Positions 1 to 64,000 of a DNA stretch of 64,000 nucleotides are shown here, piece by piece; the stretch's first letter is position 1, and each line of letters opens with the position of its first letter. The stretch is from a phage: the sequence record PZ540767.1; one strand, written 5' to 3'. A program made the translations under genes and the position numbers. Under the pieces are notes generated by a model. It saw only the letters and a list, made by a program, of their open reading frames with translations. It ran no database searches and had not been told where the DNA came from.

Positions 1-185
1 CTATCACCTTCCAGACTTCTGGTAACCGTGTGAAGTTCGAGATCAACAGCCGCAAACCAGGTGAGAACATCGACCGTACTGACCCGTATGGCGAGACTGG
101 CTTCATCTCTATGCGCTGGTTCTATGGCTTCATGGCTCAACGTCCAGAACGCATTGGTCTGATCATGACCACTGCTAAGATGTAA
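1..185 (+). CDS. 3' end of a late structural gene entering from upstream (possibly major capsid protein, by position only)
   Basis: Frame 3 open from window edge to TAA 183-185 (...RWFYGFMAQRPERIGLIMTTAKM*); followed by terminator. Confidence 0.5.
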   Translation, partial: ITFQTSGNRVKFEINSRKPGENIDRTDPYGETGFISMRWFYGFMAQRPERIGLIMTTAKM

Positions 186-222
186 TACTGGTTTATTAAA
201 TCAGTTTGCATTAAGCTTAAAG

Positions 223-248
223 CCGGGGAATTCTCCCCGGTTTTTTAT
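223..248 (+). terminator. Intrinsic terminator
   Basis: ccgggga-attc-tccccgg hairpin (223-240) followed by TTTTTT. Confidence 0.6.
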
Positions 249-268
249 TAATTAAAGGTAGGTAAGAA

Positions 269-811
269 ATGTCACAGTACACTGAACAAGATCGTGAATT
301 ATTGGAAGCTCAAGCTAACCAACTGGGTGTAGATTTCCACCCTAATATCAGCTCTGAAAAACTGGCTGCACGTATTGCAGAAGTTATGGAAGGGCAAGAA
401 CCCCAAGAAAAAGAACGCCCTGTTAAAGGGGAAACCAAAGAACAACGTCGTCAGCGTAAGCATAAAGAAGCTATGGCTCTGGTTCGTTGTCTCATCGTCT
501 GTAATGACCCAAATAAACGTGAGTGGCCTGGTGAATGGTTAGGTGTATCCAATGGTGCTGGCGTCCAAGTTCGTAAATTGGTTCCGTATAACCAACCTGA
601 TAAACCATTCCACTTACCACGTATCATGGTAAACATGCTTCGTGAAAAACAGGTTCAGATCTTTGCTTCTAAACCTGGTAAATATGGCACTACTATTCGA
701 GTGCCTAAATCTATTCCAGCCTATACCATTACTGAGCTGCCTCCACTGACCCAAGCAGAGCTGGATGAATTGGCGCTTAGTCAGCTGCAACGTGGTGCTC
801 TGGACGACTAA
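269..811 (+). CDS. Hypothetical late protein (180 aa)
   Basis: ORF with ATG and upstream aggtaaga RBS; in late + strand operon. Confidence 0.6.
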   Translation: MSQYTEQDRELLEAQANQLGVDFHPNISSEKLAARIAEVMEGQEPQEKERPVKGETKEQRRQRKHKEAMALVRCLIVCNDPNKREWPGEWLGVSNGAGVQVRKLVPYNQPDKPFHLPRIMVNMLREKQVQIFASKPGKYGTTIRVPKSIPAYTITELPPLTQAELDELALSQLQRGALDD

Positions 812-820
812 GGATAAACC

Positions 821-2050
821 ATGGCCGATATCACTATTGATCAAGTAGTAGCTAAAGATCTTCACCTTGAGGATCTGACTACTATTGACCTTCAGGGATC
901 TGGCGTGTGGGATAAGATGCTGCGTAATATGCGTGTTCAACTCAACGATCAGTTTGAGAAGAATCGCATCACTGGCCCTACTTATGGGCAAGTATACGCA
1001 GCTACTTATGAGTCTACTCTTCAAGCTGCTATCACTTTACTTCTGGCTAAAGAACGTCAGGCATTAGAGATTAAGCAGCTTGAATTGCAGAACCAACTCA
1101 CTCAAGCTCAGATTGATCAAATCCATGACCAGATGCAGAAGACGCCTTATGAGATCGAACAGATTAAGGCACAGACAGAGAATATCAAAACTGAGACTGC
1201 ACAGACGCAGTACAATATTGATCATATTCTCCCACTTCAGGCTACTGGTTTAGAACTTGAAAACCAGACTCGTGAGTATAATCTCAACACTGTACTGCCT
1301 ACTCAGGTAGCTCAGACCGAAGCTCAGACTTCACTGACTAAATCTCAGGAAGAACAGATCCGTGCTGAGATGCAGAAAGTACCATATGAGATTGAAGTAC
1401 TTCAGTCCCAGGTGGATGAGTCTAAAATCAAGGTTCTGCAAGAGCAATATAACCTCGATAACCTCATGCCTGCTCAGCTGGGTCAAATCAATGCTCAGAC
1501 TGCTGGTGTGGTTAAAGAGACTGAACTTAAGGACTATCAACTGGTTAATCTGTACCCAGCACAGCTTGCAGGTACATTGGCCCAGACTGAGAATGTCCAA
1601 CAAGATACTGCTCTCAAAGAGTATCAGGTACAGTTCCTCTACCCTGCTCAATTAGCTCAGGCTAATAAGCAGCTTGAGTTAACTGAAGCTCAGATTGCTG
1701 TACAAAATAAGCAACTTGATCTACTTCAGGAACAGGTTAACCAGGCTAAAGCTCAGACTGATTACTATGCTCAGAAGGTTGTTACTGAGAAAGCTCAGAC
1801 TGATGCTACAGTGATTGGGGATGGGTCAGTAATTAATACCCAGGTTCAGCTGATGAATGCGCAGAAGGATGGGTATAAGCGTAATGCTGAACAGCAAGCT
1901 GCTCAGATTATGTCTAATACCTGGAATGTCCGTCGTCAAACTGATGAGGATACTTCTGCAAACAGTACCAACTTACTGGATGATGCTACTGTGGGTAAAA
2001 CCATTCAGACCTTGCTGTCTGGTGTAGGCGTAAATGTTAGCCCGTCCTAA
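821..2050 (+). CDS. Repeat-rich coiled-coil virion protein (409 aa)
   Basis: Seven or more tandem ~25-aa repeats of type Y(N/Q)L(D/N)xL(Y/M)PAQLAQT...; Q/E/A-rich. Confidence 0.65.
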   Translation: MADITIDQVVAKDLHLEDLTTIDLQGSGVWDKMLRNMRVQLNDQFEKNRITGPTYGQVYAATYESTLQAAITLLLAKERQALEIKQLELQNQLTQAQIDQIHDQMQKTPYEIEQIKAQTENIKTETAQTQYNIDHILPLQATGLELENQTREYNLNTVLPTQVAQTEAQTSLTKSQEEQIRAEMQKVPYEIEVLQSQVDESKIKVLQEQYNLDNLMPAQLGQINAQTAGVVKETELKDYQLVNLYPAQLAGTLAQTENVQQDTALKEYQVQFLYPAQLAQANKQLELTEAQIAVQNKQLDLLQEQVNQAKAQTDYYAQKVVTEKAQTDATVIGDGSVINTQVQLMNAQKDGYKRNAEQQAAQIMSNTWNVRRQTDEDTSANSTNLLDDATVGKTIQTLLSGVGVNVSPS

Positions 2051-2069
2051 TCGACTGGTATACTATATA

Positions 2070-2093
2070 GGGAGCCTTGTGCTCCCTTTTTTA
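2070..2093 (+). terminator. Intrinsic terminator/attenuator
   Basis: gggagc-cttgt-gctccc hairpin followed by TTTTTT; precedes RBS gaggt and ATG 2107. Confidence 0.6.
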
Positions 2094-2106
2094 TTATGAG
2101 GTCACC

Positions 2107-4854
2107 ATGGGACTCTTTAGCGGAAAGAAGAAAACGTACCGAGACTTTAGCTACTCTCGCCTAATTGAAGATGATTACCTGCCTGATGTTATGGGTCAGG
2201 CAGTTACTACGTATGTGCTGGATAAAGATAATACCAAATCACTTACTGATCTGATGCTGGAATATGGGTGGTCAGCTAACAATGTTAAGTGGGATGCTGC
2301 ATATCGCTGGGCCAAAAAAGGTAAGTATTTTTATGGCCTCCCTACTACCACTACTGTTACTGCTACTGACTTCACTGGTTCAGAGTCCTTAGAAGATGTT
2401 CTGCAATCACTCACAGGTCGTACAGATCTTACCTATGTATATAGTAAGTTTGTGCCTGGGAATTTCAGGCATGGTATGTGGCAGCAACTGATCTCAACTC
2501 AAAATTATAATGCCACTACTAATATCCTGGGATCTCTGACTTCATCTTTGGGCACTACGTGCTGGCTTCATAATGCTACTAACTATTTAACCAGTGAAAC
2601 CAGGGAAGCTGTAGAAGACACCATGCTGGAGCATTGGGGCTTGTCACCTAAGAGTGGAGCTACCAATATTCGAAGCCAGGATTTGAATGCTGCTGATACT
2701 CCTGATGGGGTTAGTGCCACTGGTTCCAATTATGTCCGTGTGGAGTATGCGTGTAGCTTTGCTGGGGTAGAACGAATTAAGACCGTGGAAACCACTAAGG
2801 TAACCACTACAATTAAAACCCCAGATCCCAATGAGGAAGGTAGCTACACAGAAGAGACTTCATCTACTTCTTCAGATACCACTACTAACACGACTAACTG
2901 GAATGGGGTAACTCTACCTAATAACGTGATCAGTGCAGTGGATGTAGGTACAGGTACTTCAGAGGTTACTGAAAGTGATCCTGTCGATACGCAAACTACA
3001 ACTGATGAAACTACTGGGGTAATTACAGAAGTCGTTACAGAGGTCACCAGAGTTATCACAACAAACACTGTTTCGATCAATGTTATTGCTTACTTCAATA
3101 TGTCGTTTGGGATCTATGACTACAACCCTGATTCTGAAACCATTGACACTACCACTGTGTTGGATGACCGAGATTCTGGGGATTATGATCCTACTGCTCC
3201 TCTGGTTCCAAGTGGGGAAGATACCGATGATTCCCCAGATTACTTCATGGTGTGTTATGAATATACCTCAGGGGGTACTCTCCATATTGGTTACTTTACC
3301 TATCAATATGGGTCTGGGAATTATCCTGCATTGGATGGGATCACAGGTACTGAGGTTGCCGACTTCGGACAACACTTCCCTCGTATGTATTTCCGTCTGG
3401 ATGGTAAACGCCTCATTTCAGATGAGTACTCACAAACTGAAGGCTATAAGACCAGTAAAAAGTTAGGTAATAAGCTGGACTTAGGTTGGTTAGATGTAGG
3501 AGAAGAAATTTATAATAGCTTGAGTTCTTTGGGCAAAATCAGAGATGTAATGATGATTCTTATGGTTCCTGCCAATACTGAAAATGCTATTGAACAGGAA
3601 TATCTCTATAACTATTTTCATACCCTCTGTATGTTACGTCCCCAGTACACTGAAAAAAACTGGACAATCTACTCAACTGAGTCTTCACAATCTGGTTCAG
3701 CTACAGTACCCCCATCAGATCTGGATACTTTTGATATGCGTTTAGGGGCTTTCATGGAGTCCTCTGACACATTTATTGCAACATCAAACCAGATGGACTG
3801 CCTGGGGTATGCTCGTATCACAGGCTCAATAGGTAACATTGGTGCCGTGGCTTCAGGGAGGGGTACAGGTAAGCTTCCCTTTAGATATGAATACAGACAG
3901 GATAATCAGCTTAAATACCGTTATGGTGTGAAAGATGTAGATTATCATTACTACAGAGTTCAGGTATCCAGCACTCAGTATGATGAAGTCAGGGTGTATA
4001 ACCTAAGCCACCAGGTTCGTGTAGGCGGTAAACAGGTTAACCGGAGTGGTTCCAGTGATGAACTCATGGTGCCTTTGGATCATGCTTTCAGAAAGCTGTT
4101 TAGTACTCATGAAAGAGAAACATTATATGCAAGGGCTGCTCAGATTTTAATCTGCACTGAGTATACAGTTAAGACTAAGTGGTATCAGACTAGCATTTTC
4201 AAGGCAATTACCGTTGTAATAGCTGTAGCTGTTTCTTGGTGGACTGGGGGAGCTTCTTTATCCATGATTAGTGTGTTAACTGCTGTAGCAACAACGGCAG
4301 CAACAATGATAGCTTTCTCACTATTGAGTAAGTATGTGTTCAGTAAACTGGGAAGTTGGGCTTCTATTCTGGCTACTGTAGTTGCTGTGGTCGCTGCTGT
4401 TTATGGGGGATATCTTGCTTATACAGGAACTACAGGCCCATATAGTTTAACTGCCCAAAATCTTATGCAGGCATCCAATGTTGCATTTAAAACTGCTGAT
4501 GCTTCCCTAAAAGGACAGCAAATAGCTATGCAGCAAAAGTTTGGATCTCTTCAGAAAGAGTTAGAAGAAAAGCAGGAAGTACTACAGCAAGCTCAAGATG
4601 AGTTAAACCAGGGTTCTAATACTATTTCTGACTGGATATTCCTACAGGCTACAAATGGCTATGTTAACTTAGGTGAAACACCTGATCAGATGATAACCCG
4701 TACTTTGAATACAAATATTGGAACACTGGCTTTACAGCTACCTGACGTATACCTAAGTCAGGCATTGTCTTTACCTTCACCTGTAGAGATCATGCAGTTT
4801 ATGCAACAAAAACTGTATACTGTTCCAGATGACGAACTCAATCCACTTACATGA
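2107..4854 (+). CDS. Large virion protein, Thr-rich with C-terminal transmembrane helices (putative ejection/internal protein)
   Basis: Track ORF 2077-4854 begins with TTG; first ATG at 2107 follows RBS gaggt; Thr-rich low-complexity region; two or more hydrophobic helices near C-terminus followed by coiled coil. Confidence 0.6.
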   Translation: MGLFSGKKKTYRDFSYSRLIEDDYLPDVMGQAVTTYVLDKDNTKSLTDLMLEYGWSANNVKWDAAYRWAKKGKYFYGLPTTTTVTATDFTGSESLEDVLQSLTGRTDLTYVYSKFVPGNFRHGMWQQLISTQNYNATTNILGSLTSSLGTTCWLHNATNYLTSETREAVEDTMLEHWGLSPKSGATNIRSQDLNAADTPDGVSATGSNYVRVEYACSFAGVERIKTVETTKVTTTIKTPDPNEEGSYTEETSSTSSDTTTNTTNWNGVTLPNNVISAVDVGTGTSEVTESDPVDTQTTTDETTGVITEVVTEVTRVITTNTVSINVIAYFNMSFGIYDYNPDSETIDTTTVLDDRDSGDYDPTAPLVPSGEDTDDSPDYFMVCYEYTSGGTLHIGYFTYQYGSGNYPALDGITGTEVADFGQHFPRMYFRLDGKRLISDEYSQTEGYKTSKKLGNKLDLGWLDVGEEIYNSLSSLGKIRDVMMILMVPANTENAIEQEYLYNYFHTLCMLRPQYTEKNWTIYSTESSQSGSATVPPSDLDTFDMRLGAFMESSDTFIATSNQMDCLGYARITGSIGNIGAVASGRGTGKLPFRYEYRQDNQLKYRYGVKDVDYHYYRVQVSSTQYDEVRVYNLSHQVRVGGKQVNRSGSSDELMVPLDHAFRKLFSTHERETLYARAAQILICTEYTVKTKWYQTSIFKAITVVIAVAVSWWTGGASLSMISVLTAVATTAATMIAFSLLSKYVFSKLGSWASILATVVAVVAAVYGGYLAYTGTTGPYSLTAQNLMQASNVAFKTADASLKGQQIAMQQKFGSLQKELEEKQEVLQQAQDELNQGSNTISDWIFLQATNGYVNLGETPDQMITRTLNTNIGTLALQLPDVYLSQALSLPSPVEIMQFMQQKLYTVPDDELNPLT

Positions 4855-4862
4855 GGTGACTA

Positions 4863-5288
4863 ATGGCTGGATTATCGATGTATCCAAGTCTGTGGGATCA
4901 GGGGTCTATGTCCCCATCTCTAGACTCTCTGAGTTCTGGTTTTACCAACTCAGCAAATACTTTTAACAATACGGCCCTTACTGGTTCAGGTGGTTCAGGT
5001 AGTTTCCTGGATAGTATCCTGGGAGGCTCTGGTGAAATGTCTGGTTTGCAGATGGGCCAGCTTGGTCTGGGGGGTGTAACCAGTTTGCTTAATGGTTATC
5101 TTGGTTTCCAGAACCTGGGCCTTGCTAAGAAACAATACCAGTCTCAGCTTGACCAGTTTAATAAGCAGTGGGATGCCAACAAGAAGTTAACCAATGCTTC
5201 TCTGGCAGACCGTCAGGCTGCTCGTGTTGCAAGTAACCCTAATGCATATCAGTCTGTTGATGACTATATGAAAAAATATGGGATCTAA
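4863..5288 (+). CDS. Gly/Ser-rich small virion-module protein (141 aa)
   Basis: ORF, tight spacing in late operon; GSGGSGSF low-complexity stretch. Confidence 0.55.
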   Translation: MAGLSMYPSLWDQGSMSPSLDSLSSGFTNSANTFNNTALTGSGGSGSFLDSILGGSGEMSGLQMGQLGLGGVTSLLNGYLGFQNLGLAKKQYQSQLDQFNKQWDANKKLTNASLADRQAARVASNPNAYQSVDDYMKKYGI

Positions 5289-5291
5289 ACC

Positions 5292-6368
5292 ATGGCTATT
5301 AGACTGCAACAAATTGCTGCACCTAACTTTGCTGGTTCTAACCAATTACTGCTGGCAGCAAACCAGCAGATTGGTAATGCTCTCCAGGGGCTACAAGGCA
5401 CCCTGGGGCAGTATCGTGATGAAGTAGTACGCCGTAATACAGCTCAGGCTGTAGGACTGCTTACTGGGGCTACAGATGCTAATGATCTGGCCCAGCGTCA
5501 ACAGCAAGTAGCACAGTTGGTTCAGCAAGGGGATATTGACCCCACTCGTGTATCTGAAGTGGCAGCAACCATGCCAGATACTTTGTTAGGACGTCAGACT
5601 AATCAGCTAAAGCTGAACCAGATTCAGACTGCACAGCATGATGCACCATTAATGGGTGCTTATATGCAAGCTGTTATGTCTGGGGATCAGAATGCAGCTA
5701 AAGGTATTTTGTCGCAATTCCAGGGGGATGCTTCAGATGCTCTGAAGTTTGCCTCTGATTGGGATATCAAAAACCAGCAGTTGAATCTTCAACGGTCTGA
5801 ACTGGCACAGCGTCAAGCTCAGTTTGCTGCAACTCAGGCAGCAGCTAAGGCAAGAGCCGGGCAGAGTAATGCACTGCTTAAAGCCTTACCTGGTTTGCTT
5901 AACACAGGTAATGATATTCAGGGGAAGGCTGAAGCCAGGGATTTACAGGCTAATGCTCAGGATGCTCAACAACGTGTTGCTATGGATCCTATAAACAACC
6001 CTAAGCTTAATGTTGCTGGGTGGGCTGATGCTAACAGTGATGTTTGGTTTAGGGGCTGGGGAAGACAGGCAGACTCTGACAGAATTTTTAATGCTCTGAA
6101 GGATCAACCAGCTTTTAAAGCACTTAATCCTCAACAGCAGATAAATATCCTAGACGGTGCCCTTGCTAATGAAAACTCCCGCGAAGATAAGGGAAATGTT
6201 TCTACTGTAAATGCTGCTACTAAGTATCTGACTGATGCAACGAAGCGCTTAAATACCCTGAAGATTACTTCACGGCAAGCAGAGGATGCAAAAGATCAGC
6301 AATCTGTTATGCAAGAGCAAAGGGATCGTTTAAATAAGCTGCTTCTGCCCTTACTTTTCCAACAGTAA
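5292..6368 (+). CDS. Gln/Ala-rich coiled-coil protein (358 aa), virion module
   Basis: ORF; stop overlaps start of the giant ORF (ATGA-type coupling geometry). Confidence 0.6.
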   Translation: MAIRLQQIAAPNFAGSNQLLLAANQQIGNALQGLQGTLGQYRDEVVRRNTAQAVGLLTGATDANDLAQRQQQVAQLVQQGDIDPTRVSEVAATMPDTLLGRQTNQLKLNQIQTAQHDAPLMGAYMQAVMSGDQNAAKGILSQFQGDASDALKFASDWDIKNQQLNLQRSELAQRQAQFAATQAAAKARAGQSNALLKALPGLLNTGNDIQGKAEARDLQANAQDAQQRVAMDPINNPKLNVAGWADANSDVWFRGWGRQADSDRIFNALKDQPAFKALNPQQQINILDGALANENSREDKGNVSTVNAATKYLTDATKRLNTLKITSRQAEDAKDQQSVMQEQRDRLNKLLLPLLFQQ

Positions 6369-9300
6369 TGAGGTTACAATCTGGGTACTCCACAATACTA
6401 AGGAATACTCAGATGGCTGGTAACTCATCTCCTCTGGACAAGTTTCTTGTCCCACAACAGGTAACAGGTCAGGAAGCTGCTCAGGCACTTCCTGCACCTA
6501 CCCAACCAACTATCGCCCAGCGTGTGAATGATGCTTCTACTCGTATCCTGAATAACCTCACAGGACAGGGTATGTATCCTACAGAAGAAGGCGAGATTGC
6601 TCGACTCAAACGAATTAATAACGAACAGTCGGCATATGCTAAAGAAGTAGCTGCAAAAGATTCAGATTACGGTTGGTCTTCTACCAACTTCTTAGATCCT
6701 GAAACGTCTTCATTGACTGATCGTACAGCTTCTACCTTTGTTAACTATGGCAAAGCTCTTACTGATGCTGTTAATGGTCTTGCAGGCAAAACAGATAAGA
6801 CTTTCAAAACACTGGGTAATGTGCTGGATCAGGCTTCTATTCCTAACGATGCACTGGATGCTTATCGTCGTGTGCAAGCTGGTAAAGGCACCGAAGCTGA
6901 TAATGCCCTGTTAGATCGTCAGGGTGCCTGGTGGACACAGCCTATTGAAGTAAATCAATATGGTGTACCAGAGATGGGTAACCAGACTCTTCGTCAACGT
7001 CTGGATGCTATCAACGAACGTCAGAAAACCCAAAACCAGAGTAGCTATGACAATCTTGAGAAACTAGCTAACCCTGTTCAAATGCAGCAAGCTGCTGCTG
7101 ATATTGAGAAATCAATTGAAGGTAAATCAGGACTTGATAAATTTGCTGCTGGTTTAGCTGCTATTGCTCGTAACCCTGGTGCTGCTGGTCAGACTATGGT
7201 GGAGTCTGCTCCATACATGGTTGGTGGTATCCCGGGTATGCTTGCTTCCTCTGCTATGCAGGGTGGCTCAGTATTGTCTCAGTATCTGGATACCCAACGT
7301 AAAGCTTCTGATGGTCAGATCCCTACAGCTAAAGATGTAGCTATCGGTACTGGTTTGGGTGTTGTTGATGGTGCTCTGAACTTTGCAGAAAGTATCATTA
7401 ACCGTACTGCTATGCTTCCAGGATCTAAAGTATTACCTGCCGGAGTTGCTGATCGTCTGGTGAACGCAGCACAGCGCATCGCACCACGCAGCTCTACGGC
7501 TGCTGCTGCTCTTGCGCGTGTGACTGCTCCTACCCTTGACCTTGCTAAGAATGCCTTAACTGAAGGTCTGGTATCTGGTGCTCAAAACCAGATTGAGGAG
7601 AACTATGCGAAGGGTAAAAATGAATGGGATACCAAAGGTAATGATGTTGCTTTCTTCCAGGGGATTGCTGCTGCTACTGGTTTTGGTGCTCCTCGTGCTG
7701 CACTTAGTACTGCTGGTGAAGTAGCTAATACTGCTGCTCAGGCTATGCAGAAACGTACTGAAGCACAAGATCCTGTAGGCCAAGCTGCTCGTAATACCAC
7801 CCCAGAAGACTTAATGAATCCACAGTCAGAAGGATATAACCCAGCTGCTGCAATTCGTCGTGCTGGTATGGAGTGGACTCGTAACACTGATGCTACTACT
7901 GATGAACAAAAGGCTGAGATTCAATCTCAGGCTCAGTCAGCTATGGATGCTGCACAGAATGATCACCAGAATAACCTGGATATGATTAACCAGAGGGCTA
8001 CTGCTGAACGTACTCTTGCTGACGCTGGTAAGTTTATTCCTGCTATTCAGGAGAGACTGGATCAACTTAGTAATGATCCTAATGCAGATCCTGATGCTGT
8101 TAATCAGTTACAAACCATTCTGGCTCAACAGACTGAAGCTCGTGATGCTGCACAGCAACAACTGGATGCTATGCCTTCTCAGGAGGAACTGGCACAGTCT
8201 GCTACCCGTTCTGCTGAAGTACTGGATCAGGCTAAGTCTGAGTTTGGTAAGTTCTCGTCAGCTACTGGTATGAATACCAATACAGCTAAACCAGAGAACC
8301 CAACAGCTTCTGACATTATCAGCCACCCAATGTCTTATACCAATGAAGACCTGCAAGAGTTTGTGCGTAATGCTCCTGCTAATGCTACCCCTGCTGAATT
8401 GGGTACGCTTCGTGCATTAGCTGATGCCAAAGTTGCAGAGAATGCTGTTAAGACTGGTTCTAAGGTTAATAGTGAGATCTTCAAATCCACTTCTAATAAC
8501 CTGTCACTGGGTGATTACCAACAGGGTATTAACACTGCTGTACAAGCTGGTGATACTAACCGTATCCAATCCCTGATGACTGGTATCAACAACTTTGAAA
8601 CTTCCCATACTGCTAAAGCAGATATTGCTCAACAGTACCTTAATGAAGCTAAACAGAATGGTAAGTCTTACCAGATCCTGAAAACTTCTAATGGCTGGGA
8701 GTTAAATACTGGCAAACGTCTGGATGCTAAAGCACAGGCTAAGAATGGTGGCTTTACTATCCACAAAGGCTCTACTGGTCTGGTTAACAATATTGTTAAT
8801 GAGGCCAAAGCTATTACAGCCACTCGTCAGTATATGGAAGGCATTGCTACCCCATCTACTAACCAGAATGTGACTGGCTCGACTGAGCAAGTAGCAAGCC
8901 CGGAGGCGCAGCCCGAGGGTGCAGCTACTGTAGCAGGAGAGACAGGAGCACAAGAACAACAAGCACAACCAACAATCAGCCCACTGACCACACGAGATAT
9001 TCGTGCAATGGATCAGGCAACGCTGGAAAAGGTTATGGCTACTACTCAGCAGGCTATGTCTTCTGACACTAATCCTGTACTGGCTCGTAACCTGGATGCA
9101 CTTGACCGTGAGTGGACTCGCCGTGCTGATGTGGCTACTAACCAGAATCGTGGTGTTGATGCTCCTCACCGTAAACTGGATGACTCCTTTAAGCCTAAAG
9201 CTCAGGAGAATGAGATCCAGCGTTCACAGGCTGAGACTACTACTCAAACTGAGCACACCCAGGCTGACATTGACAATGAGTCTACTGGTTCAGAATCTCA

Positions 9301-12300
9301 ACAAACTGCCCCAGTTAACGTAGATGATGTTGTTACCAACACTGATACTTTGACTGAGACTCAACAAGATAATGTAGCTCATGGTGCTCTGAGTATCTTT
9401 GGTAAAGTTGGTGAGTCCCTGAAAGCTCTGCGTGAGAAAGCTTTGGCTGAACCTAAAGGCTTACAGAACCTTGTGCTTACTGGTTTCAACCAGCGAGTTC
9501 GTCCAGGTTTTGGTAGCCCACTGGTAGCAGTGAAAGACTTTATCAATACTCTGAAAACTGCTGTGGATACTGGTAGCTTCACTGAAGTTAACCGTTTCCT
9601 GAAACAGCATATCAGTGAGTCGAAAGCTGAAGGTGCTAAACAGAAAGCTCTGCTGAAACAGTTTGTGGAATTCCATGATCACATCACAGCTAACCTGGAT
9701 AACATCATCCGTACTAAAGCCCCTGAGTATCGTTATCAGGACTTTGCTCAGTTTATCTTGGATGAGAATGGTAACTTTGACTCCAATACTAAAACTGGTA
9801 TTGCAGCAGGTATCTTCTCCTGGCTTGGTGAGAATGGGGATAAGATGTTCCTGAACCAGAGTGAAGTAGCTAAAACTCTGCGTATCAAAGAAGATCAGTT
9901 AACTCCACAAGCCATGTCTCGTATGGCTGATATTGGCTATCGCCAAGACTTGATCATGTCCCAACTTGGTCAACGTATTTATCAGGCTATGGGCTTTGCT
10001 AAACGTGCTGACGTTGATCCTAACCGTGCCAGCAAATTGCAGAATGCTCTGGGTGCTTATGCTCTCCATGCCATGTATTCCAATGGCTATATGGAACAGT
10101 CTTTAATGACTGCTAAAGAGTACTTCGATCTGCAAACCATGGGTCTGGATGAACAATCAGCTAAAGAAGCTGCACAAGCTTTCCAGAATGACTTTGGTGT
10201 TTCCCCTAACGATGCCAAGCACAAGATTGTGTTTAGCCGTCCTGCACGTAACTTTGATGCAGAAGGTAAACCAGTAGCTATTGAAGCTATCTCTGACATT
10301 AAGAATGGAATGAAAGATACCCGTTCTCTCATGTCTAAGCTGTTCGGTTATGATCCTGCTGTACGTGAGGTTCTGACCACTAAGCCTGCTGGTTTCAAAC
10401 AGAAAGTCTTCGGTAAAATGAATCGTGAAGTTCCTTCTGTTTTGGCTGCTCGTATCAGCAAAGCAATGCAATATGACTACACCATTGATCAGGGTGTAGT
10501 GAATGCTATGCGTACTATGTCCACTGTAGATAATGCTGCTCTGCAACATATCTTTGGTGTACGTACTGATGCTGATGTGCCCAATGAAATGGAGATCTTC
10601 AAGAAAGGACGTGAAGCCAAGAATGCTGATATCCAACGTTCTATGGAAATGGGTTTAGACTTTGCTAACCGTAGGGGTACTAACCCATTCTGGATGCCTA
10701 TGGAAGTCTGGACTAACCAACGTATTGGTGATCTGGCTTCAGAGTTCAACCCACAGGGTTCCAAAGTACACCGTGCTATGGGTGGCTTGAGTGCTCACCA
10801 GGTAGAGATTTCTGTAGCCCGTAATGCTCCTGTGCTGGACGCAGATGGTAAGCCTACTCAGTATGGCCTGTTCCTTGTATCCCTGGCTCAGGGTATGGAA
10901 GAAGCTCCTGTAATTGGTGCTGATGGTAAGAAACTGAAGTCTGTTGATAAGCAGACCTATGCTACCTTCTTACCTGCTTTCCAGAATTACCTGCGTAAAC
11001 CAGAGAACATTAAGGCTGTACGTGCTATGCAGAAAGTGATCGCTGGTTCAGCTACTACTGCTGATACCAACGTCATTAAGAATGCTGTGGCTGAGTATGG
11101 TATGAATGGTCAGTCTTTTGCTGCCCTGCATAACCTGGCTCAGTATGCTACTGCTCTGGAATCTGGTAAGTCTTCTGTTAAGCTGCTGGCTCAAATGGAA
11201 TCGGACGGTGTTACTAACGGCCCTATCCTGACTAACATCCTGAATGGCTCTGCTGACTTCGATCTACTGAAGCGTGGTGGTATTTATCGTGAAGGTGACA
11301 ATATTACCAACATGCCTACTTATCGTGAGTTGGGTGGTCAGGATTACTACGAGCTGCTGGGTGATGCTATGCGTCAGCATTGGGCTGATTACAAAACCAA
11401 TGCACCTGCTAGTCAGCAAGGTCAGATTCAGGCTCTGGAATATTTCTCTACTGGTTATGGTGCTCGTTCTAAGGCCAAGACTCTGGCTACCCCATTCAAC
11501 TACTCTGCTGGTATTCCAGCACTGAAAGCTGCTATGGGCCGAGCTACTGTAGAGGATGTTTACTCTAAGATTGGTTCCCTGATCCCACTGGCTAAAAGCA
11601 ATAACAAAGCAGACTTTGCCAAGGCTTATGCTGAGGTGAGTAAAAACCTTTCTGTACTCCTGGGTCAGAAAGTAAATCTGCCACGTACTGCTGATGGTCT
11701 GGTTAAGTTCAGCCTTAACCCGGCTCAAACTAAACGCATCATTGATGTGGATTCTCAGACTCGCGGTGTTGCTACAGAGACTGCTGTTAATGAGGTTGCT
11801 GCTGACTTCATTGCATCTCGTGATGCTAATACCAGTCTGGTTAACACAACCTTTACCCTGGCTAACCTTCGCTACAATGCTGCTAAAGCTGCACTGCTGA
11901 AGAAGCGTATTGCTGAGGGTAAAATCCCTGTGGATGCTAAAGGTGCTCCATTGGAAGGACTCACTCAGGCAGATCTGGATAAGCTATCCCGCATGATTCC
12001 TAACATGCCTTCTGCAACTGGTGTTCTGTCTGAGAATACCAAAGCTTCTGGTTACCCAATGGCTAAGGTGGAGAAAGCTTTTACTGCTAAGTCTCCTGCC
12101 ACCAGCATTGATATCTACTTCAAAGAAGCTGCTAACCCTAAACCAGCAATGGATGCTAATGGGATGCTGCTGAGTCAAGGTCTGGTAGGTGGATACAAAT
12201 CTACCCAGTCTACTGTGACTGAGACTAAGCTGACTAACCCTGGTGTTGCTATGGGTGCTAACGTTACTCAGGGTACTGATGCTGCAATCAGCTCTGATGT

Positions 12301-15300
12301 AATCAGCAAGATCGAAAGCCAGAACGTGCATGATGCTAACATCCTGTCTCCTGACAATGTGCTGAAAGGTGCTCGTATCCAGAACAAAGCTATGTTTGAT
12401 GCTGTGGTTTCTTATCATCCTCAACATCTGGCTGCTTCTGCACTGCTGACTGAAGTTCGTAGTCTGGCTGGTGCTAACCTGTCTACCAACGACAAGGTTG
12501 CAGCGAAGAAAGCTCTGGAAGCCATGAAGACTAAGATCCTGGGTAAAGACTTCAAGGGCAACATGAAAGCTGCTCTGAACACTATCCTTAACCAGGCATA
12601 TGATCGTGACATTAAGAAACTGGAGACTCTCTCTGAAGTCTATGCTGTTAACCAGTATGGTACTGAGGGGGGTGAATACCTGATCACTGATACTGATCGT
12701 AAGAAAATTGGTGATGAGATTGCACGTCTGAAACGTAGTCGTGCTGCTGGCTTACAACGTATCTCTGCTATGTTCTCTAAGGGTAATGCCCCAAAGGCTG
12801 AGGCCAACCAGTATCCTGATAAGATGAGACAATACCTGTATGAGGCTTCGGCCTCTACAGGCTCTGTGTCAGCTTCTGAGGTGATGGCTCGTACCAAAGG
12901 TAAGTTTGCTAACCCAGTATATAACGAACTCCACAATCTCATTTCTGGTTTGATTCCAGCTGATGCTGTGGTGAACGTACTGGATGGGCAGACTATGCCT
13001 AAGAATGTTAAGGGGCAGTCACTGCCCCAGAACCGTGATGCCATTGCATGGTCTTATCAAGATAAAAACACTGCACAGGTTAACCTGTCACTCAGCAAAG
13101 AGGCTTCACCTGAAGTCTTGCTGCATGAACTGACTCACATTGCTCTGGGACGTGCAATTGCTACTGCTGATTCAAATCCAAAAGTAAAAGCTGTACTGGC
13201 CCGTACAGAGAAGCTAATGGGTAGAGTGACCAAGCTGGTTTCAGCTGATCCTCAATTGACTCAGAAGTTTGCCCCTGCTTTGGCTAACGTGGATGAATTT
13301 ATCTCCTGGGGTATGACTAACCCAGAATTCCAACGTTACCTTGATACCATCACTGGTGTGCCTGAAATCTCAGGTCGTAACCGTGGATGGTTGGGTACTG
13401 CCTTTAAACAGTTTGTGGATCAAATGTCAGGCATCTTTGCTGCTGTAACTGGTCGAGCTATTAATGCTCGGGTTACTACTGCTCTGGAAGCTCTGACCTT
13501 CGATACTGCACATCTGGTTCAGGCTATTAATCCTACTGCTATTGAGAGTCCTGTATCTTCTATCAGCCACCCTATGAGCAACACTAACAGTGCTGCTGAT
13601 CAGGTAGCTAAGTTTAGCCATGTGGATATCTTTGATAACCTGGCTTCAACAGGTGGCAAGACTAACTCAGCACAGTTCACAGGTAACCTCCGTAATGTAA
13701 TATCCACTGTGGCGGATCAGCTTTACGGTGCTTTAGGCTCCAGAGTCACCCAGAATGCCAATGAGAATTATACTCCTGGTCAAGTCTGGAATGAGGCTGT
13801 AGCCACTGGGAAAGCCCCTGTCAGCACCGAAGCACTGAGCAATGGGTTTGTACTGACTAATCAGGAAGCCTTTGCTGTGGAGGCCATTGAGGCTGCTGTA
13901 TCTGAATCTCTGGCTTCTGGTTTCACTTCACCAGTTAACCGGGAGATTCGTCGTACTTGGCAAGCTGCTAAACAATCCCTGAAACCAGAAGACTTCCATA
14001 ATGGAAACTGGAATCAGGCAACTCAAGCAGAAAAACGAGCTGCTCAACAGAAATGGAATTATCTGTTTGATGTAACGAATGACTCTGGTGAGTCCCAGCA
14101 TCTGTCTCGTTTCGTTGCTATGGCTATTGGGCATGAAGACACCAGTAACTTACTTGGCTTCCAGATGGAAGATGGTAAGGACTCTGGTAATACTGCCTTT
14201 GAACAGGCTACTGCTTACTTTAACCAGGCTGTTAATACAGTCTCTGGCATGTTGACCAATACCCATCAAGGACAAGCTGCAAATGCTCGTGCTCAAGCAC
14301 TAGCTGAAAAGCTGATCCAGATTGAACTTAAGAACCGTGATACCACCATGAATATTCTTACTGGTGGGATCGACAAAGTAGAGAATGCCTTAGATACGGC
14401 TGCTGCTAAGTCTAAACAGTTCCTGGGTAAAATCGTTAAAGCTACTGGTATTGATCAGTCCTCCAACAATGCTCTGAATGCTATGGGCAAAGTTGCAGGA
14501 TTGGCTGCTCGTGATCAGCTGGGTAGCCTGAAAGAAACTATTAAAGAGTTCCGGGACTTTAATGCCCCTAGTACTCCAGAAGGTTCTCTGGCTTCCATTC
14601 TGACTGAAGCAACGAATGCTGATGATGTTCGTGCTCTGCATGAATCTCTGTTACGTTCTACTAAACGTATTGAACAGGATCGTGCAACCTTAGCTGCTGT
14701 TACTGCTAAGAACTTAAATGAGATGTTTGATAACAATGGTCAAGACCTGACTAAAGAAGATCGTACAGCAATGACTTACTCACTGCTTCGTACTGATCTT
14801 CAGTCTGTGTTGCACATTGAAGGTATGAACCTGAATAACTTACATAAACTGGTTTCTAATACTGGTTATCGTAAGCAGCAGATCAATAACCTTGAGAAAA
14901 CCATTAGCCAGTATGCTAACGGTAATGATAAGATCATTCGTGCCAAGGCTCTGGGATTCTGGATGGCTACTGGCAGAAATACCCTGGGACGTGATTTAGT
15001 TCTGAATGCAAAAGCTATTGCTACCGGAGCTGCTACTCACTATTCCACAGTAGGTATCGAACCGACTCTTGATGAAGTGAACGCCATTGATGCTCTGGCT
15101 TCAATGTACGCTCTAAGCTACACCAAGACCGAAAACCGTGTTCGCACTGCTGCTGTAATGGAACGTGAGCTTGCACGAGGTAAAGACAATGGCATTAAAA
15201 TGCTGATGGCTACTTATGCGAACCTGATTGAGGATTCTGCTAATACGCTGTTTGCTGGTAACCAGTTGTCTCGCATTAAAGGCTATTTGCCTGAAGATAC

Positions 15301-17050
15301 CAATCCTCATCATGACTTACGTGCGGTTGAGTCGGGGAGTGCAGATGAAGCAGCACTGGTGAACATGGGATACCAAAAAGTATCCCCACTGTCCCAGGAC
15401 TCTTTGTCAAAACACTCTGGACGTGTACTGTATGTGACCAAAGAGAATGGGTATCAACGAACCGTCTCTGGTACTTTCAGTTTAACTGGAAGCCAGCGTA
15501 AAGGTTCTTCCCTAAGTGGGGATCGTGCTGTTGCTGATCGTGTTCGAGCTGACGAGTTAGAACAGTTAAGGCAAGCGTCCTATGCAGACGTGCGAGGGCG
15601 TGAAGCACTGTCCCACACTGCCTTTGATCCTACTCAGATCCAGGATAACCATGTAGTGCCTGTATTAAGCACTGATGGTCATATCATGGACTTCCGTTAC
15701 ATGGCTACCCACAATACTCGTGACACGTTCCTTGATCGTAATAATGACTTTGCTGACCTTGTTGGTCGTCTGGCTGGTCAGAATATCGATAAGGGTGATG
15801 CCCCAAGCCAGAATGCTAAGATCCTGGAAGCTCTGCATGAAGACTCTAAGGCTAATATCCTGAAGAATCCTAATGCTTACTTTGAGATTGGGCCTAATGC
15901 ACCTACTGAGCGAGGACGTGAGATCTGGGCAATGATGCCTTATGAAGCACGTACTAAAGCTACTTCTCTGTGGGGTGCTGATCGTATGTATATTCGAAAC
16001 GATCTGGTTAACCTTACTTTTGGCTTCCGTAAGTATTCACTGGCTAACATTTTTGATGTTGATCCAGAACAGCGTAATATTGCTCAGGGTGTTGCTGCTG
16101 GTTTACTTGAAGCTGCTTTTGGTGATAAGGCTAAAGCTTATGTAATTAAGGGTGAGCGTGGCATTCAGGAATTTATGCAGTCCTATAAGGACGTGATCGT
16201 TATTCGTAACCTGAAAACCCAGTTCAGTAATATTATGTCTAATACTGCTCTACTGGCTGCTTATGGCGTTAACCCGGTACGTATGGTTAAAGATATCCGT
16301 ACTGCTCTGGTTGCTGGGATTGACTACCGTAAACAGTACTCGCTGCTACTCAAGTATCAGCAACAGCAACGTGCTGGTATTGGTAACTTTGCTCAGATGG
16401 AGTCCCTGATCAATGAGACGCAGGATCGCTTGAATGCTAACCCTCTGGCTAAGTTTATTCAGGCAGGTATGATGCCTACCATCGTAGAAGACGTTCAGCC
16501 TGATGCTGATGGTTACACTTATGGTTCTAAGATCCGTAAGAAATTTAATGAGGTATCTGCCCATCTGCCAGCTTCTGCTGTAACAGCTGCTCGCTGGGCT
16601 GTGATTGATAAAGGTACTGCACCTCATAAATTCTTAAGTGATGCTGCTCAGTTCAGTGACTTTGCTGCTAAGTATGCTCTGTATAAGCACCTGACAGAAC
16701 ATGCCCGAGATCGCCTGAGTCATACTGAGGCTTTACAACGTGCATCTGATGCTTTTGTTAACTATGACATTCCAGCTACAGCTACTCGCCAATATCTGGA
16801 TGATATGGGGATTACCATGTTTACGAAGTATCGTGTTCGTATCCAACGTGCAATGTTCTACTTGATGGATAAACGTCCAGCATCTGTTATGGCACATATG
16901 GCAATTACAGGGCAGTTTACTCATGCACCTGATGCTATGGAGCCACTGTTTGCACGTAACTTAGGTAACCCATTCACACCTTCAGTATTGCAGGGTGGGA
17001 GTTTGTTGAATGTCCCAATGCCTTGGAACTTATTCAGAATGGCATACTAA
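6368..17050 (+). CDS. Giant virion-associated RNA polymerase (vRNAP-like, 3560 aa)
   Basis: Single uninterrupted 10.7-kb ORF; size class matches N4 vRNAP (~3500 aa); sits at the end of the structural operon; followed by a strong terminator. Confidence 0.8.
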   Translation: MRLQSGYSTILRNTQMAGNSSPLDKFLVPQQVTGQEAAQALPAPTQPTIAQRVNDASTRILNNLTGQGMYPTEEGEIARLKRINNEQSAYAKEVAAKDSDYGWSSTNFLDPETSSLTDRTASTFVNYGKALTDAVNGLAGKTDKTFKTLGNVLDQASIPNDALDAYRRVQAGKGTEADNALLDRQGAWWTQPIEVNQYGVPEMGNQTLRQRLDAINERQKTQNQSSYDNLEKLANPVQMQQAAADIEKSIEGKSGLDKFAAGLAAIARNPGAAGQTMVESAPYMVGGIPGMLASSAMQGGSVLSQYLDTQRKASDGQIPTAKDVAIGTGLGVVDGALNFAESIINRTAMLPGSKVLPAGVADRLVNAAQRIAPRSSTAAAALARVTAPTLDLAKNALTEGLVSGAQNQIEENYAKGKNEWDTKGNDVAFFQGIAAATGFGAPRAALSTAGEVANTAAQAMQKRTEAQDPVGQAARNTTPEDLMNPQSEGYNPAAAIRRAGMEWTRNTDATTDEQKAEIQSQAQSAMDAAQNDHQNNLDMINQRATAERTLADAGKFIPAIQERLDQLSNDPNADPDAVNQLQTILAQQTEARDAAQQQLDAMPSQEELAQSATRSAEVLDQAKSEFGKFSSATGMNTNTAKPENPTASDIISHPMSYTNEDLQEFVRNAPANATPAELGTLRALADAKVAENAVKTGSKVNSEIFKSTSNNLSLGDYQQGINTAVQAGDTNRIQSLMTGINNFETSHTAKADIAQQYLNEAKQNGKSYQILKTSNGWELNTGKRLDAKAQAKNGGFTIHKGSTGLVNNIVNEAKAITATRQYMEGIATPSTNQNVTGSTEQVASPEAQPEGAATVAGETGAQEQQAQPTISPLTTRDIRAMDQATLEKVMATTQQAMSSDTNPVLARNLDALDREWTRRADVATNQNRGVDAPHRKLDDSFKPKAQENEIQRSQAETTTQTEHTQADIDNESTGSESQQTAPVNVDDVVTNTDTLTETQQDNVAHGALSIFGKVGESLKALREKALAEPKGLQNLVLTGFNQRVRPGFGSPLVAVKDFINTLKTAVDTGSFTEVNRFLKQHISESKAEGAKQKALLKQFVEFHDHITANLDNIIRTKAPEYRYQDFAQFILDENGNFDSNTKTGIAAGIFSWLGENGDKMFLNQSEVAKTLRIKEDQLTPQAMSRMADIGYRQDLIMSQLGQRIYQAMGFAKRADVDPNRASKLQNALGAYALHAMYSNGYMEQSLMTAKEYFDLQTMGLDEQSAKEAAQAFQNDFGVSPNDAKHKIVFSRPARNFDAEGKPVAIEAISDIKNGMKDTRSLMSKLFGYDPAVREVLTTKPAGFKQKVFGKMNREVPSVLAARISKAMQYDYTIDQGVVNAMRTMSTVDNAALQHIFGVRTDADVPNEMEIFKKGREAKNADIQRSMEMGLDFANRRGTNPFWMPMEVWTNQRIGDLASEFNPQGSKVHRAMGGLSAHQVEISVARNAPVLDADGKPTQYGLFLVSLAQGMEEAPVIGADGKKLKSVDKQTYATFLPAFQNYLRKPENIKAVRAMQKVIAGSATTADTNVIKNAVAEYGMNGQSFAALHNLAQYATALESGKSSVKLLAQMESDGVTNGPILTNILNGSADFDLLKRGGIYREGDNITNMPTYRELGGQDYYELLGDAMRQHWADYKTNAPASQQGQIQALEYFSTGYGARSKAKTLATPFNYSAGIPALKAAMGRATVEDVYSKIGSLIPLAKSNNKADFAKAYAEVSKNLSVLLGQKVNLPRTADGLVKFSLNPAQTKRIIDVDSQTRGVATETAVNEVAADFIASRDANTSLVNTTFTLANLRYNAAKAALLKKRIAEGKIPVDAKGAPLEGLTQADLDKLSRMIPNMPSATGVLSENTKASGYPMAKVEKAFTAKSPATSIDIYFKEAANPKPAMDANGMLLSQGLVGGYKSTQSTVTETKLTNPGVAMGANVTQGTDAAISSDVISKIESQNVHDANILSPDNVLKGARIQNKAMFDAVVSYHPQHLAASALLTEVRSLAGANLSTNDKVAAKKALEAMKTKILGKDFKGNMKAALNTILNQAYDRDIKKLETLSEVYAVNQYGTEGGEYLITDTDRKKIGDEIARLKRSRAAGLQRISAMFSKGNAPKAEANQYPDKMRQYLYEASASTGSVSASEVMARTKGKFANPVYNELHNLISGLIPADAVVNVLDGQTMPKNVKGQSLPQNRDAIAWSYQDKNTAQVNLSLSKEASPEVLLHELTHIALGRAIATADSNPKVKAVLARTEKLMGRVTKLVSADPQLTQKFAPALANVDEFISWGMTNPEFQRYLDTITGVPEISGRNRGWLGTAFKQFVDQMSGIFAAVTGRAINARVTTALEALTFDTAHLVQAINPTAIESPVSSISHPMSNTNSAADQVAKFSHVDIFDNLASTGGKTNSAQFTGNLRNVISTVADQLYGALGSRVTQNANENYTPGQVWNEAVATGKAPVSTEALSNGFVLTNQEAFAVEAIEAAVSESLASGFTSPVNREIRRTWQAAKQSLKPEDFHNGNWNQATQAEKRAAQQKWNYLFDVTNDSGESQHLSRFVAMAIGHEDTSNLLGFQMEDGKDSGNTAFEQATAYFNQAVNTVSGMLTNTHQGQAANARAQALAEKLIQIELKNRDTTMNILTGGIDKVENALDTAAAKSKQFLGKIVKATGIDQSSNNALNAMGKVAGLAARDQLGSLKETIKEFRDFNAPSTPEGSLASILTEATNADDVRALHESLLRSTKRIEQDRATLAAVTAKNLNEMFDNNGQDLTKEDRTAMTYSLLRTDLQSVLHIEGMNLNNLHKLVSNTGYRKQQINNLEKTISQYANGNDKIIRAKALGFWMATGRNTLGRDLVLNAKAIATGAATHYSTVGIEPTLDEVNAIDALASMYALSYTKTENRVRTAAVMERELARGKDNGIKMLMATYANLIEDSANTLFAGNQLSRIKGYLPEDTNPHHDLRAVESGSADEAALVNMGYQKVSPLSQDSLSKHSGRVLYVTKENGYQRTVSGTFSLTGSQRKGSSLSGDRAVADRVRADELEQLRQASYADVRGREALSHTAFDPTQIQDNHVVPVLSTDGHIMDFRYMATHNTRDTFLDRNNDFADLVGRLAGQNIDKGDAPSQNAKILEALHEDSKANILKNPNAYFEIGPNAPTERGREIWAMMPYEARTKATSLWGADRMYIRNDLVNLTFGFRKYSLANIFDVDPEQRNIAQGVAAGLLEAAFGDKAKAYVIKGERGIQEFMQSYKDVIVIRNLKTQFSNIMSNTALLAAYGVNPVRMVKDIRTALVAGIDYRKQYSLLLKYQQQQRAGIGNFAQMESLINETQDRLNANPLAKFIQAGMMPTIVEDVQPDADGYTYGSKIRKKFNEVSAHLPASAVTAARWAVIDKGTAPHKFLSDAAQFSDFAAKYALYKHLTEHARDRLSHTEALQRASDAFVNYDIPATATRQYLDDMGITMFTKYRVRIQRAMFYLMDKRPASVMAHMAITGQFTHAPDAMEPLFARNLGNPFTPSVLQGGSLLNVPMPWNLFRMAY

Positions 17051-17054
17051 TAAA

Positions 17055-17082
17055 AAGCCCCTCAATGAGGGGCTTCTTTTTG
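17055..17082. terminator. Bidirectional intrinsic terminator at convergence of + and - operons
   Basis: aagcccctc-aat-gaggggctt 9-bp stem, T-tract on + side (ctttttgg) and A/T-rich on - side. Confidence 0.6.
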
Positions 17083-17086
17083 GCTC

Positions 17087-17260
17087 TTATGAGTCACGCT
17101 TTTCCTGGATGACTGCTCCAATGAGGCAAGCAATAAAAATTACAGCCACAAAGAACCAGAAGAAGCTAAGTAACCAGAAAGCTACCTTCATTAAAGCCAG
17201 TACAGCAATGGCTGCAATCACACAGAACAGGCCAATAAAGCCATTAATAACGTGTCTCAT
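17087..17260 (-). CDS. Small hydrophobic membrane protein (57 aa), not in ORF track
   Basis: Hand-translated: MRHVINGFIGLFCVIAAIAVLALMKVAFWLLSFFWFFVAVIFIACLIGAVIQEKRDS*; ATG 17260 with aggtga RBS; two predicted TM segments. Confidence 0.4.
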   Translation of the reverse strand: MRHVINGFIGLFCVIAAIAVLALMKVAFWLLSFFWFFVAVIFIACLIGAVIQEKRDS

Positions 17261-17270
17261 AGATCACCTG

Positions 17271-17975
17271 TTAGTCGAAGTTAGCAAATGGGTCGTCTTC
17301 AGTATCTGCTGGTTTAGCAAAGCCAGCCTCACTGGTTTCAACTACTTTGGTTACCGGAGTATCTGCCTGAGCAAACAGCTCGTCACCTTCAGATGAAGCC
17401 AGCCCAGCGTCTGCGAATGGATCGACTTCTTCTGCTACAGCAGCATCTTTGGCTTCTGGCAGCAGTTCATTTTCAGCACGCAGGTTTGCACCTTCGTCAA
17501 TGTCGAATGGGGCAGCATTGTCTGCATCACTGGTTTCAGCAAAGAGATCTTCTTCACTTTCAGTTTGAGTTTCTGCTTCAGCTTTTACTTCAGCCTGTGC
17601 TGCGGCTTCTTCGGCAGCTTTATCAGCTTCGATTTCAGCTTTAGTACGACGTTTACGACGCTTAGGCTTATCGTCACCAGGTTCGTTACTGGTTTCCTCA
17701 GCTGAATCTTCTTCAGCCTCTTCCTCTTCCACTACTGGAGGCTCTGCGAAGAGTTGTTTAGCAACTTCAGACACAGAACCAGAACTAAGAGGGCCAGTTA
17801 AATCAGCAACAGATTTCAGGCGGAAGTTATCTTCGCCTACAGCTACAGCTGCCACGATCTGACCATCCAGAATACCTACTGTAACATCAGCCCCTTTAGC
17901 TGTAGGTACGAGACTGGAAAACGCATGTTTGGTCACCAGTTCGATCAGATCTTCAGTAGAAAGCAAAATACGCAT
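17271..17975 (-). CDS. Highly acidic protein with repeated D-P-F motifs (234 aa)
   Basis: ATG with aagga RBS; Glu/Asp-rich, KPKRRKRR basic patch; internal 'EEVDPFADAG' and C-terminal 'EDDPFANFD'. Confidence 0.6.
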   Translation of the reverse strand: MRILLSTEDLIELVTKHAFSSLVPTAKGADVTVGILDGQIVAAVAVGEDNFRLKSVADLTGPLSSGSVSEVAKQLFAEPPVVEEEEAEEDSAEETSNEPGDDKPKRRKRRTKAEIEADKAAEEAAAQAEVKAEAETQTESEEDLFAETSDADNAAPFDIDEGANLRAENELLPEAKDAAVAEEVDPFADAGLASSEGDELFAQADTPVTKVVETSEAGFAKPADTEDDPFANFD

Positions 17976-17977
17976 AG

Positions 17978-18541
17978 TTAATCCTTAGTAGCTAACATGG
18001 TTAGCATTTTGAAAGTTTCAGTTTTAATTCCAGCATGTACGGCTGCTACAGCGTCTGCCATGTGCTCTGCTTTACTGGCAATGATCTGGCCATTAAGTTT
18101 GGGCCAGTTAGCATCAGGATATAAACCAGATGCCCAATCAATACCTTGCTGCTTTGTTGCAGAGGATTTACCAGTGATTTCCATTCTGGTTTCAGTAGCA
18201 TTTACACAGATCACAGGTTTAGCACCATGACTGTTTCGTATGGCTGCTATTAACCCAATACAGGCACCTGCACCCAGTGAAGCTCTGGCATTCTGACTGC
18301 CATGAGGAACTTCAATACAGATGGCATCTATGTAAGGCATATAGCTCATTACCTTCTCAAACAGGTATTCAGCTCTGGCTAAGTCCTGAGAAGATTTCCG
18401 TACTTGCTTGGAATTATCTTTGGGTGGTTGGATAACATCCAGCTTGGCAACACTAAGAGATCTGGCTTCAGTGTCATATAACATTGCAGCCAGTCCCCAG
18501 TTACTAAAGCTTGGATCCATCCCCAGCAGTTTGAGTTTCAT
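17978..18541 (-). CDS. RuvC-like Holliday junction resolvase
   Basis: N-terminal 'LGMDPSFSNWG' resembles RuvC-family G(I/L)DPG motif; ~187 aa. Confidence 0.5.
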   Translation of the reverse strand: MKLKLLGMDPSFSNWGLAAMLYDTEARSLSVAKLDVIQPPKDNSKQVRKSSQDLARAEYLFEKVMSYMPYIDAICIEVPHGSQNARASLGAGACIGLIAAIRNSHGAKPVICVNATETRMEITGKSSATKQQGIDWASGLYPDANWPKLNGQIIASKAEHMADAVAAVHAGIKTETFKMLTMLATKD

Positions 18542-18827
18542 TAGGATCCTCTTCCATGGTGAAGGGCAGTTTTAAGAACTGGTTCAGAGCATACTCTACA
18601 CCCAGTTTAAATAAAGCACGTTCACGAGGATCAGTAATCAACTCAGGTTGATCAGCACCATCGAATTGGACGTTAAGATCGATATCGTCCGGGGCTTGAA
18701 TTACAGCCAACAGGTGATGGCCAATGTTACGATGCCAATCTGCTACCAGGAAACCTAACTGAAGGTGGTTCTCTACTGGCAGAATGTTTTCAGGTTGATC
18801 CTGTACTACGGTTGAATCTTGGGTCAT
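18504..18827 (-). CDS. Hypothetical protein (107 aa)
   Basis: ORF with ATG preceded by gaggt RBS; overlaps resolvase start by 38 nt. Confidence 0.45.
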   Translation of the reverse strand: MTQDSTVVQDQPENILPVENHLQLGFLVADWHRNIGHHLLAVIQAPDDIDLNVQFDGADQPELITDPRERALFKLGVEYALNQFLKLPFTMEEDPNETQTAGDGSKL

Positions 18828-18869
18828 GGTAACCTCAGAATAAGCCCCCTGGTTTAGGGGGCTAAGTTA

Positions 18870-19610
18870 TTACATGGTAAATGGATCATCACCAGTGGTG
18901 GCATTGTCAGATCCTGGGTTGAAACCAGCACCTGCAAAGTTACCACCCGGAGCACCAGCGTTACCCTGACCAGTCACTTCTTTGAAGCGATCCCATACCT
19001 GGCCTTTGTTAGCTTCGAGCCACTTATCTTTGAAAGTAGCGACTTCCTGCTTACCACGAATTTCCTGTTCAGTCTTATCGTCTTTACTACGGAAGACTTT
19101 TGCAATGGCATTGATCTCACGAGCTTCATTGATCGGCTCATACTGACCATCATCGTTGCGTTTCTGCTTGTTCTCTTTAATACGCTGGATAGCGAAGGTG
19201 ATCGGTTTACCACACAGATCCACCAGCATAGGAACATCAGTCGGAACTTCGGCTTTCTTCTCGAAGTTATACAGGTTGATGGTTTTGGTTTCTGGTTCCA
19301 GTTTAACCAGAGGCTTACCGCAGGCCAGCAGGCAGATCGAGTTTGCTTTCAGGAAGTTCTTGGTGTACTCGCCTTTATCGTTGACGACTTTACCCTGACC
19401 GTTCATGAACCAGATCTGCTCTTTGTAGATGCCGTGATCATCTTCGAATTCGATGTTCATGGCTTGAGCTTTGGACTTTTCCGACTTGGTGATGTAAGCC
19501 AGTTTGATGATGCCCGGATAGACGTCAGTGTCACGAATGCGCATACCAGTGCCCAGGGTATCTTTCTCTACTGCTTTTTCTGCATCATAGTTAAAATCAA
19601 AATAAGACAT
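18870..19610 (-). CDS. ssb: Single-stranded DNA-binding protein (phage SSB-like)
   Basis: 246 aa with Gly-rich linker (GNAGAPGGNFAGAGFNPG) and acidic tail 'GDDPFTM', reminiscent of SSB C-terminal tails; position in replication/recombination module. Confidence 0.5.
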   Translation of the reverse strand: MSYFDFNYDAEKAVEKDTLGTGMRIRDTDVYPGIIKLAYITKSEKSKAQAMNIEFEDDHGIYKEQIWFMNGQGKVVNDKGEYTKNFLKANSICLLACGKPLVKLEPETKTINLYNFEKKAEVPTDVPMLVDLCGKPITFAIQRIKENKQKRNDDGQYEPINEAREINAIAKVFRSKDDKTEQEIRGKQEVATFKDKWLEANKGQVWDRFKEVTGQGNAGAPGGNFAGAGFNPGSDNATTGDDPFTM

Positions 19611-19611
19611 G

Positions 19612-20142
19612 TTAGTTACCTTTTGTTTCTAGGCCATGGTTCTCATGGAAGCCTAATTCAATTAATTTCTCAGCCCGGCAGATAGCTGCTTCATTGGCTG
19701 TTTTGAAGGTACGTTGCCATACCTTCTTACGGTTCATCGTGATTTCTGCTACATAGCGATCACGACGTTTGCAGTACCAAATACCTTGGTGTCCAGTAAT
19801 GGTATTGCTGATTGCACCCCTGTTTCGCATATTCTGAAGCATCGTAGTGTCCTTCAGATTTACTGCCCTGTTGTCATCACGAATATGGTTATCGTGGTCT
19901 ACGTGCCCTTTAGGCCACTGCCTGTTGTGCATGTAGTAACAGATGATATGCTCTCCATAGGTAGTGCCGAAGATTGTTATATGGCGGTAGCCGCTAGCCT
20001 TGTGGAGACTCCCAGCGCGACTACCGATAACAATTCTCTTATTACAAGACTTGCTAATCCAAGTAAGATGTCCAGTAAGAGCATCATATTTTAGTACCTT
20101 TTCAAGCATTTCAAGGGTGAGATCTTTTTTGGGAATTTTCAT
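19612..20142 (-). CDS. HNH homing endonuclease with AP2-like DNA-binding domain
   Basis: 'HVDHDNHIRDDNRAVNL' HNH motif; C-terminal 'GIWYCKRRDRYVAEITMNRKKVWQRTFKTANEAAICRAEKL' AP2-like; free-standing between ssb and ATPase. Confidence 0.7.
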   Translation of the reverse strand: MKIPKKDLTLEMLEKVLKYDALTGHLTWISKSCNKRIVIGSRAGSLHKASGYRHITIFGTTYGEHIICYYMHNRQWPKGHVDHDNHIRDDNRAVNLKDTTMLQNMRNRGAISNTITGHQGIWYCKRRDRYVAEITMNRKKVWQRTFKTANEAAICRAEKLIELGFHENHGLETKGN

Positions 20143-20870
20143 GCGTAATACTCATGCAAACGGTCTAAGACCAACTGCATGTCATTATCGATGAAGGTTT
20201 CCTTGATATCAAATAAGTCCTCTGGGCCACGTAAACGCTCGTTAATGGTGTTCTTAGTAACCTGGGTCTGGTAAACATGCTTGTACCCGAGCATCTCCTC
20301 GCGCTCGTTAATGTGAAGTAACCCGTTCTGGTATTCTTCCAGATCCGTAAGCTTCACTTTCTTACAGGCAATAACCAGACTGAAGTATGACTCAATGCCC
20401 TGGTTCTTCAGTGCCCCTTTAACAGGTACACAGGTTTCACGAACCATGTCATCGTTAACTTCATCCTTCGTGTGAGCTAAGAAGATCACGTTCTTGGTAG
20501 ACGTGGCTACCAGCACCTGCATCAGGTGTTTGAACTGCTGGGCAAATTGGCCCCATGCAGCTTGGGTATTCGAGCTAGTAAGTACGAGCTGGCTCTCTAC
20601 CATGTCCATGTAGTACGTCAGTGAATCAACTACAATGGTGTGAATATTCGGCTGGGTTTCAGCCCACTGAAACGCTTTAGGGAGGATATCCCAACGTGCA
20701 ATGGTACGTTCCAGGAAACCTGATTTGAACGGCAGCTTTTTACCTGATTCACAGTTAAGGTACAGCACACCTTCCGGGTTCTTCAGGTTCTTCAGTGACC
20801 GTGATTTACCACTTGCTGATTTACCTACAAGCAGTACAAGGTTGTCATTAACGCTGATTTGATCGGACAT
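20139..20870 (-). CDS. RecA-fold P-loop ATPase (Sak4/AAA_24-like recombination ATPase)
   Basis: Walker A 'GKSASGKS', Walker B-like 'IVVDSL'; start set to internal ATG 20870 (MSDQ...). Confidence 0.5.
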   Translation of the reverse strand: MSDQISVNDNLVLLVGKSASGKSRSLKNLKNPEGVLYLNCESGKKLPFKSGFLERTIARWDILPKAFQWAETQPNIHTIVVDSLTYYMDMVESQLVLTSSNTQAAWGQFAQQFKHLMQVLVATSTKNVIFLAHTKDEVNDDMVRETCVPVKGALKNQGIESYFSLVIACKKVKLTDLEEYQNGLLHINEREEMLGYKHVYQTQVTKNTINERLRGPEDLFDIKETFIDNDMQLVLDRLHEYYA

Positions 20871-20939
20871 AATTACCTCTTTTGAAATGCCCCCGAAGGG
20901 GCAAACCCACAAAGGGAACGGAAGTTCCCCAACACACAA

Positions 20940-23099
20940 TTACTTAACTTTCTTGGCAATGGTGAGCATGATGCTGCCATCAATTTCACTCTCGTCCAGC
21001 TTACCGGGAAGCTTGTTGTTCAGTTCCTTCACCTGGCTTCTGATACGATCCAGAGAGAACCCTGCATCTACCAGTACCATGGCATAGTTGAACAGCTGCT
21101 TATTACGGTTACCATCACCAGTGTTGTTAAGTACCCAACGTTCCAGATTATCCAGTTGATGCTGATCAGTAAGCATTTGCTTACGATCCTCGTTCTTACT
21201 GGTTTTAGGAATGAAGGGGAGCACATCGAATAGCTGACCATCCGTATACTCATAATGCCCTTTATGTGTTAACCATTTCTTAGAACGGTGTGAACACTGG
21301 TCATCAGCTTTAAATGGCAAGCCTTCAAGGACGTTGTTATAAAACTCCTTGTAGTCTTTGGCATCCAGCTTCAGCTCATAGTTAATAGGCAAAATGATAC
21401 GGAAACGGTTAGTCTCTTCGGTATGTCGTTTAGTGGTGTAATACAAAGCCCTGTAGTCTTTCAGCAGTAACTTAGCTGTAGACAACTGACAGGTTCCATC
21501 CACATCAATAACCAGAAGGTTAAAGCCAGGAATGGCATTCTCTTCATTACGATAACCGTTCATCACTTTATGGGTCAGCCAGTGAAGATCAGGCTGATTT
21601 ACCAGTCTGTGCAGTTGATCGAATGGTACGTCTTTAGGTACGAAACCAGTGGTTAAATCCTTGCTGTATGACAAGATCATCTCATCAAGGTTAGTTGGTT
21701 TCAGAGATTCACCACTCAGGAATAAGATGCCATCAGTGTAGCTTCGCTTCACAATGATGTTGTTTTTATAACCATAAGCAATAGCCAGGTTAATCATCTC
21801 ATCCTTCTGGTTTTTACCACCACGGAAATAAGGCAGATCCTCATCCATGTCAGCCAAAGTAACGTCTGTGCCTACATCAGCTAAATACTTAGCCAACTTG
21901 GCATAGTTACGTTCAGGCGTAAGCAGCTTGGCAAAAGCTTCACCACATTCTTCAGTAAGCTTAATGGCGTTCTCCAGATGATCCTGAGAAAGCACAGGTG
22001 AACCATCTACGAAAGCATAAGCAGCAGCCAACTTCATGCACTTAAAGTAACGGTTCTCAAGTTCACCCTTTTGGATAGTTTGATACTCGTTTAAGTGTTT
22101 GGATTTGGCTTCGCAGTCCAGACGGTACTGCAAGATGTTACGTAGTACTTCGCGTGGGATAGTGATAGCTTTACGAAGGTTAGAGATATCTGCCAGCTTC
22201 TCCAGCTTCTTACCTAGATCGGTAATGAAGGTATCAGCATTGGCATCAAACATCTGCTTCATAATGTCATCAGCTGTAATCCCTTCTGGTTTCTTAGCTT
22301 TCAGCAGGAAACCAAAGTGACAACGACGTGCATAGCCCATCTCCAGCATGTCATACAGACGACGTTCAGTTACATCCCCATCAAACAGCTTGGTTGGAGT
22401 ACCAAACAACAACATGTTAGTTGGAGTACTACCTACCAGCTTCTCATGGCGAACGTTTTCAGCAGACGATTTGATCAGCTTATCTTTTACTAAACCGAGG
22501 TCATAGAGTTCCAGGAAAGTATCCAGTACCTCAGTCTGACCTACCAGGTTTGCACCGATTTCATCAATCTGCAAGTTAACAGCACCTGCATTACCCATAA
22601 GCAGTTTATGACGCATCTGCTTAACTGCTGGGGTAGTACCAGAGTCAAAGCTAAACAGAAGACTGCCTAAGCTTTCAAACTCTTTACGCACCTTCTCCAG
22701 CTCATCTTCTGGGTCAACCAGATTAGACGCTGTGGATTTACGTTGAGCACGTTTCTGAGCAAGCTCAAACATGTTCTGTTCAGCTACTGTAGGGAAAGTT
22801 ACTTCCAGGAATCGTTCACGGAATCCTGCAAGCAATTCACGTTCGATCAGGCTGGTGGAATAGCCTTTACCAGTACCTGACGGAGACAGGTTCAGAGCGT
22901 AGATATTGATAGGCAGATCGTTACGATCATATCCTTTAATGACTGCTCGCATAGACGAGGCCATTACACCCCAGTAGTAAGCCAGAACTACCCTGAAAAA
23001 GAGTCGTTCTTCGTTAAGGGTTTTAGCATTGAGAAAATCAACGATCTTCTCACTGGTGGGATGATATTTCATCTCACTCACTGGTTTGATGGAGATCAT
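20940..23099 (-). CDS. Large replication protein, putative primase (719 aa)
   Basis: 'LLVIDVDGTC' DxD-type motif and glycine-rich 'SPSGTGKGYS'; position in replication module. Confidence 0.4.
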   Translation of the reverse strand: MISIKPVSEMKYHPTSEKIVDFLNAKTLNEERLFFRVVLAYYWGVMASSMRAVIKGYDRNDLPINIYALNLSPSGTGKGYSTSLIERELLAGFRERFLEVTFPTVAEQNMFELAQKRAQRKSTASNLVDPEDELEKVRKEFESLGSLLFSFDSGTTPAVKQMRHKLLMGNAGAVNLQIDEIGANLVGQTEVLDTFLELYDLGLVKDKLIKSSAENVRHEKLVGSTPTNMLLFGTPTKLFDGDVTERRLYDMLEMGYARRCHFGFLLKAKKPEGITADDIMKQMFDANADTFITDLGKKLEKLADISNLRKAITIPREVLRNILQYRLDCEAKSKHLNEYQTIQKGELENRYFKCMKLAAAYAFVDGSPVLSQDHLENAIKLTEECGEAFAKLLTPERNYAKLAKYLADVGTDVTLADMDEDLPYFRGGKNQKDEMINLAIAYGYKNNIIVKRSYTDGILFLSGESLKPTNLDEMILSYSKDLTTGFVPKDVPFDQLHRLVNQPDLHWLTHKVMNGYRNEENAIPGFNLLVIDVDGTCQLSTAKLLLKDYRALYYTTKRHTEETNRFRIILPINYELKLDAKDYKEFYNNVLEGLPFKADDQCSHRSKKWLTHKGHYEYTDGQLFDVLPFIPKTSKNEDRKQMLTDQHQLDNLERWVLNNTGDGNRNKQLFNYAMVLVDAGFSLDRIRSQVKELNNKLPGKLDESEIDGSIMLTIAKKVK

Positions 23100-23107
23100 A
23101 CTTGTCC

Positions 23108-24082
23108 TTATACTTCGAGATGACCAGAACGAATTAGCTCATCTTTTTGTTTACAGATTGGAAAGGCTGGGCAGTATGCACAAGCTTTAACTTGACCAGG
23201 GTTATGTACGATCATACCCACGTTGCCATCGTCAGCTAGACGCTTATAAGCTTCAGCCTCAGTGTCAAAGTTTTTGGTTGATCGGGTCATGTTTGCCGGG
23301 TTCTTGTAGTACTTCCAGACCGGAGCATCACGCCATAACTCTTCATCGGTACATTCAGGAATGTCTTCGTCTTTGGCCTGTTTATATTTCTCATACAGGG
23401 CAATACGACCTTCAACATACTTCTGAGTTTCTTCCAGAGAGAGCAACTGATAACGCTTGGTTTCAGTCTTTCGCTGTGGGTAGTTAGGGTTAGCTCTGGC
23501 TTGAGCACGTTGCCAGTCAGTAAAGATAAACTGGATAGACATTACATCTTTAGTAATGATATCCGGGTTAAGCCAGCGATAGATACTACCTTGCAGGGCA
23601 TAGTCCAGATCCTTACTACCCTTCATATAGCTGAAGGTTGAGGTGGACTTAAAGTCCTCTAAGGCACCATTACCTACAAAGTCAAACTTACCAGTAACAC
23701 GGTAACCCATGACTTCTTTCTCAGATCGGATTTCCATATACACTGGGATATCCCCAGCCTTCAATTCCCATGGTTTAGGGTTCACCTTAACCTTGGCAAT
23801 CAGATCAGGTGAGTAACCTAGCTTCTCCATAGCTTTAGGGAAGTTTTCCGGTGACCAAGCCAGCTCAATACCCGAGTGAATAGCTGTACCCATACGAGAC
23901 GCTACCAGGTCTTCCAGGTCAGCTGTTTGCAGCTCTGGAGGAACACGGGGAGTCAGTATCAACTGACGAATAGGCTTCAGCAGTTTGGTTGCTGAGAAGG
24001 TTCCAGGGATATAATCGTAATGATCAGTAGCCAGGAACACTGCCATAGATAATGGGATCTTAGTGTTGTTTGTGTAAATCAT
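23108..24082 (-). CDS. PD-(D/E)xK nuclease with C-terminal Cys cluster (Cas4/RecB-like exonuclease)
   Basis: C-terminal 'CAYCPAFPIC' cluster; track start is GTG 24091, first ATG at 24082. Confidence 0.45.
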   Translation of the reverse strand: MIYTNNTKIPLSMAVFLATDHYDYIPGTFSATKLLKPIRQLILTPRVPPELQTADLEDLVASRMGTAIHSGIELAWSPENFPKAMEKLGYSPDLIAKVKVNPKPWELKAGDIPVYMEIRSEKEVMGYRVTGKFDFVGNGALEDFKSTSTFSYMKGSKDLDYALQGSIYRWLNPDIITKDVMSIQFIFTDWQRAQARANPNYPQRKTETKRYQLLSLEETQKYVEGRIALYEKYKQAKDEDIPECTDEELWRDAPVWKYYKNPANMTRSTKNFDTEAEAYKRLADDGNVGMIVHNPGQVKACAYCPAFPICKQKDELIRSGHLEV

Positions 24083-24193
24083 AACAACCACCCAGTAAGG
24101 TTTGTGATCAGTTTAGCTACACCAAAGTACATGAAGAAACCTGCTGTAGCTCCCCAGGCTGCAAATGCTGCAAACACAAAGGTAGACATTAAC

Positions 24194-24661
24194 TTACTTA
24201 GCATTGGCTGATTCCTCGCCCCATAAGGCTGCATATGCTGCCAGATCTTCAAAGTTATCCAGCTTAAATTCACCCTGGTTTGCACGGACAATTTTCAGTA
24301 GGACTTGAATGAGCCACCCATCAGCCGGGGTAAGATCCTTACCACGAATCTTATTGAACAGCTCAATGACCAGTGGAATGGAACGTTCACCTTCTGCATT
24401 ATCATAGGTAACTGCACGATCCTCTAAATGCCCAGCAGCAGCCAGTAGTACCTTGTGGGCACTGACTGTTGTATCTACTGGTTTAGGTTTAAGATCTTCA
24501 AGCTGTGCCTTTAGGTCAGTTATAGCTTGCTCATACTTTTTAACCTGGTTTCCCCAGTAAACTTTTTTATGCTCTGCACAAGACATACCTAAGTAGTTCT
24601 TAGCCTCATGCAGACACTTTTCTGCATAAGCAAGAGAGCGTTTTAATGATCTTTTACTCAT
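24194..24661 (-). CDS. Hypothetical protein (155 aa)
   Basis: Internal ATG 24661 preceded by aaggaaa RBS and a GC hairpin. Confidence 0.5.
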   Translation of the reverse strand: MSKRSLKRSLAYAEKCLHEAKNYLGMSCAEHKKVYWGNQVKKYEQAITDLKAQLEDLKPKPVDTTVSAHKVLLAAAGHLEDRAVTYDNAEGERSIPLVIELFNKIRGKDLTPADGWLIQVLLKIVRANQGEFKLDNFEDLAAYAALWGEESANAK

Positions 24662-24718
24662 TTGGATTTCCTTTGCAAAGAATTCACAGAGTGCCCGGAA
24701 GGGCACCCCACAAAACAC

Positions 24719-26449
24719 TTAAGCCTGACAGCTTAAGCATTCATCCTTAACAACCACACCACTTCGTGAGTAGACGTAGTAAACAGACAGGATTTCTTCA
24801 TCCAGTACACAACGAGTCATCAACTCTGAGATCAGATCTTCTGATCCATCTTCAGGTACGAAGAAGTTCAGGGACTGACCTTGGCAGATATGTTTCTGAC
24901 GTAAGCTGGCACGACGTAACAGGACTCGCTGATCCATTTCAAAGGCAGTCTTAAATACCTGCTTCTCGTGGTCATCAAGCCAGTCAACGTGTTGTACTGA
25001 GCCTACATGGTTAATGATATCGTTGATGGTTTCTGCTGAGTACACTCCACGTTCCTGCATGAGTTTGTAAATCTCAGGCACGATACGACTGAGCTGCCCA
25101 GCAGCAGAGCTGGCTTCAAATACCATTCCAGGATCCGGGAACCAGGATTCAGATACACCACCCATTAACAGGGCTGTGCTCTTGGTAGGTGCAATGGCTG
25201 TACGGTGAGTATTACGTACACCATGACCTTCACACCATTCTGGTTCACCCATGACTTCTGCCATCCACTGAGAAGCTTTGAGGCTTTCATCATGGATATG
25301 CTTGAAGATCTCTTGGTCGATAAATTGAGCTTCCAGTGACTCGTAGGGAATACGCTTCGATTGGAAATAGGTACTGAGTCCCATTACACCTAAGCCAATT
25401 GCTCGGCCTTTGATGGTAAAGTCTCGTACTTTTTCTAAGCCCTCAATACCATCACTAACTTCGATGAACTCTGAGCACAAGCAGTCCAGGAAAATAGTGG
25501 AATAGAATACTGCTTTGCTGGTTTTAATCTTATCCCAGTGAACCAGGTTCAATGAGGACAGAATACAGCTATAGGTCAGATCCTTGGATGAATGCAGCAT
25601 GATTTCGGTACACAGATTGCTTGCCTTAAGCATCAGGTCACGGTCTTTGTACATTGCAGGACGATGGCGGTTAGCCTTGTCTATGAAGTACAGATAACCC
25701 TTACCTGTCAGCATTTTGACATGCACAGCATCTTCGAATCGCTGGTTTGCTTCTGCATCACCAGCTTTCAGTTTCTCAACGAAACTATCTTTAATGATCC
25801 AGCCATAGTTCTTACCATTAGGATCGGTCTTCAGTGAGTTAAGGCACTCATAGAAATCCCCATGCTCGATATCGAGATAGGCACCAACAGAACCACGTCT
25901 GTTACCTCCCTGGCTTACCTTGCTGGTACAAGTGAAGAAGTCATCAATAACTTCCTTAGCACCATTAGCAATGCCACCAGTGCTGATCTTGGCACCACGA
26001 GGTCGGATATCCGAGAAGTCTGCTGAAGTACCAAATCCATATTTGGACAGGATTGCAGTCTCTCGTAAGGCTGAGTAGAAGCCATCAATGCTATCTGCCA
26101 CTACCTGCCCAGAGCAGGACACAGGCATACCACGATCGGTTCCTGTATTAGCCAGTGCTGGTGTAGCGGGTGACAAGATGCCATTCCACATAAGATCGAA
26201 GAATGCTTTTTCAAGTTCACCACGATAAAGCTGTGGTACATGACGTGCCAGAGTGTGTGCAATCTTCTGGTGACGTGCTCTTAATGAGCCTTCACTCTCG
26301 ACGATGTACTTACTCTTGAACATTTGCCATGCTTGAGTTGTATACCAATCAGGGAGTAATCCCTGTGCTTGTAACTTCTTACGCTCGGCACTAAGTGCTT
26401 CGAACTCAGTAGCGACTGAAGTTTCTACTCCTGTAGGTTTAAACGACAT
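24719..26449 (-). CDS. nrdA: Ribonucleotide reductase large subunit-like
   Basis: 'SNLCTEIML' active-site Cys motif; C-terminal CxxC (CLSCQA); adjacent to NrdB-like gene. Confidence 0.55.
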   Translation of the reverse strand: MSFKPTGVETSVATEFEALSAERKKLQAQGLLPDWYTTQAWQMFKSKYIVESEGSLRARHQKIAHTLARHVPQLYRGELEKAFFDLMWNGILSPATPALANTGTDRGMPVSCSGQVVADSIDGFYSALRETAILSKYGFGTSADFSDIRPRGAKISTGGIANGAKEVIDDFFTCTSKVSQGGNRRGSVGAYLDIEHGDFYECLNSLKTDPNGKNYGWIIKDSFVEKLKAGDAEANQRFEDAVHVKMLTGKGYLYFIDKANRHRPAMYKDRDLMLKASNLCTEIMLHSSKDLTYSCILSSLNLVHWDKIKTSKAVFYSTIFLDCLCSEFIEVSDGIEGLEKVRDFTIKGRAIGLGVMGLSTYFQSKRIPYESLEAQFIDQEIFKHIHDESLKASQWMAEVMGEPEWCEGHGVRNTHRTAIAPTKSTALLMGGVSESWFPDPGMVFEASSAAGQLSRIVPEIYKLMQERGVYSAETINDIINHVGSVQHVDWLDDHEKQVFKTAFEMDQRVLLRRASLRQKHICQGQSLNFFVPEDGSEDLISELMTRCVLDEEILSVYYVYSRSGVVVKDECLSCQA

Positions 26450-26451
26450 GC

Positions 26452-27516
26452 TTACTCTCCTGGTTTCAATAAAGCTGACAGATCACGGGCACCAGATAGC
26501 TCAGTAGCTAAGTTCTGGTTAAAGCCTAATTTATGCTTGGCCCAGTTACGGGTGTACTGCAACTGAGTACCAGCAAAGAAATCTGCAAACTTATAGGAAG
26601 ACAAGGAGGTATAGAACCAACTGGAGATAACGCCTGATTCCTGCTCGAACATGTTCGGCATACCCAGACGATTCAGCACCACGTTCACACGATCACGAAT
26701 GAAGTGCTGCATTTCTTCTTTGGTTACTACACGGATGGTTTCAGGAGCCTTGGCAAAGATACGTTCGATCATAGCGAACTCATGATCATGAACATCTTTA
26801 GCCATCTTCCAGATAGCATCAGCTAATGCTTCCTGTTTGGCTTCATCCATATTGCCAGCTTCAATACGTTCCTTTTTACAGGTGTTATGAAGCCAGGCAG
26901 AGAACATGCTGTGATAGTTTTCATCTTTGGCTGAACCGTCGATACCTGCCACAAAATGGGGGATCAACTTAAAGCCAGGACGGCTGAATGATTTGAAGAA
27001 TGCAAATGCTGAGAACAGCATCACACCTTCGAGGAATGCTAACGCTGCTGTAGCTTCCAGAGCATCACCAGAAGACGCTTGTTCGTCGATCCATGCAATA
27101 TGCTTGGACAGGTCTTCGTCACGCTTCCAGGTGGTGTAGAACTCATCTGTAGCCAGATCCAATGACTGATTAATCAGATCATAGAATGGGGCATGAGAGT
27201 TAAGCTCAACCATAGCGAATACAGCACAGGCACGTTGAACGTGAGGACGAGGGAACAGACGCTGGATACGTCCACCCCACATCTCTTCACCACCGATCAT
27301 TAACTCATACTGAGTCAGGACGGTCTGGAGAGTGAGGATACCTTCACGTTCACCTTCAGTTAGTTTGTTGTGGAAGTCACCAACGTCTTCCTCTACACCC
27401 AGTTCTTCAGCAGGCCAGAAGATAGCCATCTGGCTAGTGGCTGCTTCGATAGCTTGGGGGTAGTCGATGACGTAAGACTCTGTTGGAGTCTCAATACGTG
27501 AGAGAGGTTTAGTCAT
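26452..27516 (-). CDS. nrdB: Ribonucleotide reductase small subunit-like
   Basis: 'IFWPAEELGVEED' matches NrdB FWxPEE motif; E..H iron-ligand pairs. Confidence 0.6.
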   Translation of the reverse strand: MTKPLSRIETPTESYVIDYPQAIEAATSQMAIFWPAEELGVEEDVGDFHNKLTEGEREGILTLQTVLTQYELMIGGEEMWGGRIQRLFPRPHVQRACAVFAMVELNSHAPFYDLINQSLDLATDEFYTTWKRDEDLSKHIAWIDEQASSGDALEATAALAFLEGVMLFSAFAFFKSFSRPGFKLIPHFVAGIDGSAKDENYHSMFSAWLHNTCKKERIEAGNMDEAKQEALADAIWKMAKDVHDHEFAMIERIFAKAPETIRVVTKEEMQHFIRDRVNVVLNRLGMPNMFEQESGVISSWFYTSLSSYKFADFFAGTQLQYTRNWAKHKLGFNQNLATELSGARDLSALLKPGE

Positions 27517-27602
27517 AATTTACCCAAAGAATATTGAGTTGGTTGAAAAGGGTAGTGAGCATAACTCACTTCCCCGGATTCTGTAATCTGGTTATTTAAC
27601 CA

Positions 27603-28361
27603 TTATGACTTGGTGAGTGCTGCCCAGCTAACCGGGAACAGAGGTTCCACAATAGCTGCTACAGCATGGGCCAGATCCTGAATTTCCTGCTGTGCATGAG
27701 AATCAGAACGCTTGTTGAAGAAATTAGCAAAGGCCAGCAAGTTACCTGTCCAAATCCAGTTAACCATAGCACCTTGAGGCAGTACGAAACGTGCTTGCTC
27801 AGGGGCAACACCATCTTCAATCATCTTCTCATAAAGAGCTACTGCCTCTTGAGTATGGTAGATGTATTGGCGTTTCCAGTAGTCGTTTGCTTCATGGATA
27901 CCAGCACTACCTTGCTTGATTGAGCCTTCTGGTTTCTGGCGGAATTCAGGGATGAAGATCTCAGGAGTACTGCTGATATAACGACGAGACTCTTCATTCT
28001 CAACCAGTCCCTGCTTATGTTTGAAGCACTGGGTACGGATAGGAATTGGAGCCTTCATACGCAACGTGATTGCAGTATGGGCAAATGGTGTCCAGTGAAC
28101 AGCCTGATGACGGATACGATCATAAAGCCATTCTGCTTCTTCTTTGCCAGAAGTAGAGTAGTTATCTGATCCCTCTTGGATCATGTTGATAATTACAGCT
28201 TTATCTTTACTGGTTACACCATTAGCCAGGAAACGGATAAGACTGGCATCCTGTTCAGGGGTAGTGACCTTTTTCAGTGGGCCAAATGAAATACGAGCTA
28301 CATCTACTACACGTTGATCATCACCCATGTGATCAATGTACTCTGCTACTTGTTGGATCAT
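27603..28361 (-). CDS. thyX: Flavin-dependent thymidylate synthase (ThyX-like)
   Basis: 'EESRRY' and 'RSDSHAQQEIQ' resemble ThyX signature segments. Confidence 0.5.
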   Translation of the reverse strand: MIQQVAEYIDHMGDDQRVVDVARISFGPLKKVTTPEQDASLIRFLANGVTSKDKAVIINMIQEGSDNYSTSGKEEAEWLYDRIRHQAVHWTPFAHTAITLRMKAPIPIRTQCFKHKQGLVENEESRRYISSTPEIFIPEFRQKPEGSIKQGSAGIHEANDYWKRQYIYHTQEAVALYEKMIEDGVAPEQARFVLPQGAMVNWIWTGNLLAFANFFNKRSDSHAQQEIQDLAHAVAAIVEPLFPVSWAALTKS

Positions 28362-28443
28362 TATACTTACCTCAGTAAAGGGCTATGCTGCCCATTGTTT
28401 AAAAAACAGTTATCATGTCTGTATTCATATACAGGAGACTCCC

Positions 28444-29163
28444 ATGAATATTCGAACCACTAAGGTAGATGTGTACCTGGTTAATCCAGATGGATCGCCA
28501 GCTACTAATTTACGTTTTTACGTTAAACCATTGCGAGCAAGCTTCTGGTCAACCTACCCAGGGGTTGCTATAGATGTGGAGCTTTGTGAAACTACGGACA
28601 GTACAGGGCATTGTATTTTAGATCTCGTTGCTCTGCCTTATCCATATGAGCTTACCTATGATGACTCTGATGATTCAATCCCTGGTAGCTTCTTGTTCTA
28701 TGTCCCGGATGTAGACTTCACAGTTAATTTCCAGGATCTGATCGTTACCCGAGCTGATTCTCAGGATAAGTATGTAGATAATGCTCTTAACCAGATTATT
28801 GATGGTGTGGTTAAATCTAAGCATTATAGCGAAGTGGCTCAAGCAGCTTCTGAAGCTGCGAAGCAAGCGGAAGAAGCCATTGAGACACAAGCTCAAGTAC
28901 TCGCACCACAGATTACACAAACTGAACAGATGTTAACAGAAGCTCAAGAGGCTTTGACTGAAGTTCAGCAAGCCAAATCAGACTTTGAAAGTACCAATGC
29001 TTCCATTGTTACTGCTGCGGGTATTATTCAAAACAGTGCTATTACTGGAAAGTTACCTATTGGGGAATACACCCTCTGGGTTGATGCTGATGGATTACTT
29101 CGTATTATCCATGGCAACCCAACAGGGGACAAAGATGGGGTTGTTGTGGGATCTCAATCATAA
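28444..29163 (+). CDS. Tail-fibre-associated protein with coiled coil (240 aa)
   Basis: Internal ATG 28444 after aggag RBS; divergent from thyX; precedes tail fibre gene. Confidence 0.55.
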   Translation: MNIRTTKVDVYLVNPDGSPATNLRFYVKPLRASFWSTYPGVAIDVELCETTDSTGHCILDLVALPYPYELTYDDSDDSIPGSFLFYVPDVDFTVNFQDLIVTRADSQDKYVDNALNQIIDGVVKSKHYSEVAQAASEAAKQAEEAIETQAQVLAPQITQTEQMLTEAQEALTEVQQAKSDFESTNASIVTAAGIIQNSAITGKLPIGEYTLWVDADGLLRIIHGNPTGDKDGVVVGSQS

Positions 29164-29241
29164 CGGGTAATTTCGATAGCCTTATAGTAAGATCTTCCAT
29201 TAAGATTAGGGTAGTGACTTATTTTTGATGGGAGATCTTCT

Positions 29242-31479
29242 ATGTCTTGTAATTGCACCAACAATTGCAATTGTGGTGATCCATGTTCAGATACCCAGAT
29301 TCGTCGCATTGTTGATGATGCTGTAGCAGACCGCGTAGAGGACTTGGAAGGTATTGCTTCTGACGCCCAAGGTTCTGCTACTGCTTCTGCAAACTCTGCA
29401 AACCAATCTGCACAATCTGCTACACAATCACAGCAATTTGCAACCACTGCTGGTAACAATGCCACTTCTGCTGCCCAGTCAGCACAGCAAGCTGCTGTAT
29501 CTGCTACTGCTGCGGCTGAATCCGCGTCAGCAGCTGTTCAGGTTACTACTGGTTTAAAACAAGTAGCTGATGAGCTGACTGCTACTGCTTCTGGTTTATC
29601 TTCTAAGGTTGATCAGGCAAACCAGAATGCTGAATTAGCTGAGACTGCTCGTGATGAGGCTGTTGCTGCTGCTTCCAGTGCTCAAAATAGTGCTGCTACT
29701 TCCACAGCATCTGCCAGTGCTGCTAATGTGGCTGCTTCGGCTGCTGCTTCGTCGTCAGGCACTGCACAAACTGCTGCGGGTCAAGCAGGTGAGTACGCTG
29801 TACAAGCTGCTGAGTTAGTTTCTAATCTTGATACTAAGATTGATACTGCTGTATCTACTGCACTGGATAATGCAACCGAAGATGTAATTAATGCTGCTAC
29901 TGAACAGGCTACTTCAGCTGCAAACTCTGCATCTGCTGCTGCCAGTTCTTTAGAAACTATGTCCAGCACTCTCGCAGCTGCAACTACTAGTGCGGTTGCT
30001 CAAGCTACTGAAGATGCTGAAGCTGCACGAGATGCTGCTGAGTTAGCTCGTGATCAGGCTAATGCAATAGCAACCTCTGTGGGACTGGTGCCTGATGAGG
30101 CTACTGGTTTAGCAAATACCACTGAAGGGCAGTATTTTACTGTAGGTCAGGGTACAGAATCTGATGCTGCAACTATCACCTACCGTAATGTTGGCGGGGT
30201 TGCTGTGCCAGTATTTACTTCTGTGGGTACGGCTGCTTTTACCAAACTGTCTACTAAGTTCTTAAACCTGGTAACCCAGGTAGACTATGGAAATGCTGTT
30301 GCTGGTTTTATCGATGATGCAAACATGTCTCCTCTGTTTATTAATCCAGAAGGGTATGTGATCATTAACAACCTCAATTTCCTTGAGCAAGTGCAAGCTC
30401 TGCTTAATAAAATTGATGCTTTCTATAACTTCTTTAATAGCTATCCATCTGATGAGTATGTCCAGAAGGGTGGCTTTATTGATGATGAAGGCAAACTTCC
30501 CCTGTACTTTGACCAGTATGGGGATGTTTGGTTGGGTGATGGCCCGGTTAACCTCAGCAAATTTGTGCAGGATTACTCAGCACTGGTTACTAAGGTTAAT
30601 GATGCAGTTTATGAGATCAATGGAACAGGTAATATTGTCTGTCATGGTGACTCATTAACTGCTGGTGCAGGTTCTGCTACAGGTCGTGGGTATGTTGAAC
30701 GTTTACGTACTCGTCTTGCCCCACAGGGTATTACTGTAACTAAACGTGCTGTAGGTGGGCAGGGTGCCCAGGCTATCGCTACTCGACAAGGTGGTTATGT
30801 TAACCTGTTAACGCTGGAGAATAACATTCTTCCTGCTGCTGTTCAGCCAGTTAACATTGTATCCAGTTCCCAAAATCCAATCACCAGCCAAGGTGGTGGG
30901 CCTATCTCAGGTATGCTTAATGGTATTCGTGGTACTGTAGCTGCTACTTTCAATGGCACTACCCGCCTTACTTATACCTTTACCCGAGCAGAGGCTGGAA
31001 CTGCTGATGTCTATATTGATCCTGAATCTCCGTTTATCAAAACTGAAGACGGTCATGAATACGATATTGACATTATCTGGCTTGGTCGTAATAACACCTC
31101 AAGCCCTGACTTGGCTCAAATTTGTTTAGATGCTCTGGATGCTTGTGTTAAGCATCTTAAAGCTAAAAATAAACGTTTTGTGGTAATGTCCATCCTCAAT
31201 GGTGCGTACTCCACTGAGTACAAGGGAGGCGAGGTTTACCAGCGTATTATTAATGCAAACAATGCCATTAAGTACAAATACCCTGAGAACTATTTGGAAG
31301 TTCGTGGGCCATTGGTGCGTTCTTATAACCCATCTGTTCCTCAAGATGTGGTTGATTTTAACAATGATATTGTTCCTTCAAGTCTCCGTAATGATGCTAT
31401 CCACTTAAATGACAGTGGGTATGATATCCTTGAAGAACTGGTTTACAACTTTTTGAAAAGTAAAGGATGGGTAGCCTAA
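29242..31479 (+). CDS. Tail fibre/spike with C-terminal SGNH (GDSL) hydrolase domain
   Basis: Cys-rich N-terminus 'CNCTNNCNCGDPC'; long Ala/Ser-rich coiled coil; 'CHGDSLTAGAG' GDSL motif in C-terminal third. Confidence 0.6.
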   Translation: MSCNCTNNCNCGDPCSDTQIRRIVDDAVADRVEDLEGIASDAQGSATASANSANQSAQSATQSQQFATTAGNNATSAAQSAQQAAVSATAAAESASAAVQVTTGLKQVADELTATASGLSSKVDQANQNAELAETARDEAVAAASSAQNSAATSTASASAANVAASAAASSSGTAQTAAGQAGEYAVQAAELVSNLDTKIDTAVSTALDNATEDVINAATEQATSAANSASAAASSLETMSSTLAAATTSAVAQATEDAEAARDAAELARDQANAIATSVGLVPDEATGLANTTEGQYFTVGQGTESDAATITYRNVGGVAVPVFTSVGTAAFTKLSTKFLNLVTQVDYGNAVAGFIDDANMSPLFINPEGYVIINNLNFLEQVQALLNKIDAFYNFFNSYPSDEYVQKGGFIDDEGKLPLYFDQYGDVWLGDGPVNLSKFVQDYSALVTKVNDAVYEINGTGNIVCHGDSLTAGAGSATGRGYVERLRTRLAPQGITVTKRAVGGQGAQAIATRQGGYVNLLTLENNILPAAVQPVNIVSSSQNPITSQGGGPISGMLNGIRGTVAATFNGTTRLTYTFTRAEAGTADVYIDPESPFIKTEDGHEYDIDIIWLGRNNTSSPDLAQICLDALDACVKHLKAKNKRFVVMSILNGAYSTEYKGGEVYQRIINANNAIKYKYPENYLEVRGPLVRSYNPSVPQDVVDFNNDIVPSSLRNDAIHLNDSGYDILEELVYNFLKSKGWVA

Positions 31480-32255
31480 TGGGTAACTTCATTAAAATGG
31501 GCACTACGCTGAGTAATGCCAACCTGACTAAATTAACTGCTGATGCGACCATCGATAACAGCACTGTAATGCTGATTGACTTTGGGCGTAAAACTTCAGT
31601 GCCTAACCAAACAGATCTGGTTAACGGTGATACTGTTGGCAACCTGGTTGAAGGTCAAGCAGGGGGTTCTGTAATTACCGGAACCAAATTCCTCTTCTCT
31701 GCTGCTGGTAAGTACATTACTAAGCAAGAAGGCGATATCTCAACCCGAATCCAGTTGCCTGATGTTTGTAAGGTTAAATCTACTGATCGTAGCTTCCAAT
31801 TTAGCCTGTGGTTTACCCACATTGATAAAACGGATACTCAGGGTAGCCAAGCATTGGGTGGTTATGCATCTAACTCCAGTAACCAGATGCCTTTTGCATT
31901 TTACTGGTATGATGGTCAATACAACTTGGGTTGTGCTGGTTCACGTACTGCATTTGCTACTCCAGCGGCGGGAACAGTACACCAGTTGTCTGTTGCTTGT
32001 GACCTAGATCTGGGTATTCGTAAGTTCTATCACAACAATGAACTGATCCGTACTGAGACTAATATTGGTCTTAGTGAAATGACTCAGCCTGCTGCTGGAT
32101 CTCTGCCTTGGTTGTTCTACCTGGGTGGTGGTTTTAACAGCCGTGGTAACGTTAAGATGCACCGAGCATGGCTTGATATTAACGGTGGTGGTGCTAAGTT
32201 CGATGCAAAAGTAGCTGCGGACTACAACACCAACTACAGCCGATTTGCGGCTTAA
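31479..32255 (+). CDS. Beta-rich protein, possible receptor-binding/lectin-like partner of the tail fibre
   Basis: ATG overlaps upstream stop (TAATG); aagga RBS; Gly/Ser/Thr/Asn-rich. Confidence 0.5.
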   Translation: MGNFIKMGTTLSNANLTKLTADATIDNSTVMLIDFGRKTSVPNQTDLVNGDTVGNLVEGQAGGSVITGTKFLFSAAGKYITKQEGDISTRIQLPDVCKVKSTDRSFQFSLWFTHIDKTDTQGSQALGGYASNSSNQMPFAFYWYDGQYNLGCAGSRTAFATPAAGTVHQLSVACDLDLGIRKFYHNNELIRTETNIGLSEMTQPAAGSLPWLFYLGGGFNSRGNVKMHRAWLDINGGGAKFDAKVAADYNTNYSRFAA

Positions 32256-32272
32256 GTTAGTAACTTAGAACT

Positions 32273-32298
32273 AAGCCCCTTTATTAGGGGCTTTTTTA
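32273..32298 (+). terminator. Intrinsic terminator (partial), before lysis cassette
   Basis: aagcccct-ttatt-aggggctt hairpin followed by TTTT. Confidence 0.55.
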
Positions 32299-32313
32299 TA
32301 TATGAGGTTTATT

Positions 32314-32802
32314 ATGAAAATGTCGAATGAAGGACGCAAAGTAACTAAGTATTTTGAGTCCCTTAAATTACGTGCTTACCCTGATCCTGCTACTGGGGGT
32401 AAACCATGGACTATTGGGTATGGTCATACTGGCCCAGATGTTTATCCTGGTTTGGCAATTTCGCAAACCAGAGCTGAACAGTTGCTTGATGCTGACCTTG
32501 CTAAGGCTGAAGCAGAAGTAAACAAGTATGGGCATAACCTTACCCAAGGTCAGTTCGATTGCCTTGTGGACATGGTATTTAATATGGGATCTGGTTTTAT
32601 CCGGCCTGACAACATCAAGGGTGATTTTGATGACTTTGTTGCATCGGGTAATACTGCTGAGATGCGTAAACGTATTCCTCAATTCCGTATGGCCAACGGT
32701 AAAGTTATGAGAGGTTTAGTACGTCGTCGTGCTGCTAACCTTGCTACATGGGACGGTAAGTCTGGTGATGAAGCAATTAAAATAGGGGTAAATGCTGCAT
32801 GA
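32314..32802 (+). CDS. Endolysin, T4-lysozyme-like (GH24)
   Basis: 'ESLKLRAYPDPATGGKPWTIGYGH' matches the T4 lysozyme E-D-T catalytic region ([21 protein letters not shown]). Confidence 0.8.
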   Translation: MKMSNEGRKVTKYFESLKLRAYPDPATGGKPWTIGYGHTGPDVYPGLAISQTRAEQLLDADLAKAEAEVNKYGHNLTQGQFDCLVDMVFNMGSGFIRPDNIKGDFDDFVASGNTAEMRKRIPQFRMANGKVMRGLVRRRAANLATWDGKSGDEAIKIGVNAA

Positions 32803-33020
32803 AACTTGTAGAAAACTGGAAGTCAGCATGGAAGTGGTATTCTGTGCATATTATGGTAGTGATCGTTGCACTTCCTGAAATCTGGAGTTACTTTCCACAG
32901 GAGTTTAAGGATTCATTACCTCCACATGCTCTTGCTGGATTAACAACTTTCCTGGGTATCTCAGCGATTGTTGCTCGTCTGGTTTCTCAGGAGAAACGTA
33001 ATGATCAAGGATCTAATTAA
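32799..33020 (+). CDS. Putative holin (73 aa)
   Basis: ATG overlaps endolysin stop (ATGA); one or two hydrophobic helices; position between endolysin and spanins. Confidence 0.45.
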   Translation: MKLVENWKSAWKWYSVHIMVVIVALPEIWSYFPQEFKDSLPPHALAGLTTFLGISAIVARLVSQEKRNDQGSN

Positions 33021-33510
33021 ACAGTATGCTGTTTTGTTAGGTTCTGTTCTGGCCCTGGCTTTACTTGCCGGGGCTTGTTACTTAACCTATGTTGTAACAG
33101 ATAACCACTGGTCTGCTAAGTATTCTGGATTAGAACAGAAGTATAGTGATGCTTCTGCCAAAGCTACTCAGGAGGCCAGAGTCAAAGAATGGGAGTACCA
33201 AAACAATGTTGATGCAATCGCACAGCAAGGGGCTAAAGACCTCGCACAAGCTCGCTCTGACGCTGATATTGCCAATGCTTCTGTTAGCAGGTTGCAGCAA
33301 CGGATCAACCGTTTACTTGCCAACACCAGCTCCGAAGATTCCGGCACTACCCAAAGAGGCAAGACAGCCAGAGAAGCCCTCGATCTGCTTGCCAACGTGC
33401 TCGAAAAATCTCTCGAACGAAACAGACAGTTGGCTGACTACGCCGACAAAGCCAGTAGTGCTGGATTCACCTGTGAAAAAGCCTACGACGCCATCCAATC
33501 AGGCAAGTAA
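33001..33510 (+). CDS. i-spanin (Rz-like)
   Basis: Internal ATG 33001 after aggag RBS; N-terminal TM helix then coiled-coil periplasmic domain. Confidence 0.6.
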   Translation: MIKDLIKQYAVLLGSVLALALLAGACYLTYVVTDNHWSAKYSGLEQKYSDASAKATQEARVKEWEYQNNVDAIAQQGAKDLAQARSDADIANASVSRLQQRINRLLANTSSEDSGTTQRGKTAREALDLLANVLEKSLERNRQLADYADKASSAGFTCEKAYDAIQSGK

Positions 33511-33535
33511 TACTAAGTTGGTTTATTTCGTATAA
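33206..33535 (+). CDS. o-spanin (Rz1-like lipoprotein) overlapping i-spanin in +1 frame
   Basis: Signal peptide with lipobox 'LLAGC', Pro-rich mature region; embedded in or overlapping the Rz gene. Confidence 0.55.
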   Translation: MLMQSHSKGLKTSHKLALTLILPMLLLAGCSNGSTVYLPTPAPKIPALPKEARQPEKPSICLPTCSKNLSNETDSWLTTPTKPVVLDSPVKKPTTPSNQASNTKLVYFV

Positions 33536-33586
33536 ACCAGTAGAATGATGTACATTAACTAGACTTTTCATGAAGAGGAAACACCT

Positions 33587-34030
33587 ATGTCTAAAGTCCC
33601 CTCTATCGGTGCTGGTGTTATCACTACCGATGATGTGCTGGCACAAGGCTATGATTTTATCCCCCTGAAAATGGGTGGTATGGCTAAAGTGCCTGCTGAT
33701 GTAGCCGCTGCTCAATCTAAAGACGTCACTGGTGCTGCTTATACTAAACCAGCAGCTCTGAGTCTGACTACTGATCTGACTGCTACTAAATCTGTTGCTG
33801 AAGGTGCTGCCCTGGAACTGAAAGTAGTTCCTGCTGGCGGTGTTGCACCTTACAGCGTTACCTGGTTTAAAGGTGGCTCTGCTATCCAGACTCTGGGTAG
33901 TTCTACCCTTAACCTGGGTGCAGCTACTCTGGATATGGCTGGCTCTTACCATGCTGAAGTCTACGACGCAGCTGGTAAAGAGATTCAGTCTACTACCTGC
34001 GTAGTGACTGTCACTGAAGCTGGTGGTTAA
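33587..34030 (+). CDS. Ig-like (Big-type) domain protein, candidate capsid decoration protein
   Basis: gaggaaa RBS; 'YSVTWFKGGSAIQ...AGSYHAEVYDAAG' Ig-like signature; own terminator downstream. Confidence 0.55.
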   Translation: MSKVPSIGAGVITTDDVLAQGYDFIPLKMGGMAKVPADVAAAQSKDVTGAAYTKPAALSLTTDLTATKSVAEGAALELKVVPAGGVAPYSVTWFKGGSAIQTLGSSTLNLGAATLDMAGSYHAEVYDAAGKEIQSTTCVVTVTEAGG

Positions 34031-34048
34031 TAGCTACCAGCATGAATA

Positions 34049-34073
34049 AGCCCCCATTTGGGGGCTTTTTTAT
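34049..34073 (+). terminator. Intrinsic terminator
   Basis: agccccc-attt-gggggct hairpin followed by TTTTTT. Confidence 0.65.
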
Positions 34074-34254
34074 TACCCTGTTAAACCTAAAAGGTTATCA
34101 GGATCCTTTACCGCCGTATCTTTGATAAAGGCAAAGGGAACGATGATCTTCCCGAAATGGAAGGCATTAGCACTTTCTACAATTTTATTTGCTTTGAAAG
34201 TGAGTGCACCATTATTTCTGAAAAAGATAGTTATCTCAGCTGGAATTTTGTCTG

Positions 34255-34485
34255 TCATAGAGAGGCAATCCTGTGAGTTGCAGCCCTGATACGACTAATA
34301 CGCTTAGTGTGTATTGTCTCATTTCTGTCGTAGCCTCGGGCATTTCTACGAATGGTTTCACACTCTGCCCTATAGGCAGGAGTCTGAGTTTGTTTTTGTA
34401 GGATCTTAGAACATTTAGAGTGAACTCGTTTATTTCGTAAGATCCCACAGATTGGACATACGTTAAATGTTGGACTGAAAATCAT
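34255..34485 (-). CDS. Small basic Cys-containing protein (possible zinc ribbon), coupled to dam
   Basis: ATG overlaps dam stop (ATGA); 'CPICG...HSKC' motif. Confidence 0.35.
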   Translation of the reverse strand: MIFSPTFNVCPICGILRNKRVHSKCSKILQKQTQTPAYRAECETIRRNARGYDRNETIHTKRISRIRAATHRIASL

Positions 34486-35288
34486 GGTTTTAGTACAGCA
34501 ATGATATCTTTGGCTACTTCTCGTGATTCAGCTTTAGCTGAGATGCTACGAGTTGCAGTTAATGGGTGAATGTCAAAACCAGCTTTGGTATAGAGATCAA
34601 CTAAACGTGGAGCACTACTATTTGTAATGACCACTCTTACACCTCTGGCTTTAAGCTCAAGAGCTTTACCTACCAGACGTTTCTGATCTCCCCACTTAAA
34701 GCTGGTGCCACTATAGCTTGTGAACCCCTGATGTTTAGGCATAGGCTCATAAGGTGGATCACAAAATACAACATTACCTTCCTCAGCAGTGTTCATAAAT
34801 AACATGAAGTCTGTATTTGCTACTGTTGGTTTCAAACCAGAATTGATGAAATCTCTGAGTTCCTGTTCAGGGAAGTAAGGTTGTTCTTTCTGGCCCCAAG
34901 GAACATTGAATTCCTTTTTCTTGTTGTAACGACACAGGCCATTAAAGCCAGTACGATTGAGCACCAGGAAGAACACGGCTTTAGACAGGGAATTGAACTT
35001 ACCACTGTTAAAGTTAGCCCTGAGCTGATTGTAGCGAGCTTCTGAGTTACACCACTCATGCAGTTTCTTTGCCTGGTTCAATACATAATCACCATTATGG
35101 ATGAGGGCTAAGTAGAGCTGGCATAGATCAGGATTTACATCATTGATAGCCACCTTATCGAAACCAGCATTCATAAATACTGATCCTGCACCCACAAAAG
35201 GTTCAATGAGACGATTACCAACTAAGAATGGTTGGATTTGAGGAAGCTGGCGATACTTGCCACCTGCCCACTTAAGCCAAGGTTTCAT
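34482..35288 (-). CDS. dam: DNA N6-adenine methyltransferase (Dam-like)
   Basis: 'KWAGGKY' N-terminus, 'EPFVGAGSVF' AdoMet motif, 'FCDPPY' catalytic motif. Confidence 0.8.
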   Translation of the reverse strand: MKPWLKWAGGKYRQLPQIQPFLVGNRLIEPFVGAGSVFMNAGFDKVAINDVNPDLCQLYLALIHNGDYVLNQAKKLHEWCNSEARYNQLRANFNSGKFNSLSKAVFFLVLNRTGFNGLCRYNKKKEFNVPWGQKEQPYFPEQELRDFINSGLKPTVANTDFMLFMNTAEEGNVVFCDPPYEPMPKHQGFTSYSGTSFKWGDQKRLVGKALELKARGVRVVITNSSAPRLVDLYTKAGFDIHPLTATRSISAKAESREVAKDIIAVLKP

Positions 35289-35397
35289 TTGAGCACCAAT
35301 GCTAACAGGTTCATAACGAGTTCATTGGCTTGATAGGCCAAGAACCAGAAGGCACCCAGCAGTATTGCCAGTATGCACCACACTTTTCCGCGAAAGC

Positions 35398-35736
35398 TCA
35401 TAAAATTCCTATCCTCTTTTTGAGTAAAATTTCAGCAGTTAAAGGGACTGATACTTGAACTTTGATGGGTAATACAACATCATCATAGATATCCCAGGCA
35501 TCCCCTTCAGTAAGTGCTATCGTCCCTTCCCCTAACTCATTTAATACAATGACTTGATCATGAGGGCAGTACCAGCTATCACTACGTTCTCGGAACATAA
35601 TTACTGTTTTTTCTACTTCAATGAATTGGTCATTGAATATTGTAAAAGTGTCGTCTACCTCTACTCCTACTTCCCTGTTATTTAGCAGGATGATAATACC
35701 TGTAATAGTAGTTAGATCCATTGCAGTAATCTGCAT
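35398..35736 (-). CDS. Hypothetical protein (112 aa)
   Basis: Track start is TTG; first ATG 35736 follows ggaggg RBS. Confidence 0.45.
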   Translation of the reverse strand: MQITAMDLTTITGIIILLNNREVGVEVDDTFTIFNDQFIEVEKTVIMFRERSDSWYCPHDQVIVLNELGEGTIALTEGDAWDIYDDVVLPIKVQVSVPLTAEILLKKRIGIL

Positions 35737-35748
35737 GATCCCCTCCAA

Positions 35749-35773
35749 TGAAAAAGCCCTCCGAAGAGGGCTT
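35749..35773 (-). terminator. C(UUCG)G tetraloop terminator/attenuator
   Basis: On - strand: 8-bp stem with UUCG loop then UUUU, immediately followed by RBS of next gene. Confidence 0.5.
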
Positions 35774-35777
35774 GAGG

Positions 35778-36101
35778 TTACTTAGGTGAACCTGTGTAGG
35801 ACGTCTTGCCTTCAAACAGCCTTTCTACATACTGGAAGATCTTAATCCCCAGATAGGCAGATGCTGAAGTGAATATGGGTTGCGTAATCCCAGTAGGCAA
35901 CTGACTTGCCACTACAGGGTAGGCATCCCATGCCAAATAGCCTGCGAGTAGAGCTGCTGACATTTCTGTAGCTGCTGCAACGAAGGTTACCTGACCATAG
36001 CGTAGGATTCGTCTCCCAACGGAGATTGCACCACTGACAGTACTAATCAGGAGAGCACCCAGTAGCTGAACATAAAAGTTCTGTTGCTGATCTGGGGTCA
36101 T
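35778..36101 (-). CDS. Membrane protein (107 aa)
   Basis: ATG 36101 after ggag RBS; two or three hydrophobic helices. Confidence 0.45.
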   Translation of the reverse strand: MTPDQQQNFYVQLLGALLISTVSGAISVGRRILRYGQVTFVAAATEMSAALLAGYLAWDAYPVVASQLPTGITQPIFTSASAYLGIKIFQYVERLFEGKTSYTGSPK

Positions 36102-36146
36102 GACACTACTCCAATTCACTTACATGAAATGGATTGTAACGTTAAT

Positions 36147-36521
36147 TTACTTTGAATGCTCAGAATTATCTGACCATAAACTAGCAAATTTAGCGTTGAT
36201 CGCTTTCATGAACCCTTTCTGGTTATGGTTACGAAGACGTAGACGACTAAAGTTAATCTCATGAAGACCTTTAGTAATCCCTTTAAGGTTCTCAACAAAG
36301 ATAGCCTTGTCAGGTTCTTCTTGTACCAATGTGACTTTCTGGTTTAGAAAGTACAACTGACCATTAAGCAACGTCCAGAAACCAGTGCATTGATACACAC
36401 TCTCAGCCACTGGAGCACCCATAATTATCTGGCTTGCCAGTGATGTGATGCTCTCAGGGCATTCAAGGTATAACCCTACCTCTGGTTTAAGGTACTTGAG
36501 TTCAATGTTAAGTTTTACCAT
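36147..36521 (-). CDS. Hypothetical protein (124 aa)
   Basis: ORF with ATG; overlaps upstream gene end by 7 nt. Confidence 0.5.
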   Translation of the reverse strand: MVKLNIELKYLKPEVGLYLECPESITSLASQIIMGAPVAESVYQCTGFWTLLNGQLYFLNQKVTLVQEEPDKAIFVENLKGITKGLHEINFSRLRLRNHNQKGFMKAINAKFASLWSDNSEHSK

Positions 36522-37015
36522 GGATCCTCTACGCTAAACTTGGGCACCAAGATAGCGCTGACGTTAGGCAGGTATTTTCTGACTTTATTAATGACAGATT
36601 TGTCATCATCGATCAGGAAAATTTCTACTTTATCCATCGTAGTCATGGCACCCATGCAAAACATTGGGATCAGTGACAGCAATGCTTCCAGTTTGAAGTT
36701 AGCTGCACTTCCACCCAGATTTTCACTGCGGTTATGGAGTAAGTCGAAGATAAGATTACCTTCTTCTTTGAAACGATCGTTTGTTTCTTTATCCAGAACT
36801 TTGCTACGGTTAGACAGACTAATCAGAACTGAATCCTGATTAATCAGCGATTTAACCATTTCAATACCTTTATGGTTCAAAGGCTCTAAGATCCAGGCTT
36901 TATGCCAATCAAGCCACTCGTGCTGGTTTGATGGGTCTTTGGGGATGTACTGCTTTCGAAACTCACTGTTACCGTTTAGAACTCCGTCCAGGTCACAGAA
37001 GATCAGTCTACGCAT
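36515..37015 (-). CDS. HAD-superfamily phosphatase-like protein
   Basis: N-terminal 'FCDLDGVLNG' (HAD motif I DxDG). Confidence 0.5.
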   Translation of the reverse strand: MRRLIFCDLDGVLNGNSEFRKQYIPKDPSNQHEWLDWHKAWILEPLNHKGIEMVKSLINQDSVLISLSNRSKVLDKETNDRFKEEGNLIFDLLHNRSENLGGSAANFKLEALLSLIPMFCMGAMTTMDKVEIFLIDDDKSVINKVRKYLPNVSAILVPKFSVEDPW

Positions 37016-39632
37016 GTGATGCCTCTTTTTGTTTTAGCTTATCCAGTGCTTTAGCCACAAAGGGCTTTATATCATCTTCTGCGAGGTTGTTAGGCAGAGT
37101 GATAGCATTGGCCCAGTTGGGATAATACAAGTCCAGTTCAGCTGGCAGAGGGATTCGTGGATCAGCAATTTCAGGTAAACCTTTCCATGCCATACACTCG
37201 ATCAAGTTGTCATTAACAAACTTGATTACCCTTACGTTGTTACGCATCAGCACATAGATAGCATCATGAATCAGAGCCACAGGCAGAATGTCATAACGAA
37301 ACTCTGAAGCCCACACACGCTCCATGAACTCATTAGCAGCACGGTTGGTTAACAGACCATAAGACTGACCTGAGATAGCATTGCCTAATGTACGTCCCTC
37401 AGCTTCAGCTTCACGTAGCGTCTTGGTGGTATCCAGGATCGAACGTGCAAGGAGCGGGGTACGAATACGCAGCCCAAAGGCAGCAGTGGCATAGCCGTCA
37501 TTACAGGCTTGTCTGATGCGTTCTTTAACCCATTCACCCGATACAGCATAGAGTGCATGGAAACTGGCTTCAGTTTCTTTGGCTTCCTCTTCAGAGAAAC
37601 CACAGTTCTTAACCAGGGTAATCCAGGTGCCTTGATACTGAAGTGCAAAGCTTGGTGCTTTAGACTTATTACGTAGCGGGTAGTATGGGTGATCCTTTTC
37701 AGCTATCTGGTTTACAGAAGCTGGATCATTAATGTCGATATCCGGCATTAACTTGGCACCCCAATAGCCCACAGCACGTAACGAGTGACCGTCGAAGCCA
37801 TCCGTGAACACTTTGACCTTGTTAGGATCTTGTGTTAACAGTGCATTGATACGATCTTCCAGAGCATTAAAGTCTGCTCCACCGAATACCCAACCATCGG
37901 GTGCAGCAAAGCATTTCTTGATGAGTTTACCGAAGGTACTCCCAGAAGGTAGCTGCTGTAGGTTTGGATCCGATGAGCTTAATCGCCCTGATACTGTACC
38001 ACCCAGGTTGAAGTTACCATGAAGGTAAGATCTTCCATTACCTTTGTTGAAGGCATTTTTAAAGGTGGGTATAAAACTGGTGAGGATCTTCTCACCGTCT
38101 CCAAACTCACGAAGAGTTTTGAGTACTATCTTTCCACTTTCAGTAGCATGGTTTTCCAGCTTCTTAAGTGTTGCACCAGCCGTAGATGGCTGCTTGGTTT
38201 TGGTTCTGTCCAGCACAGGAAGTTTCATCACTTCATAAAGTAAAGTGATCAGATGGTTGCCACTATTAGGGTTAAACTTAAGGTGACTGAAAGCACTGAG
38301 AGGGTACTGTTTAGTCTTCAGAGTGGCATTCTTAGCTTCCATTGCTCTGGTTTGAATAAGCAATTCTGCTTTCTGAACCAGGGGGTGTGCATACAAAGTT
38401 TTAAGACTTCGATCATGCAATTCCTGTAATTGCTTCTCTGCCTTATCCACCATAGCGGGGATCATAGGCATACCAGTAAGTTCAATCTGGGTGATTGTCT
38501 TCTGGCTTGGCATCATCAGGTATTTATACAGCTCAAGCTGCATATCACGAACCATAACAGGGTAATACTTGTTATAGACGTACCAGGTAGACATGGTATC
38601 GATGATGTTATAGCGGAGCAGTTCAGGCAGGGGGATCACCAGGATATTGGTAATATCAGACATAGCCCAGTTACCTGCAAATTCATGAGCAAGCTGTTTC
38701 AAGCTCAGTTCATTTTTTGCAGTATTGTTCAGTGCGAGATAAGCAATGATGCGAGTATCATCACAATCTCGATAGAGACAATCCAGGCCACGCAGTAAAC
38801 CTTCATTATCCAGGGGATCTTTCATCCAGAGGTTATAGATCAGGACTTTGGTATCAAAGTTAGCCCTGTGGAATTTCAGGTTACCCTTATATTCCTCAAA
38901 GAACTTACGCAGCTTAATACGAAAGCCTTCGTTAAACCAACGGTAGTTTTCCCCTTCACTTACTGCAAGGTCACAGGTAAATGCTATACCGCCTGTATTA
39001 TCAGGGCTGAAAGCAATAGTACCAATGCCAGCAGTAAAGATATCAAGACTGAAAGTTTCGATATCACAGGTCAGCTTAGGGTAAGACATTAACTTGGCAA
39101 ATGCCTCGTCAATTTCCTTTTCAGTCTGGGGATACAAAGCCCATTTCAGGATATCAGCACCCAAAGCTTTATAGCTGTTGGTTACCTTACCTGCTAAGGC
39201 TTGCACAGACATTTCCAGTTTATCTGCCTGGTTTGGGTTATAGAGTAGAGCCTGATAGTTAATACCTACCAGTATTTCAATATCCTCGTACCCCGGTATT
39301 GAACAGGGAGTGCCATAACCGATCATTGCATCGATCTTGGCATTCTTAACCAGACACTTAAAGTAAGTGGAGTCAGCACAGTAAATGTACTTAACACCCA
39401 TCTTCTTAAGCTGAGGGAGAATTTTAGCCAGATAATCCTTACAGAACTTGGCTGGAGCTTTACCATTGGATTCATACTCTAGCGAAAACGCCAGAATGTT
39501 CTCTTTGGCATAGCCAGCTTCGACTAAAGGATTAACGTAGTGACGCTCAATCTGATCCTGATAGAAAGCAGACTCTTTGATGAGTATTGCTGTCTCGAAT
39601 TCAGGTTTATGAGCGAACATGATATGACGCAT
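37008..39632 (-). CDS. DNA polymerase, family A
   Basis: 874 aa; exonuclease-like 'CDIETFSLD', polymerase region with 'LIHDAIYV'; N4 gp39-like position. Confidence 0.8.
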   Translation of the reverse strand: MRHIMFAHKPEFETAILIKESAFYQDQIERHYVNPLVEAGYAKENILAFSLEYESNGKAPAKFCKDYLAKILPQLKKMGVKYIYCADSTYFKCLVKNAKIDAMIGYGTPCSIPGYEDIEILVGINYQALLYNPNQADKLEMSVQALAGKVTNSYKALGADILKWALYPQTEKEIDEAFAKLMSYPKLTCDIETFSLDIFTAGIGTIAFSPDNTGGIAFTCDLAVSEGENYRWFNEGFRIKLRKFFEEYKGNLKFHRANFDTKVLIYNLWMKDPLDNEGLLRGLDCLYRDCDDTRIIAYLALNNTAKNELSLKQLAHEFAGNWAMSDITNILVIPLPELLRYNIIDTMSTWYVYNKYYPVMVRDMQLELYKYLMMPSQKTITQIELTGMPMIPAMVDKAEKQLQELHDRSLKTLYAHPLVQKAELLIQTRAMEAKNATLKTKQYPLSAFSHLKFNPNSGNHLITLLYEVMKLPVLDRTKTKQPSTAGATLKKLENHATESGKIVLKTLREFGDGEKILTSFIPTFKNAFNKGNGRSYLHGNFNLGGTVSGRLSSSDPNLQQLPSGSTFGKLIKKCFAAPDGWVFGGADFNALEDRINALLTQDPNKVKVFTDGFDGHSLRAVGYWGAKLMPDIDINDPASVNQIAEKDHPYYPLRNKSKAPSFALQYQGTWITLVKNCGFSEEEAKETEASFHALYAVSGEWVKERIRQACNDGYATAAFGLRIRTPLLARSILDTTKTLREAEAEGRTLGNAISGQSYGLLTNRAANEFMERVWASEFRYDILPVALIHDAIYVLMRNNVRVIKFVNDNLIECMAWKGLPEIADPRIPLPAELDLYYPNWANAITLPNNLAEDDIKPFVAKALDKLKQKEASHA

Positions 39633-39649
39633 AGCCTACCTCTCTAGTG

Positions 39650-39679
39650 GCATACGAAAGAAAAGGGGCCGAAGCCCCT
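39650..39679 (-). terminator. C(UUCG)G tetraloop terminator/attenuator upstream of DNA polymerase
   Basis: On - strand: aggggc-uucg-gcccct followed by UUUUCUUUC, then RBS and ATG 39632. Confidence 0.5.
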
Positions 39680-39684
39680 CGGTA

Positions 39685-41562
39685 CTACTTAAGCCAGGTT
39701 TTCAGTTCATCACTGACTTTCGGATCAAGTCCGAATGCTTTTGGCCCTTTCTTACGAGAGGACATGAAGAACTGGAGTTCCCCTGCTGCATCTTTGGTGT
39801 CAGCACGGTTACCTTTGGCTTTAGTCTCTTTGAAGACACGATACAGCTCTTGTGCCTGCTCTTTGACTGTCATAGCCTTACCTTCTGGTTTAGCTGGAGA
39901 TTCAGCTTTTGTTTCAGGAGTAGTGACTTTGATATCACTGGCTTCACGAATGGACAGGATCAGCTCTGCATCTTCATCAGAGATGCCCAGTTTAGCCCAG
40001 CCTTTCTTAGCTTTCTGTTTGGCAGAGATTAATTCCTCTGCAAACTTCTGGGCAGTAGCCAGATCTTCAGCCAGATAAGCAGCTTCAAATTGCTCCCAAA
40101 GGAGGTCAATTTTAGTCTTCTTGATTTCAGGGGCAATAACTGGGGCAGGTTCTTTCAGATCAGCAGCCAACACTGGCGATACTTTTTCAGTAGGTGCTGC
40201 TTCTGACAGATCAGATTGTTCCAGTGTTTCCTTAACCAGATCTACTTTTACTTCTTCAGCTTTTGCTGTTTCAGTATTTTCGACCTTGGTATAGGTTACA
40301 TTGCTGCCATTGTGACCACCCACTTCAACCAGTTCAGTAATGCCCACATGAGCACCACGCAGAACTTTGTTCAGCAGCTCTTTACCCTCTGGGATAGAAG
40401 AAATAGAGCCACCACTGTTAACGTGGTTACGCAGCGATTCAGGCAGTACAGCAAGGATGTGGTAACCACATACACGCATTTTAGTGCGGCTGTATTCTGG
40501 TACAGCAAAGACGTCTTCAGGACGTACTTTAGCCATCACAGTGACGTTACCAGGGAAGCTGCTGAGATAGCCCAGGGAAGCTACATGGAGGCCATTAGAG
40601 CAGTCCTGACGGCGGTTAGGATCTACCAGACCTGGTTTCATGAAGACATAGGAACCCACATTCTGTTTGATGTTCCCGGAATGAACATCCACGAAAGTTC
40701 CATGCTTCTCTTTGAGACGTTTGTAGATAACGATACAGCCGTCATCTGCAATAGGAAGATCACCATGTTCGATGAACTTCATCAGGTCTTCAGCAGAGTG
40801 ACCACGATCTTTCAGAACAGGTTCCAGACGGTTCAGGAAGTTTACGAAGCCACGGAAATCCTTCAGCTTACTTGCTGCTTTCATCTGAGATGATAGCTTG
40901 TGAGCATGAGGAATCACACTACCTGTCTTGGTGTTGACTGCCACAATGGTATCAGGATCTTCATCCGTGATAGGTTTGTGGAAATCAGGATCATCAACAG
41001 TACTACCTTTGCCTGCAAGCTCGCGCATACGGGCTGTAGCCAGATCGATTTTCTGATCATTGGTGAGTTCTGCTGGTTTGGTTACCTCATTTGCAGGGGC
41101 TTCAACTACTTCTTTCAATGCTTCTAGGGCTTCTTCTGCTTCTACTGCCGCAGATGGAGCTTCCAAAGCATAAGTGAGGTCATCAGCTTCCTCTACATCC
41201 AGAATGGTCTGGCCTGGCTTGATACCCAGTTCCAGTGGCGAGATGTGAGCAACACTCTCATCCACCTTTTCAGGGGATTCAGTGTCGATGAACTTTTTGA
41301 CGAAACTTTTGGCAACACGGAAGAACTTGATAAGTCCCCCAGTGCCTTCTTCAGTTTCTTTGAACTCATTGCGTACCTTGATAGGTTCTGCAATGTCTAC
41401 AACCGCAGAGCCATCCACAGGGATGTACTTTTTGGCTGTTTCGACGATGTTCGGCAAACGAGGATCACCCTGTGCAATGGTCACAGTACTGCCATCCTCT
41501 AAATAGAGGACAGCATTCTGAGCATCGACAGAGATTCCTACGATGGTCACTAGTTTTTTCAT
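39685..41562 (-). CDS. rIIB: rIIB-like protein (by position downstream of rIIA-like gene), 625 aa
   Basis: Start overlaps rIIA-like stop; acidic/Lys-rich C-terminal half; no catalytic motif recognised. Confidence 0.4.
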   Translation of the reverse strand: MKKLVTIVGISVDAQNAVLYLEDGSTVTIAQGDPRLPNIVETAKKYIPVDGSAVVDIAEPIKVRNEFKETEEGTGGLIKFFRVAKSFVKKFIDTESPEKVDESVAHISPLELGIKPGQTILDVEEADDLTYALEAPSAAVEAEEALEALKEVVEAPANEVTKPAELTNDQKIDLATARMRELAGKGSTVDDPDFHKPITDEDPDTIVAVNTKTGSVIPHAHKLSSQMKAASKLKDFRGFVNFLNRLEPVLKDRGHSAEDLMKFIEHGDLPIADDGCIVIYKRLKEKHGTFVDVHSGNIKQNVGSYVFMKPGLVDPNRRQDCSNGLHVASLGYLSSFPGNVTVMAKVRPEDVFAVPEYSRTKMRVCGYHILAVLPESLRNHVNSGGSISSIPEGKELLNKVLRGAHVGITELVEVGGHNGSNVTYTKVENTETAKAEEVKVDLVKETLEQSDLSEAAPTEKVSPVLAADLKEPAPVIAPEIKKTKIDLLWEQFEAAYLAEDLATAQKFAEELISAKQKAKKGWAKLGISDEDAELILSIREASDIKVTTPETKAESPAKPEGKAMTVKEQAQELYRVFKETKAKGNRADTKDAAGELQFFMSSRKKGPKAFGLDPKVSDELKTWLK

Positions 41563-44036
41563 GGTTTAGTTCCGTTTTTGAGTGCACTTAAAACGATGGT
41601 TTTCAGAGCAGAAGCTCGCTCTGGGTATTGAATGAGCCACTGAAGGACACTTCCGTCACCATGCCCAAGGGCACGTAACATAGGGTCTTTACGCAGCACT
41701 TTCAATTTCTTGATAAAGGGTAACTCTTCCAGCCTACCCCGCATGATGGTTTGGATAGGATCCCAGTTTTCATCTGCGTTGAGTTTCTCATACTCTTCTG
41801 GAGTATAAGCATAGACAGCCACCACAGACGGAGTAAGAGTGAGAATACGCTCAAAGTAAGGATCATACCGTAGTTTCTCTAAACCAGGCAGTTTAATGCC
41901 GAGTTTAGTACACAGCTTGATATCCTGAGATGAGATACGATGCTGAGTAGCCAAGGCTTTCTGGCGTTCTTTGGTAACATACTTTGCAAATGCTTTACTC
42001 AATACCACTTGTTTAACACGCGGTATAAAATAGGCATCTACATCGATAGCACCACGGTTCTCAGCCATACGGCGTTCGATACCATTACGAACAACTACCC
42101 CATCAAACAAGTCCTCTGGTGTAGCATCCTTCAGATGAATAAAGCTTCCCAGCATACCCCCATGGATATCATCAATAGAGATGAAATACTTAGGGTTTTG
42201 GTTCACCTGGGTTGGCTCTTTACAGGCAGTAATTTCACCTTTAAGTTTCCAGTTACCGTTTTTCAGATAAGCAGAGACAGTACCCAGATTATTGCCTGGT
42301 TTTTCAGCTTTAATCTTGGCTTTTTTCTCACGCTTTTCCTTTGCTTCAAGGATTTCTTGATAGGCAGGATCCCATTCTACACCTGGGGTTAGATCCACTA
42401 CAGTAAACCCAAGCTTTTCCAGTTTTGCTGTGACAGCAGCAATCTCAGGAGCTTTAGCTCGTGGATCCACTTTCAGTGCCCATGCAGCATTGGAAGTTCC
42501 CTGAACATAACCCTTATATGCTGACTTACTCGCAGCAATACCTTTCAAACGGGAAGTAAGAAACACTACCTGGTTTTCAAGGTAAGTTACGATTTGAGTT
42601 CCTGAGAATGGAATACGACGCATAAAGCCATCGCTATAGACATTACGGCCCCACCAGGTATTTTCCTGGGTACTAAAGCGTAAACTCTTAACCGAGATAA
42701 AATCAGCCCCAGCAATACCTCGCATAATACGTTTGATAGTATGTTTGCGAAGGAATGCATAGATAGCTTCACGGGTTCTGTGAGTGCCATATGTGGTAGC
42801 TTTACGTAAATCCCACAGAGCCTGGTTAGCATATAGCCATTCTGGATTAGTAAACTGGTATAACTTTTTGAAGCCAACATGTTCGGCTTCTTTGAGTTCT
42901 TTCCAGTACTTCATACGAATAGAGGATCCCAGGTTACTACCAAGATAGCGTTTAACTACGTTAGGTTGGATTTCCTCCAGAATGTTGGCAGTACTGCCAA
43001 TAGCAGGTTGTCCCTTATAAAACTTACCTTCACGCATACGCTTGCAAGTAGCAGCAATAGAAGAAGGAATCTGAGCAATGATATCCTTTTCCATGGTTGC
43101 AACTAATTGCACACAGAGATCGGTAAGACCATCTTCAGTCAGTTTCTGACTGGAGAGGGCTTCACGAGCTGGGGTTAATGCCAGAGTATCAGGGGCTGCT
43201 TGAACCAGCAGACGTTGAATACCAACGATCTCCATAAACTCTGAGAGCATTCCAGTGGCTTTGCTGGTGGCTTCTGTAAACAGCATTGGGTAGATGACAG
43301 CACCATAACGCACAAAGATTCTGTGGTTACCCATGTACTTGTTGTACCAGACTTCATCATCTGTATTCCATGAACCAGGCTCCTGGGACATACCCAGTTT
43401 AGCCATAGGCTCAAATTCGCCACCCATCCAACTGAGTTCTGCATTCATTTCACCATGCATAACCAGATACTTCAGGTAGGTATGAGCTGTCTGGGCCTGA
43501 TCCAGGGTTAAACGAAAGCTGACAGTTAAACCAGAGCGGGTAGTAGGGACGCTAACCATAGGTGTAATACCTGGTTTGCCCCGGTTCTCTACTACTGAAC
43601 GAGCCATGTTATAGACTGTCTTCGTTCCGTTGTGCTCAGAAGTCACACGGAAGGCATCCACAAGTGCCCATGGAGCTTTACTACCCAAACCAAAGCCACC
43701 GGTAGTCTTACTGTCGTTACGCTTGGTGGAAGCACCATAGGTGCCATAGATTTGGGCGATCTTCTCCGGGGGAATACCCAGACCGTTATCCTGAATGATC
43801 AGTTCACCATCAGTGGTGATGGAGATCTTCAGGGGTTGATCGGTAGTACCAGCTTCGATATTAGCATCCCATGCATTACACAGTGGCTCACGAATAGCTG
43901 CCAGCAGCTGGTTTGAATACAGGTTAGATGACAGCATCATCAGAAATGCAGCATCCTCTACCATAGATACAGCGAGAGTTTCCCCAGCACCCAGAGAGGC
44001 AGAGGTCGATTTGTTTTGCATATCCGCAACTTGCAT
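41559..44036 (-). CDS. rIIA: rIIA-like protein with N-terminal GHKL (Bergerat-fold) ATPase domain
   Basis: 'EPLCNAWDA' (N-box), 'DNGLGIP' (G1), 'GGFGLGSK' (G2) in the first 130 aa; 825 aa. Confidence 0.6.
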   Translation of the reverse strand: MQVADMQNKSTSASLGAGETLAVSMVEDAAFLMMLSSNLYSNQLLAAIREPLCNAWDANIEAGTTDQPLKISITTDGELIIQDNGLGIPPEKIAQIYGTYGASTKRNDSKTTGGFGLGSKAPWALVDAFRVTSEHNGTKTVYNMARSVVENRGKPGITPMVSVPTTRSGLTVSFRLTLDQAQTAHTYLKYLVMHGEMNAELSWMGGEFEPMAKLGMSQEPGSWNTDDEVWYNKYMGNHRIFVRYGAVIYPMLFTEATSKATGMLSEFMEIVGIQRLLVQAAPDTLALTPAREALSSQKLTEDGLTDLCVQLVATMEKDIIAQIPSSIAATCKRMREGKFYKGQPAIGSTANILEEIQPNVVKRYLGSNLGSSIRMKYWKELKEAEHVGFKKLYQFTNPEWLYANQALWDLRKATTYGTHRTREAIYAFLRKHTIKRIMRGIAGADFISVKSLRFSTQENTWWGRNVYSDGFMRRIPFSGTQIVTYLENQVVFLTSRLKGIAASKSAYKGYVQGTSNAAWALKVDPRAKAPEIAAVTAKLEKLGFTVVDLTPGVEWDPAYQEILEAKEKREKKAKIKAEKPGNNLGTVSAYLKNGNWKLKGEITACKEPTQVNQNPKYFISIDDIHGGMLGSFIHLKDATPEDLFDGVVVRNGIERRMAENRGAIDVDAYFIPRVKQVVLSKAFAKYVTKERQKALATQHRISSQDIKLCTKLGIKLPGLEKLRYDPYFERILTLTPSVVAVYAYTPEEYEKLNADENWDPIQTIMRGRLEELPFIKKLKVLRKDPMLRALGHGDGSVLQWLIQYPERASALKTIVLSALKNGTKP

Positions 44037-44242
44037 TTGAATATCCTCAAGTAAGATTTACTAAGACTTTTAATAAGAAAAAGCCAGAATAAATCTGGCT
44101 TATTTGTTAGGCAGCTTGATTTAAGGCTTCAATACCTTGTGGTGTGAGGTGCCAGCCATACATCTGATTAAACTTGATAAGGCCAGCTTTAGCTAAAGCA
44201 GTCCCTGTACGGTTTTTATTAGAACGAGGGGCAGTACCAGAC

Positions 44243-44611
44243 TTAGCCATCTTGAGGAAGACGACTTGTTGCTTCGAGAGCGGCATTTCTTTTCCTTTCA
44301 AAACGTAGGTTTTTGAGTCCTCCCGGATAGCTATCAGCTATACGTCTGGCAAGACGATGGGAGATATTAAAGTGAGCTTCGGCCTGTTCCAGCGTGTGAT
44401 CAAAGAGATAATCCAGGATTTTAATTCTGGTTTCATCTCTGATCTCTTTACGCAATTCAGAAAGTCCAAGCACCCTGATTGCAGAGTCTATTGAGTTAAT
44501 AGATCTCCCCAAACAGACAGCAAGTCTTTTAATGGGCATACCTCGTAGGTAGTTATCAATCAGGAAGCTTTTTTCTTCTTTAGTCCATGGCCTCCTAATT
44601 GATGAGGCCAT
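44243..44611 (-). CDS. Putative HTH DNA-binding protein (122 aa)
   Basis: 'IKRLAVCLGRSINSIDSAIRVLGL' helix-turn-helix-like. Confidence 0.4.
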   Translation of the reverse strand: MASSIRRPWTKEEKSFLIDNYLRGMPIKRLAVCLGRSINSIDSAIRVLGLSELRKEIRDETRIKILDYLFDHTLEQAEAHFNISHRLARRIADSYPGGLKNLRFERKRNAALEATSRLPQDG

Positions 44612-44976
44612 TAGTCAGGCTCTTTAGGCAACTTGCTTGCCATAGCTTGCAGGGTGAATACAGCCATATCAGATGCCTGATCATCGCTGATTTCAGCTAA
44701 ATCAAAGTCCCAGGATTCATCCCACTCTTCAGCGATTCGTTGAACTTCACCTAGACCGGCATTCACCATGTCTTTGGTAGGCTCTATCCAGAGCTTTTCC
44801 AACTGTTCAATACGATCCAGCAAGACTGTGATCATTGCTGGTGAAGTGAGTTCACGCCATTGACTGATAGCTGTAACACGCTCATCCAGTTTCATGGTTT
44901 GAGTACTCAATGCCTGTTCAGCTACTGGAAGCAGCTTACGAAGGTCATGCATAACATCTTTGACTACTGGTTTCAT
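44611..44976 (-). CDS. Hypothetical acidic protein (121 aa)
   Basis: ORF with ATG; start/stop overlaps with neighbours. Confidence 0.45.
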   Translation of the reverse strand: MKPVVKDVMHDLRKLLPVAEQALSTQTMKLDERVTAISQWRELTSPAMITVLLDRIEQLEKLWIEPTKDMVNAGLGEVQRIAEEWDESWDFDLAEISDDQASDMAVFTLQAMASKLPKEPD

Positions 44977-45494
44977 ATGATTGATCCTTTGTTAACCCCA
45001 ATGCTTTCCATCGTTTTACGACGTTTAAACATTGAGATTGCTTTTGCATGTTCTTTACGGAATTCTACGATTTGCTCTGAAGATACCGAAGTGGGTTCAT
45101 CATGAGCTTTTAATCCTATTGACCTGATAGTTTCATGCATAGCTTCAGGCAGAAGGACAAAAAAGTCAGATAGACTGCCACTATTAGCTACGAGATCCCT
45201 CAGAAGGTATTCGTAGTAATTACCCTCAAGTTCTTCCATTTGACGTAACTGGTCATACCGTTCGTCAAAGGCTTCACATAATGAAGGGTGTAGTTGAACT
45301 ACAGGGGCATCCTCTATTACGTAAGTTGGGTGATGCTCCCCATTTCTGGTGAAATACTTAGAACCTGTTAAAGCTGTGTGTTTAGGCACTATCTCTTCGA
45401 ACACCCAAACTTTAAAGTCTGTTTTGGCTTTATCAAACATAGCCTGTTTGAAACACCGACAAAAAAGATCCATTTCAGTGGTCTTAATTATCAT
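44973..45494 (-). CDS. Hypothetical protein (173 aa)
   Basis: Track start is TTG; first ATG 45494 after ggggga RBS; stop overlaps next gene. Confidence 0.45.
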   Translation of the reverse strand: MIIKTTEMDLFCRCFKQAMFDKAKTDFKVWVFEEIVPKHTALTGSKYFTRNGEHHPTYVIEDAPVVQLHPSLCEAFDERYDQLRQMEELEGNYYEYLLRDLVANSGSLSDFFVLLPEAMHETIRSIGLKAHDEPTSVSSEQIVEFRKEHAKAISMFKRRKTMESIGVNKGSII

Positions 45495-46888
45495 GGTATA
45501 TCCCCCGTAAGTACTACCTGCAAACGAGCACGAGAAATAGCTACGTAGAGCAGGCGACGAAGCTGATCGATATCCCGGCAACGATTGAGGTCACCCAAGT
45601 CCACATAGACACGACGGAAGGTGGAACCTTGTGCTTTATGGATAGTGCATCCGAACACTGGACGTAGATCGATCCAGGTACTTTTAACCTTATCCAAGGC
45701 ATTTTTGATTGCGGTGAACTCTTCTGGGTTTTCTGCGAAAACCATTCCCTGAAGCTTCTTGGAGTAACGTCTTAACAGCTTATCTTTGGCCTTTTTATCA
45801 TTAGGCATAAAATAAGCTTGAACTTTCTCACCTGATTTAAAATCCTTTGAACCTTTACGGTTACGGTCGGTATAAACCCAGTGCCCTTCTTCCCCCAACT
45901 GTTTACCTCGTTCTAAACCAGTAAGGTAAACGAGACGGTCTGTGCCAATAGCAGGTAGGACATTCTTAATGCCCCCTACATAGCTGTTACAGATCGCATA
46001 GTCACCTTCTCTGAGCGTCTGAGAGCCAGTAACCTGAGAATAAATCTTATGGTTTACTTCGTTCACACGCTTGTTGGTAAAGGCCAGGAATTTGCTGGTG
46101 GAGTATTCCCATTCATCACGGGACATATCCCTGATCATCCCTGCTTCGAACTTACTACGTTCTACCCAGATGATGTTCTTACCGTCCACATTACATGGAG
46201 GAGTAGGGCCACCTTCAAGCACCCATTGACGAAGACGCTTAGATAACGCCTGTACAGGGTTATCGTCAGACTGTCTCATGATCTGGGTTAACTCGACCAT
46301 GGGGAAGCGTCCTTCTTCGAATACAGGCAAGTCACCTTCAGCAGTCTTACATTGGGCTTTGTCACCCATGAAGATTACTTTGGTGCCTTTACCCAGCTTC
46401 ATATAGATATGCTCTAACAAGGTCATATCGATGTAGCTGGCTTCATCAACAAAGACGAAGGTATTCCACAGCAATTCATCTGGTTTATGGGATACGAGAA
46501 CATCCTTATAAGTCTTAGGATCTTCTTCCATACCCAACCGAAGCAAGCTATGGATCGTCTTTGCAGTACAACCCATAGCATGTTCGAAGGCTTCAGCAGC
46601 CTTATTGGTGGTAGCTGTGAATTCGACGCGGGGATTACGCTGTACTTTAATCCCCAGTGCTTCCATCGTCTTTTGTACTTTTTCCAGATGTTCAAGCACA
46701 TACTTAATGACGGTGGTTTTCCCTGTACCAGCAGCACCAGATAAGACCATTACCTGATTACTGTTGAATATCATGGGATCTTCATCCCCCTTAAAGCGGG
46801 GGACATAGATATCATGAGGTTGATGTTTGTTAAGCAGAAAGTCCGTGATGAACTCACAGGCTTTCTGTTGACCTTGGGATAGCTGCAT
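45491..46888 (-). CDS. SF1 DNA helicase (Dda/RecD-like)
   Basis: Walker A 'GAAGTGKTT', 'VFVDEASY' Walker B, C-terminal 'TIHKAQGSTF' motif. Confidence 0.8.
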   Translation of the reverse strand: MQLSQGQQKACEFITDFLLNKHQPHDIYVPRFKGDEDPMIFNSNQVMVLSGAAGTGKTTVIKYVLEHLEKVQKTMEALGIKVQRNPRVEFTATTNKAAEAFEHAMGCTAKTIHSLLRLGMEEDPKTYKDVLVSHKPDELLWNTFVFVDEASYIDMTLLEHIYMKLGKGTKVIFMGDKAQCKTAEGDLPVFEEGRFPMVELTQIMRQSDDNPVQALSKRLRQWVLEGGPTPPCNVDGKNIIWVERSKFEAGMIRDMSRDEWEYSTSKFLAFTNKRVNEVNHKIYSQVTGSQTLREGDYAICNSYVGGIKNVLPAIGTDRLVYLTGLERGKQLGEEGHWVYTDRNRKGSKDFKSGEKVQAYFMPNDKKAKDKLLRRYSKKLQGMVFAENPEEFTAIKNALDKVKSTWIDLRPVFGCTIHKAQGSTFRRVYVDLGDLNRCRDIDQLRRLLYVAISRARLQVVLTGDIP

Positions 46889-46912
46889 AAATGCTCCTGG
46901 TTAAGGGGGCTT

Positions 46913-48094
46913 CTATACAAGCCCTTCCATTGTAAAGTGAACCACTTTGCCAAATTTTGGTACAAAGTTGGGGTTATCATAAACGAACCAGATTACAGGA
47001 CGTTTAGGATCTACCAGATTGTGCTGGCTGAGGTAACCATCAGTCAGGATAAACATCCCCAGTGATGCTTTATCACGGGCGAAGTCTTCGATGGTACTGT
47101 CGATGCAAGTACCGCCACCACCACTGAATTTAACATTGAGCAGATCACGTACTGTACATATACGAGAGATATCCTTGATATCAGTATCAAACTGATACAG
47201 CTTTATCTCGTCTGGTTTAAACAGTTTCAGTACCTGATAAACACCACCTAAGAAGATGGTGAACTCTTTCTTGCCAATGGAACCAGATACGTCAATAGCC
47301 CATGAAATACGTCCCAGGGACTTACCACGGCGTTCTGGAGCAGTGATATCGTGTACCAGCATACGACGACGAAGACGTGACCATGTACGGCCAGGCTTAC
47401 GTGTGACCTTCTCACAGAAGATCTTCAGATAGTGCTGCCAAGGAATTGGAGGATTCAGGAGATCCTCAATACGGCGAGCCATATCCTTAGTACCACGCCC
47501 AAACTGTTTACCAGTCTGGTTTGCCTCAGCCATTTCAGCTGCCATGTTAGCACCCAGTAAGATGCTATCAATTTGCTGCTTCTGGCTATCCTGTTCTTCT
47601 TGGGTCAGGGACTGTTTATTGAAATCAGGCATAGGGTTTTTACCCTTGTGAGTGCCTGGTTTCTTAGCCTCTTCCTGTTGAAGAATCCGGTATACCTGCA
47701 TGGTGGTCATACCATCAAAGCGGGAGTCTACCAATACCTTAATAGTTGTAGGCATTGGCATTCCAGACTTTTTCAATTCCAGGTTGATTACATAGTCACC
47801 AGCCTGGTTCCACAGATCTTCATCCAGATCGGCAGGGAAAGTAGTGCAGTGTTCATGCACAATATGCCCAACTTCATGAGCCACCACAAAAGGGTGTTCA
47901 GCAGGTTTGAGCATCTCCATGAATTTCTGGTTGTAATACACGGTTAAAGAATCCGTGTAAGCAGAATCACAAGGGTGCCCAGCGGGCACTTCCTTATGTT
48001 TTAATCTGAGGATCATTGAAGCCCAGAACACATACTTCTCATCCAAAGCCAGGGTAGTAAAGGCTTTGTCGAGGATCTTCTCAAGTGGTGACAT
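46913..48094 (-). CDS. vWA-domain protein with N-terminal HExxH metallopeptidase-like domain
   Basis: 'HEVGHIVHEH' zinc-binding-like motif; 'IDVSGSIG' MIDAS motif. Confidence 0.6.
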   Translation of the reverse strand: MSPLEKILDKAFTTLALDEKYVFWASMILRLKHKEVPAGHPCDSAYTDSLTVYYNQKFMEMLKPAEHPFVVAHEVGHIVHEHCTTFPADLDEDLWNQAGDYVINLELKKSGMPMPTTIKVLVDSRFDGMTTMQVYRILQQEEAKKPGTHKGKNPMPDFNKQSLTQEEQDSQKQQIDSILLGANMAAEMAEANQTGKQFGRGTKDMARRIEDLLNPPIPWQHYLKIFCEKVTRKPGRTWSRLRRRMLVHDITAPERRGKSLGRISWAIDVSGSIGKKEFTIFLGGVYQVLKLFKPDEIKLYQFDTDIKDISRICTVRDLLNVKFSGGGGTCIDSTIEDFARDKASLGMFILTDGYLSQHNLVDPKRPVIWFVYDNPNFVPKFGKVVHFTMEGLV

Positions 48095-48103
48095 TGTAAT
48101 TCC

Positions 48104-49156
48104 TTAGAAAAGTTCGTCAGCGTGGCGAGTACACCAGTTGCTTACCTCAGCATTACTGCCGAGTTTAGGGTTACGTGCAATGATGCTGCGCATTGAGATT
48201 ACCTGGTAGGACGCTGGCATACGCTCAATGAAGGTCATTGCTTTAGCAATGTTATCTTCAGCTACACCACGAGCCAGTACACCAGTCAGCGCATACATCC
48301 AGGATGGTTCATTAGTAGGGATACGAGCACCTTCAGGATCTTTGAGGATCTGTTCCATAGTTACTACTTTAGAGAAGTAGGTAACGAAGGTACGGAAGCT
48401 ACGTCCAGTGGCTACACCTACAGTGCCGTCGATCATCGGTTCCCAGCCTTCAATAGATTCCAGCGGGGTGATGAGCTTGGACAGCATAGACCAGGTACGA
48501 GCACACGCATGGGTATACTCGTTGGCATCCGGGTTGAATTTGTTGAATGCATCTGGCTCGTAGTTGAGGAATGCCACAATACGAGGATCCAGAGTTGCAG
48601 TGAACAGTTTCAGCCAGTACTTCAGGTTTTCTTTGATGGTCAGGTTGACCACACGAGAACCCAGAGCAGTACCCAGAGAGGATGCAATTGCACCATCATC
48701 TTCACGGTTACCAGCAGCCATGATCCACATACGTTTGTGTACGTGTTTCTGGCCTACTTTCTTGTCCAGAATGAACTTGTAGCTTGCAGCTTTGGTGTCG
48801 TCAGCAGCAGAGGTCAGTTCGTCCAGCAGTACCAGGAAACCAGCGTACTGCTTGCCAGTTTTAGGGTTAACCGGGATAGGATCACCTTCCAGCGGGATTT
48901 CATCCAGAGGGATGTATTTACCCTTGGTTTTGTCATCGTTGAAGCCCAGTACGCCATTCATGTCTACTGGTTCCATACCAGCCAAACGCAGGTCGATCAG
49001 CAGCAGGTTGTAAGTATCAGCTACTTCCTGCGCAATAGAGGATTTACCGAAGCCAGGAGCACCATACAGCATTGGTACAAGACCCTGCTTCATGATGTGG
49101 GCTACGGTAGTAGCAGCTTTGGAAATGTCGAGCGGAGTTGTCAGAGTCGTTGCCAT
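48104..49156 (-). CDS. MoxR-like AAA+ ATPase
   Basis: Walker A 'GAPGFGKSS', Walker B 'LVLLDELT'; adjacent to vWA gene. Confidence 0.6.
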   Translation of the reverse strand: MATTLTTPLDISKAATTVAHIMKQGLVPMLYGAPGFGKSSIAQEVADTYNLLLIDLRLAGMEPVDMNGVLGFNDDKTKGKYIPLDEIPLEGDPIPVNPKTGKQYAGFLVLLDELTSAADDTKAASYKFILDKKVGQKHVHKRMWIMAAGNREDDGAIASSLGTALGSRVVNLTIKENLKYWLKLFTATLDPRIVAFLNYEPDAFNKFNPDANEYTHACARTWSMLSKLITPLESIEGWEPMIDGTVGVATGRSFRTFVTYFSKVVTMEQILKDPEGARIPTNEPSWMYALTGVLARGVAEDNIAKAMTFIERMPASYQVISMRSIIARNPKLGSNAEVSNWCTRHADELF

Positions 49157-49157
49157 G

Positions 49158-49397
49158 TTAGATAGTCTCTACTTTAGATGCGGTGAATTTAATACGGTCG
49201 CCTAAGCTACCGTCTTTATTGATCATATAACCAATACCCTTACCACCTTGGGCAAGGATCTTGTTTGATACAGCAGACATTACTTCAGCAGTAATGACTT
49301 GAGGATCCATGATAGGCACACCATCAAGGATCACTTGAACAGTAATTTCTGGGGTAGTGTCGGTAGTGACACCGATTGCTAATGCAACATCGAACAT
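49158..49397 (-). CDS. Hypothetical protein (79 aa)
   Basis: ORF with ATG, tightly packed upstream of MoxR-like gene. Confidence 0.45.
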   Translation of the reverse strand: MFDVALAIGVTTDTTPEITVQVILDGVPIMDPQVITAEVMSAVSNKILAQGGKGIGYMINKDGSLGDRIKFTASKVETI

Positions 49398-49406
49398 GTG
49401 AATTCC

Positions 49407-50090
49407 TTAGCAGGAGCAGGAGAAGAAGTTAGGTTTCTCAACATTAGTGAGATCACGATTAAGCAATACAGACATTGCTTCCCAAAATTCAGCAGAAGGT
49501 CGTTCACCTTCCATAGAGGAACCACCCACCAGGTAGTTATATCCGTTAGGATCCTCAATGGCTTCTAACCCCTGATCAAAAAGTTGTTCAGCAGTTATGT
49601 CACCCTCATAGTCTGAGAGTTCTTCAGCATAGTTTTCCATGAACTCCCATGCTTTACCTAACTCAGTACCGATAGCTACATGGGTTTTACGTTCAGCATC
49701 ATTGAGATCATCCCATGCTTTGGATACTGCTACTTCATGGCTGGTTTCACGAGAATCAGGAAAATCAGGATGTTCCCAGACGTGGCGAAGGGAAGTGATC
49801 ATACGTGGGGCCATGACGAACCAAAACGCTTCCCCTGGTAATGGGCCTTTAGGAAGGAATGGGTCAACAATACCGTGATACGGTACAATTTTACCATCCC
49901 ATTCAATACCAGTGGCATATGCATGACCGTCAATAATGCCAATACGCTGACCTGGGTATAGGCCAGCACTTGCTGCTATTACTGGCTCAACACCCAAGTG
50001 AATAGCATCACGTTTTTCATCGTGTTGATGGATCATGCCCAGAGTTTCCAGAGCATCAGTATGGGGAGTACGTTTGTCATTATGGGACAT
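49407..50090 (-). CDS. Hypothetical protein (227 aa)
   Basis: ORF with ATG; no recognised motif. Confidence 0.5.
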   Translation of the reverse strand: MSHNDKRTPHTDALETLGMIHQHDEKRDAIHLGVEPVIAASAGLYPGQRIGIIDGHAYATGIEWDGKIVPYHGIVDPFLPKGPLPGEAFWFVMAPRMITSLRHVWEHPDFPDSRETSHEVAVSKAWDDLNDAERKTHVAIGTELGKAWEFMENYAEELSDYEGDITAEQLFDQGLEAIEDPNGYNYLVGGSSMEGERPSAEFWEAMSVLLNRDLTNVEKPNFFSCSC

Positions 50091-50114
50091 GATTAATTCC
50101 TTAATAGGTTGAAG

Positions 50115-50300
50115 TTACTTAATAGGTTTAAACGCATTAGCAGGTAATTTTTTAGCTCCTGCTACAGCATTCTGAATTGCTTTGATTCTCCCAAATAGGG
50201 TGTCAGGTTCACCTGGATAGGATCGGGCAAATTCAAAGCCAGAATGTTCAAGTTGCCCCTCTTTGGTAACAACCATGTATCCGAATTTAGTTACGATCAT
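50115..50300 (-). CDS. Small protein (61 aa)
   Basis: ATG preceded by strong ggagga RBS. Confidence 0.45.
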   Translation of the reverse strand: MIVTKFGYMVVTKEGQLEHSGFEFARSYPGEPDTLFGRIKAIQNAVAGAKKLPANAFKPIK

Positions 50301-50384
50301 TAATCCTCCAGATTTTCTGAATAATTAGGGAATAGTGTGAATAACTTTCACAAACCTGGCTTACATGAAACCAGGTTTAGGAAG

Positions 50385-51221
50385 TTACTTAACAGGGACG
50401 AAAGGTACAGAAGCACCTGGCACCATAGTGGTAGGCATTACACCGTTCCACTTAGCAATGGCATCCAGTTGAATTACGTTCGGGTTAGCAGCGAGTGCTT
50501 CACCACGCAATTTGATAGCATCAGCTTCACCTTGGGCACGGATACGTGCAGAGTCGGATTCACCACGAGCTTTCGCACGTTCTTTCTCCGCTTCAGCTTC
50601 AGATTGTTTGATCTCTTGTTCACGCTGCAATGTAACCTGGTTTGCAGTTACTTTGGCGTTAATGGAAGCAATGACGGTTGGTGGGTATTCAGGCTTGCCC
50701 ACATAGGACAGACTGATCACCTCAATACCAACTGGGGTCATTTCAGCCTGGATCATACTGAGTGCTTGGGTCAAGAGATCAGATTTACCACCATCAATGA
50801 ACTTGTCAGTAGTCATACGTGAGGCCAGACGGTTCAGGCTGTCAGCAATCTTCTGTTGCAGATCGCTGTCGGTGATTTCATCCACACCTTTACGATAGGT
50901 CTGGAAGACTGTCGCTACTTTAGTCGGGTTGACTTTATAAGCCACACCGATGTGATAGCCGATGGTTGTACCGTCAGACATTTGGAACGTAAAGATCCCG
51001 TCGTAGGTTTTCATCTGCTTGAAGGTCGGGAACGTGTACAGGTCTTCGTTCCAGCCGATCCAGTAACGGCCTACACCTTTCACTTGCTGTTCAACACCCT
51101 TCTCGTCACCGAGACGGTTAACGATAATACCCACGTTACCTGGTTCGACACGCTCATAGCAGCCTGTCAGCGAGGTCATTGCAACGACTGCCAGAATGCA
51201 GCCCATGATAAATTTACGCAT
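50385..51221 (-). CDS. SPFH/band-7 (stomatin/prohibitin-like) lipoprotein
   Basis: Start at internal ATG 51221: signal peptide with 'LTGC' lipobox; SPFH-like core and Ala/Glu-rich coiled coil (QREQEIKQSEAEAEKERAKA...). Confidence 0.6.
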   Translation of the reverse strand: MRKFIMGCILAVVAMTSLTGCYERVEPGNVGIIVNRLGDEKGVEQQVKGVGRYWIGWNEDLYTFPTFKQMKTYDGIFTFQMSDGTTIGYHIGVAYKVNPTKVATVFQTYRKGVDEITDSDLQQKIADSLNRLASRMTTDKFIDGGKSDLLTQALSMIQAEMTPVGIEVISLSYVGKPEYPPTVIASINAKVTANQVTLQREQEIKQSEAEAEKERAKARGESDSARIRAQGEADAIKLRGEALAANPNVIQLDAIAKWNGVMPTTMVPGASVPFVPVK

Positions 51222-51417
51222 GTTTGATCTTCTTTTTGATTTGACGATAAACGAAAGTGACCACCAGAGCAGGCCACACCAGAGCACCAGCAATGCCGAT
51301 GAACACGAGGATGGTATCTTTAGCTGATACCAATGAAGGCAATATGCCTCCATACAGGACACCTGACAGGAGTAAGATCACTACTCCATACAGGTAGAGT
51401 TTCAGATATTTATTCAT
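51214..51417 (-). CDS. Small two-TM membrane protein, partner of SPFH protein
   Basis: 67 aa, two hydrophobic helices, KKKIKHA tail; stop overlaps SPFH start. Confidence 0.45.
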   Translation of the reverse strand: MNKYLKLYLYGVVILLLSGVLYGGILPSLVSAKDTILVFIGIAGALVWPALVVTFVYRQIKKKIKHA

Positions 51418-51736
51418 CTGTTTTGCGATTCCTTAAACCAGGGATTGTGTAGGCTTTGGAGATATACTCCCCAATATAGAAATACTCATGAATTTCACTT
51501 TCAATCATTCGTACTTCAGAGCCTGCATCAGTCAGTACGGTGTAACAGGGTTCTGGCTTAAAGTCGGCAATGCTCATTGTGGATCCGATTTTGGTAATGA
51601 AAGCATTACCTAACCGACGTCCATCTTTTGTGCATAGCTGACGATGTAATTCCAGAGTCCCGGACGGATCGTAACGTTCAGCCCAGTCAGGCAGGACTTC
51701 ACGTTTAAACTGTTCGTCATACTCTTCGTCTGTCAT
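51410..51736 (-). CDS. Hypothetical protein (108 aa)
   Basis: ORF with ATG; stop overlaps next start. Confidence 0.45.
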   Translation of the reverse strand: MTDEEYDEQFKREVLPDWAERYDPSGTLELHRQLCTKDGRRLGNAFITKIGSTMSIADFKPEPCYTVLTDAGSEVRMIESEIHEYFYIGEYISKAYTIPGLRNRKTDE

Positions 51737-52098
51737 GAAGCCTCCTTTAAAGCTTTGTCACGACGCTTACAGTTTTCTTTCTGGCTTACCATTTCCAGAT
51801 GTGCAGGGTTACAGCACAAGCGATTACGACACTTATGGTCTATCTGCTTCTTGGATGGGATATAGCCATAGAAGTGGGTATATACAACGAGGTGAGTAGC
51901 TACAGTCTGGCTATTGAGACTCATACGCCCATAGCCTCCACCACGTCCAGTCCCTGAATCAGGGCCAGTCCATATGAAGCAAGGGCTAGGTAAGCCTTCA
52001 AGTTTAAAGCCCAGATCTCTGATATCTACTCGTTCGAATACACGCTGGAGTATTTCTTCCCTACGATTGGGAAGTTCCTCCAGTATCTTGTCGAGCAT
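51733..52098 (-). CDS. HNH endonuclease
   Basis: 'QIDHKCRNRLCCNPAHLEMVSQKEN' HNH/zinc motif. Confidence 0.65.
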   Translation of the reverse strand: MLDKILEELPNRREEILQRVFERVDIRDLGFKLEGLPSPCFIWTGPDSGTGRGGGYGRMSLNSQTVATHLVVYTHFYGYIPSKKQIDHKCRNRLCCNPAHLEMVSQKENCKRRDKALKEAS

Positions 52099-52232
52099 TG
52101 AGCATCTCTTTGATCAGGGTATTGTGGTAGCACATGACAGCAGCATGTACATCGTTAGGGGAACAACCATACAGACTGGCTTTAGCACGATTCATTGCAT
52201 CGTCCAGACTGTCGGCTGTAGGGTAGAGGCTA

Positions 52233-52775
52233 TTAACTACTGGCTTCATCTTTTCCATAATAGCGTTTTTGCAGTTCGTTCATCCCTACCTGAAGCAAAT
52301 ACATCAGATCTTCATCTTCCAGGTGTTGGACGTAGGTTAATGGGTTAATGGAATCGACTACTTCTTTAGCCTTTTCCAGTGATTTTTTAGCAGCCAGAAT
52401 GGCAGCAGTATCCTGAGCTACTTTCAGATACTCCGTAGGAGTCAGCTTAGGCTTTGCTGGTTTAACTTCTGGGTTACCCCAGGCATTTTCACCAGAAGCC
52501 ATAAGAGCATGGATACGTTCTTCCAGCTTGCCATAGTCCATAGGAGGCACTTGAGGGTACTGCCAGGCACGAGAAGCCAGAATTGCAGGGTTATGGGACA
52601 ACTGACGTTTAGTAGGTGACAGATGCAGGGCAGCATCAAATTCACCATTCTGGTTTGCAGCACGGAGAATGCCCCGTACAGTTTCCAGTTTAACCCCAGA
52701 TACTGTAGAGATCTGGTGGATACAGTAGCCTTCACGAGCCATAGCCAGAAGTGCAGCAGATTTGATAGCTGTCAT
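52233..52775 (-). CDS. Hypothetical protein (180 aa), possible N-terminal HTH
   Basis: ORF with ATG; N-terminal 'CIHQISTVSGVKLETVRGILRAA' HTH-like. Confidence 0.45.
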   Translation of the reverse strand: MTAIKSAALLAMAREGYCIHQISTVSGVKLETVRGILRAANQNGEFDAALHLSPTKRQLSHNPAILASRAWQYPQVPPMDYGKLEERIHALMASGENAWGNPEVKPAKPKLTPTEYLKVAQDTAAILAAKKSLEKAKEVVDSINPLTYVQHLEDEDLMYLLQVGMNELQKRYYGKDEASS

Positions 52776-52962
52776 TTGGATTCCTTATTTTCTAACTTTT
52801 TCAATAAGCACTCAGCATCATTAATGTCGAGTACTGCGTTTTTTACTTTATTAGACAAGTGAGCTAATTCCCTATTGGGAGGGTTAAACTCACATGCCTT
52901 TTGAAGAAGTTCATCTTTGTAAGTAGTGAGTAGCTTCTTCATCAGAGTAATTTCTGACTTTT

Positions 52963-53625
52963 TCAAAAAGTCCCCCACACTTTAGGGTTGATCAAATACT
53001 GTTCCCAGACCTTATCGAAATAGCAATTGTCTGGGGCATTTTTGAACATAGGAGCAATGTCGCTGTCTTTTAAGCCAGCAAGACCACACCCCACACGAGT
53101 GACCATGAAGTTCAGTTCACCATGTTCCCGTGCATAAGCCAGGAAGGTATCCACATACTCATGGATCACTTGACCACGTAGGGTGCGTAAGCCAGGAGAC
53201 TTAGTGGGCAGAGCGTAGCTATTGCCATAGTGACCATGACCTTTACCCAGTACAGCACCATAGAGCTGTAGGGCTGTTTTAGCAGCACCAGCACCGTGGA
53301 TACCTGCTTCATTGGACCCGAATACGAATACCATTGGTTTGCCTTCAAGGCAGCGTTGAATAGTCACTTCGACTGTCTCCATTGGAAGAGTTTCACGGTG
53401 AGGTTTACTTCGGTACACCTCAATACCATCTTCCCAGTGCATACCCCATTTACCTTGTCGCCATAGAGTTAATGCCTGTGAAGCATTCCGTTTAGCTAAT
53501 AACAGGCGAGGTGATCCTCTGAACCCTGGTTCATGCTTGGTATAAGAATTACTCTGGCTTATGGATCGGCATTCAGGAAGGTAGGCATGGGTTTCAGGAT
53601 CACGATTGATCCACCATGTCTTCAT
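52963..53625 (-). CDS. Hypothetical protein with Gly-rich motif (220 aa)
   Basis: 'VFVFGSNEAGIHGAGAAKTALQLYGAVLGKGHG' looks like a conserved nucleotide-binding-type loop; family not recognised. Confidence 0.5.
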   Translation of the reverse strand: MKTWWINRDPETHAYLPECRSISQSNSYTKHEPGFRGSPRLLLAKRNASQALTLWRQGKWGMHWEDGIEVYRSKPHRETLPMETVEVTIQRCLEGKPMVFVFGSNEAGIHGAGAAKTALQLYGAVLGKGHGHYGNSYALPTKSPGLRTLRGQVIHEYVDTFLAYAREHGELNFMVTRVGCGLAGLKDSDIAPMFKNAPDNCYFDKVWEQYLINPKVWGTF

Positions 53626-53908
53626 TACTGGATTCCTTATTATTTAGGGAATGTAAATAACCCTATCGTGTATGACATTGCACTTTGAAGCCCTACAACA
53701 TAGGGTACTTCCCAGTGTAAGAAGGTGAACACCAGGTAACTAATGAAGATTGAAGCACCATTAATTAGTACAGAGATCATCACTAGTTTCCTTATTCAGG
53801 TTGTATTGATTGATGAACTCACGACGAAGTTCTTGCAGACGAGCTACCTCAGCCTCTGCTTTGTCGATAGCTTCGTCGAAGTCTTTCATCGTTTCATTGA
53901 TTTTGTCT

Positions 53909-54157
53909 TTATCCATTGTACATACAGCTCCAGACAAGGGCACAGATGAACGCTGAGATTCCCCAGAACCCGTGCCACATTTGTTGACGGTGAAGTTTTG
54001 CCTCATAACCACAGAGACGTAAGTGAGCTTTGACTGTCTGGGTAGCTTCGTACTCATACTCAGCTTTCTCCAGTTCAGCTTTTGAGATCCTTACCAGGTG
54101 TGTCCACCAGATAAAGTTGATGCAGCAAATGGCTAAAGCAATTAATACGTAGATCAT
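53909..54157 (-). CDS. Small membrane protein (82 aa)
   Basis: ATG; N- and C-terminal hydrophobic helices with central coiled coil. Confidence 0.4.
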   Translation of the reverse strand: MIYVLIALAICCINFIWWTHLVRISKAELEKAEYEYEATQTVKAHLRLCGYEAKLHRQQMWHGFWGISAFICALVWSCMYNG

Positions 54158-54412
54158 AGGAGCCTCTTTAGGATATAGGTTAAGACTGTCTTAAACCCCG
54201 TTAGCCTATAGGTTACTTTAGTCAAAATGGGGATTTTTGGTAAATTTAGAATATAGGTTGAAAGCGTACTAGTAGTACTAAGAAGTACTACCAGAACACT
54301 CTGAACTACTAAAAATGAGGGGAGACTAGCTCCCCTGCCAAAGGCATAGATAAGAATTAAGTGATGGTAATGAGTCGAGCGACTCACAGAAGTGACCGGA
54401 GGTCACAAAGGC

Positions 54413-54697
54413 TTAAGCCCACTTCAGCATATACTTGTGGAAGTTGTCAGCAGTAATGCCACACAAGATGATATGTGCTGTACCTACTCCTCCTTTCTGC
54501 TTACCGAGAAACTCAATACCTTTTGAGACATCAGTTATGGCTTGAACACCACTGGCATCGACTGTGCCTTTGGTTGGGTAATACATGAGTTTACCAGCCC
54601 AAAATACTGATTTAACTGCTACATGCCCTTGAGTAGGCACTTCTGCTGTAAAACCAGGGAATTTATTGATGAAATCTGCTGCTTCAGATGCGTTCAT
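54413..54697 (-). CDS. Hypothetical protein (94 aa)
   Basis: ATG after agagga RBS. Confidence 0.45.
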   Translation of the reverse strand: MNASEAADFINKFPGFTAEVPTQGHVAVKSVFWAGKLMYYPTKGTVDASGVQAITDVSKGIEFLGKQKGGVGTAHIILCGITADNFHKYMLKWA

Positions 54698-54748
54698 AAG
54701 ATCCTCTTTACCGTTGATGGAAACACTCGCAAAGATGCCCGGAGGGCA

Positions 54749-55156
54749 TCAACGCTTAGTATTATCGCTATATATTTTATTGAAGAAGTTAAAAGCATCA
54801 GCGATATCAGATGTACTTTTAGGTTCCTGAATAGACCGATCATAGATAAATTGTTTAGGGTTGTTTATTTCCTGTCTTCTGAGCACTTCCTCTAGCATCT
54901 TACGTTGAAAATCTTTCATAGAGTTGTACACAGGTTGCTCCTCATTGCCTGGTTTCCAGTAGATCCAGCCTAATGGGGCAGACTCTAAGTCCATTTCAAT
55001 TCCTGGGATGGAATTTTTATGAATGACTTCAAATTGCCCTTCTACTGCTGCTATGACAGTAACTGGTTTCAGCTCCAGTTCTTGTATGCCTATGGCATTA
55101 GCTGTTTTGATTCTCTTAACAGTGCCCCTTGGCACCATGTATTTTATTGTGTCCAT
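54749..55156 (-). CDS. Paralogue 3 of 'KxIKTxxAIG' family (135 aa)
   Basis: N-terminal 'GTVKRIKTANAIGIQELELKP'; first ATG 55156. Confidence 0.5.
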   Translation of the reverse strand: MDTIKYMVPRGTVKRIKTANAIGIQELELKPVTVIAAVEGQFEVIHKNSIPGIEMDLESAPLGWIYWKPGNEEQPVYNSMKDFQRKMLEEVLRRQEINNPKQFIYDRSIQEPKSTSDIADAFNFFNKIYSDNTKR

Positions 55157-55392
55157 ATTGCAGTCCACTTTTTAAAGATAGTTGGCACATCAGATACTAG
55201 TTCAACCCTTGTCATGGTTTGCCAGACTTGGATCCCTTTGGGTAAATCAGCTTTGAAATAGAGTCCCATTTTACAGTTAGAAGGTACTTCAATTTCTGTT
55301 CTGGTTAACCCTATAGCTTTGCTGGTTTTGATCAGTTTAAACAGGGATTCCGGGAATAAAGCTTGGGTATCACCTACCCCTGTTATGGCCAT
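55144..55392 (-). CDS. Paralogue 2 of 'KLIKTxxAIGL' family (82 aa)
   Basis: 'LFKLIKTSKAIGLTRTEIEVP'. Confidence 0.5.
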   Translation of the reverse strand: MAITGVGDTQALFPESLFKLIKTSKAIGLTRTEIEVPSNCKMGLYFKADLPKGIQVWQTMTRVELVSDVPTIFKKWTAIWTQ

Positions 55393-55604
55393 TTAGCCTC
55401 CCATATGATCATGTTAGTTTTCATGCTCCTGTGAGCACTACAATGGGTTCCTGGGGGTACACCTTGAGGTACTGTAGGATTCGTTGGATCATCATAGGGA
55501 ATTTCCAATCGTGCTTCTTTAAGCCCAATAGCTGCTCTGGTTTTGATTAACTTAACCAGCTCTAGTGGTACATACCGCGCATTGGGGGTGTTGAAATTAG
55601 CCAT
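55383..55604 (-). CDS. Paralogue 1 of 'KLIKTxxAIGL' family (73 aa)
   Basis: 'LVKLIKTRAAIGLKEARLEIP'; ATG 55604 after gagga RBS. Confidence 0.5.
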   Translation of the reverse strand: MANFNTPNARYVPLELVKLIKTRAAIGLKEARLEIPYDDPTNPTVPQGVPPGTHCSAHRSMKTNMIIWEAKWP

Positions 55605-55610
55605 AGTATT

Positions 55611-55642
55611 CCTCAAAAAATAAACCTACCCCGAAGGGTAGG
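55611..55642 (-). terminator. C(UUCG)G tetraloop intrinsic terminator after RNAP II genes
   Basis: On - strand: 7-bp stem cctaccc/gggtagg with UUCG loop followed by UUUAUUUUUU. Confidence 0.6.
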
Positions 55643-55649
55643 TGTTTGG

Positions 55650-56924
55650 TTAGCTTAATGCATAGTTGGAACCACGGATTTTATCTCCGAGGTTGTTAGA
55701 CAGTTTGGTATATACCCCATCAGTGCTTCCATACAGCTGGTTCATCAGGGATTGCAGAATGGTGCTATCAGCGAATTCTGCCAGCATCTCTTTGTACCAG
55801 TACCGTACTTCATTACAGTTGTTTGGATGGGAACCAAAGGCATCGTGAACAGTAGCCACAGGGAATGGTTTGTAGGTCAGCATGAAGTTAACTTTACGCA
55901 TTACATCACGAGCTAAGTCGATAGGTAACTGCATGTAGTTGCTCCAGTTGATATCGTTGAGAATAACCATAGAAGACTGCTTATTCTCATTCCACAGACG
56001 GATACGACGTACCATATCACCAGTAGCTTCTTCAGCCTGCATACCCATGCTATTAGCCAGCAGACGTGCTTCCAGCATCTTCTGCACCTCTGCTACCAGT
56101 TCTGGATCGTAGTTGCACAGACGCTCCAGCTCACGCAGCAGATAGGCATCACAGCAGTGAATGGTATTGGCTACGTTAGCTCGGCCTTTCTCTGTACCCC
56201 GGTTCTCTTTGTATTCCATGGTGAAAGTAGCGTGATCAAGCTCATCTACTTCAATTCTGGTTTCCAGAGTTTCCATGACTTTCATCTTAGCGATGAAGCC
56301 ATCAGGCAGCTCCAGAACGTGTTCCAGAGCATACGGACGCCAGGAACCCAGGAGTTCATCCATGAGGTTGAACGCACCAGGAGCGATGATGTGGGCTGCT
56401 TCGTAGAAGTAGTCCAGCATCTCGCCCTCACCGAATACCTTCTTAGGCACAGCCTTAGAACCGTAACCAGAGGTCATTACAGCTTGTTTGATATGGCTAC
56501 GAGGTACTTGGATACTATCCAGACCTTTACGCTTCAGAACGCCATTCATGGCGTCTGTAGTGTTGCTGTAGGCATCCATACGCTTCTCTGGGTCAATACA
56601 ACCAGTGTTGTATGCACCTCTCTCACAGCCTGTGAGGGCACTCATAATCTGAATTCCAGAGCAGCAACCATCCCAGTAGGTGATGTTGCCTACAGCTTCC
56701 CCACGCTGTACACGACGTAAAGTCATAACAGCTTTGTGGTACAGCTCAGGGGTTTCAGCATCTTGAACCTTAGATTCCAGATCCTTGATGTTGTCGTATA
56801 CCCACTGAATACGTTCTTCGAACAGTTTCTTGTCCAGACCGTAATAGTTGGCTACGTCGATGCACATGTATTCCCAACCAGACATATATTTGAAGTTTGG
56901 GCCATAAGCGGTGTTGATTACCAT
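55650..56924 (-). CDS. Phage RNA polymerase II, large (catalytic) subunit; T7-like single-subunit RNAP C-terminal half
   Basis: 'DGCCSGIQIMSALTG' (T7 RNAP motif A-like DGSCSGIQ) and 'VHDAFGSHP' (motif C-like HDSFG). Confidence 0.85.
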   Translation of the reverse strand: MVINTAYGPNFKYMSGWEYMCIDVANYYGLDKKLFEERIQWVYDNIKDLESKVQDAETPELYHKAVMTLRRVQRGEAVGNITYWDGCCSGIQIMSALTGCERGAYNTGCIDPEKRMDAYSNTTDAMNGVLKRKGLDSIQVPRSHIKQAVMTSGYGSKAVPKKVFGEGEMLDYFYEAAHIIAPGAFNLMDELLGSWRPYALEHVLELPDGFIAKMKVMETLETRIEVDELDHATFTMEYKENRGTEKGRANVANTIHCCDAYLLRELERLCNYDPELVAEVQKMLEARLLANSMGMQAEEATGDMVRRIRLWNENKQSSMVILNDINWSNYMQLPIDLARDVMRKVNFMLTYKPFPVATVHDAFGSHPNNCNEVRYWYKEMLAEFADSTILQSLMNQLYGSTDGVYTKLSNNLGDKIRGSNYALS

Positions 56925-56941
56925 TAGTTAAGTCTCTCTAT

Positions 56942-57949
56942 TTAAAGTTTAAATTCATCAGGCACACCAGTTACTTGCTCTTTATTGGCAAAGTTTAAAC
57001 TGGCTTTCTTGAAGGGAGTGCCTTGAAGGTTGATGTGATAACCCTGGGTATACAGACGTCCACGTTTGTCAGGTTTATTGCCAAAGTAGAACTTATTACC
57101 CTGGTTTACCATCAGGCTATAGAAGTAGTACGACTGACGTTTGTAACGCATCCAGTTGTCTTTCTGTTTACGTACCAGATCAGCCTTCTCCCACGGTGTG
57201 AGAGGTTTCTTACGGTGTTTCTGGAGCTTCTCTTCATCGATCTCATTGAGATCAAATGTAGGTTCTTCTTCGTAGTTACAGAGGAATTCTACGTCCAGAG
57301 AGTAAGGCACAGCATTACGGCTGTTGATTACATCCAGACAGATATCCTCATTATGGTGATTGAATGATCCCCCTAGAATAAGGCTATCAGATGAATAAGT
57401 AAGGTAAGGAGTATCCATGTTATGGGTAAGCTTCTTGGGTGGGCAAACCAGTGGTGGTAGATAACACGAACGCTCAATGAATTGAGCCAACTGGTCAGGC
57501 AACCCAATATTGCTAACGATATACAGAGATGCTTTAGGATGAGGCTTGTTAATGTCATATACATCAGTATCCGTAAGGACAGCAACGATTTCAGCCATAG
57601 TCTGAATGCTGTCACGTTTATCATCGAAACCCAGTCTGGAAGCCAGCTGGCCTACTACGTTGACCATTGGAGTAGGTTCAGGGAAATACATAATTCCCAC
57701 GAACACTTCTTTCACAATAGCTTCCAGATCAAGGGATTTGAGGTGGTTAAGGCGTACAGCTTTAGAGTCGTAATACTCACCCTCAAGCCACTGGTTTAAC
57801 AGAGATACACCCTGTTCTACCTTGTCTAACAGGTTGCAATCAGGGTCTTCAAACAGCTCTTTACGGATATAACCATCAATATGTTTCCTGTTGAACTGAC
57901 GTTCATTGATGGCCTGAAGTTCCTCAACTGGTAACCATTTATGCTGCAT
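56942..57949 (-). CDS. Phage RNA polymerase II, small subunit (N-terminal half of split T7-like RNAP)
   Basis: Immediately upstream of catalytic subunit in same orientation; 335 aa; N4 gp15/gp16-like split arrangement. Confidence 0.65.
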   Translation of the reverse strand: MQHKWLPVEELQAINERQFNRKHIDGYIRKELFEDPDCNLLDKVEQGVSLLNQWLEGEYYDSKAVRLNHLKSLDLEAIVKEVFVGIMYFPEPTPMVNVVGQLASRLGFDDKRDSIQTMAEIVAVLTDTDVYDINKPHPKASLYIVSNIGLPDQLAQFIERSCYLPPLVCPPKKLTHNMDTPYLTYSSDSLILGGSFNHHNEDICLDVINSRNAVPYSLDVEFLCNYEEEPTFDLNEIDEEKLQKHRKKPLTPWEKADLVRKQKDNWMRYKRQSYYFYSLMVNQGNKFYFGNKPDKRGRLYTQGYHINLQGTPFKKASLNFANKEQVTGVPDEFKL

Positions 57950-58251
57950 TAGTTAGTTCCTCGTATTACTCGTAATTGCCATTCACAGCCAGGTTCATTG
58001 ATCCTGTTAGCTATTATTCTTGGTTTAGAACTGGCTATTCCTTCAGGGAAGTAACCAGTATTAATCATGTACTCACTGTTGGTTTTATATTTACCCAACA
58101 CCCCTGGAAGCCTGAGTAAAGGTTCCTCAATGCCCAGCATATATTGGGTACGTAGCTGTTTAATCCATGACTCTTCAAGGACGATATAAACATGTCCATC
58201 AAAGCCAGCAGTAATGCTCTTGCCTACAAGGGCTTCCCATGAATCATTCAA
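57949..58251 (-). CDS. Hypothetical early protein (100 aa), TTG start
   Basis: No in-frame ATG near 5' end; gggag RBS 8 nt upstream of TTG. Confidence 0.4.
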   Translation of the reverse strand: MNDSWEALVGKSITAGFDGHVYIVLEESWIKQLRTQYMLGIEEPLLRLPGVLGKYKTNSEYMINTGYFPEGIASSKPRIIANRINEPGCEWQLRVIRGTN

Positions 58252-58594
58252 GATAGAACTCCCATACGTCTTTGTTGATGTACTTGGCAGATACCCAGAT
58301 ACTCTGGTTTATTAGCACATTGGGCATTGGGTATTTAGGTAGCTGCTCACCATTACAGGTGATCATCTTGTTCAGTCTAAATTCCTTTAATCCCAGTGCT
58401 TTACGCATGAGTATCTGCTTAACCAGAGTCTTAGTGATAAGTACACAGAGACTGCTATTACTGCCTTTGCTGGCAATATGGGTAGAGGTATCAGTATCCT
58501 GAAACTCTTTAATACTCCAACGATATCTGGAGCCTCGTCTACGTGATTTAGCTTCATTACCCCAACGATCATTCCAGTTCTTTTCTTTAGCCAT
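58244..58594 (-). CDS. Hypothetical early basic protein (116 aa)
   Basis: ATG after gagga RBS. Confidence 0.45.
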   Translation of the reverse strand: MAKEKNWNDRWGNEAKSRRRGSRYRWSIKEFQDTDTSTHIASKGSNSSLCVLITKTLVKQILMRKALGLKEFRLNKMITCNGEQLPKYPMPNVLINQSIWVSAKYINKDVWEFYLE

Positions 58595-58640
58595 GGTATA
58601 TCCTCAATTAAATAGCCCAGCACTAGGCTGGGCATATGAA

Positions 58641-58931
58641 TTACAGTTCGAAGTTTTCGAGTGCCTTGGCATCACCGAAGGTGACTGACAGACGCTCTCC
58701 CAGAGCCTCTACGCCGTGCTCACGAATGAAGGCCAGTACTGCACCTTCAACCGGGTGATCTTCACGCAGAGCGATGCCACGGCCACCCTGACCCAGGCGA
58801 CGAACCTGACCGTCACGGCCTTTGACGCCGATGTTCAGATAGCCACCAATGTTACGCTCAACAGGAGCAGCAGCATTGTTAGCAGAGGAATTGGAAGTGT
58901 TGTTTGCAGCAGTGTTTTTCTGATAAGCCAT
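58641..58931 (-). CDS. Early protein (96 aa), first gene after a hairpin promoter; possible RNAP II cofactor by position only
   Basis: ATG 58931 (MAYQKN...) after gaggt RBS; Asn/Ala-rich N-terminus, Gly/Arg-rich core. Confidence 0.45.
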   Translation of the reverse strand: MAYQKNTAANNTSNSSANNAAAPVERNIGGYLNIGVKGRDGQVRRLGQGGRGIALREDHPVEGAVLAFIREHGVEALGERLSVTFGDAKALENFEL

Positions 58932-58992
58932 GATAAATACCTCGATAGTTAATATGAAATGAAGAACGAACAGGCAGGATTGCCTTTGCATT

Positions 58993-59011
58993 CATTGCCC
59001 TGTGGGCAATG
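58993..59011 (-). promoter_or_regulatory. Hairpin promoter candidate (N4 vRNAP-type), instance 1
   Basis: + strand gcaTTCATTgccc-TGT-gggcaatg: 8-bp stem, 3-nt loop; ~60 nt upstream of ATG 58931. Confidence 0.5.
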
Positions 59012-59014
59012 TTT

Positions 59015-59275
59015 TTACAGAAGAAAGATGGACGAGATAACATCTTCATAGGCAGCATGTTCTGCCGGATCAGAGATAATGAGAGCCTGATATTCATGAA
59101 GAGTATCAATACAGTCTTCAGTGAGGATTTCAGCTACTACATTGAGTGCTTCAGCCTCACCCACATTTGCACACAAATGGCTTACAGCACGGGTGAATAG
59201 CTTCAAAGCTAACTCATCCATACCACCTTCATAAGCCAGTTGGCATTGTTCCAGAGTAATATTTACATCGATCAT
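59015..59275 (-). CDS. Small strongly acidic early protein (86 aa)
   Basis: ATG; 16 Asp+Glu versus 2 Lys+Arg. Confidence 0.45.
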   Translation of the reverse strand: MIDVNITLEQCQLAYEGGMDELALKLFTRAVSHLCANVGEAEALNVVAEILTEDCIDTLHEYQALIISDPAEHAAYEDVISSIFLL

Positions 59276-59565
59276 GAGAATGAGATCCGTTGTTCAAGGA
59301 TAACTGGGACTCCAATGGCTACTTTAGCCATCAGAGCTTTAATTTCACGCATATCTACTTTGATAGTGAAGTTCTTTTTATAAAAACCATCTAGCGAAGC
59401 TGGGAAGTCTACCACTGCAATACGTGGAAACTTCTCCAGTGCTACATTGAATTTGGTAATAGTGATAGTGGCATTAATGCCAATGTTGAAGTCACTATAA
59501 TAAGATATAGTACCTTCACCCAGCATCTTAGAATGCCAGTTAAATACTTGGTTAGAATTGGTCAT
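59272..59565 (-). CDS. Hypothetical early protein (97 aa)
   Basis: ATG after ggaga RBS. Confidence 0.4.
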   Translation of the reverse strand: MTNSNQVFNWHSKMLGEGTISYYSDFNIGINATITITKFNVALEKFPRIAVVDFPASLDGFYKKNFTIKVDMREIKALMAKVAIGVPVILEQRISFS

Positions 59566-59806
59566 CGTCTAGTTTCTCCAGACACAGATACTGACCTTTG
59601 CTCATAATTGCATAGTCAATACCATTAAGAGTTAGATAGTCTTCAGTCCCCAGATTTCTGCTACCATCACGCATCTTGTTCTGTAGTCTTATGTCCTCTG
59701 GTTTAATACCAATGGCTAGTTTAGTTTGAATAGTTTTAGCTTCAGCTTCATCTACCCTAACCATCAATGAGGGATGAATATCCCCAAATACAGCATAGTA
59801 GCTCAT
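59552..59806 (-). CDS. Hypothetical early protein (84 aa)
   Basis: ATG; acidic. Confidence 0.4.
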   Translation of the reverse strand: MSYYAVFGDIHPSLMVRVDEAEAKTIQTKLAIGIKPEDIRLQNKMRDGSRNLGTEDYLTLNGIDYAIMSKGQYLCLEKLDDDQF

Positions 59807-59939
59807 GTTACCCCCATACTGATATTAACCAGTCATACTCCTCCTGGGTTAATACAGGTTTATATTGCTCAATTACATTGAGTGCATTATTGAAGTTCTC
59901 ATTGCAGAAGAATGAGATGATTGCAAAGTATTTCATTGG

Positions 59940-60278
59940 TTATACCTTGGGTAAGTTTTGGATGCTTCCAGCATTACTTGACCAACGCCCACTAACTACG
60001 CCATGGAGCCTCTCTTTAGGTACATACTTCTTAAATTCCCACATACCATTTTTATTAAGGAATACATCAAATCCCATAAACATTTCATCAGCATGACCAC
60101 GATTGGTAGAAGTATGTTTTTGGTTTTTACGTTTAATACGAGAACCATCAATACAGTACCCATCAAGGGTACAGCCAATGGCTAAAGCCATCTTTACTTT
60201 CTTGAGCCATGCATCAGTAACACGGATATGAATACACTTTTGCATAGCAGGTGCATAGACATAGATTATTTTACTCAT
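59940..60278 (-). CDS. Hypothetical early protein (112 aa)
   Basis: ATG; downstream of hairpin promoter instance 2. Confidence 0.45.
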   Translation of the reverse strand: MSKIIYVYAPAMQKCIHIRVTDAWLKKVKMALAIGCTLDGYCIDGSRIKRKNQKHTSTNRGHADEMFMGFDVFLNKNGMWEFKKYVPKERLHGVVSGRWSSNAGSIQNLPKV

Positions 60279-60344
60279 AGTAATCTTCCCATAATAAATA
60301 GAGGATTAAGATAAAACCAGATATGTAAGCAAGCAATAACATAT

Positions 60345-60566
60345 TCATTTATTGTCCTGTGGACAATATACCTCCCAATCTGTCCATTTTTGAGCTAGGA
60401 AGCCTTCTACAGTATCTGTGATAGTATGGCCATCAAGAAATCTTACAAGTATTATACTATCCTGGGACAATGTTATATAAGAACCACTATCCCATACTGA
60501 TCTTTTTATCTTAGCCCCTAGTTTCAGCATTAATAATGCTTCTTTAGCAGTCATATAATGTACCAT
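60345..60566 (-). CDS. DUF2829/Tad2-like small protein, copy 1
   Basis: N-terminus 'MTAKEALLMLKLGAKIKRSVW'. Confidence 0.5.
   Translation of the reverse strand: MVHYMTAKEALLMLKLGAKIKRSVWDSGSYITLSQDSIILVRFLDGHTITDTVEGFLAQKWTDWEVYCPQDNK
60350..60368 (-). promoter_or_regulatory. Hairpin promoter candidate, instance 2
   Basis: + strand ataTTCATTtattgtcc-TGT-ggacaata; overlaps 3' end of the preceding small ORF; ~75 nt upstream of ATG 60278. Confidence 0.5.
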
Positions 60567-60742
60567 TCATGTGATTCATCGAAGAATGAACAGAATTCAG
60601 ATACTTTAATAAGCCCAGGTGGGATAGTGTTATCACAACATACATTATCCCCTTTGATATAATAAAAGAGTTCTGGTTTCATCCAGTCAGCTCTGATCTT
60701 ACATCCGATCTTCATTGCTAACAGGGCTTCCTGAGTCGTCAT
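60551..60742 (-). CDS. DUF2829/Tad2-like small protein, copy 2
   Basis: Start at internal ATG 60742: 'MTTQEALLAMKIGCKIRADW'. Confidence 0.5.
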   Translation of the reverse strand: MTTQEALLAMKIGCKIRADWMKPELFYYIKGDNVCCDNTIPPGLIKVSEFCSFFDESHEWYII

Positions 60743-60938
60743 ATAATTTCCACTCCATATCTGCATATTCTTCAGTAAACTTATTAACAGCACAGGCTAG
60801 ACTGACAAAGTTTAATGGTTTATGTACATAGCAAATACAGTTGCCTTGTAAATCATAATAGTTAGTATAATCAGTCCAGGTAGCAGGAATAACCTTGCAA
60901 CCTATTTTCATTGCAAGCAATGCTTCAGCTGTTGTCAT
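60699..60938 (-). CDS. DUF2829/Tad2-like small protein, copy 3
   Basis: 'MTTAEALLAMKIGCKVIPATW'. Confidence 0.5.
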   Translation of the reverse strand: MTTAEALLAMKIGCKVIPATWTDYTNYYDLQGNCICYVHKPLNFVSLACAVNKFTEEYADMEWKLYDDSGSPVSNEDRM

Positions 60939-61128
60939 TGAATAACTCCCAATTATCTACGTCACCATAACAAGGTATATAGTCTTCAAGTACCAAATGG
61001 GGAGTACCATCTTCATTAACTGTTATATCATCTATAGGATCATATTGTACCCAATCACCTGGTGCCCATGTTTCCCTTCGTACTTTGCATCCTAGTTTAA
61101 GAGCTAGTACTGCTTCTTTGGTTTTCAT
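60925..61128 (-). CDS. DUF2829/Tad2-like small protein, copy 4
   Basis: Start at internal ATG 61128: 'MKTKEAVLALKLGCKVRRETW'. Confidence 0.5.
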   Translation of the reverse strand: MKTKEAVLALKLGCKVRRETWAPGDWVQYDPIDDITVNEDGTPHLVLEDYIPCYGDVDNWELFNDNS

Positions 61129-61174
61129 CCCCTGTCTCCAGTAGACCGATTCACAAGAGTGTTCGGAGAACACG

Positions 61175-61204
61175 TTAATAAACTAAGCCCTCCAGTGAGG
61201 GCTT
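61175..61204 (-). terminator. Hairpin, terminator-like, upstream of the paralogue array
   Basis: aagccctc-cagt-gagggctt 8-bp stem; U/A-rich downstream on - strand. Confidence 0.4.
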
Positions 61205-61208
61205 TTGT

Positions 61209-61481
61209 TTAATATGAATATTCAATACGTTTCCAGTGCTCAAGGTTGAGTACACCACCATCTTTGATATGTTTGAGCATAGTAAGCAGTAAAACATACA
61301 GCTTATCTTTCTCACCTTTAATCTCTGATTTAACGTGATAGAACTCTTCACCCATGATGGTTATTTCAATACGATTGACATACCACTGCTGACCTAAATG
61401 ATCTTGAATCAGTCTACGAGTGATATGAGGATATGATGCTTCTTTGACAGCTTTACGATGCAGCTCTAATTCAAGATCCAT
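61209..61481 (-). CDS. Hypothetical early protein (90 aa)
   Basis: ORF with ATG. Confidence 0.45.
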   Translation of the reverse strand: MDLELELHRKAVKEASYPHITRRLIQDHLGQQWYVNRIEITIMGEEFYHVKSEIKGEKDKLYVLLLTMLKHIKDGGVLNLEHWKRIEYSY

Positions 61482-61670
61482 AGTTATAGTCCTACATTTA
61501 CCCAGCCTACACTGGGTATAAGAATTGAACGGATATTTAATGTTTTCAGAGAGCGTATGAAGTAATGGTTATCCCTCAACTTATACGTCTCATAGATATG
61601 AAAGTTCATGATATTTCTAACACGTGCAGCAAAGTGATCATACCCTTTACCTTTCTTAATCATAAATACC

Positions 61671-61922
61671 TCAATTGTAGTTTTCGTACATGTCGTAGCA
61701 CACTTTGAAGTGTTTACGAGCTTTACGTATTTGCTTACGAGTAGGCTTAGTTACAAACGTATAATAACGTTCGTAGGGCAGACCATAGTTATGATTAGTT
61801 ACCGATTGTTGACTGAATACCAGTTGCCAGAAACTTGGCACTGATTCAATGATGCCATTACCAATACTAAACTTGTATGCGGATACAAATACAACATCGG
61901 TATAGATTGTAGTAGTGCTCAT
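61671..61922 (-). CDS. Early protein, paralogue A of 'TKPTxKQ(I/V)R' pair (83 aa)
   Basis: 'YTFVTKPTRKQIRKARKH'. Confidence 0.45.
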   Translation of the reverse strand: MSTTTIYTDVVFVSAYKFSIGNGIIESVPSFWQLVFSQQSVTNHNYGLPYERYYTFVTKPTRKQIRKARKHFKVCYDMYENYN

Positions 61923-61935
61923 AATTACCTCTGGT

Positions 61936-62127
61936 TTAATGTACTGGGATTACTAAAGTATTATGACCAGCAAAGCTGACTTTATTACTATCTTTGATGA
62001 GCACACAGTTATGGTTATCACCATCTTCTGTGGCTTTCTGCCATACATTACGGTCACCATATGCCCATGTCTGAGCAAACATGAACTGAGCACCATCTTC
62101 TAATTCATGGAATTTAATTACTTGCAT
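61936..62127 (-). CDS. Hypothetical early protein (63 aa)
   Basis: ATG after agagga RBS. Confidence 0.4.
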   Translation of the reverse strand: MQVIKFHELEDGAQFMFAQTWAYGDRNVWQKATEDGDNHNCVLIKDSNKVSFAGHNTLVIPVH

Positions 62128-62192
62128 GATTTAATCCTCTAATTCAGCATATTGATTAATAGCCCTGGTTTCACAGGGCTTATTAAATAGGG

Positions 62193-62477
62193 TTAGAACC
62201 AATGTGGGTAATCAGCCATGAACTGGGCTAATTCACGCTCATGCTCACTGATAGCTGTACGCTTACAACGACGTACTTGCTTAGCTGTAGGCTTGGCTGT
62301 AAATGCATACTGGTGCATTGATGAGGACATGGGATTGTTATCCACTACCAATTCAACAGCTACACACCATTGAGCAGGTTGAACCATATCATCAGGGAAA
62401 CCGCTACGTTTAGTGATTTCGTTAACTGCACAAGGGTCAGCAGGTAAGAACATTACGGAGGTTTTAATAACACGCAT
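62193..62477 (-). CDS. Early protein, paralogue B of 'TKPTxKQ(I/V)R' pair (94 aa)
   Basis: 'YAFTAKPTAKQVRRCKRT'. Confidence 0.45.
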   Translation of the reverse strand: MRVIKTSVMFLPADPCAVNEITKRSGFPDDMVQPAQWCVAVELVVDNNPMSSSMHQYAFTAKPTAKQVRRCKRTAISEHERELAQFMADYPHWF

Positions 62478-62529
62478 AGTTAATACTCCAATAGGTTATA
62501 TACCCTGGCTTACACCAGGGCTTGAGTGA

Positions 62530-62745
62530 TTAGAATGGGCAACCAGTTTCAGCTTCGAGCTTGTCCATGAAGTAGCCTTCATTGTGCAAGCGAGCGTGCA
62601 GCTCTACATGACTTTGCATACGATAGTTATCGAGTAATGACAGGAAGTCTGCATACTCGGTATCAGTTGCCCTACGAGCATTACTCATGTCTACAGGCTT
62701 AGTGCTAAAGCAATTCTCAATCATACGAATGTCAGAAGTACGCAT
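62530..62745 (-). CDS. Hypothetical early protein (71 aa)
   Basis: ATG after ggag RBS; ~40 nt downstream of hairpin promoter instance 3. Confidence 0.45.
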   Translation of the reverse strand: MRTSDIRMIENCFSTKPVDMSNARRATDTEYADFLSLLDNYRMQSHVELHARLHNEGYFMDKLEAETGCPF

Positions 62746-62782
62746 AGGTATATCTCCAATAGATTAAGTGGACACTTCTATT

Positions 62783-62800
62783 CATTGCCTGTAGGCAATG
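62783..62800 (-). promoter_or_regulatory. Hairpin promoter candidate, instance 3
   Basis: + strand cttctaTTCATTgcc-TGTA-ggcaatg; 7-bp stem. Confidence 0.5.
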
Positions 62801-62930
62801 CATGGTCGTAGTACTGTCGCTGTCGCTTCGTACTACTCCCTGTGTAATACCAGTGTTCATTAGAATGGCTTACAGAGACTGTGACTATTAGTTATTATTT
62901 TAAAGGCAACCCGTTAGGGTTGCCTCTATT

Positions 62931-63152
62931 TCAAAACGGAATCTCATCACTGAATCCTGACAGATTCACTGGATAAAACTCATGCCAGTAATAAGACTGA
63001 TCATGAGCCTCAATGGACTCTGCACGGATTTCCTTATACATACCACTGTTACGAACTTCTTGCAGGGCAGCTTCCGCTTCCTCAAGAGTTCCAAAGGTAT
63101 CTACAAAGGTATCTGCATAGAGATCCCCAGGTACAACAGTAAGTAAGAACAT
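62931..63152 (-). CDS. Acidic early protein with SSB-tail-like C-terminus (73 aa)
   Basis: ATG after ggaga RBS; ends '...NLSGFSDEIPF'; first gene after hairpin promoter instance 4. Confidence 0.5.
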   Translation of the reverse strand: MFLLTVVPGDLYADTFVDTFGTLEEAEAALQEVRNSGMYKEIRAESIEAHDQSYYWHEFYPVNLSGFSDEIPF

Positions 63153-63203
63153 AATATGTTCTCCAAATCAATGATAGGACACCATGTCCTATCTCTTCTA
63201 TTC

Positions 63204-63220
63204 ATTCTCCTGTGGAGAAT
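63204..63220 (-). promoter_or_regulatory. Hairpin promoter candidate, instance 4
   Basis: + strand cttctaTTCATTctcc-TGT-ggagaat; 7-bp stem, 3-nt loop; ~52 nt upstream of ATG 63152. Confidence 0.5.
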
Positions 63221-63769
63221 ACCACTGATGCTTAAGTGCAAGAGAACTACGTAGTAGTTCTCCTTGCATACTTCCACTGAAGGTATAGGTACACTTTGTG
63301 TGTAAGATATAGGTTGGTTTAGGTATGAGGTAGGTGGATGATAGGATATAGGGTGAGTATAGAAACATTACCAAAGTAGTAATTTGACACTCAATTCCCA
63401 TCATTTCCTATATAAGTTAACTGGTCACGGTACTGAGTGATTAGGTTATCGGAGTACACCGTTAGGGTGTACGGAGATAACTGGTGATTCTACATAGAAT
63501 AGATCTATAGCTATGTGATGACTGAGGGTGGGTTAGTGAGGGATTGTGTTAAGGGATTGAGTGAGATAGTAACACTGTGTCAAGTGGTTTGTCTTATATC
63601 ATTTTGTTATAAGCATATTCAGAATTGATATATAGATTAATCTGGACTGGTTTATCAGTAACTTACTGTATACAGGAAGTAGTACAGAGTTAGACTGACA
63701 TACGCCAGAGAGTAAGTTTGCCACAAGTTTTGAAACGGAGTAGCGCACCTGTACTGTCATGTAGCACAG

Positions 63770-63801
63770 TGTGTATTGTGTATGATGTGTATTGTGTATG
63801 A
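63770..63801. repeat. Perfect 16-bp tandem duplication (tgtgtattgtgtatga x2)
   Basis: Read directly: 63770-63785 identical to 63786-63801, in non-coding C-poor region. Confidence 0.8.
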
Positions 63802-63840
63802 GTCGAAGACACCGCAACACCGAAGCGAAGCGAGTGTGTA

Positions 63841-63871
63841 AGGTAATTAAATAGCTCACCCGAAGGTGAGC
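63841..63871 (-). terminator. C(UUCG)G tetraloop terminator after the partial gene at window end
   Basis: On - strand: gctcacc-uucg-ggtgagc followed by UAUUUAAUU. Confidence 0.5.
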
Positions 63872-63878
63872 ATATTTA

Positions 63879-64000
63879 TTACTTATCATCATCATCCAGT
63901 GATACACCAAGTGCAGCCAGCTGATTCTCCAGCTGCTTCTTGGTGCTGATGTATTCAGCTTTATCCTTCAGCTCTACCATCTCACTGAAGCGCTTGGCTT
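63879..64000 (-). CDS. 3' end of a minus-strand gene entering from beyond the window
   Basis: Hand-translated open frame ...AKRFSEMVELKDKAEYISTKKQLENQLAALGVSLDDDDK*, stop at 63879-63881. Confidence 0.45.
   Translation of the reverse strand, partial: AKRFSEMVELKDKAEYISTKKQLENQLAALGVSLDDDDK

What the first reader, a model, noticed from the sequence alone, without database searches (positions are those of the whole stretch)
63153..63878. Non-coding C-poor region of ~740 bp with palindrome and a perfect 16-bp tandem duplication
After the last early gene start there is a long stretch without a convincing ORF. On the + strand it is strongly G+T-rich (e.g. 63290-63360), contains a 9-bp-stem palindrome gagaactac-gta-gtagttctc (63242-63262) next to hairpin promoter 4, multiple TAGGT-type repeats, and a perfect tandem 16-mer (63770-63801). 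This could be the early control region and/or lie near a genome terminus or packaging/replication signal.
Basis: seen in the sequence. Interest (0 to 1): 0.45.

Follow-up and report, generated by a model that had tools for sequence, protein, structure and literature searches.

The report
Terminal repeat region of N4-like phage
This C-poor non-coding stretch is where the linear genome of an N4-like Klebsiella phage begins and ends: a ~362-bp terminal repeat with conserved flanking signals and the first early promoter. It is an ordinary but well-preserved example of a known kind of element.

Summary
All four observed features are real and at the stated coordinates. C is 11.5% over 63280-63801, and the GC skew there is the most extreme in the window.

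The window is an Efbeekayvirus, an N4-like Klebsiella phage of the Schitoviridae, about 94% identical to known members. The finding is the gap between the first early gene and the terminator of a right-end gene.

Two relatives have defined ends. FBKp27 has a 349-bp direct terminal repeat (DTR) called by PhageTerm. The HS106 record carries an exact 360-bp repeat at both ends. Both map to the same alignment columns, window 63380-63741. The physical genome ends therefore almost certainly lie inside the finding.

Around the repeat are:
- a virion RNA polymerase (vRNAP) hairpin promoter at 63204-63220;
- a phased TAGG array;
- a two-tier hairpin with compensatory changes at 63445-63481;
- near-invariant blocks next to the left cut;
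- a TGTGTAT heptamer array, of which the "16-mer tandem" is one arrangement;
- a terminator.

The 9-bp palindrome sits in a lineage-specific 52-bp insertion flanked by 7-bp direct repeats. No ORF is conserved and there is no Rfam hit.

This is a new member of a known kind, of modest interest. What the cis-elements do is inferred, not shown.

The parts
62931..63152 (-). First (leftmost) early gene, 73 aa. It is context, just outside the finding. A GGAGA ribosome-binding site lies at 63160-63164 (- strand).
   Evidence: ORF list and sequence. No Pfam or PHROG hit. Weak similarity to N4 gp1: 33% over 39 aa, pairwise E = 3e-4. Conserved in L023, L028 and L030; a different gene occupies this slot in other relatives.
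63173..63193 (-). Hairpin in the 5' leader of the first early transcript, GATAGGACA-TGG-TGTCCTATC on the RNA-like strand.
   Evidence: 9-bp stem and 3-nt loop. It resembles the hairpin just downstream of P1 in N4 (GGACATGTTGTCC) and G7C (GGACATGTCGTCC).
63195..63230 (-). On the template (+) strand it reads ATTCTCC-TGT-GGAGAAT at 63204-63220, with loop centre G at 63212.
   Evidence: One of four hairpins with a CC-TGT-GG core, all on the same strand in the early region: 58993, 60350, 62783 and 63204 (the 62783 one, which has a 4-nt loop, from the sequence). Relatives keep the TGT loop but change the stem to TACCC/GGGTA, GGCC/GGCC or TTGCC/GGCAA. Fold z = -4.5.
63229..63280 (.). Lineage-specific 52-bp insertion. 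It holds a 45-bp imperfect palindrome (stem 63237-63268, core 63242-63262) plus one copy of a 7-bp direct repeat, CCACTGA (63222-63228 and 63274-63280).
   Evidence: Absent from all 10 named relatives. Present only in the window, L023 and L028, and in L028 the loop is inverted (TAC instead of GTA). No match in 50,697 phage records. Direct repeats read from the sequence (family D4).
63281..63365 (+). Conserved G+T-rich block with TAGG/TAGGT units about 10-11 bp apart. In the virion it lies between the left DTR copy and the first promoter.
   Evidence: 80-90% column identity over 18 genomes with no gaps. Motif positions.
63366..63379 (.). Variable-length spacer next to the inferred right-end cut.
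   Evidence: Indels of 0-22 nt among relatives.
63380..63741 (.). Inferred direct terminal repeat, 362 bp. In conventional (early-genes-rightward) orientation the left physical end is at 63741 and the right physical end at 63380.
   Evidence: FBKp27's PhageTerm DTR (record 40,914-41,262; PMC8386662) and HS106's exact 360-bp repeat at both record ends map to the same alignment columns, 63380 and 63741. Metagenome contig L025 starts 5 nt before the 63380 boundary.
63445..63481 (.). Two-tier hairpin inside the DTR: GTTATC-GGA-[7-bp stem]-loop-[stem]-GGA-GATAAC.
   Evidence: DNA fold -9.7 kcal/mol, z = -4.5 on either strand. Three pairs carry changes on both sides (AT>GC, AT>TA, CG>TA). 93.7% of cells are paired, against 60% or less for slid partners. 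0 of 500 shuffles reach the covariation score. Unique in the window.
63469..63588 (.). Near-invariant core of the DTR. It includes the GGGATTG x2 and GAGTGA motifs.
   Evidence: 92-100% column identity across 18 distinct genomes.
63589..63640 (.). A+T-rich variable cassette inside the DTR, present as two alleles among relatives.
   Evidence: Alignment; identity 0.66-0.80.
63689..63769 (.). Conserved block spanning the inferred left-end cut, ...GCCACAAGTTTTGAAACGGAG|(T/G)AGCGCACCTGTACTGTC. Candidate terminase cleavage or recognition site.
   Evidence: 89-100% column identity; boundary mapping.
63770..63801 (+). TGTGTAT heptamer array: four copies arranged as two 16-mers. It lies on the unique right arm, 28 bp outside the DTR.
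   Evidence: Relatives carry 3-5 TGTGTAT copies (plus an occasional near-copy, TGTGTAA) with different spacing in two allele classes. The heptamer occurs only 6 times in 64 kb (11.9 expected), and 4 of those are here.
63802..63844 (.). 43-bp C-containing insertion found only in this window. It contains CGAAG repeats and a GCGAAGC motif.
   Evidence: Gap in all relatives. No match in the phage collection.
63845..63878 (-). Intrinsic terminator of the upstream 'membrane protein' gene (stop codon at 63879-63881): GCTCACC-TTCG-GGTGAGC at 63854-63871.
   Evidence: Terminator scan. 100% conserved across most relatives, with a compensated variant (CCTACTC/GAGTAGG) in BM327-1.2 and L027. Annotated as a terminator in FBKp27.

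Best explanation
The region is the concatemer junction, or terminal region, of a linear N4-like phage genome (genus Efbeekayvirus).

Shown by homology: window 63380-63741 corresponds to the ~350-360-bp direct terminal repeat of close relatives. In the virion this segment would be present at both ends, with the left end at 63741 and the right end at 63380.

In conventional orientation the left arm reads DTR, TAGG array, (in this lineage) a palindromic insertion, vRNAP hairpin promoter, leader hairpin, ribosome-binding site, first early gene. The right arm ends with membrane-protein gene, terminator, TGTGTAT heptamer array, conserved block, DTR.

Inferred mechanism:
1. During packaging, terminase recognises conserved sequences at and beside the two DTR boundaries. 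These are the invariant block across 63741 together with the TGTGTAT array, and the AGTAGTAATTTGACACTC boundary together with the TAGG array. It cuts concatemers there, and the repeat is duplicated as in other short-DTR phages.
2. During infection, the ~530-bp non-coding leader (DTR plus TAGG block) is the first DNA to enter. It brings the first hairpin promoter into the cell, where the co-injected virion RNA polymerase starts early transcription on the + (template) strand.

The strong C-poverty of the + strand is a regional property. It is equally strong in conserved and in variable columns. It is shared, in sign, by the left-end leaders of N4, G7C, LUZ7 and LIT1. Its cause is unknown.
For: Identity of the phage:
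- 13 Efbeekayvirus records match the region.
- The genome is 93-95% identical to them over a 20-kb test stretch.

Termini:
- The HS106 record carries an exact 360-bp repeat at both ends.
- The FBKp27 DTR of 349 bp comes from PhageTerm (PMC8386662).
- Both pairs of boundaries fall on the same alignment columns, window 63380 and 63741.
- An independent metagenome contig starts 5 nt from the 63380 boundary.

Genomic position:
- The region lies between the early genes with hairpin promoters and the genes next to terminase, as in N4.

Conservation and cis-elements:
- Blocks are 92-100% conserved in 18 genomes.
- Hairpin covariation.
- The heptamer array is retained with varying spacing and is depleted elsewhere.
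- No conserved ORF and no RNA family hit.

Promoter:
- The CC-TGT-GG hairpin set and stem covariation.

Literature:
- N4 rules: a 3-nt loop with a central purine on the template strand; the left end is injected first, about 500 bp passively (PMC4496689).
- N4-like DTRs of 390-1,974 bp (PMC3715699; PMC3896407; PMC3670811).

Composition:
-.
Against: - There are no reads or virion DNA for this phage, so its own termini are inferred only by homology.
- The HS106 paper does not say how the record ends were set.
- PhageTerm boundaries can be off by a few nucleotides, and N4 has 3' overhangs and a heterogeneous right end.
- Other public contig ends in the region are scattered (63543, 63612, 63690, about 63820), as expected of arbitrary assembly breaks, so contig ends alone prove little.
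- No terminase binding has been shown for any Schitoviridae.
- The spacer between the TAGG array and the right cut varies by 0-22 nt, which argues against the array measuring the cut position.
- In N4, G7C, LUZ7 and LIT1 the DTR contains annotated early genes, and in N4 and G7C also the first promoter. Here it contains neither.
Confidence: 0.8

Rival explanations
1. The conserved repeats and hairpin mark a replication origin, either alone or overlapping the terminal repeat. In this reading the phased TAGG or heptamer units act as initiator-binding iterons, the A+T-rich cassette at 63589-63640 as an unwinding element, and the two-tier hairpin as a priming or loading structure.
For: - Phased repeats.
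- A covarying hairpin.
- An A+T-rich cassette between invariant blocks.
- The most extreme strand skew in the window.
Against: - No initiator gene or known origin motif has been identified.
- No fold-back structure is predicted at either inferred terminus: z-scores of the four boundary-region folds range from -0.6 to +1.0.
- There is no DNA similarity outside the genus.
- This reading is not exclusive of the DTR reading, which rests on direct evidence from relatives.
Confidence: 0.2
2. The strand bias exists because transcripts that read through from the right-arm gene across the concatemer junction would be C-rich and G-poor. Such RNA is a Rho-loading (rut) tract. It would insulate the early genes from late host-RNA-polymerase transcription.
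For: - On the - (RNA-like) strand, C is 26% and G 11.5% over 522 nt.
- The bias holds equally in variable and conserved columns, as expected of a compositional rather than a motif constraint.
- The region lies directly downstream of a terminator and of a gene on the same strand.
- N4 late transcription uses host RNA polymerase (PMC4496689).
Against: - The transcription class of the upstream gene in this genus is unknown.
- The same sign of skew occurs in the first 150 nt of N4 and G7C, although nothing here shows whether junction read-through also occurs in those phages.
- This reading does not explain the invariant blocks, the heptamer array or the covarying hairpin.
Confidence: 0.1
3. The region encodes a small protein or a non-coding RNA, and the conservation reflects that product.
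For: - Several annotators called short ORFs here in relatives.
- ORFs of 27-40 aa stay open in roughly half of the relatives.
Against: - The 68-aa and 103-aa ORFs are broken in 17 of 17 relatives.
- The short ORFs stay open only where the DNA is nearly invariant, and they fail in the divergent alleles.
- Annotated ORFs differ in strand and position between records.
- No PHROG hit and no Rfam hit at E <= 1.
- No sigma-70-like promoter in 63153-63878.
Confidence: 0.05
4. The 9-bp palindrome (63242-63262) is a functional extra hairpin promoter or terminator controlling the first early gene, rather than a passive insertion.
For: - Very stable hairpin (z = -6.4), 21 bp upstream of the promoter hairpin.
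- The stem is preserved in three independent genomes.
- LUZ7 middle promoters are hairpins with stems of at least 6 bp and 3-4-nt loops (PMC9163698).
Against: - The loop is GTA/TAC, not the TGT shared by the four early promoters.
- Loop orientation is flipped in L028, so no strand-specific loop reading is conserved.
- It is absent from most of the genus, including L030, which carries the same first gene.
- It is flanked by 7-bp direct repeats like an insertion.
- No T-run follows it on either strand.
Confidence: 0.1

Closest known systems
Direct terminal repeat of Klebsiella phage vB_KpP_FBKp27 (genus Efbeekayvirus): 349 bp, PhageTerm (PMC8386662)
   Same: Homologous sequence. Both boundaries fall on the same alignment columns as window 63380 and 63741. 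The flanking terminator, heptamer array, TAGG block and hairpin promoter are the same.
   Different: - The window has three private or lineage-specific indels: a 52-bp palindromic insertion, a 43-bp insertion, and a 17-nt segment at 63416-63432.
- It carries the other allele of the 63589-63640 cassette.
- It has a different first early gene.
- The published paper reports only the length and position of the repeat, not its internal elements.
Coliphage N4 terminal repeats and left-end leader (390-440 bp; Ohmori et al. 1988, as cited in PMC3715699 and PMC3896407)
   Same: - A short DTR at the junction between the right-end genes and the early genes.
- The left end is injected first.
- A C-rich top strand at the extreme left end.
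- A first hairpin promoter followed by a GGACATG-TGTCC leader hairpin and a ribosome-binding site.
   Different: - No DNA similarity.
- N4's DTR contains P1 (about nt 90-102) and most of gene 1, whereas here the DTR is wholly non-coding and the first promoter lies about 160 bp inside the unique region.
- N4, G7C, LUZ7 and LIT1 have a run of 7-9 C about 30-40 nt from the left end, which is absent here.
- The promoter loop is GAA/GGA in N4 and TGT here.
N4 vRNAP hairpin early promoters (PMC4496689)
   Same: - A 5-7-bp stem.
- A 3-nt loop with a central purine (G) on the template strand.
- Located upstream of small early genes at the left end.
- The stem sequence is free to vary as long as pairing is kept.
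   Different: The N4-specific contacts -10G, -8G and +1C are not matched: here T is at -10 and C at -8, and the start base is unknown. Transcription was not tested.
T7 and T3 terminal repeat and concatemer junction (own knowledge; Dunn & Studier 1983 and the Hinkle-laboratory packaging papers)
   Same: - A short exact DTR cut at both boundaries from concatemers.
- Arrays of short (7-bp) repeats associated with the repeat.
- The left end enters first, carrying a promoter-bearing non-coding leader.
   Different: - In T7 the heptamer arrays lie inside the repeat, whereas here the clearest arrays flank it.
- The terminases are not closely related (PMC8386662 places the FBKp27 terminase in its own clade).
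- The resemblance is recalled from memory and was not tested here.

Membership tests
Direct terminal repeat / concatemer junction of a Schitoviridae (N4-like) genome | The same sequence is present at both ends of the virion DNA (2x read coverage, read-end pile-ups or run-off stops at both boundaries). | not testable with these tools
   No reads or virion DNA are available for this phage. The feature is met in relatives: HS106 has an exact 360-bp repeat at both record ends and FBKp27 has a PhageTerm DTR.
Direct terminal repeat / concatemer junction of a Schitoviridae (N4-like) genome | Homology of the candidate segment, including both boundaries, to a repeat defined in a close relative. | tested here: met
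   The boundaries of both relatives map to window 63380 and 63741. The boundary sequences are conserved at 76-100%.
Direct terminal repeat / concatemer junction of a Schitoviridae (N4-like) genome | Position between the right-end genes next to terminase and the leftmost early genes carrying vRNAP hairpin promoters. | tested here: met
   Gene order in FBKp27, HS106 and P184 and in N4. Hairpin promoters.
Direct terminal repeat / concatemer junction of a Schitoviridae (N4-like) genome | Length within the range reported for the family (about 390-1,974 bp). | tested here: inconclusive
   362 bp here (349-360 bp in relatives). This is slightly below the 390-440 bp of N4 and the 397-1,974 bp range listed in PMC3670811, but of the same order.
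N4-type vRNAP hairpin early promoter (for 63204-63220) | Template-strand hairpin with a 5-7-bp stem and a 3-nt loop with a central purine. | tested here: met
   ATTCTCC-TGT-GGAGAAT on the + (template) strand. The rule is from PMC4496689 and PMC3715699.
N4-type vRNAP hairpin early promoter (for 63204-63220) | The N4-specific bases -10G, -8G and +1C. | tested here: not met
   T at -10 and C at -8, by counting from the loop centre. The polymerase is from a different genus, so a different specificity is expected.
N4-type vRNAP hairpin early promoter (for 63204-63220) | Recurrence upstream of early genes on one strand, with stem covariation among relatives. | tested here: met
   Four CC-TGT-GG hairpins, all on the + strand. 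Alternative stems with the same loop appear in relatives.
N4-type vRNAP hairpin early promoter (for 63204-63220) | Transcription initiation by vRNAP at a fixed distance downstream. | not testable with these tools
   Needs 5'-end RNA mapping or in vitro transcription.
vRNAP hairpin promoter (for the palindrome 63242-63262) | The same loop and core as the phage's other early promoters, in a fixed orientation. | tested here: not met
   The loop is GTA, not TGT. The stem is 9-14 bp. The loop is inverted in L028. The element is absent from most of the genus.
Iteron-type replication origin | Repeated initiator sites plus an A+T-rich unwinding element and a cognate initiator. | tested here: inconclusive
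   Repeats and an A+T-rich cassette exist, but no initiator is known and no functional data are available.
Intrinsic terminator (63854-63871) | G+C-rich stem-loop followed by a T-rich tail downstream of a gene. | tested here: met
   7-bp stem (5 G-C pairs), TTCG loop and tail TATTTAATTA on the - strand, 8 nt after the stop codon of the upstream gene. A compensated variant stem occurs in BM327-1.2 and L027.

The most novel reading that the evidence does not exclude
The strand-asymmetric, C-poor non-coding leader and its oriented motif arrays (TAGG units, TGTGTAT heptamers, the covarying two-tier hairpin) could be a dedicated cis-acting system common to Schitoviridae genome ends.

It would do more than mark terminase cuts. 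For example, it could tether or load the leading DNA end so that gyrase can supercoil the first ~500 bp and extrude the hairpin promoter. Alternatively, it could prime replication from the ends.

The same sign of skew at the left ends of N4, G7C, LUZ7 and LIT1 would then be a family-wide signature that, as far as I know, has not been described.
Probability: 0.15. Interest if true: 0.55.

Novelty: new member of a known kind. Interest (0 to 1): 0.3.

Why it matters
- Annotation: knowing that the physical ends lie at about 63380 and 63741 allows this phage, and the many circularly permuted Efbeekayvirus records, to be re-oriented and annotated correctly. That matters for therapeutic Klebsiella phages.
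- Engineering: it marks about 600 bp that should not be disrupted or annotated as genes.
- Candidate targets: the invariant block across the left cut, the TGTGTAT array, the TAGG array and the covarying hairpin are concrete candidates for the still-unknown packaging recognition sites of N4-like terminases.
- N4 biology: these elements also bear on how the leading ~500 bp is handled during vRNAP-dependent genome entry.

None of this overturns current understanding.

Tried and rejected
- Coding potential. ORFs in the region are not conserved and have no PHROG hit. Rejected.
- Known RNA families and tRNAs. None found.
- Sigma-70 promoters. None in 63153-63878 in my scan. The 'promoter' features in the FBKp27 and Halo_KS_7 records amount to an isolated TTGACA with a poor -10, so I treated them as automatic predictions.
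- Fold-back hairpins at the inferred termini, as a test of N4-style hairpin priming. No significant structure at either boundary.
- Sequence similarity of the region to N4 or other genera. Only the 13 Efbeekayvirus records match, even in the sensitive mode. The N4 record holds only one copy of its repeat.
- Contig ends in IMG/VR and metagenome assemblies as independent evidence of termini. Most ends are scattered and uninformative; only L025 starts near the boundary. cp20's 48-bp end overlap looks like an assembly overlap.
- The two window-specific insertions as mobile elements. No second copy in the window (the palindrome is unique) and none in 50,697 phage records. Their origin is unresolved.
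- A G-quadruplex in GGGTGGGTTAGTGAGGG...GGG (63525-63556). Rejected by inspection, because the first G-run is not conserved in half of the relatives.
- The HS106 paper, as a source for how its termini were determined. It does not say.
Full report
**What is there.**
- The palindrome GAGAACTAC-GTA-GTAGTTCTC is at 63242-63262. It is unique in the window, with 0.04 matches expected.
- It extends to a 14-bp bulged stem at 63237-63268. As single-stranded DNA this folds at -11.3 kcal/mol, z = -6.4.
- The perfect tandem TGTGTATTGTGTATGA x2 is at 63770-63801.
- Over 63280-63801 the + strand has 11.5% C and 26.4% G, against window means of 22.3% and 22.0%.
- The resulting skew of 0.39 is the largest of 2,540 equal-sized windows and about twice the largest value before 62,700.
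- TAGGT occurs five times on the + strand and never on the - strand. TAGG units at 63310, 63320, 63331 and 63342 are one helical turn apart.

**Is it non-coding?** Yes.
- The two longest ORFs (68 and 103 aa, - strand) are interrupted or frame-shifted in all 17 aligned relatives.
- The 27-40-aa ORFs stay open only where the DNA itself is almost invariant.
- No ORF hits a PHROG family, nothing matches Rfam at E <= 1, and there are no tRNAs.
- Annotators of related records placed short ORFs here on different strands and at different positions. That is what over-calling in non-coding DNA looks like.

**Which genome.** The region matches only 13 Klebsiella phage records, all placed in or matching the genus Efbeekayvirus, family Schitoviridae (the N4-like phages). 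A 20-kb test stretch is 93-95% identical to them. The finding lies between the start of the leftmost early gene (62931-63152, - strand, with a GGAGA ribosome-binding site) and the stop codon of a small 'membrane protein' gene on the same strand. In relatives, the terminase genes follow that gene. This is the N4 arrangement in a circularly permuted record: early genes at the left end, and right-end genes next to terminase.

**Where the ends are.**
- The HS106 record carries an exact 360-bp repeat at both ends.
- The FBKp27 paper reports a PhageTerm-defined DTR of 349 bp at record positions 40,914-41,262 (PMC8386662).
- In a MAFFT alignment of the window with ten relatives, both boundaries of both repeats fall on the same columns, window 63380 and 63741.
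- The agreement is to the nucleotide at both boundaries. The HS106 paper does not say how its ends were set.
- A metagenome contig (L025) begins 5 nt before the 63380 boundary. Other contig ends in the area are scattered and look like arbitrary assembly breaks.
- I therefore place the terminal repeat of this phage at 63380-63741 (362 bp). In the conventional early-genes-rightward orientation, the left physical end is at 63741 and the right end at 63380. This is inference by homology. No reads are available for this phage.

**Anatomy around the repeat**.
- *Left arm, inward from the repeat.*
  - A variable spacer (63366-63379).
  - The conserved G+T-rich TAGG block (63281-63365, 80-90% identity).
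  - In this lineage only, a 52-bp insertion carrying the palindrome.
  - The hairpin promoter ATTCTCC-TGT-GGAGAAT (63204-63220).
  - A leader hairpin (63173-63193) and the ribosome-binding site.
- *Inside the repeat.*
  - A two-tier hairpin (63445-63481).
  - A 120-bp near-invariant core (63469-63588, 92-100% identity).
  - An A+T-rich cassette with two alleles (63589-63640).
  - A block that is 94-100% conserved up to the left cut.
- *Right arm, outward from the repeat.*
  - Conservation continues across the cut (63742-63769).
  - It leads to the TGTGTAT array (63770-63801).
  - Then comes a 43-bp insertion private to this window, and the conserved terminator (63854-63871).

**The sub-elements.**
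- *Heptamer array.* The '16-mer tandem' is two pairs of TGTGTAT. Relatives keep 3-5 copies. A second, divergent allele class has five copies with quite different spacers. In the whole window the heptamer occurs only six times (11.9 expected), and four of those are in the array. Retention of the unit with free spacing, plus depletion elsewhere, is the pattern of a recognised motif rather than a recent slip.
- *Two-tier hairpin.* It has an invariant outer stem (GTTATC/GATAAC). Its inner stem carries three pairs with changes on both sides. 93.7% of cells are paired, against 60% or less when partners are slid. No shuffle out of 500 reaches the covariation score. It folds equally on either strand (z about -4.5).
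- *Promoter.* It is one of four hairpins with a CC-TGT-GG core, all on the + strand in the early region (58993, 60350, 62783 and 63204). Relatives keep the TGT loop but swap the stem. This fits the N4 rule of a 5-7-bp stem and a 3-nt loop with a central purine on the template strand. It does not fit the N4-specific -10G/-8G contacts (PMC4496689; PMC3715699).
- *Palindrome.*
  - It is absent from all ten named relatives. It is present only in the window and two metagenome-derived genomes.
  - One of those two has the loop inverted, TAC for GTA.
  - It is flanked by 7-bp direct repeats, CCACTGA.
  - It has no match in 50,697 phage records.
  - I read it as a small palindromic insertion whose function, if any, is orientation-independent. 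It does not fit the promoter pattern.

**Composition.**
- The C-poverty is not a by-product of the conserved motifs. C is 13.3% in conserved alignment columns and 13.9% in variable ones, and every relative shows a skew of 0.25-0.37.
- In conventional orientation the top strand is C-rich and G-poor.
- The same sign appears in the first 150 nt of four Schitoviridae with experimentally defined left ends: N4 -0.31, G7C -0.32, LIT1 -0.32 and LUZ7 -0.17. In LUZ7 and LIT1 it extends over about 900 nt.
- The cause is unknown. Candidates are a requirement of the end that is packaged last and ejected first, a Rho-loading tract that insulates the early genes from read-through across the concatemer junction, and a mutational bias of a frequently single-stranded strand.

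**How it most likely works.**
- *Shown.* The homology to defined terminal repeats, the genomic position, the conservation pattern, the hairpin covariation and the promoter family.
- *Inferred, packaging.* Terminase cuts concatemers at the two boundaries, guided by the invariant sequence across 63741 with the TGTGTAT array, and by the boundary sequence at 63380 with the TAGG array. The repeat is duplicated as in other short-DTR phages.
- *Inferred, infection.* About 530 bp of non-coding leader separates the left end from the promoter loop. That is close to the roughly 500 bp said to enter passively in N4 before gyrase and vRNAP act (PMC4496689). The leader would therefore deliver the first promoter to the co-injected polymerase.
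- *Caveat.* The variable spacer between the TAGG block and the right cut argues against that block setting the cut position.
- *Origin.* A replication-origin role for the repeats and the hairpin is not excluded and may coexist.

**Comparison with what is known.**
- The element is a member of the DTR/terminal-region class of N4-like phages, and it is homologous to the repeat already published for FBKp27.
- It differs from N4, G7C, LUZ7 and LIT1 in several ways:
  - the repeat is wholly non-coding;
  - it excludes the first promoter;
  - it lacks the run of 7-9 C found about 30-40 nt from the left end of those four phages;
  - it uses a TGT promoter loop.
- The resemblance to the T7 concatemer junction, with heptamer arrays associated with the repeat, is from memory and was not tested.

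**Verdict.** This is a new member of a known kind. Interest is modest. The internal cis-elements and the family-wide strand bias are, as far as I know, undescribed and give concrete handles for studying N4-type packaging and genome entry, but nothing here is unexpected in kind.

Noticed in passing
window 62775-63234: Early-gene cassette shuffling. A 372-420-bp module holds the terminator 62901-62928, the gene 62931-63152, the leader hairpin and the hairpin promoter. It is bracketed by the repeats CTTCTATTCATT (62775 and 63195) and AATACCA(G/C)TG (62846 and 63218). K17alpha62 and P19-618 (and, from the BLAST coordinates, L029) lack the module and join the 62783-type promoter directly to the TAGG block. 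This suggests recombination between promoter-proximal repeats.
   Followed up: partly
window 58993-59011, 60350-60368, 62783-62801, 63204-63220: Four vRNAP-type hairpins share a CC-TGT-GG core on the + (template) strand, each preceded by (T)TCATT or GCATT. Only five TGT/ACA-loop hairpins with stems of at least 5 bp exist in the 64 kb.
   Followed up: partly
L008 (N4) 1-110; L037 (G7C), L035 (LUZ7), L036 (LIT1) 1-50: All four phages with experimentally defined left ends carry a run of 7-9 C about 29-40 nt from the left terminus, followed by GGT in three of them. Three show a C>G skew of about -0.3 in the first 150 nt; LUZ7 shows -0.17. The predicted Efbeekayvirus left end has the skew but no C-run.
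   Followed up: partly
window 62931-63193 (- strand): The 73-aa product of the first early gene shows weak local similarity to N4 gp1, a cofactor of the middle RNA polymerase (33% over 39 aa, pairwise E = 3e-4). Its leader hairpin GGACATGGTGTCC resembles those downstream of P1 in N4 and G7C.
   Followed up: partly
window 63802-63844: A 43-bp insertion private to this window breaks the local C-poverty. It contains CGAAG-CGAAG and the motif GCGAAGC (63826-63832). From memory, that heptamer is known as an unusually stable DNA mini-hairpin with a GAA loop, like N4 promoter loops. No match in the phage collection.
   Followed up: partly
L028 (ERZ1023888 NODE-8), homologous to window 63242-63262: The palindrome has the same 9-bp arms, but its 3-nt loop is the reverse complement (TAC instead of GTA). 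This would be expected from loop inversion at a hairpin or cruciform.
   Followed up: no
window 63340-63353: GATAGGATATAGGG lies about 27 nt from the inferred right end. The Vibrio N4-like phage JA1 is reported to end at its 3' terminus with GATAGGGGATAG (PMC3670811). This may be coincidence.
   Followed up: no
L026 (OGVH01007638.1): This metagenome contig runs from the heptamer region straight into an Illumina adapter sequence and a poly-A tail. It is an artefact in the public assembly.
   Followed up: no
window 62196-62477 (- strand): The 94-aa early-gene product matches Pfam DUF7279 (E = 3.6e-12).
   Followed up: no
L014 (OY979417.1, K17alpha62): The public record annotates a 10.7-kb 'virion RNA polymerase' pseudogene feature that spans this non-coding junction. 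This is evidently an annotation error.
   Followed up: no
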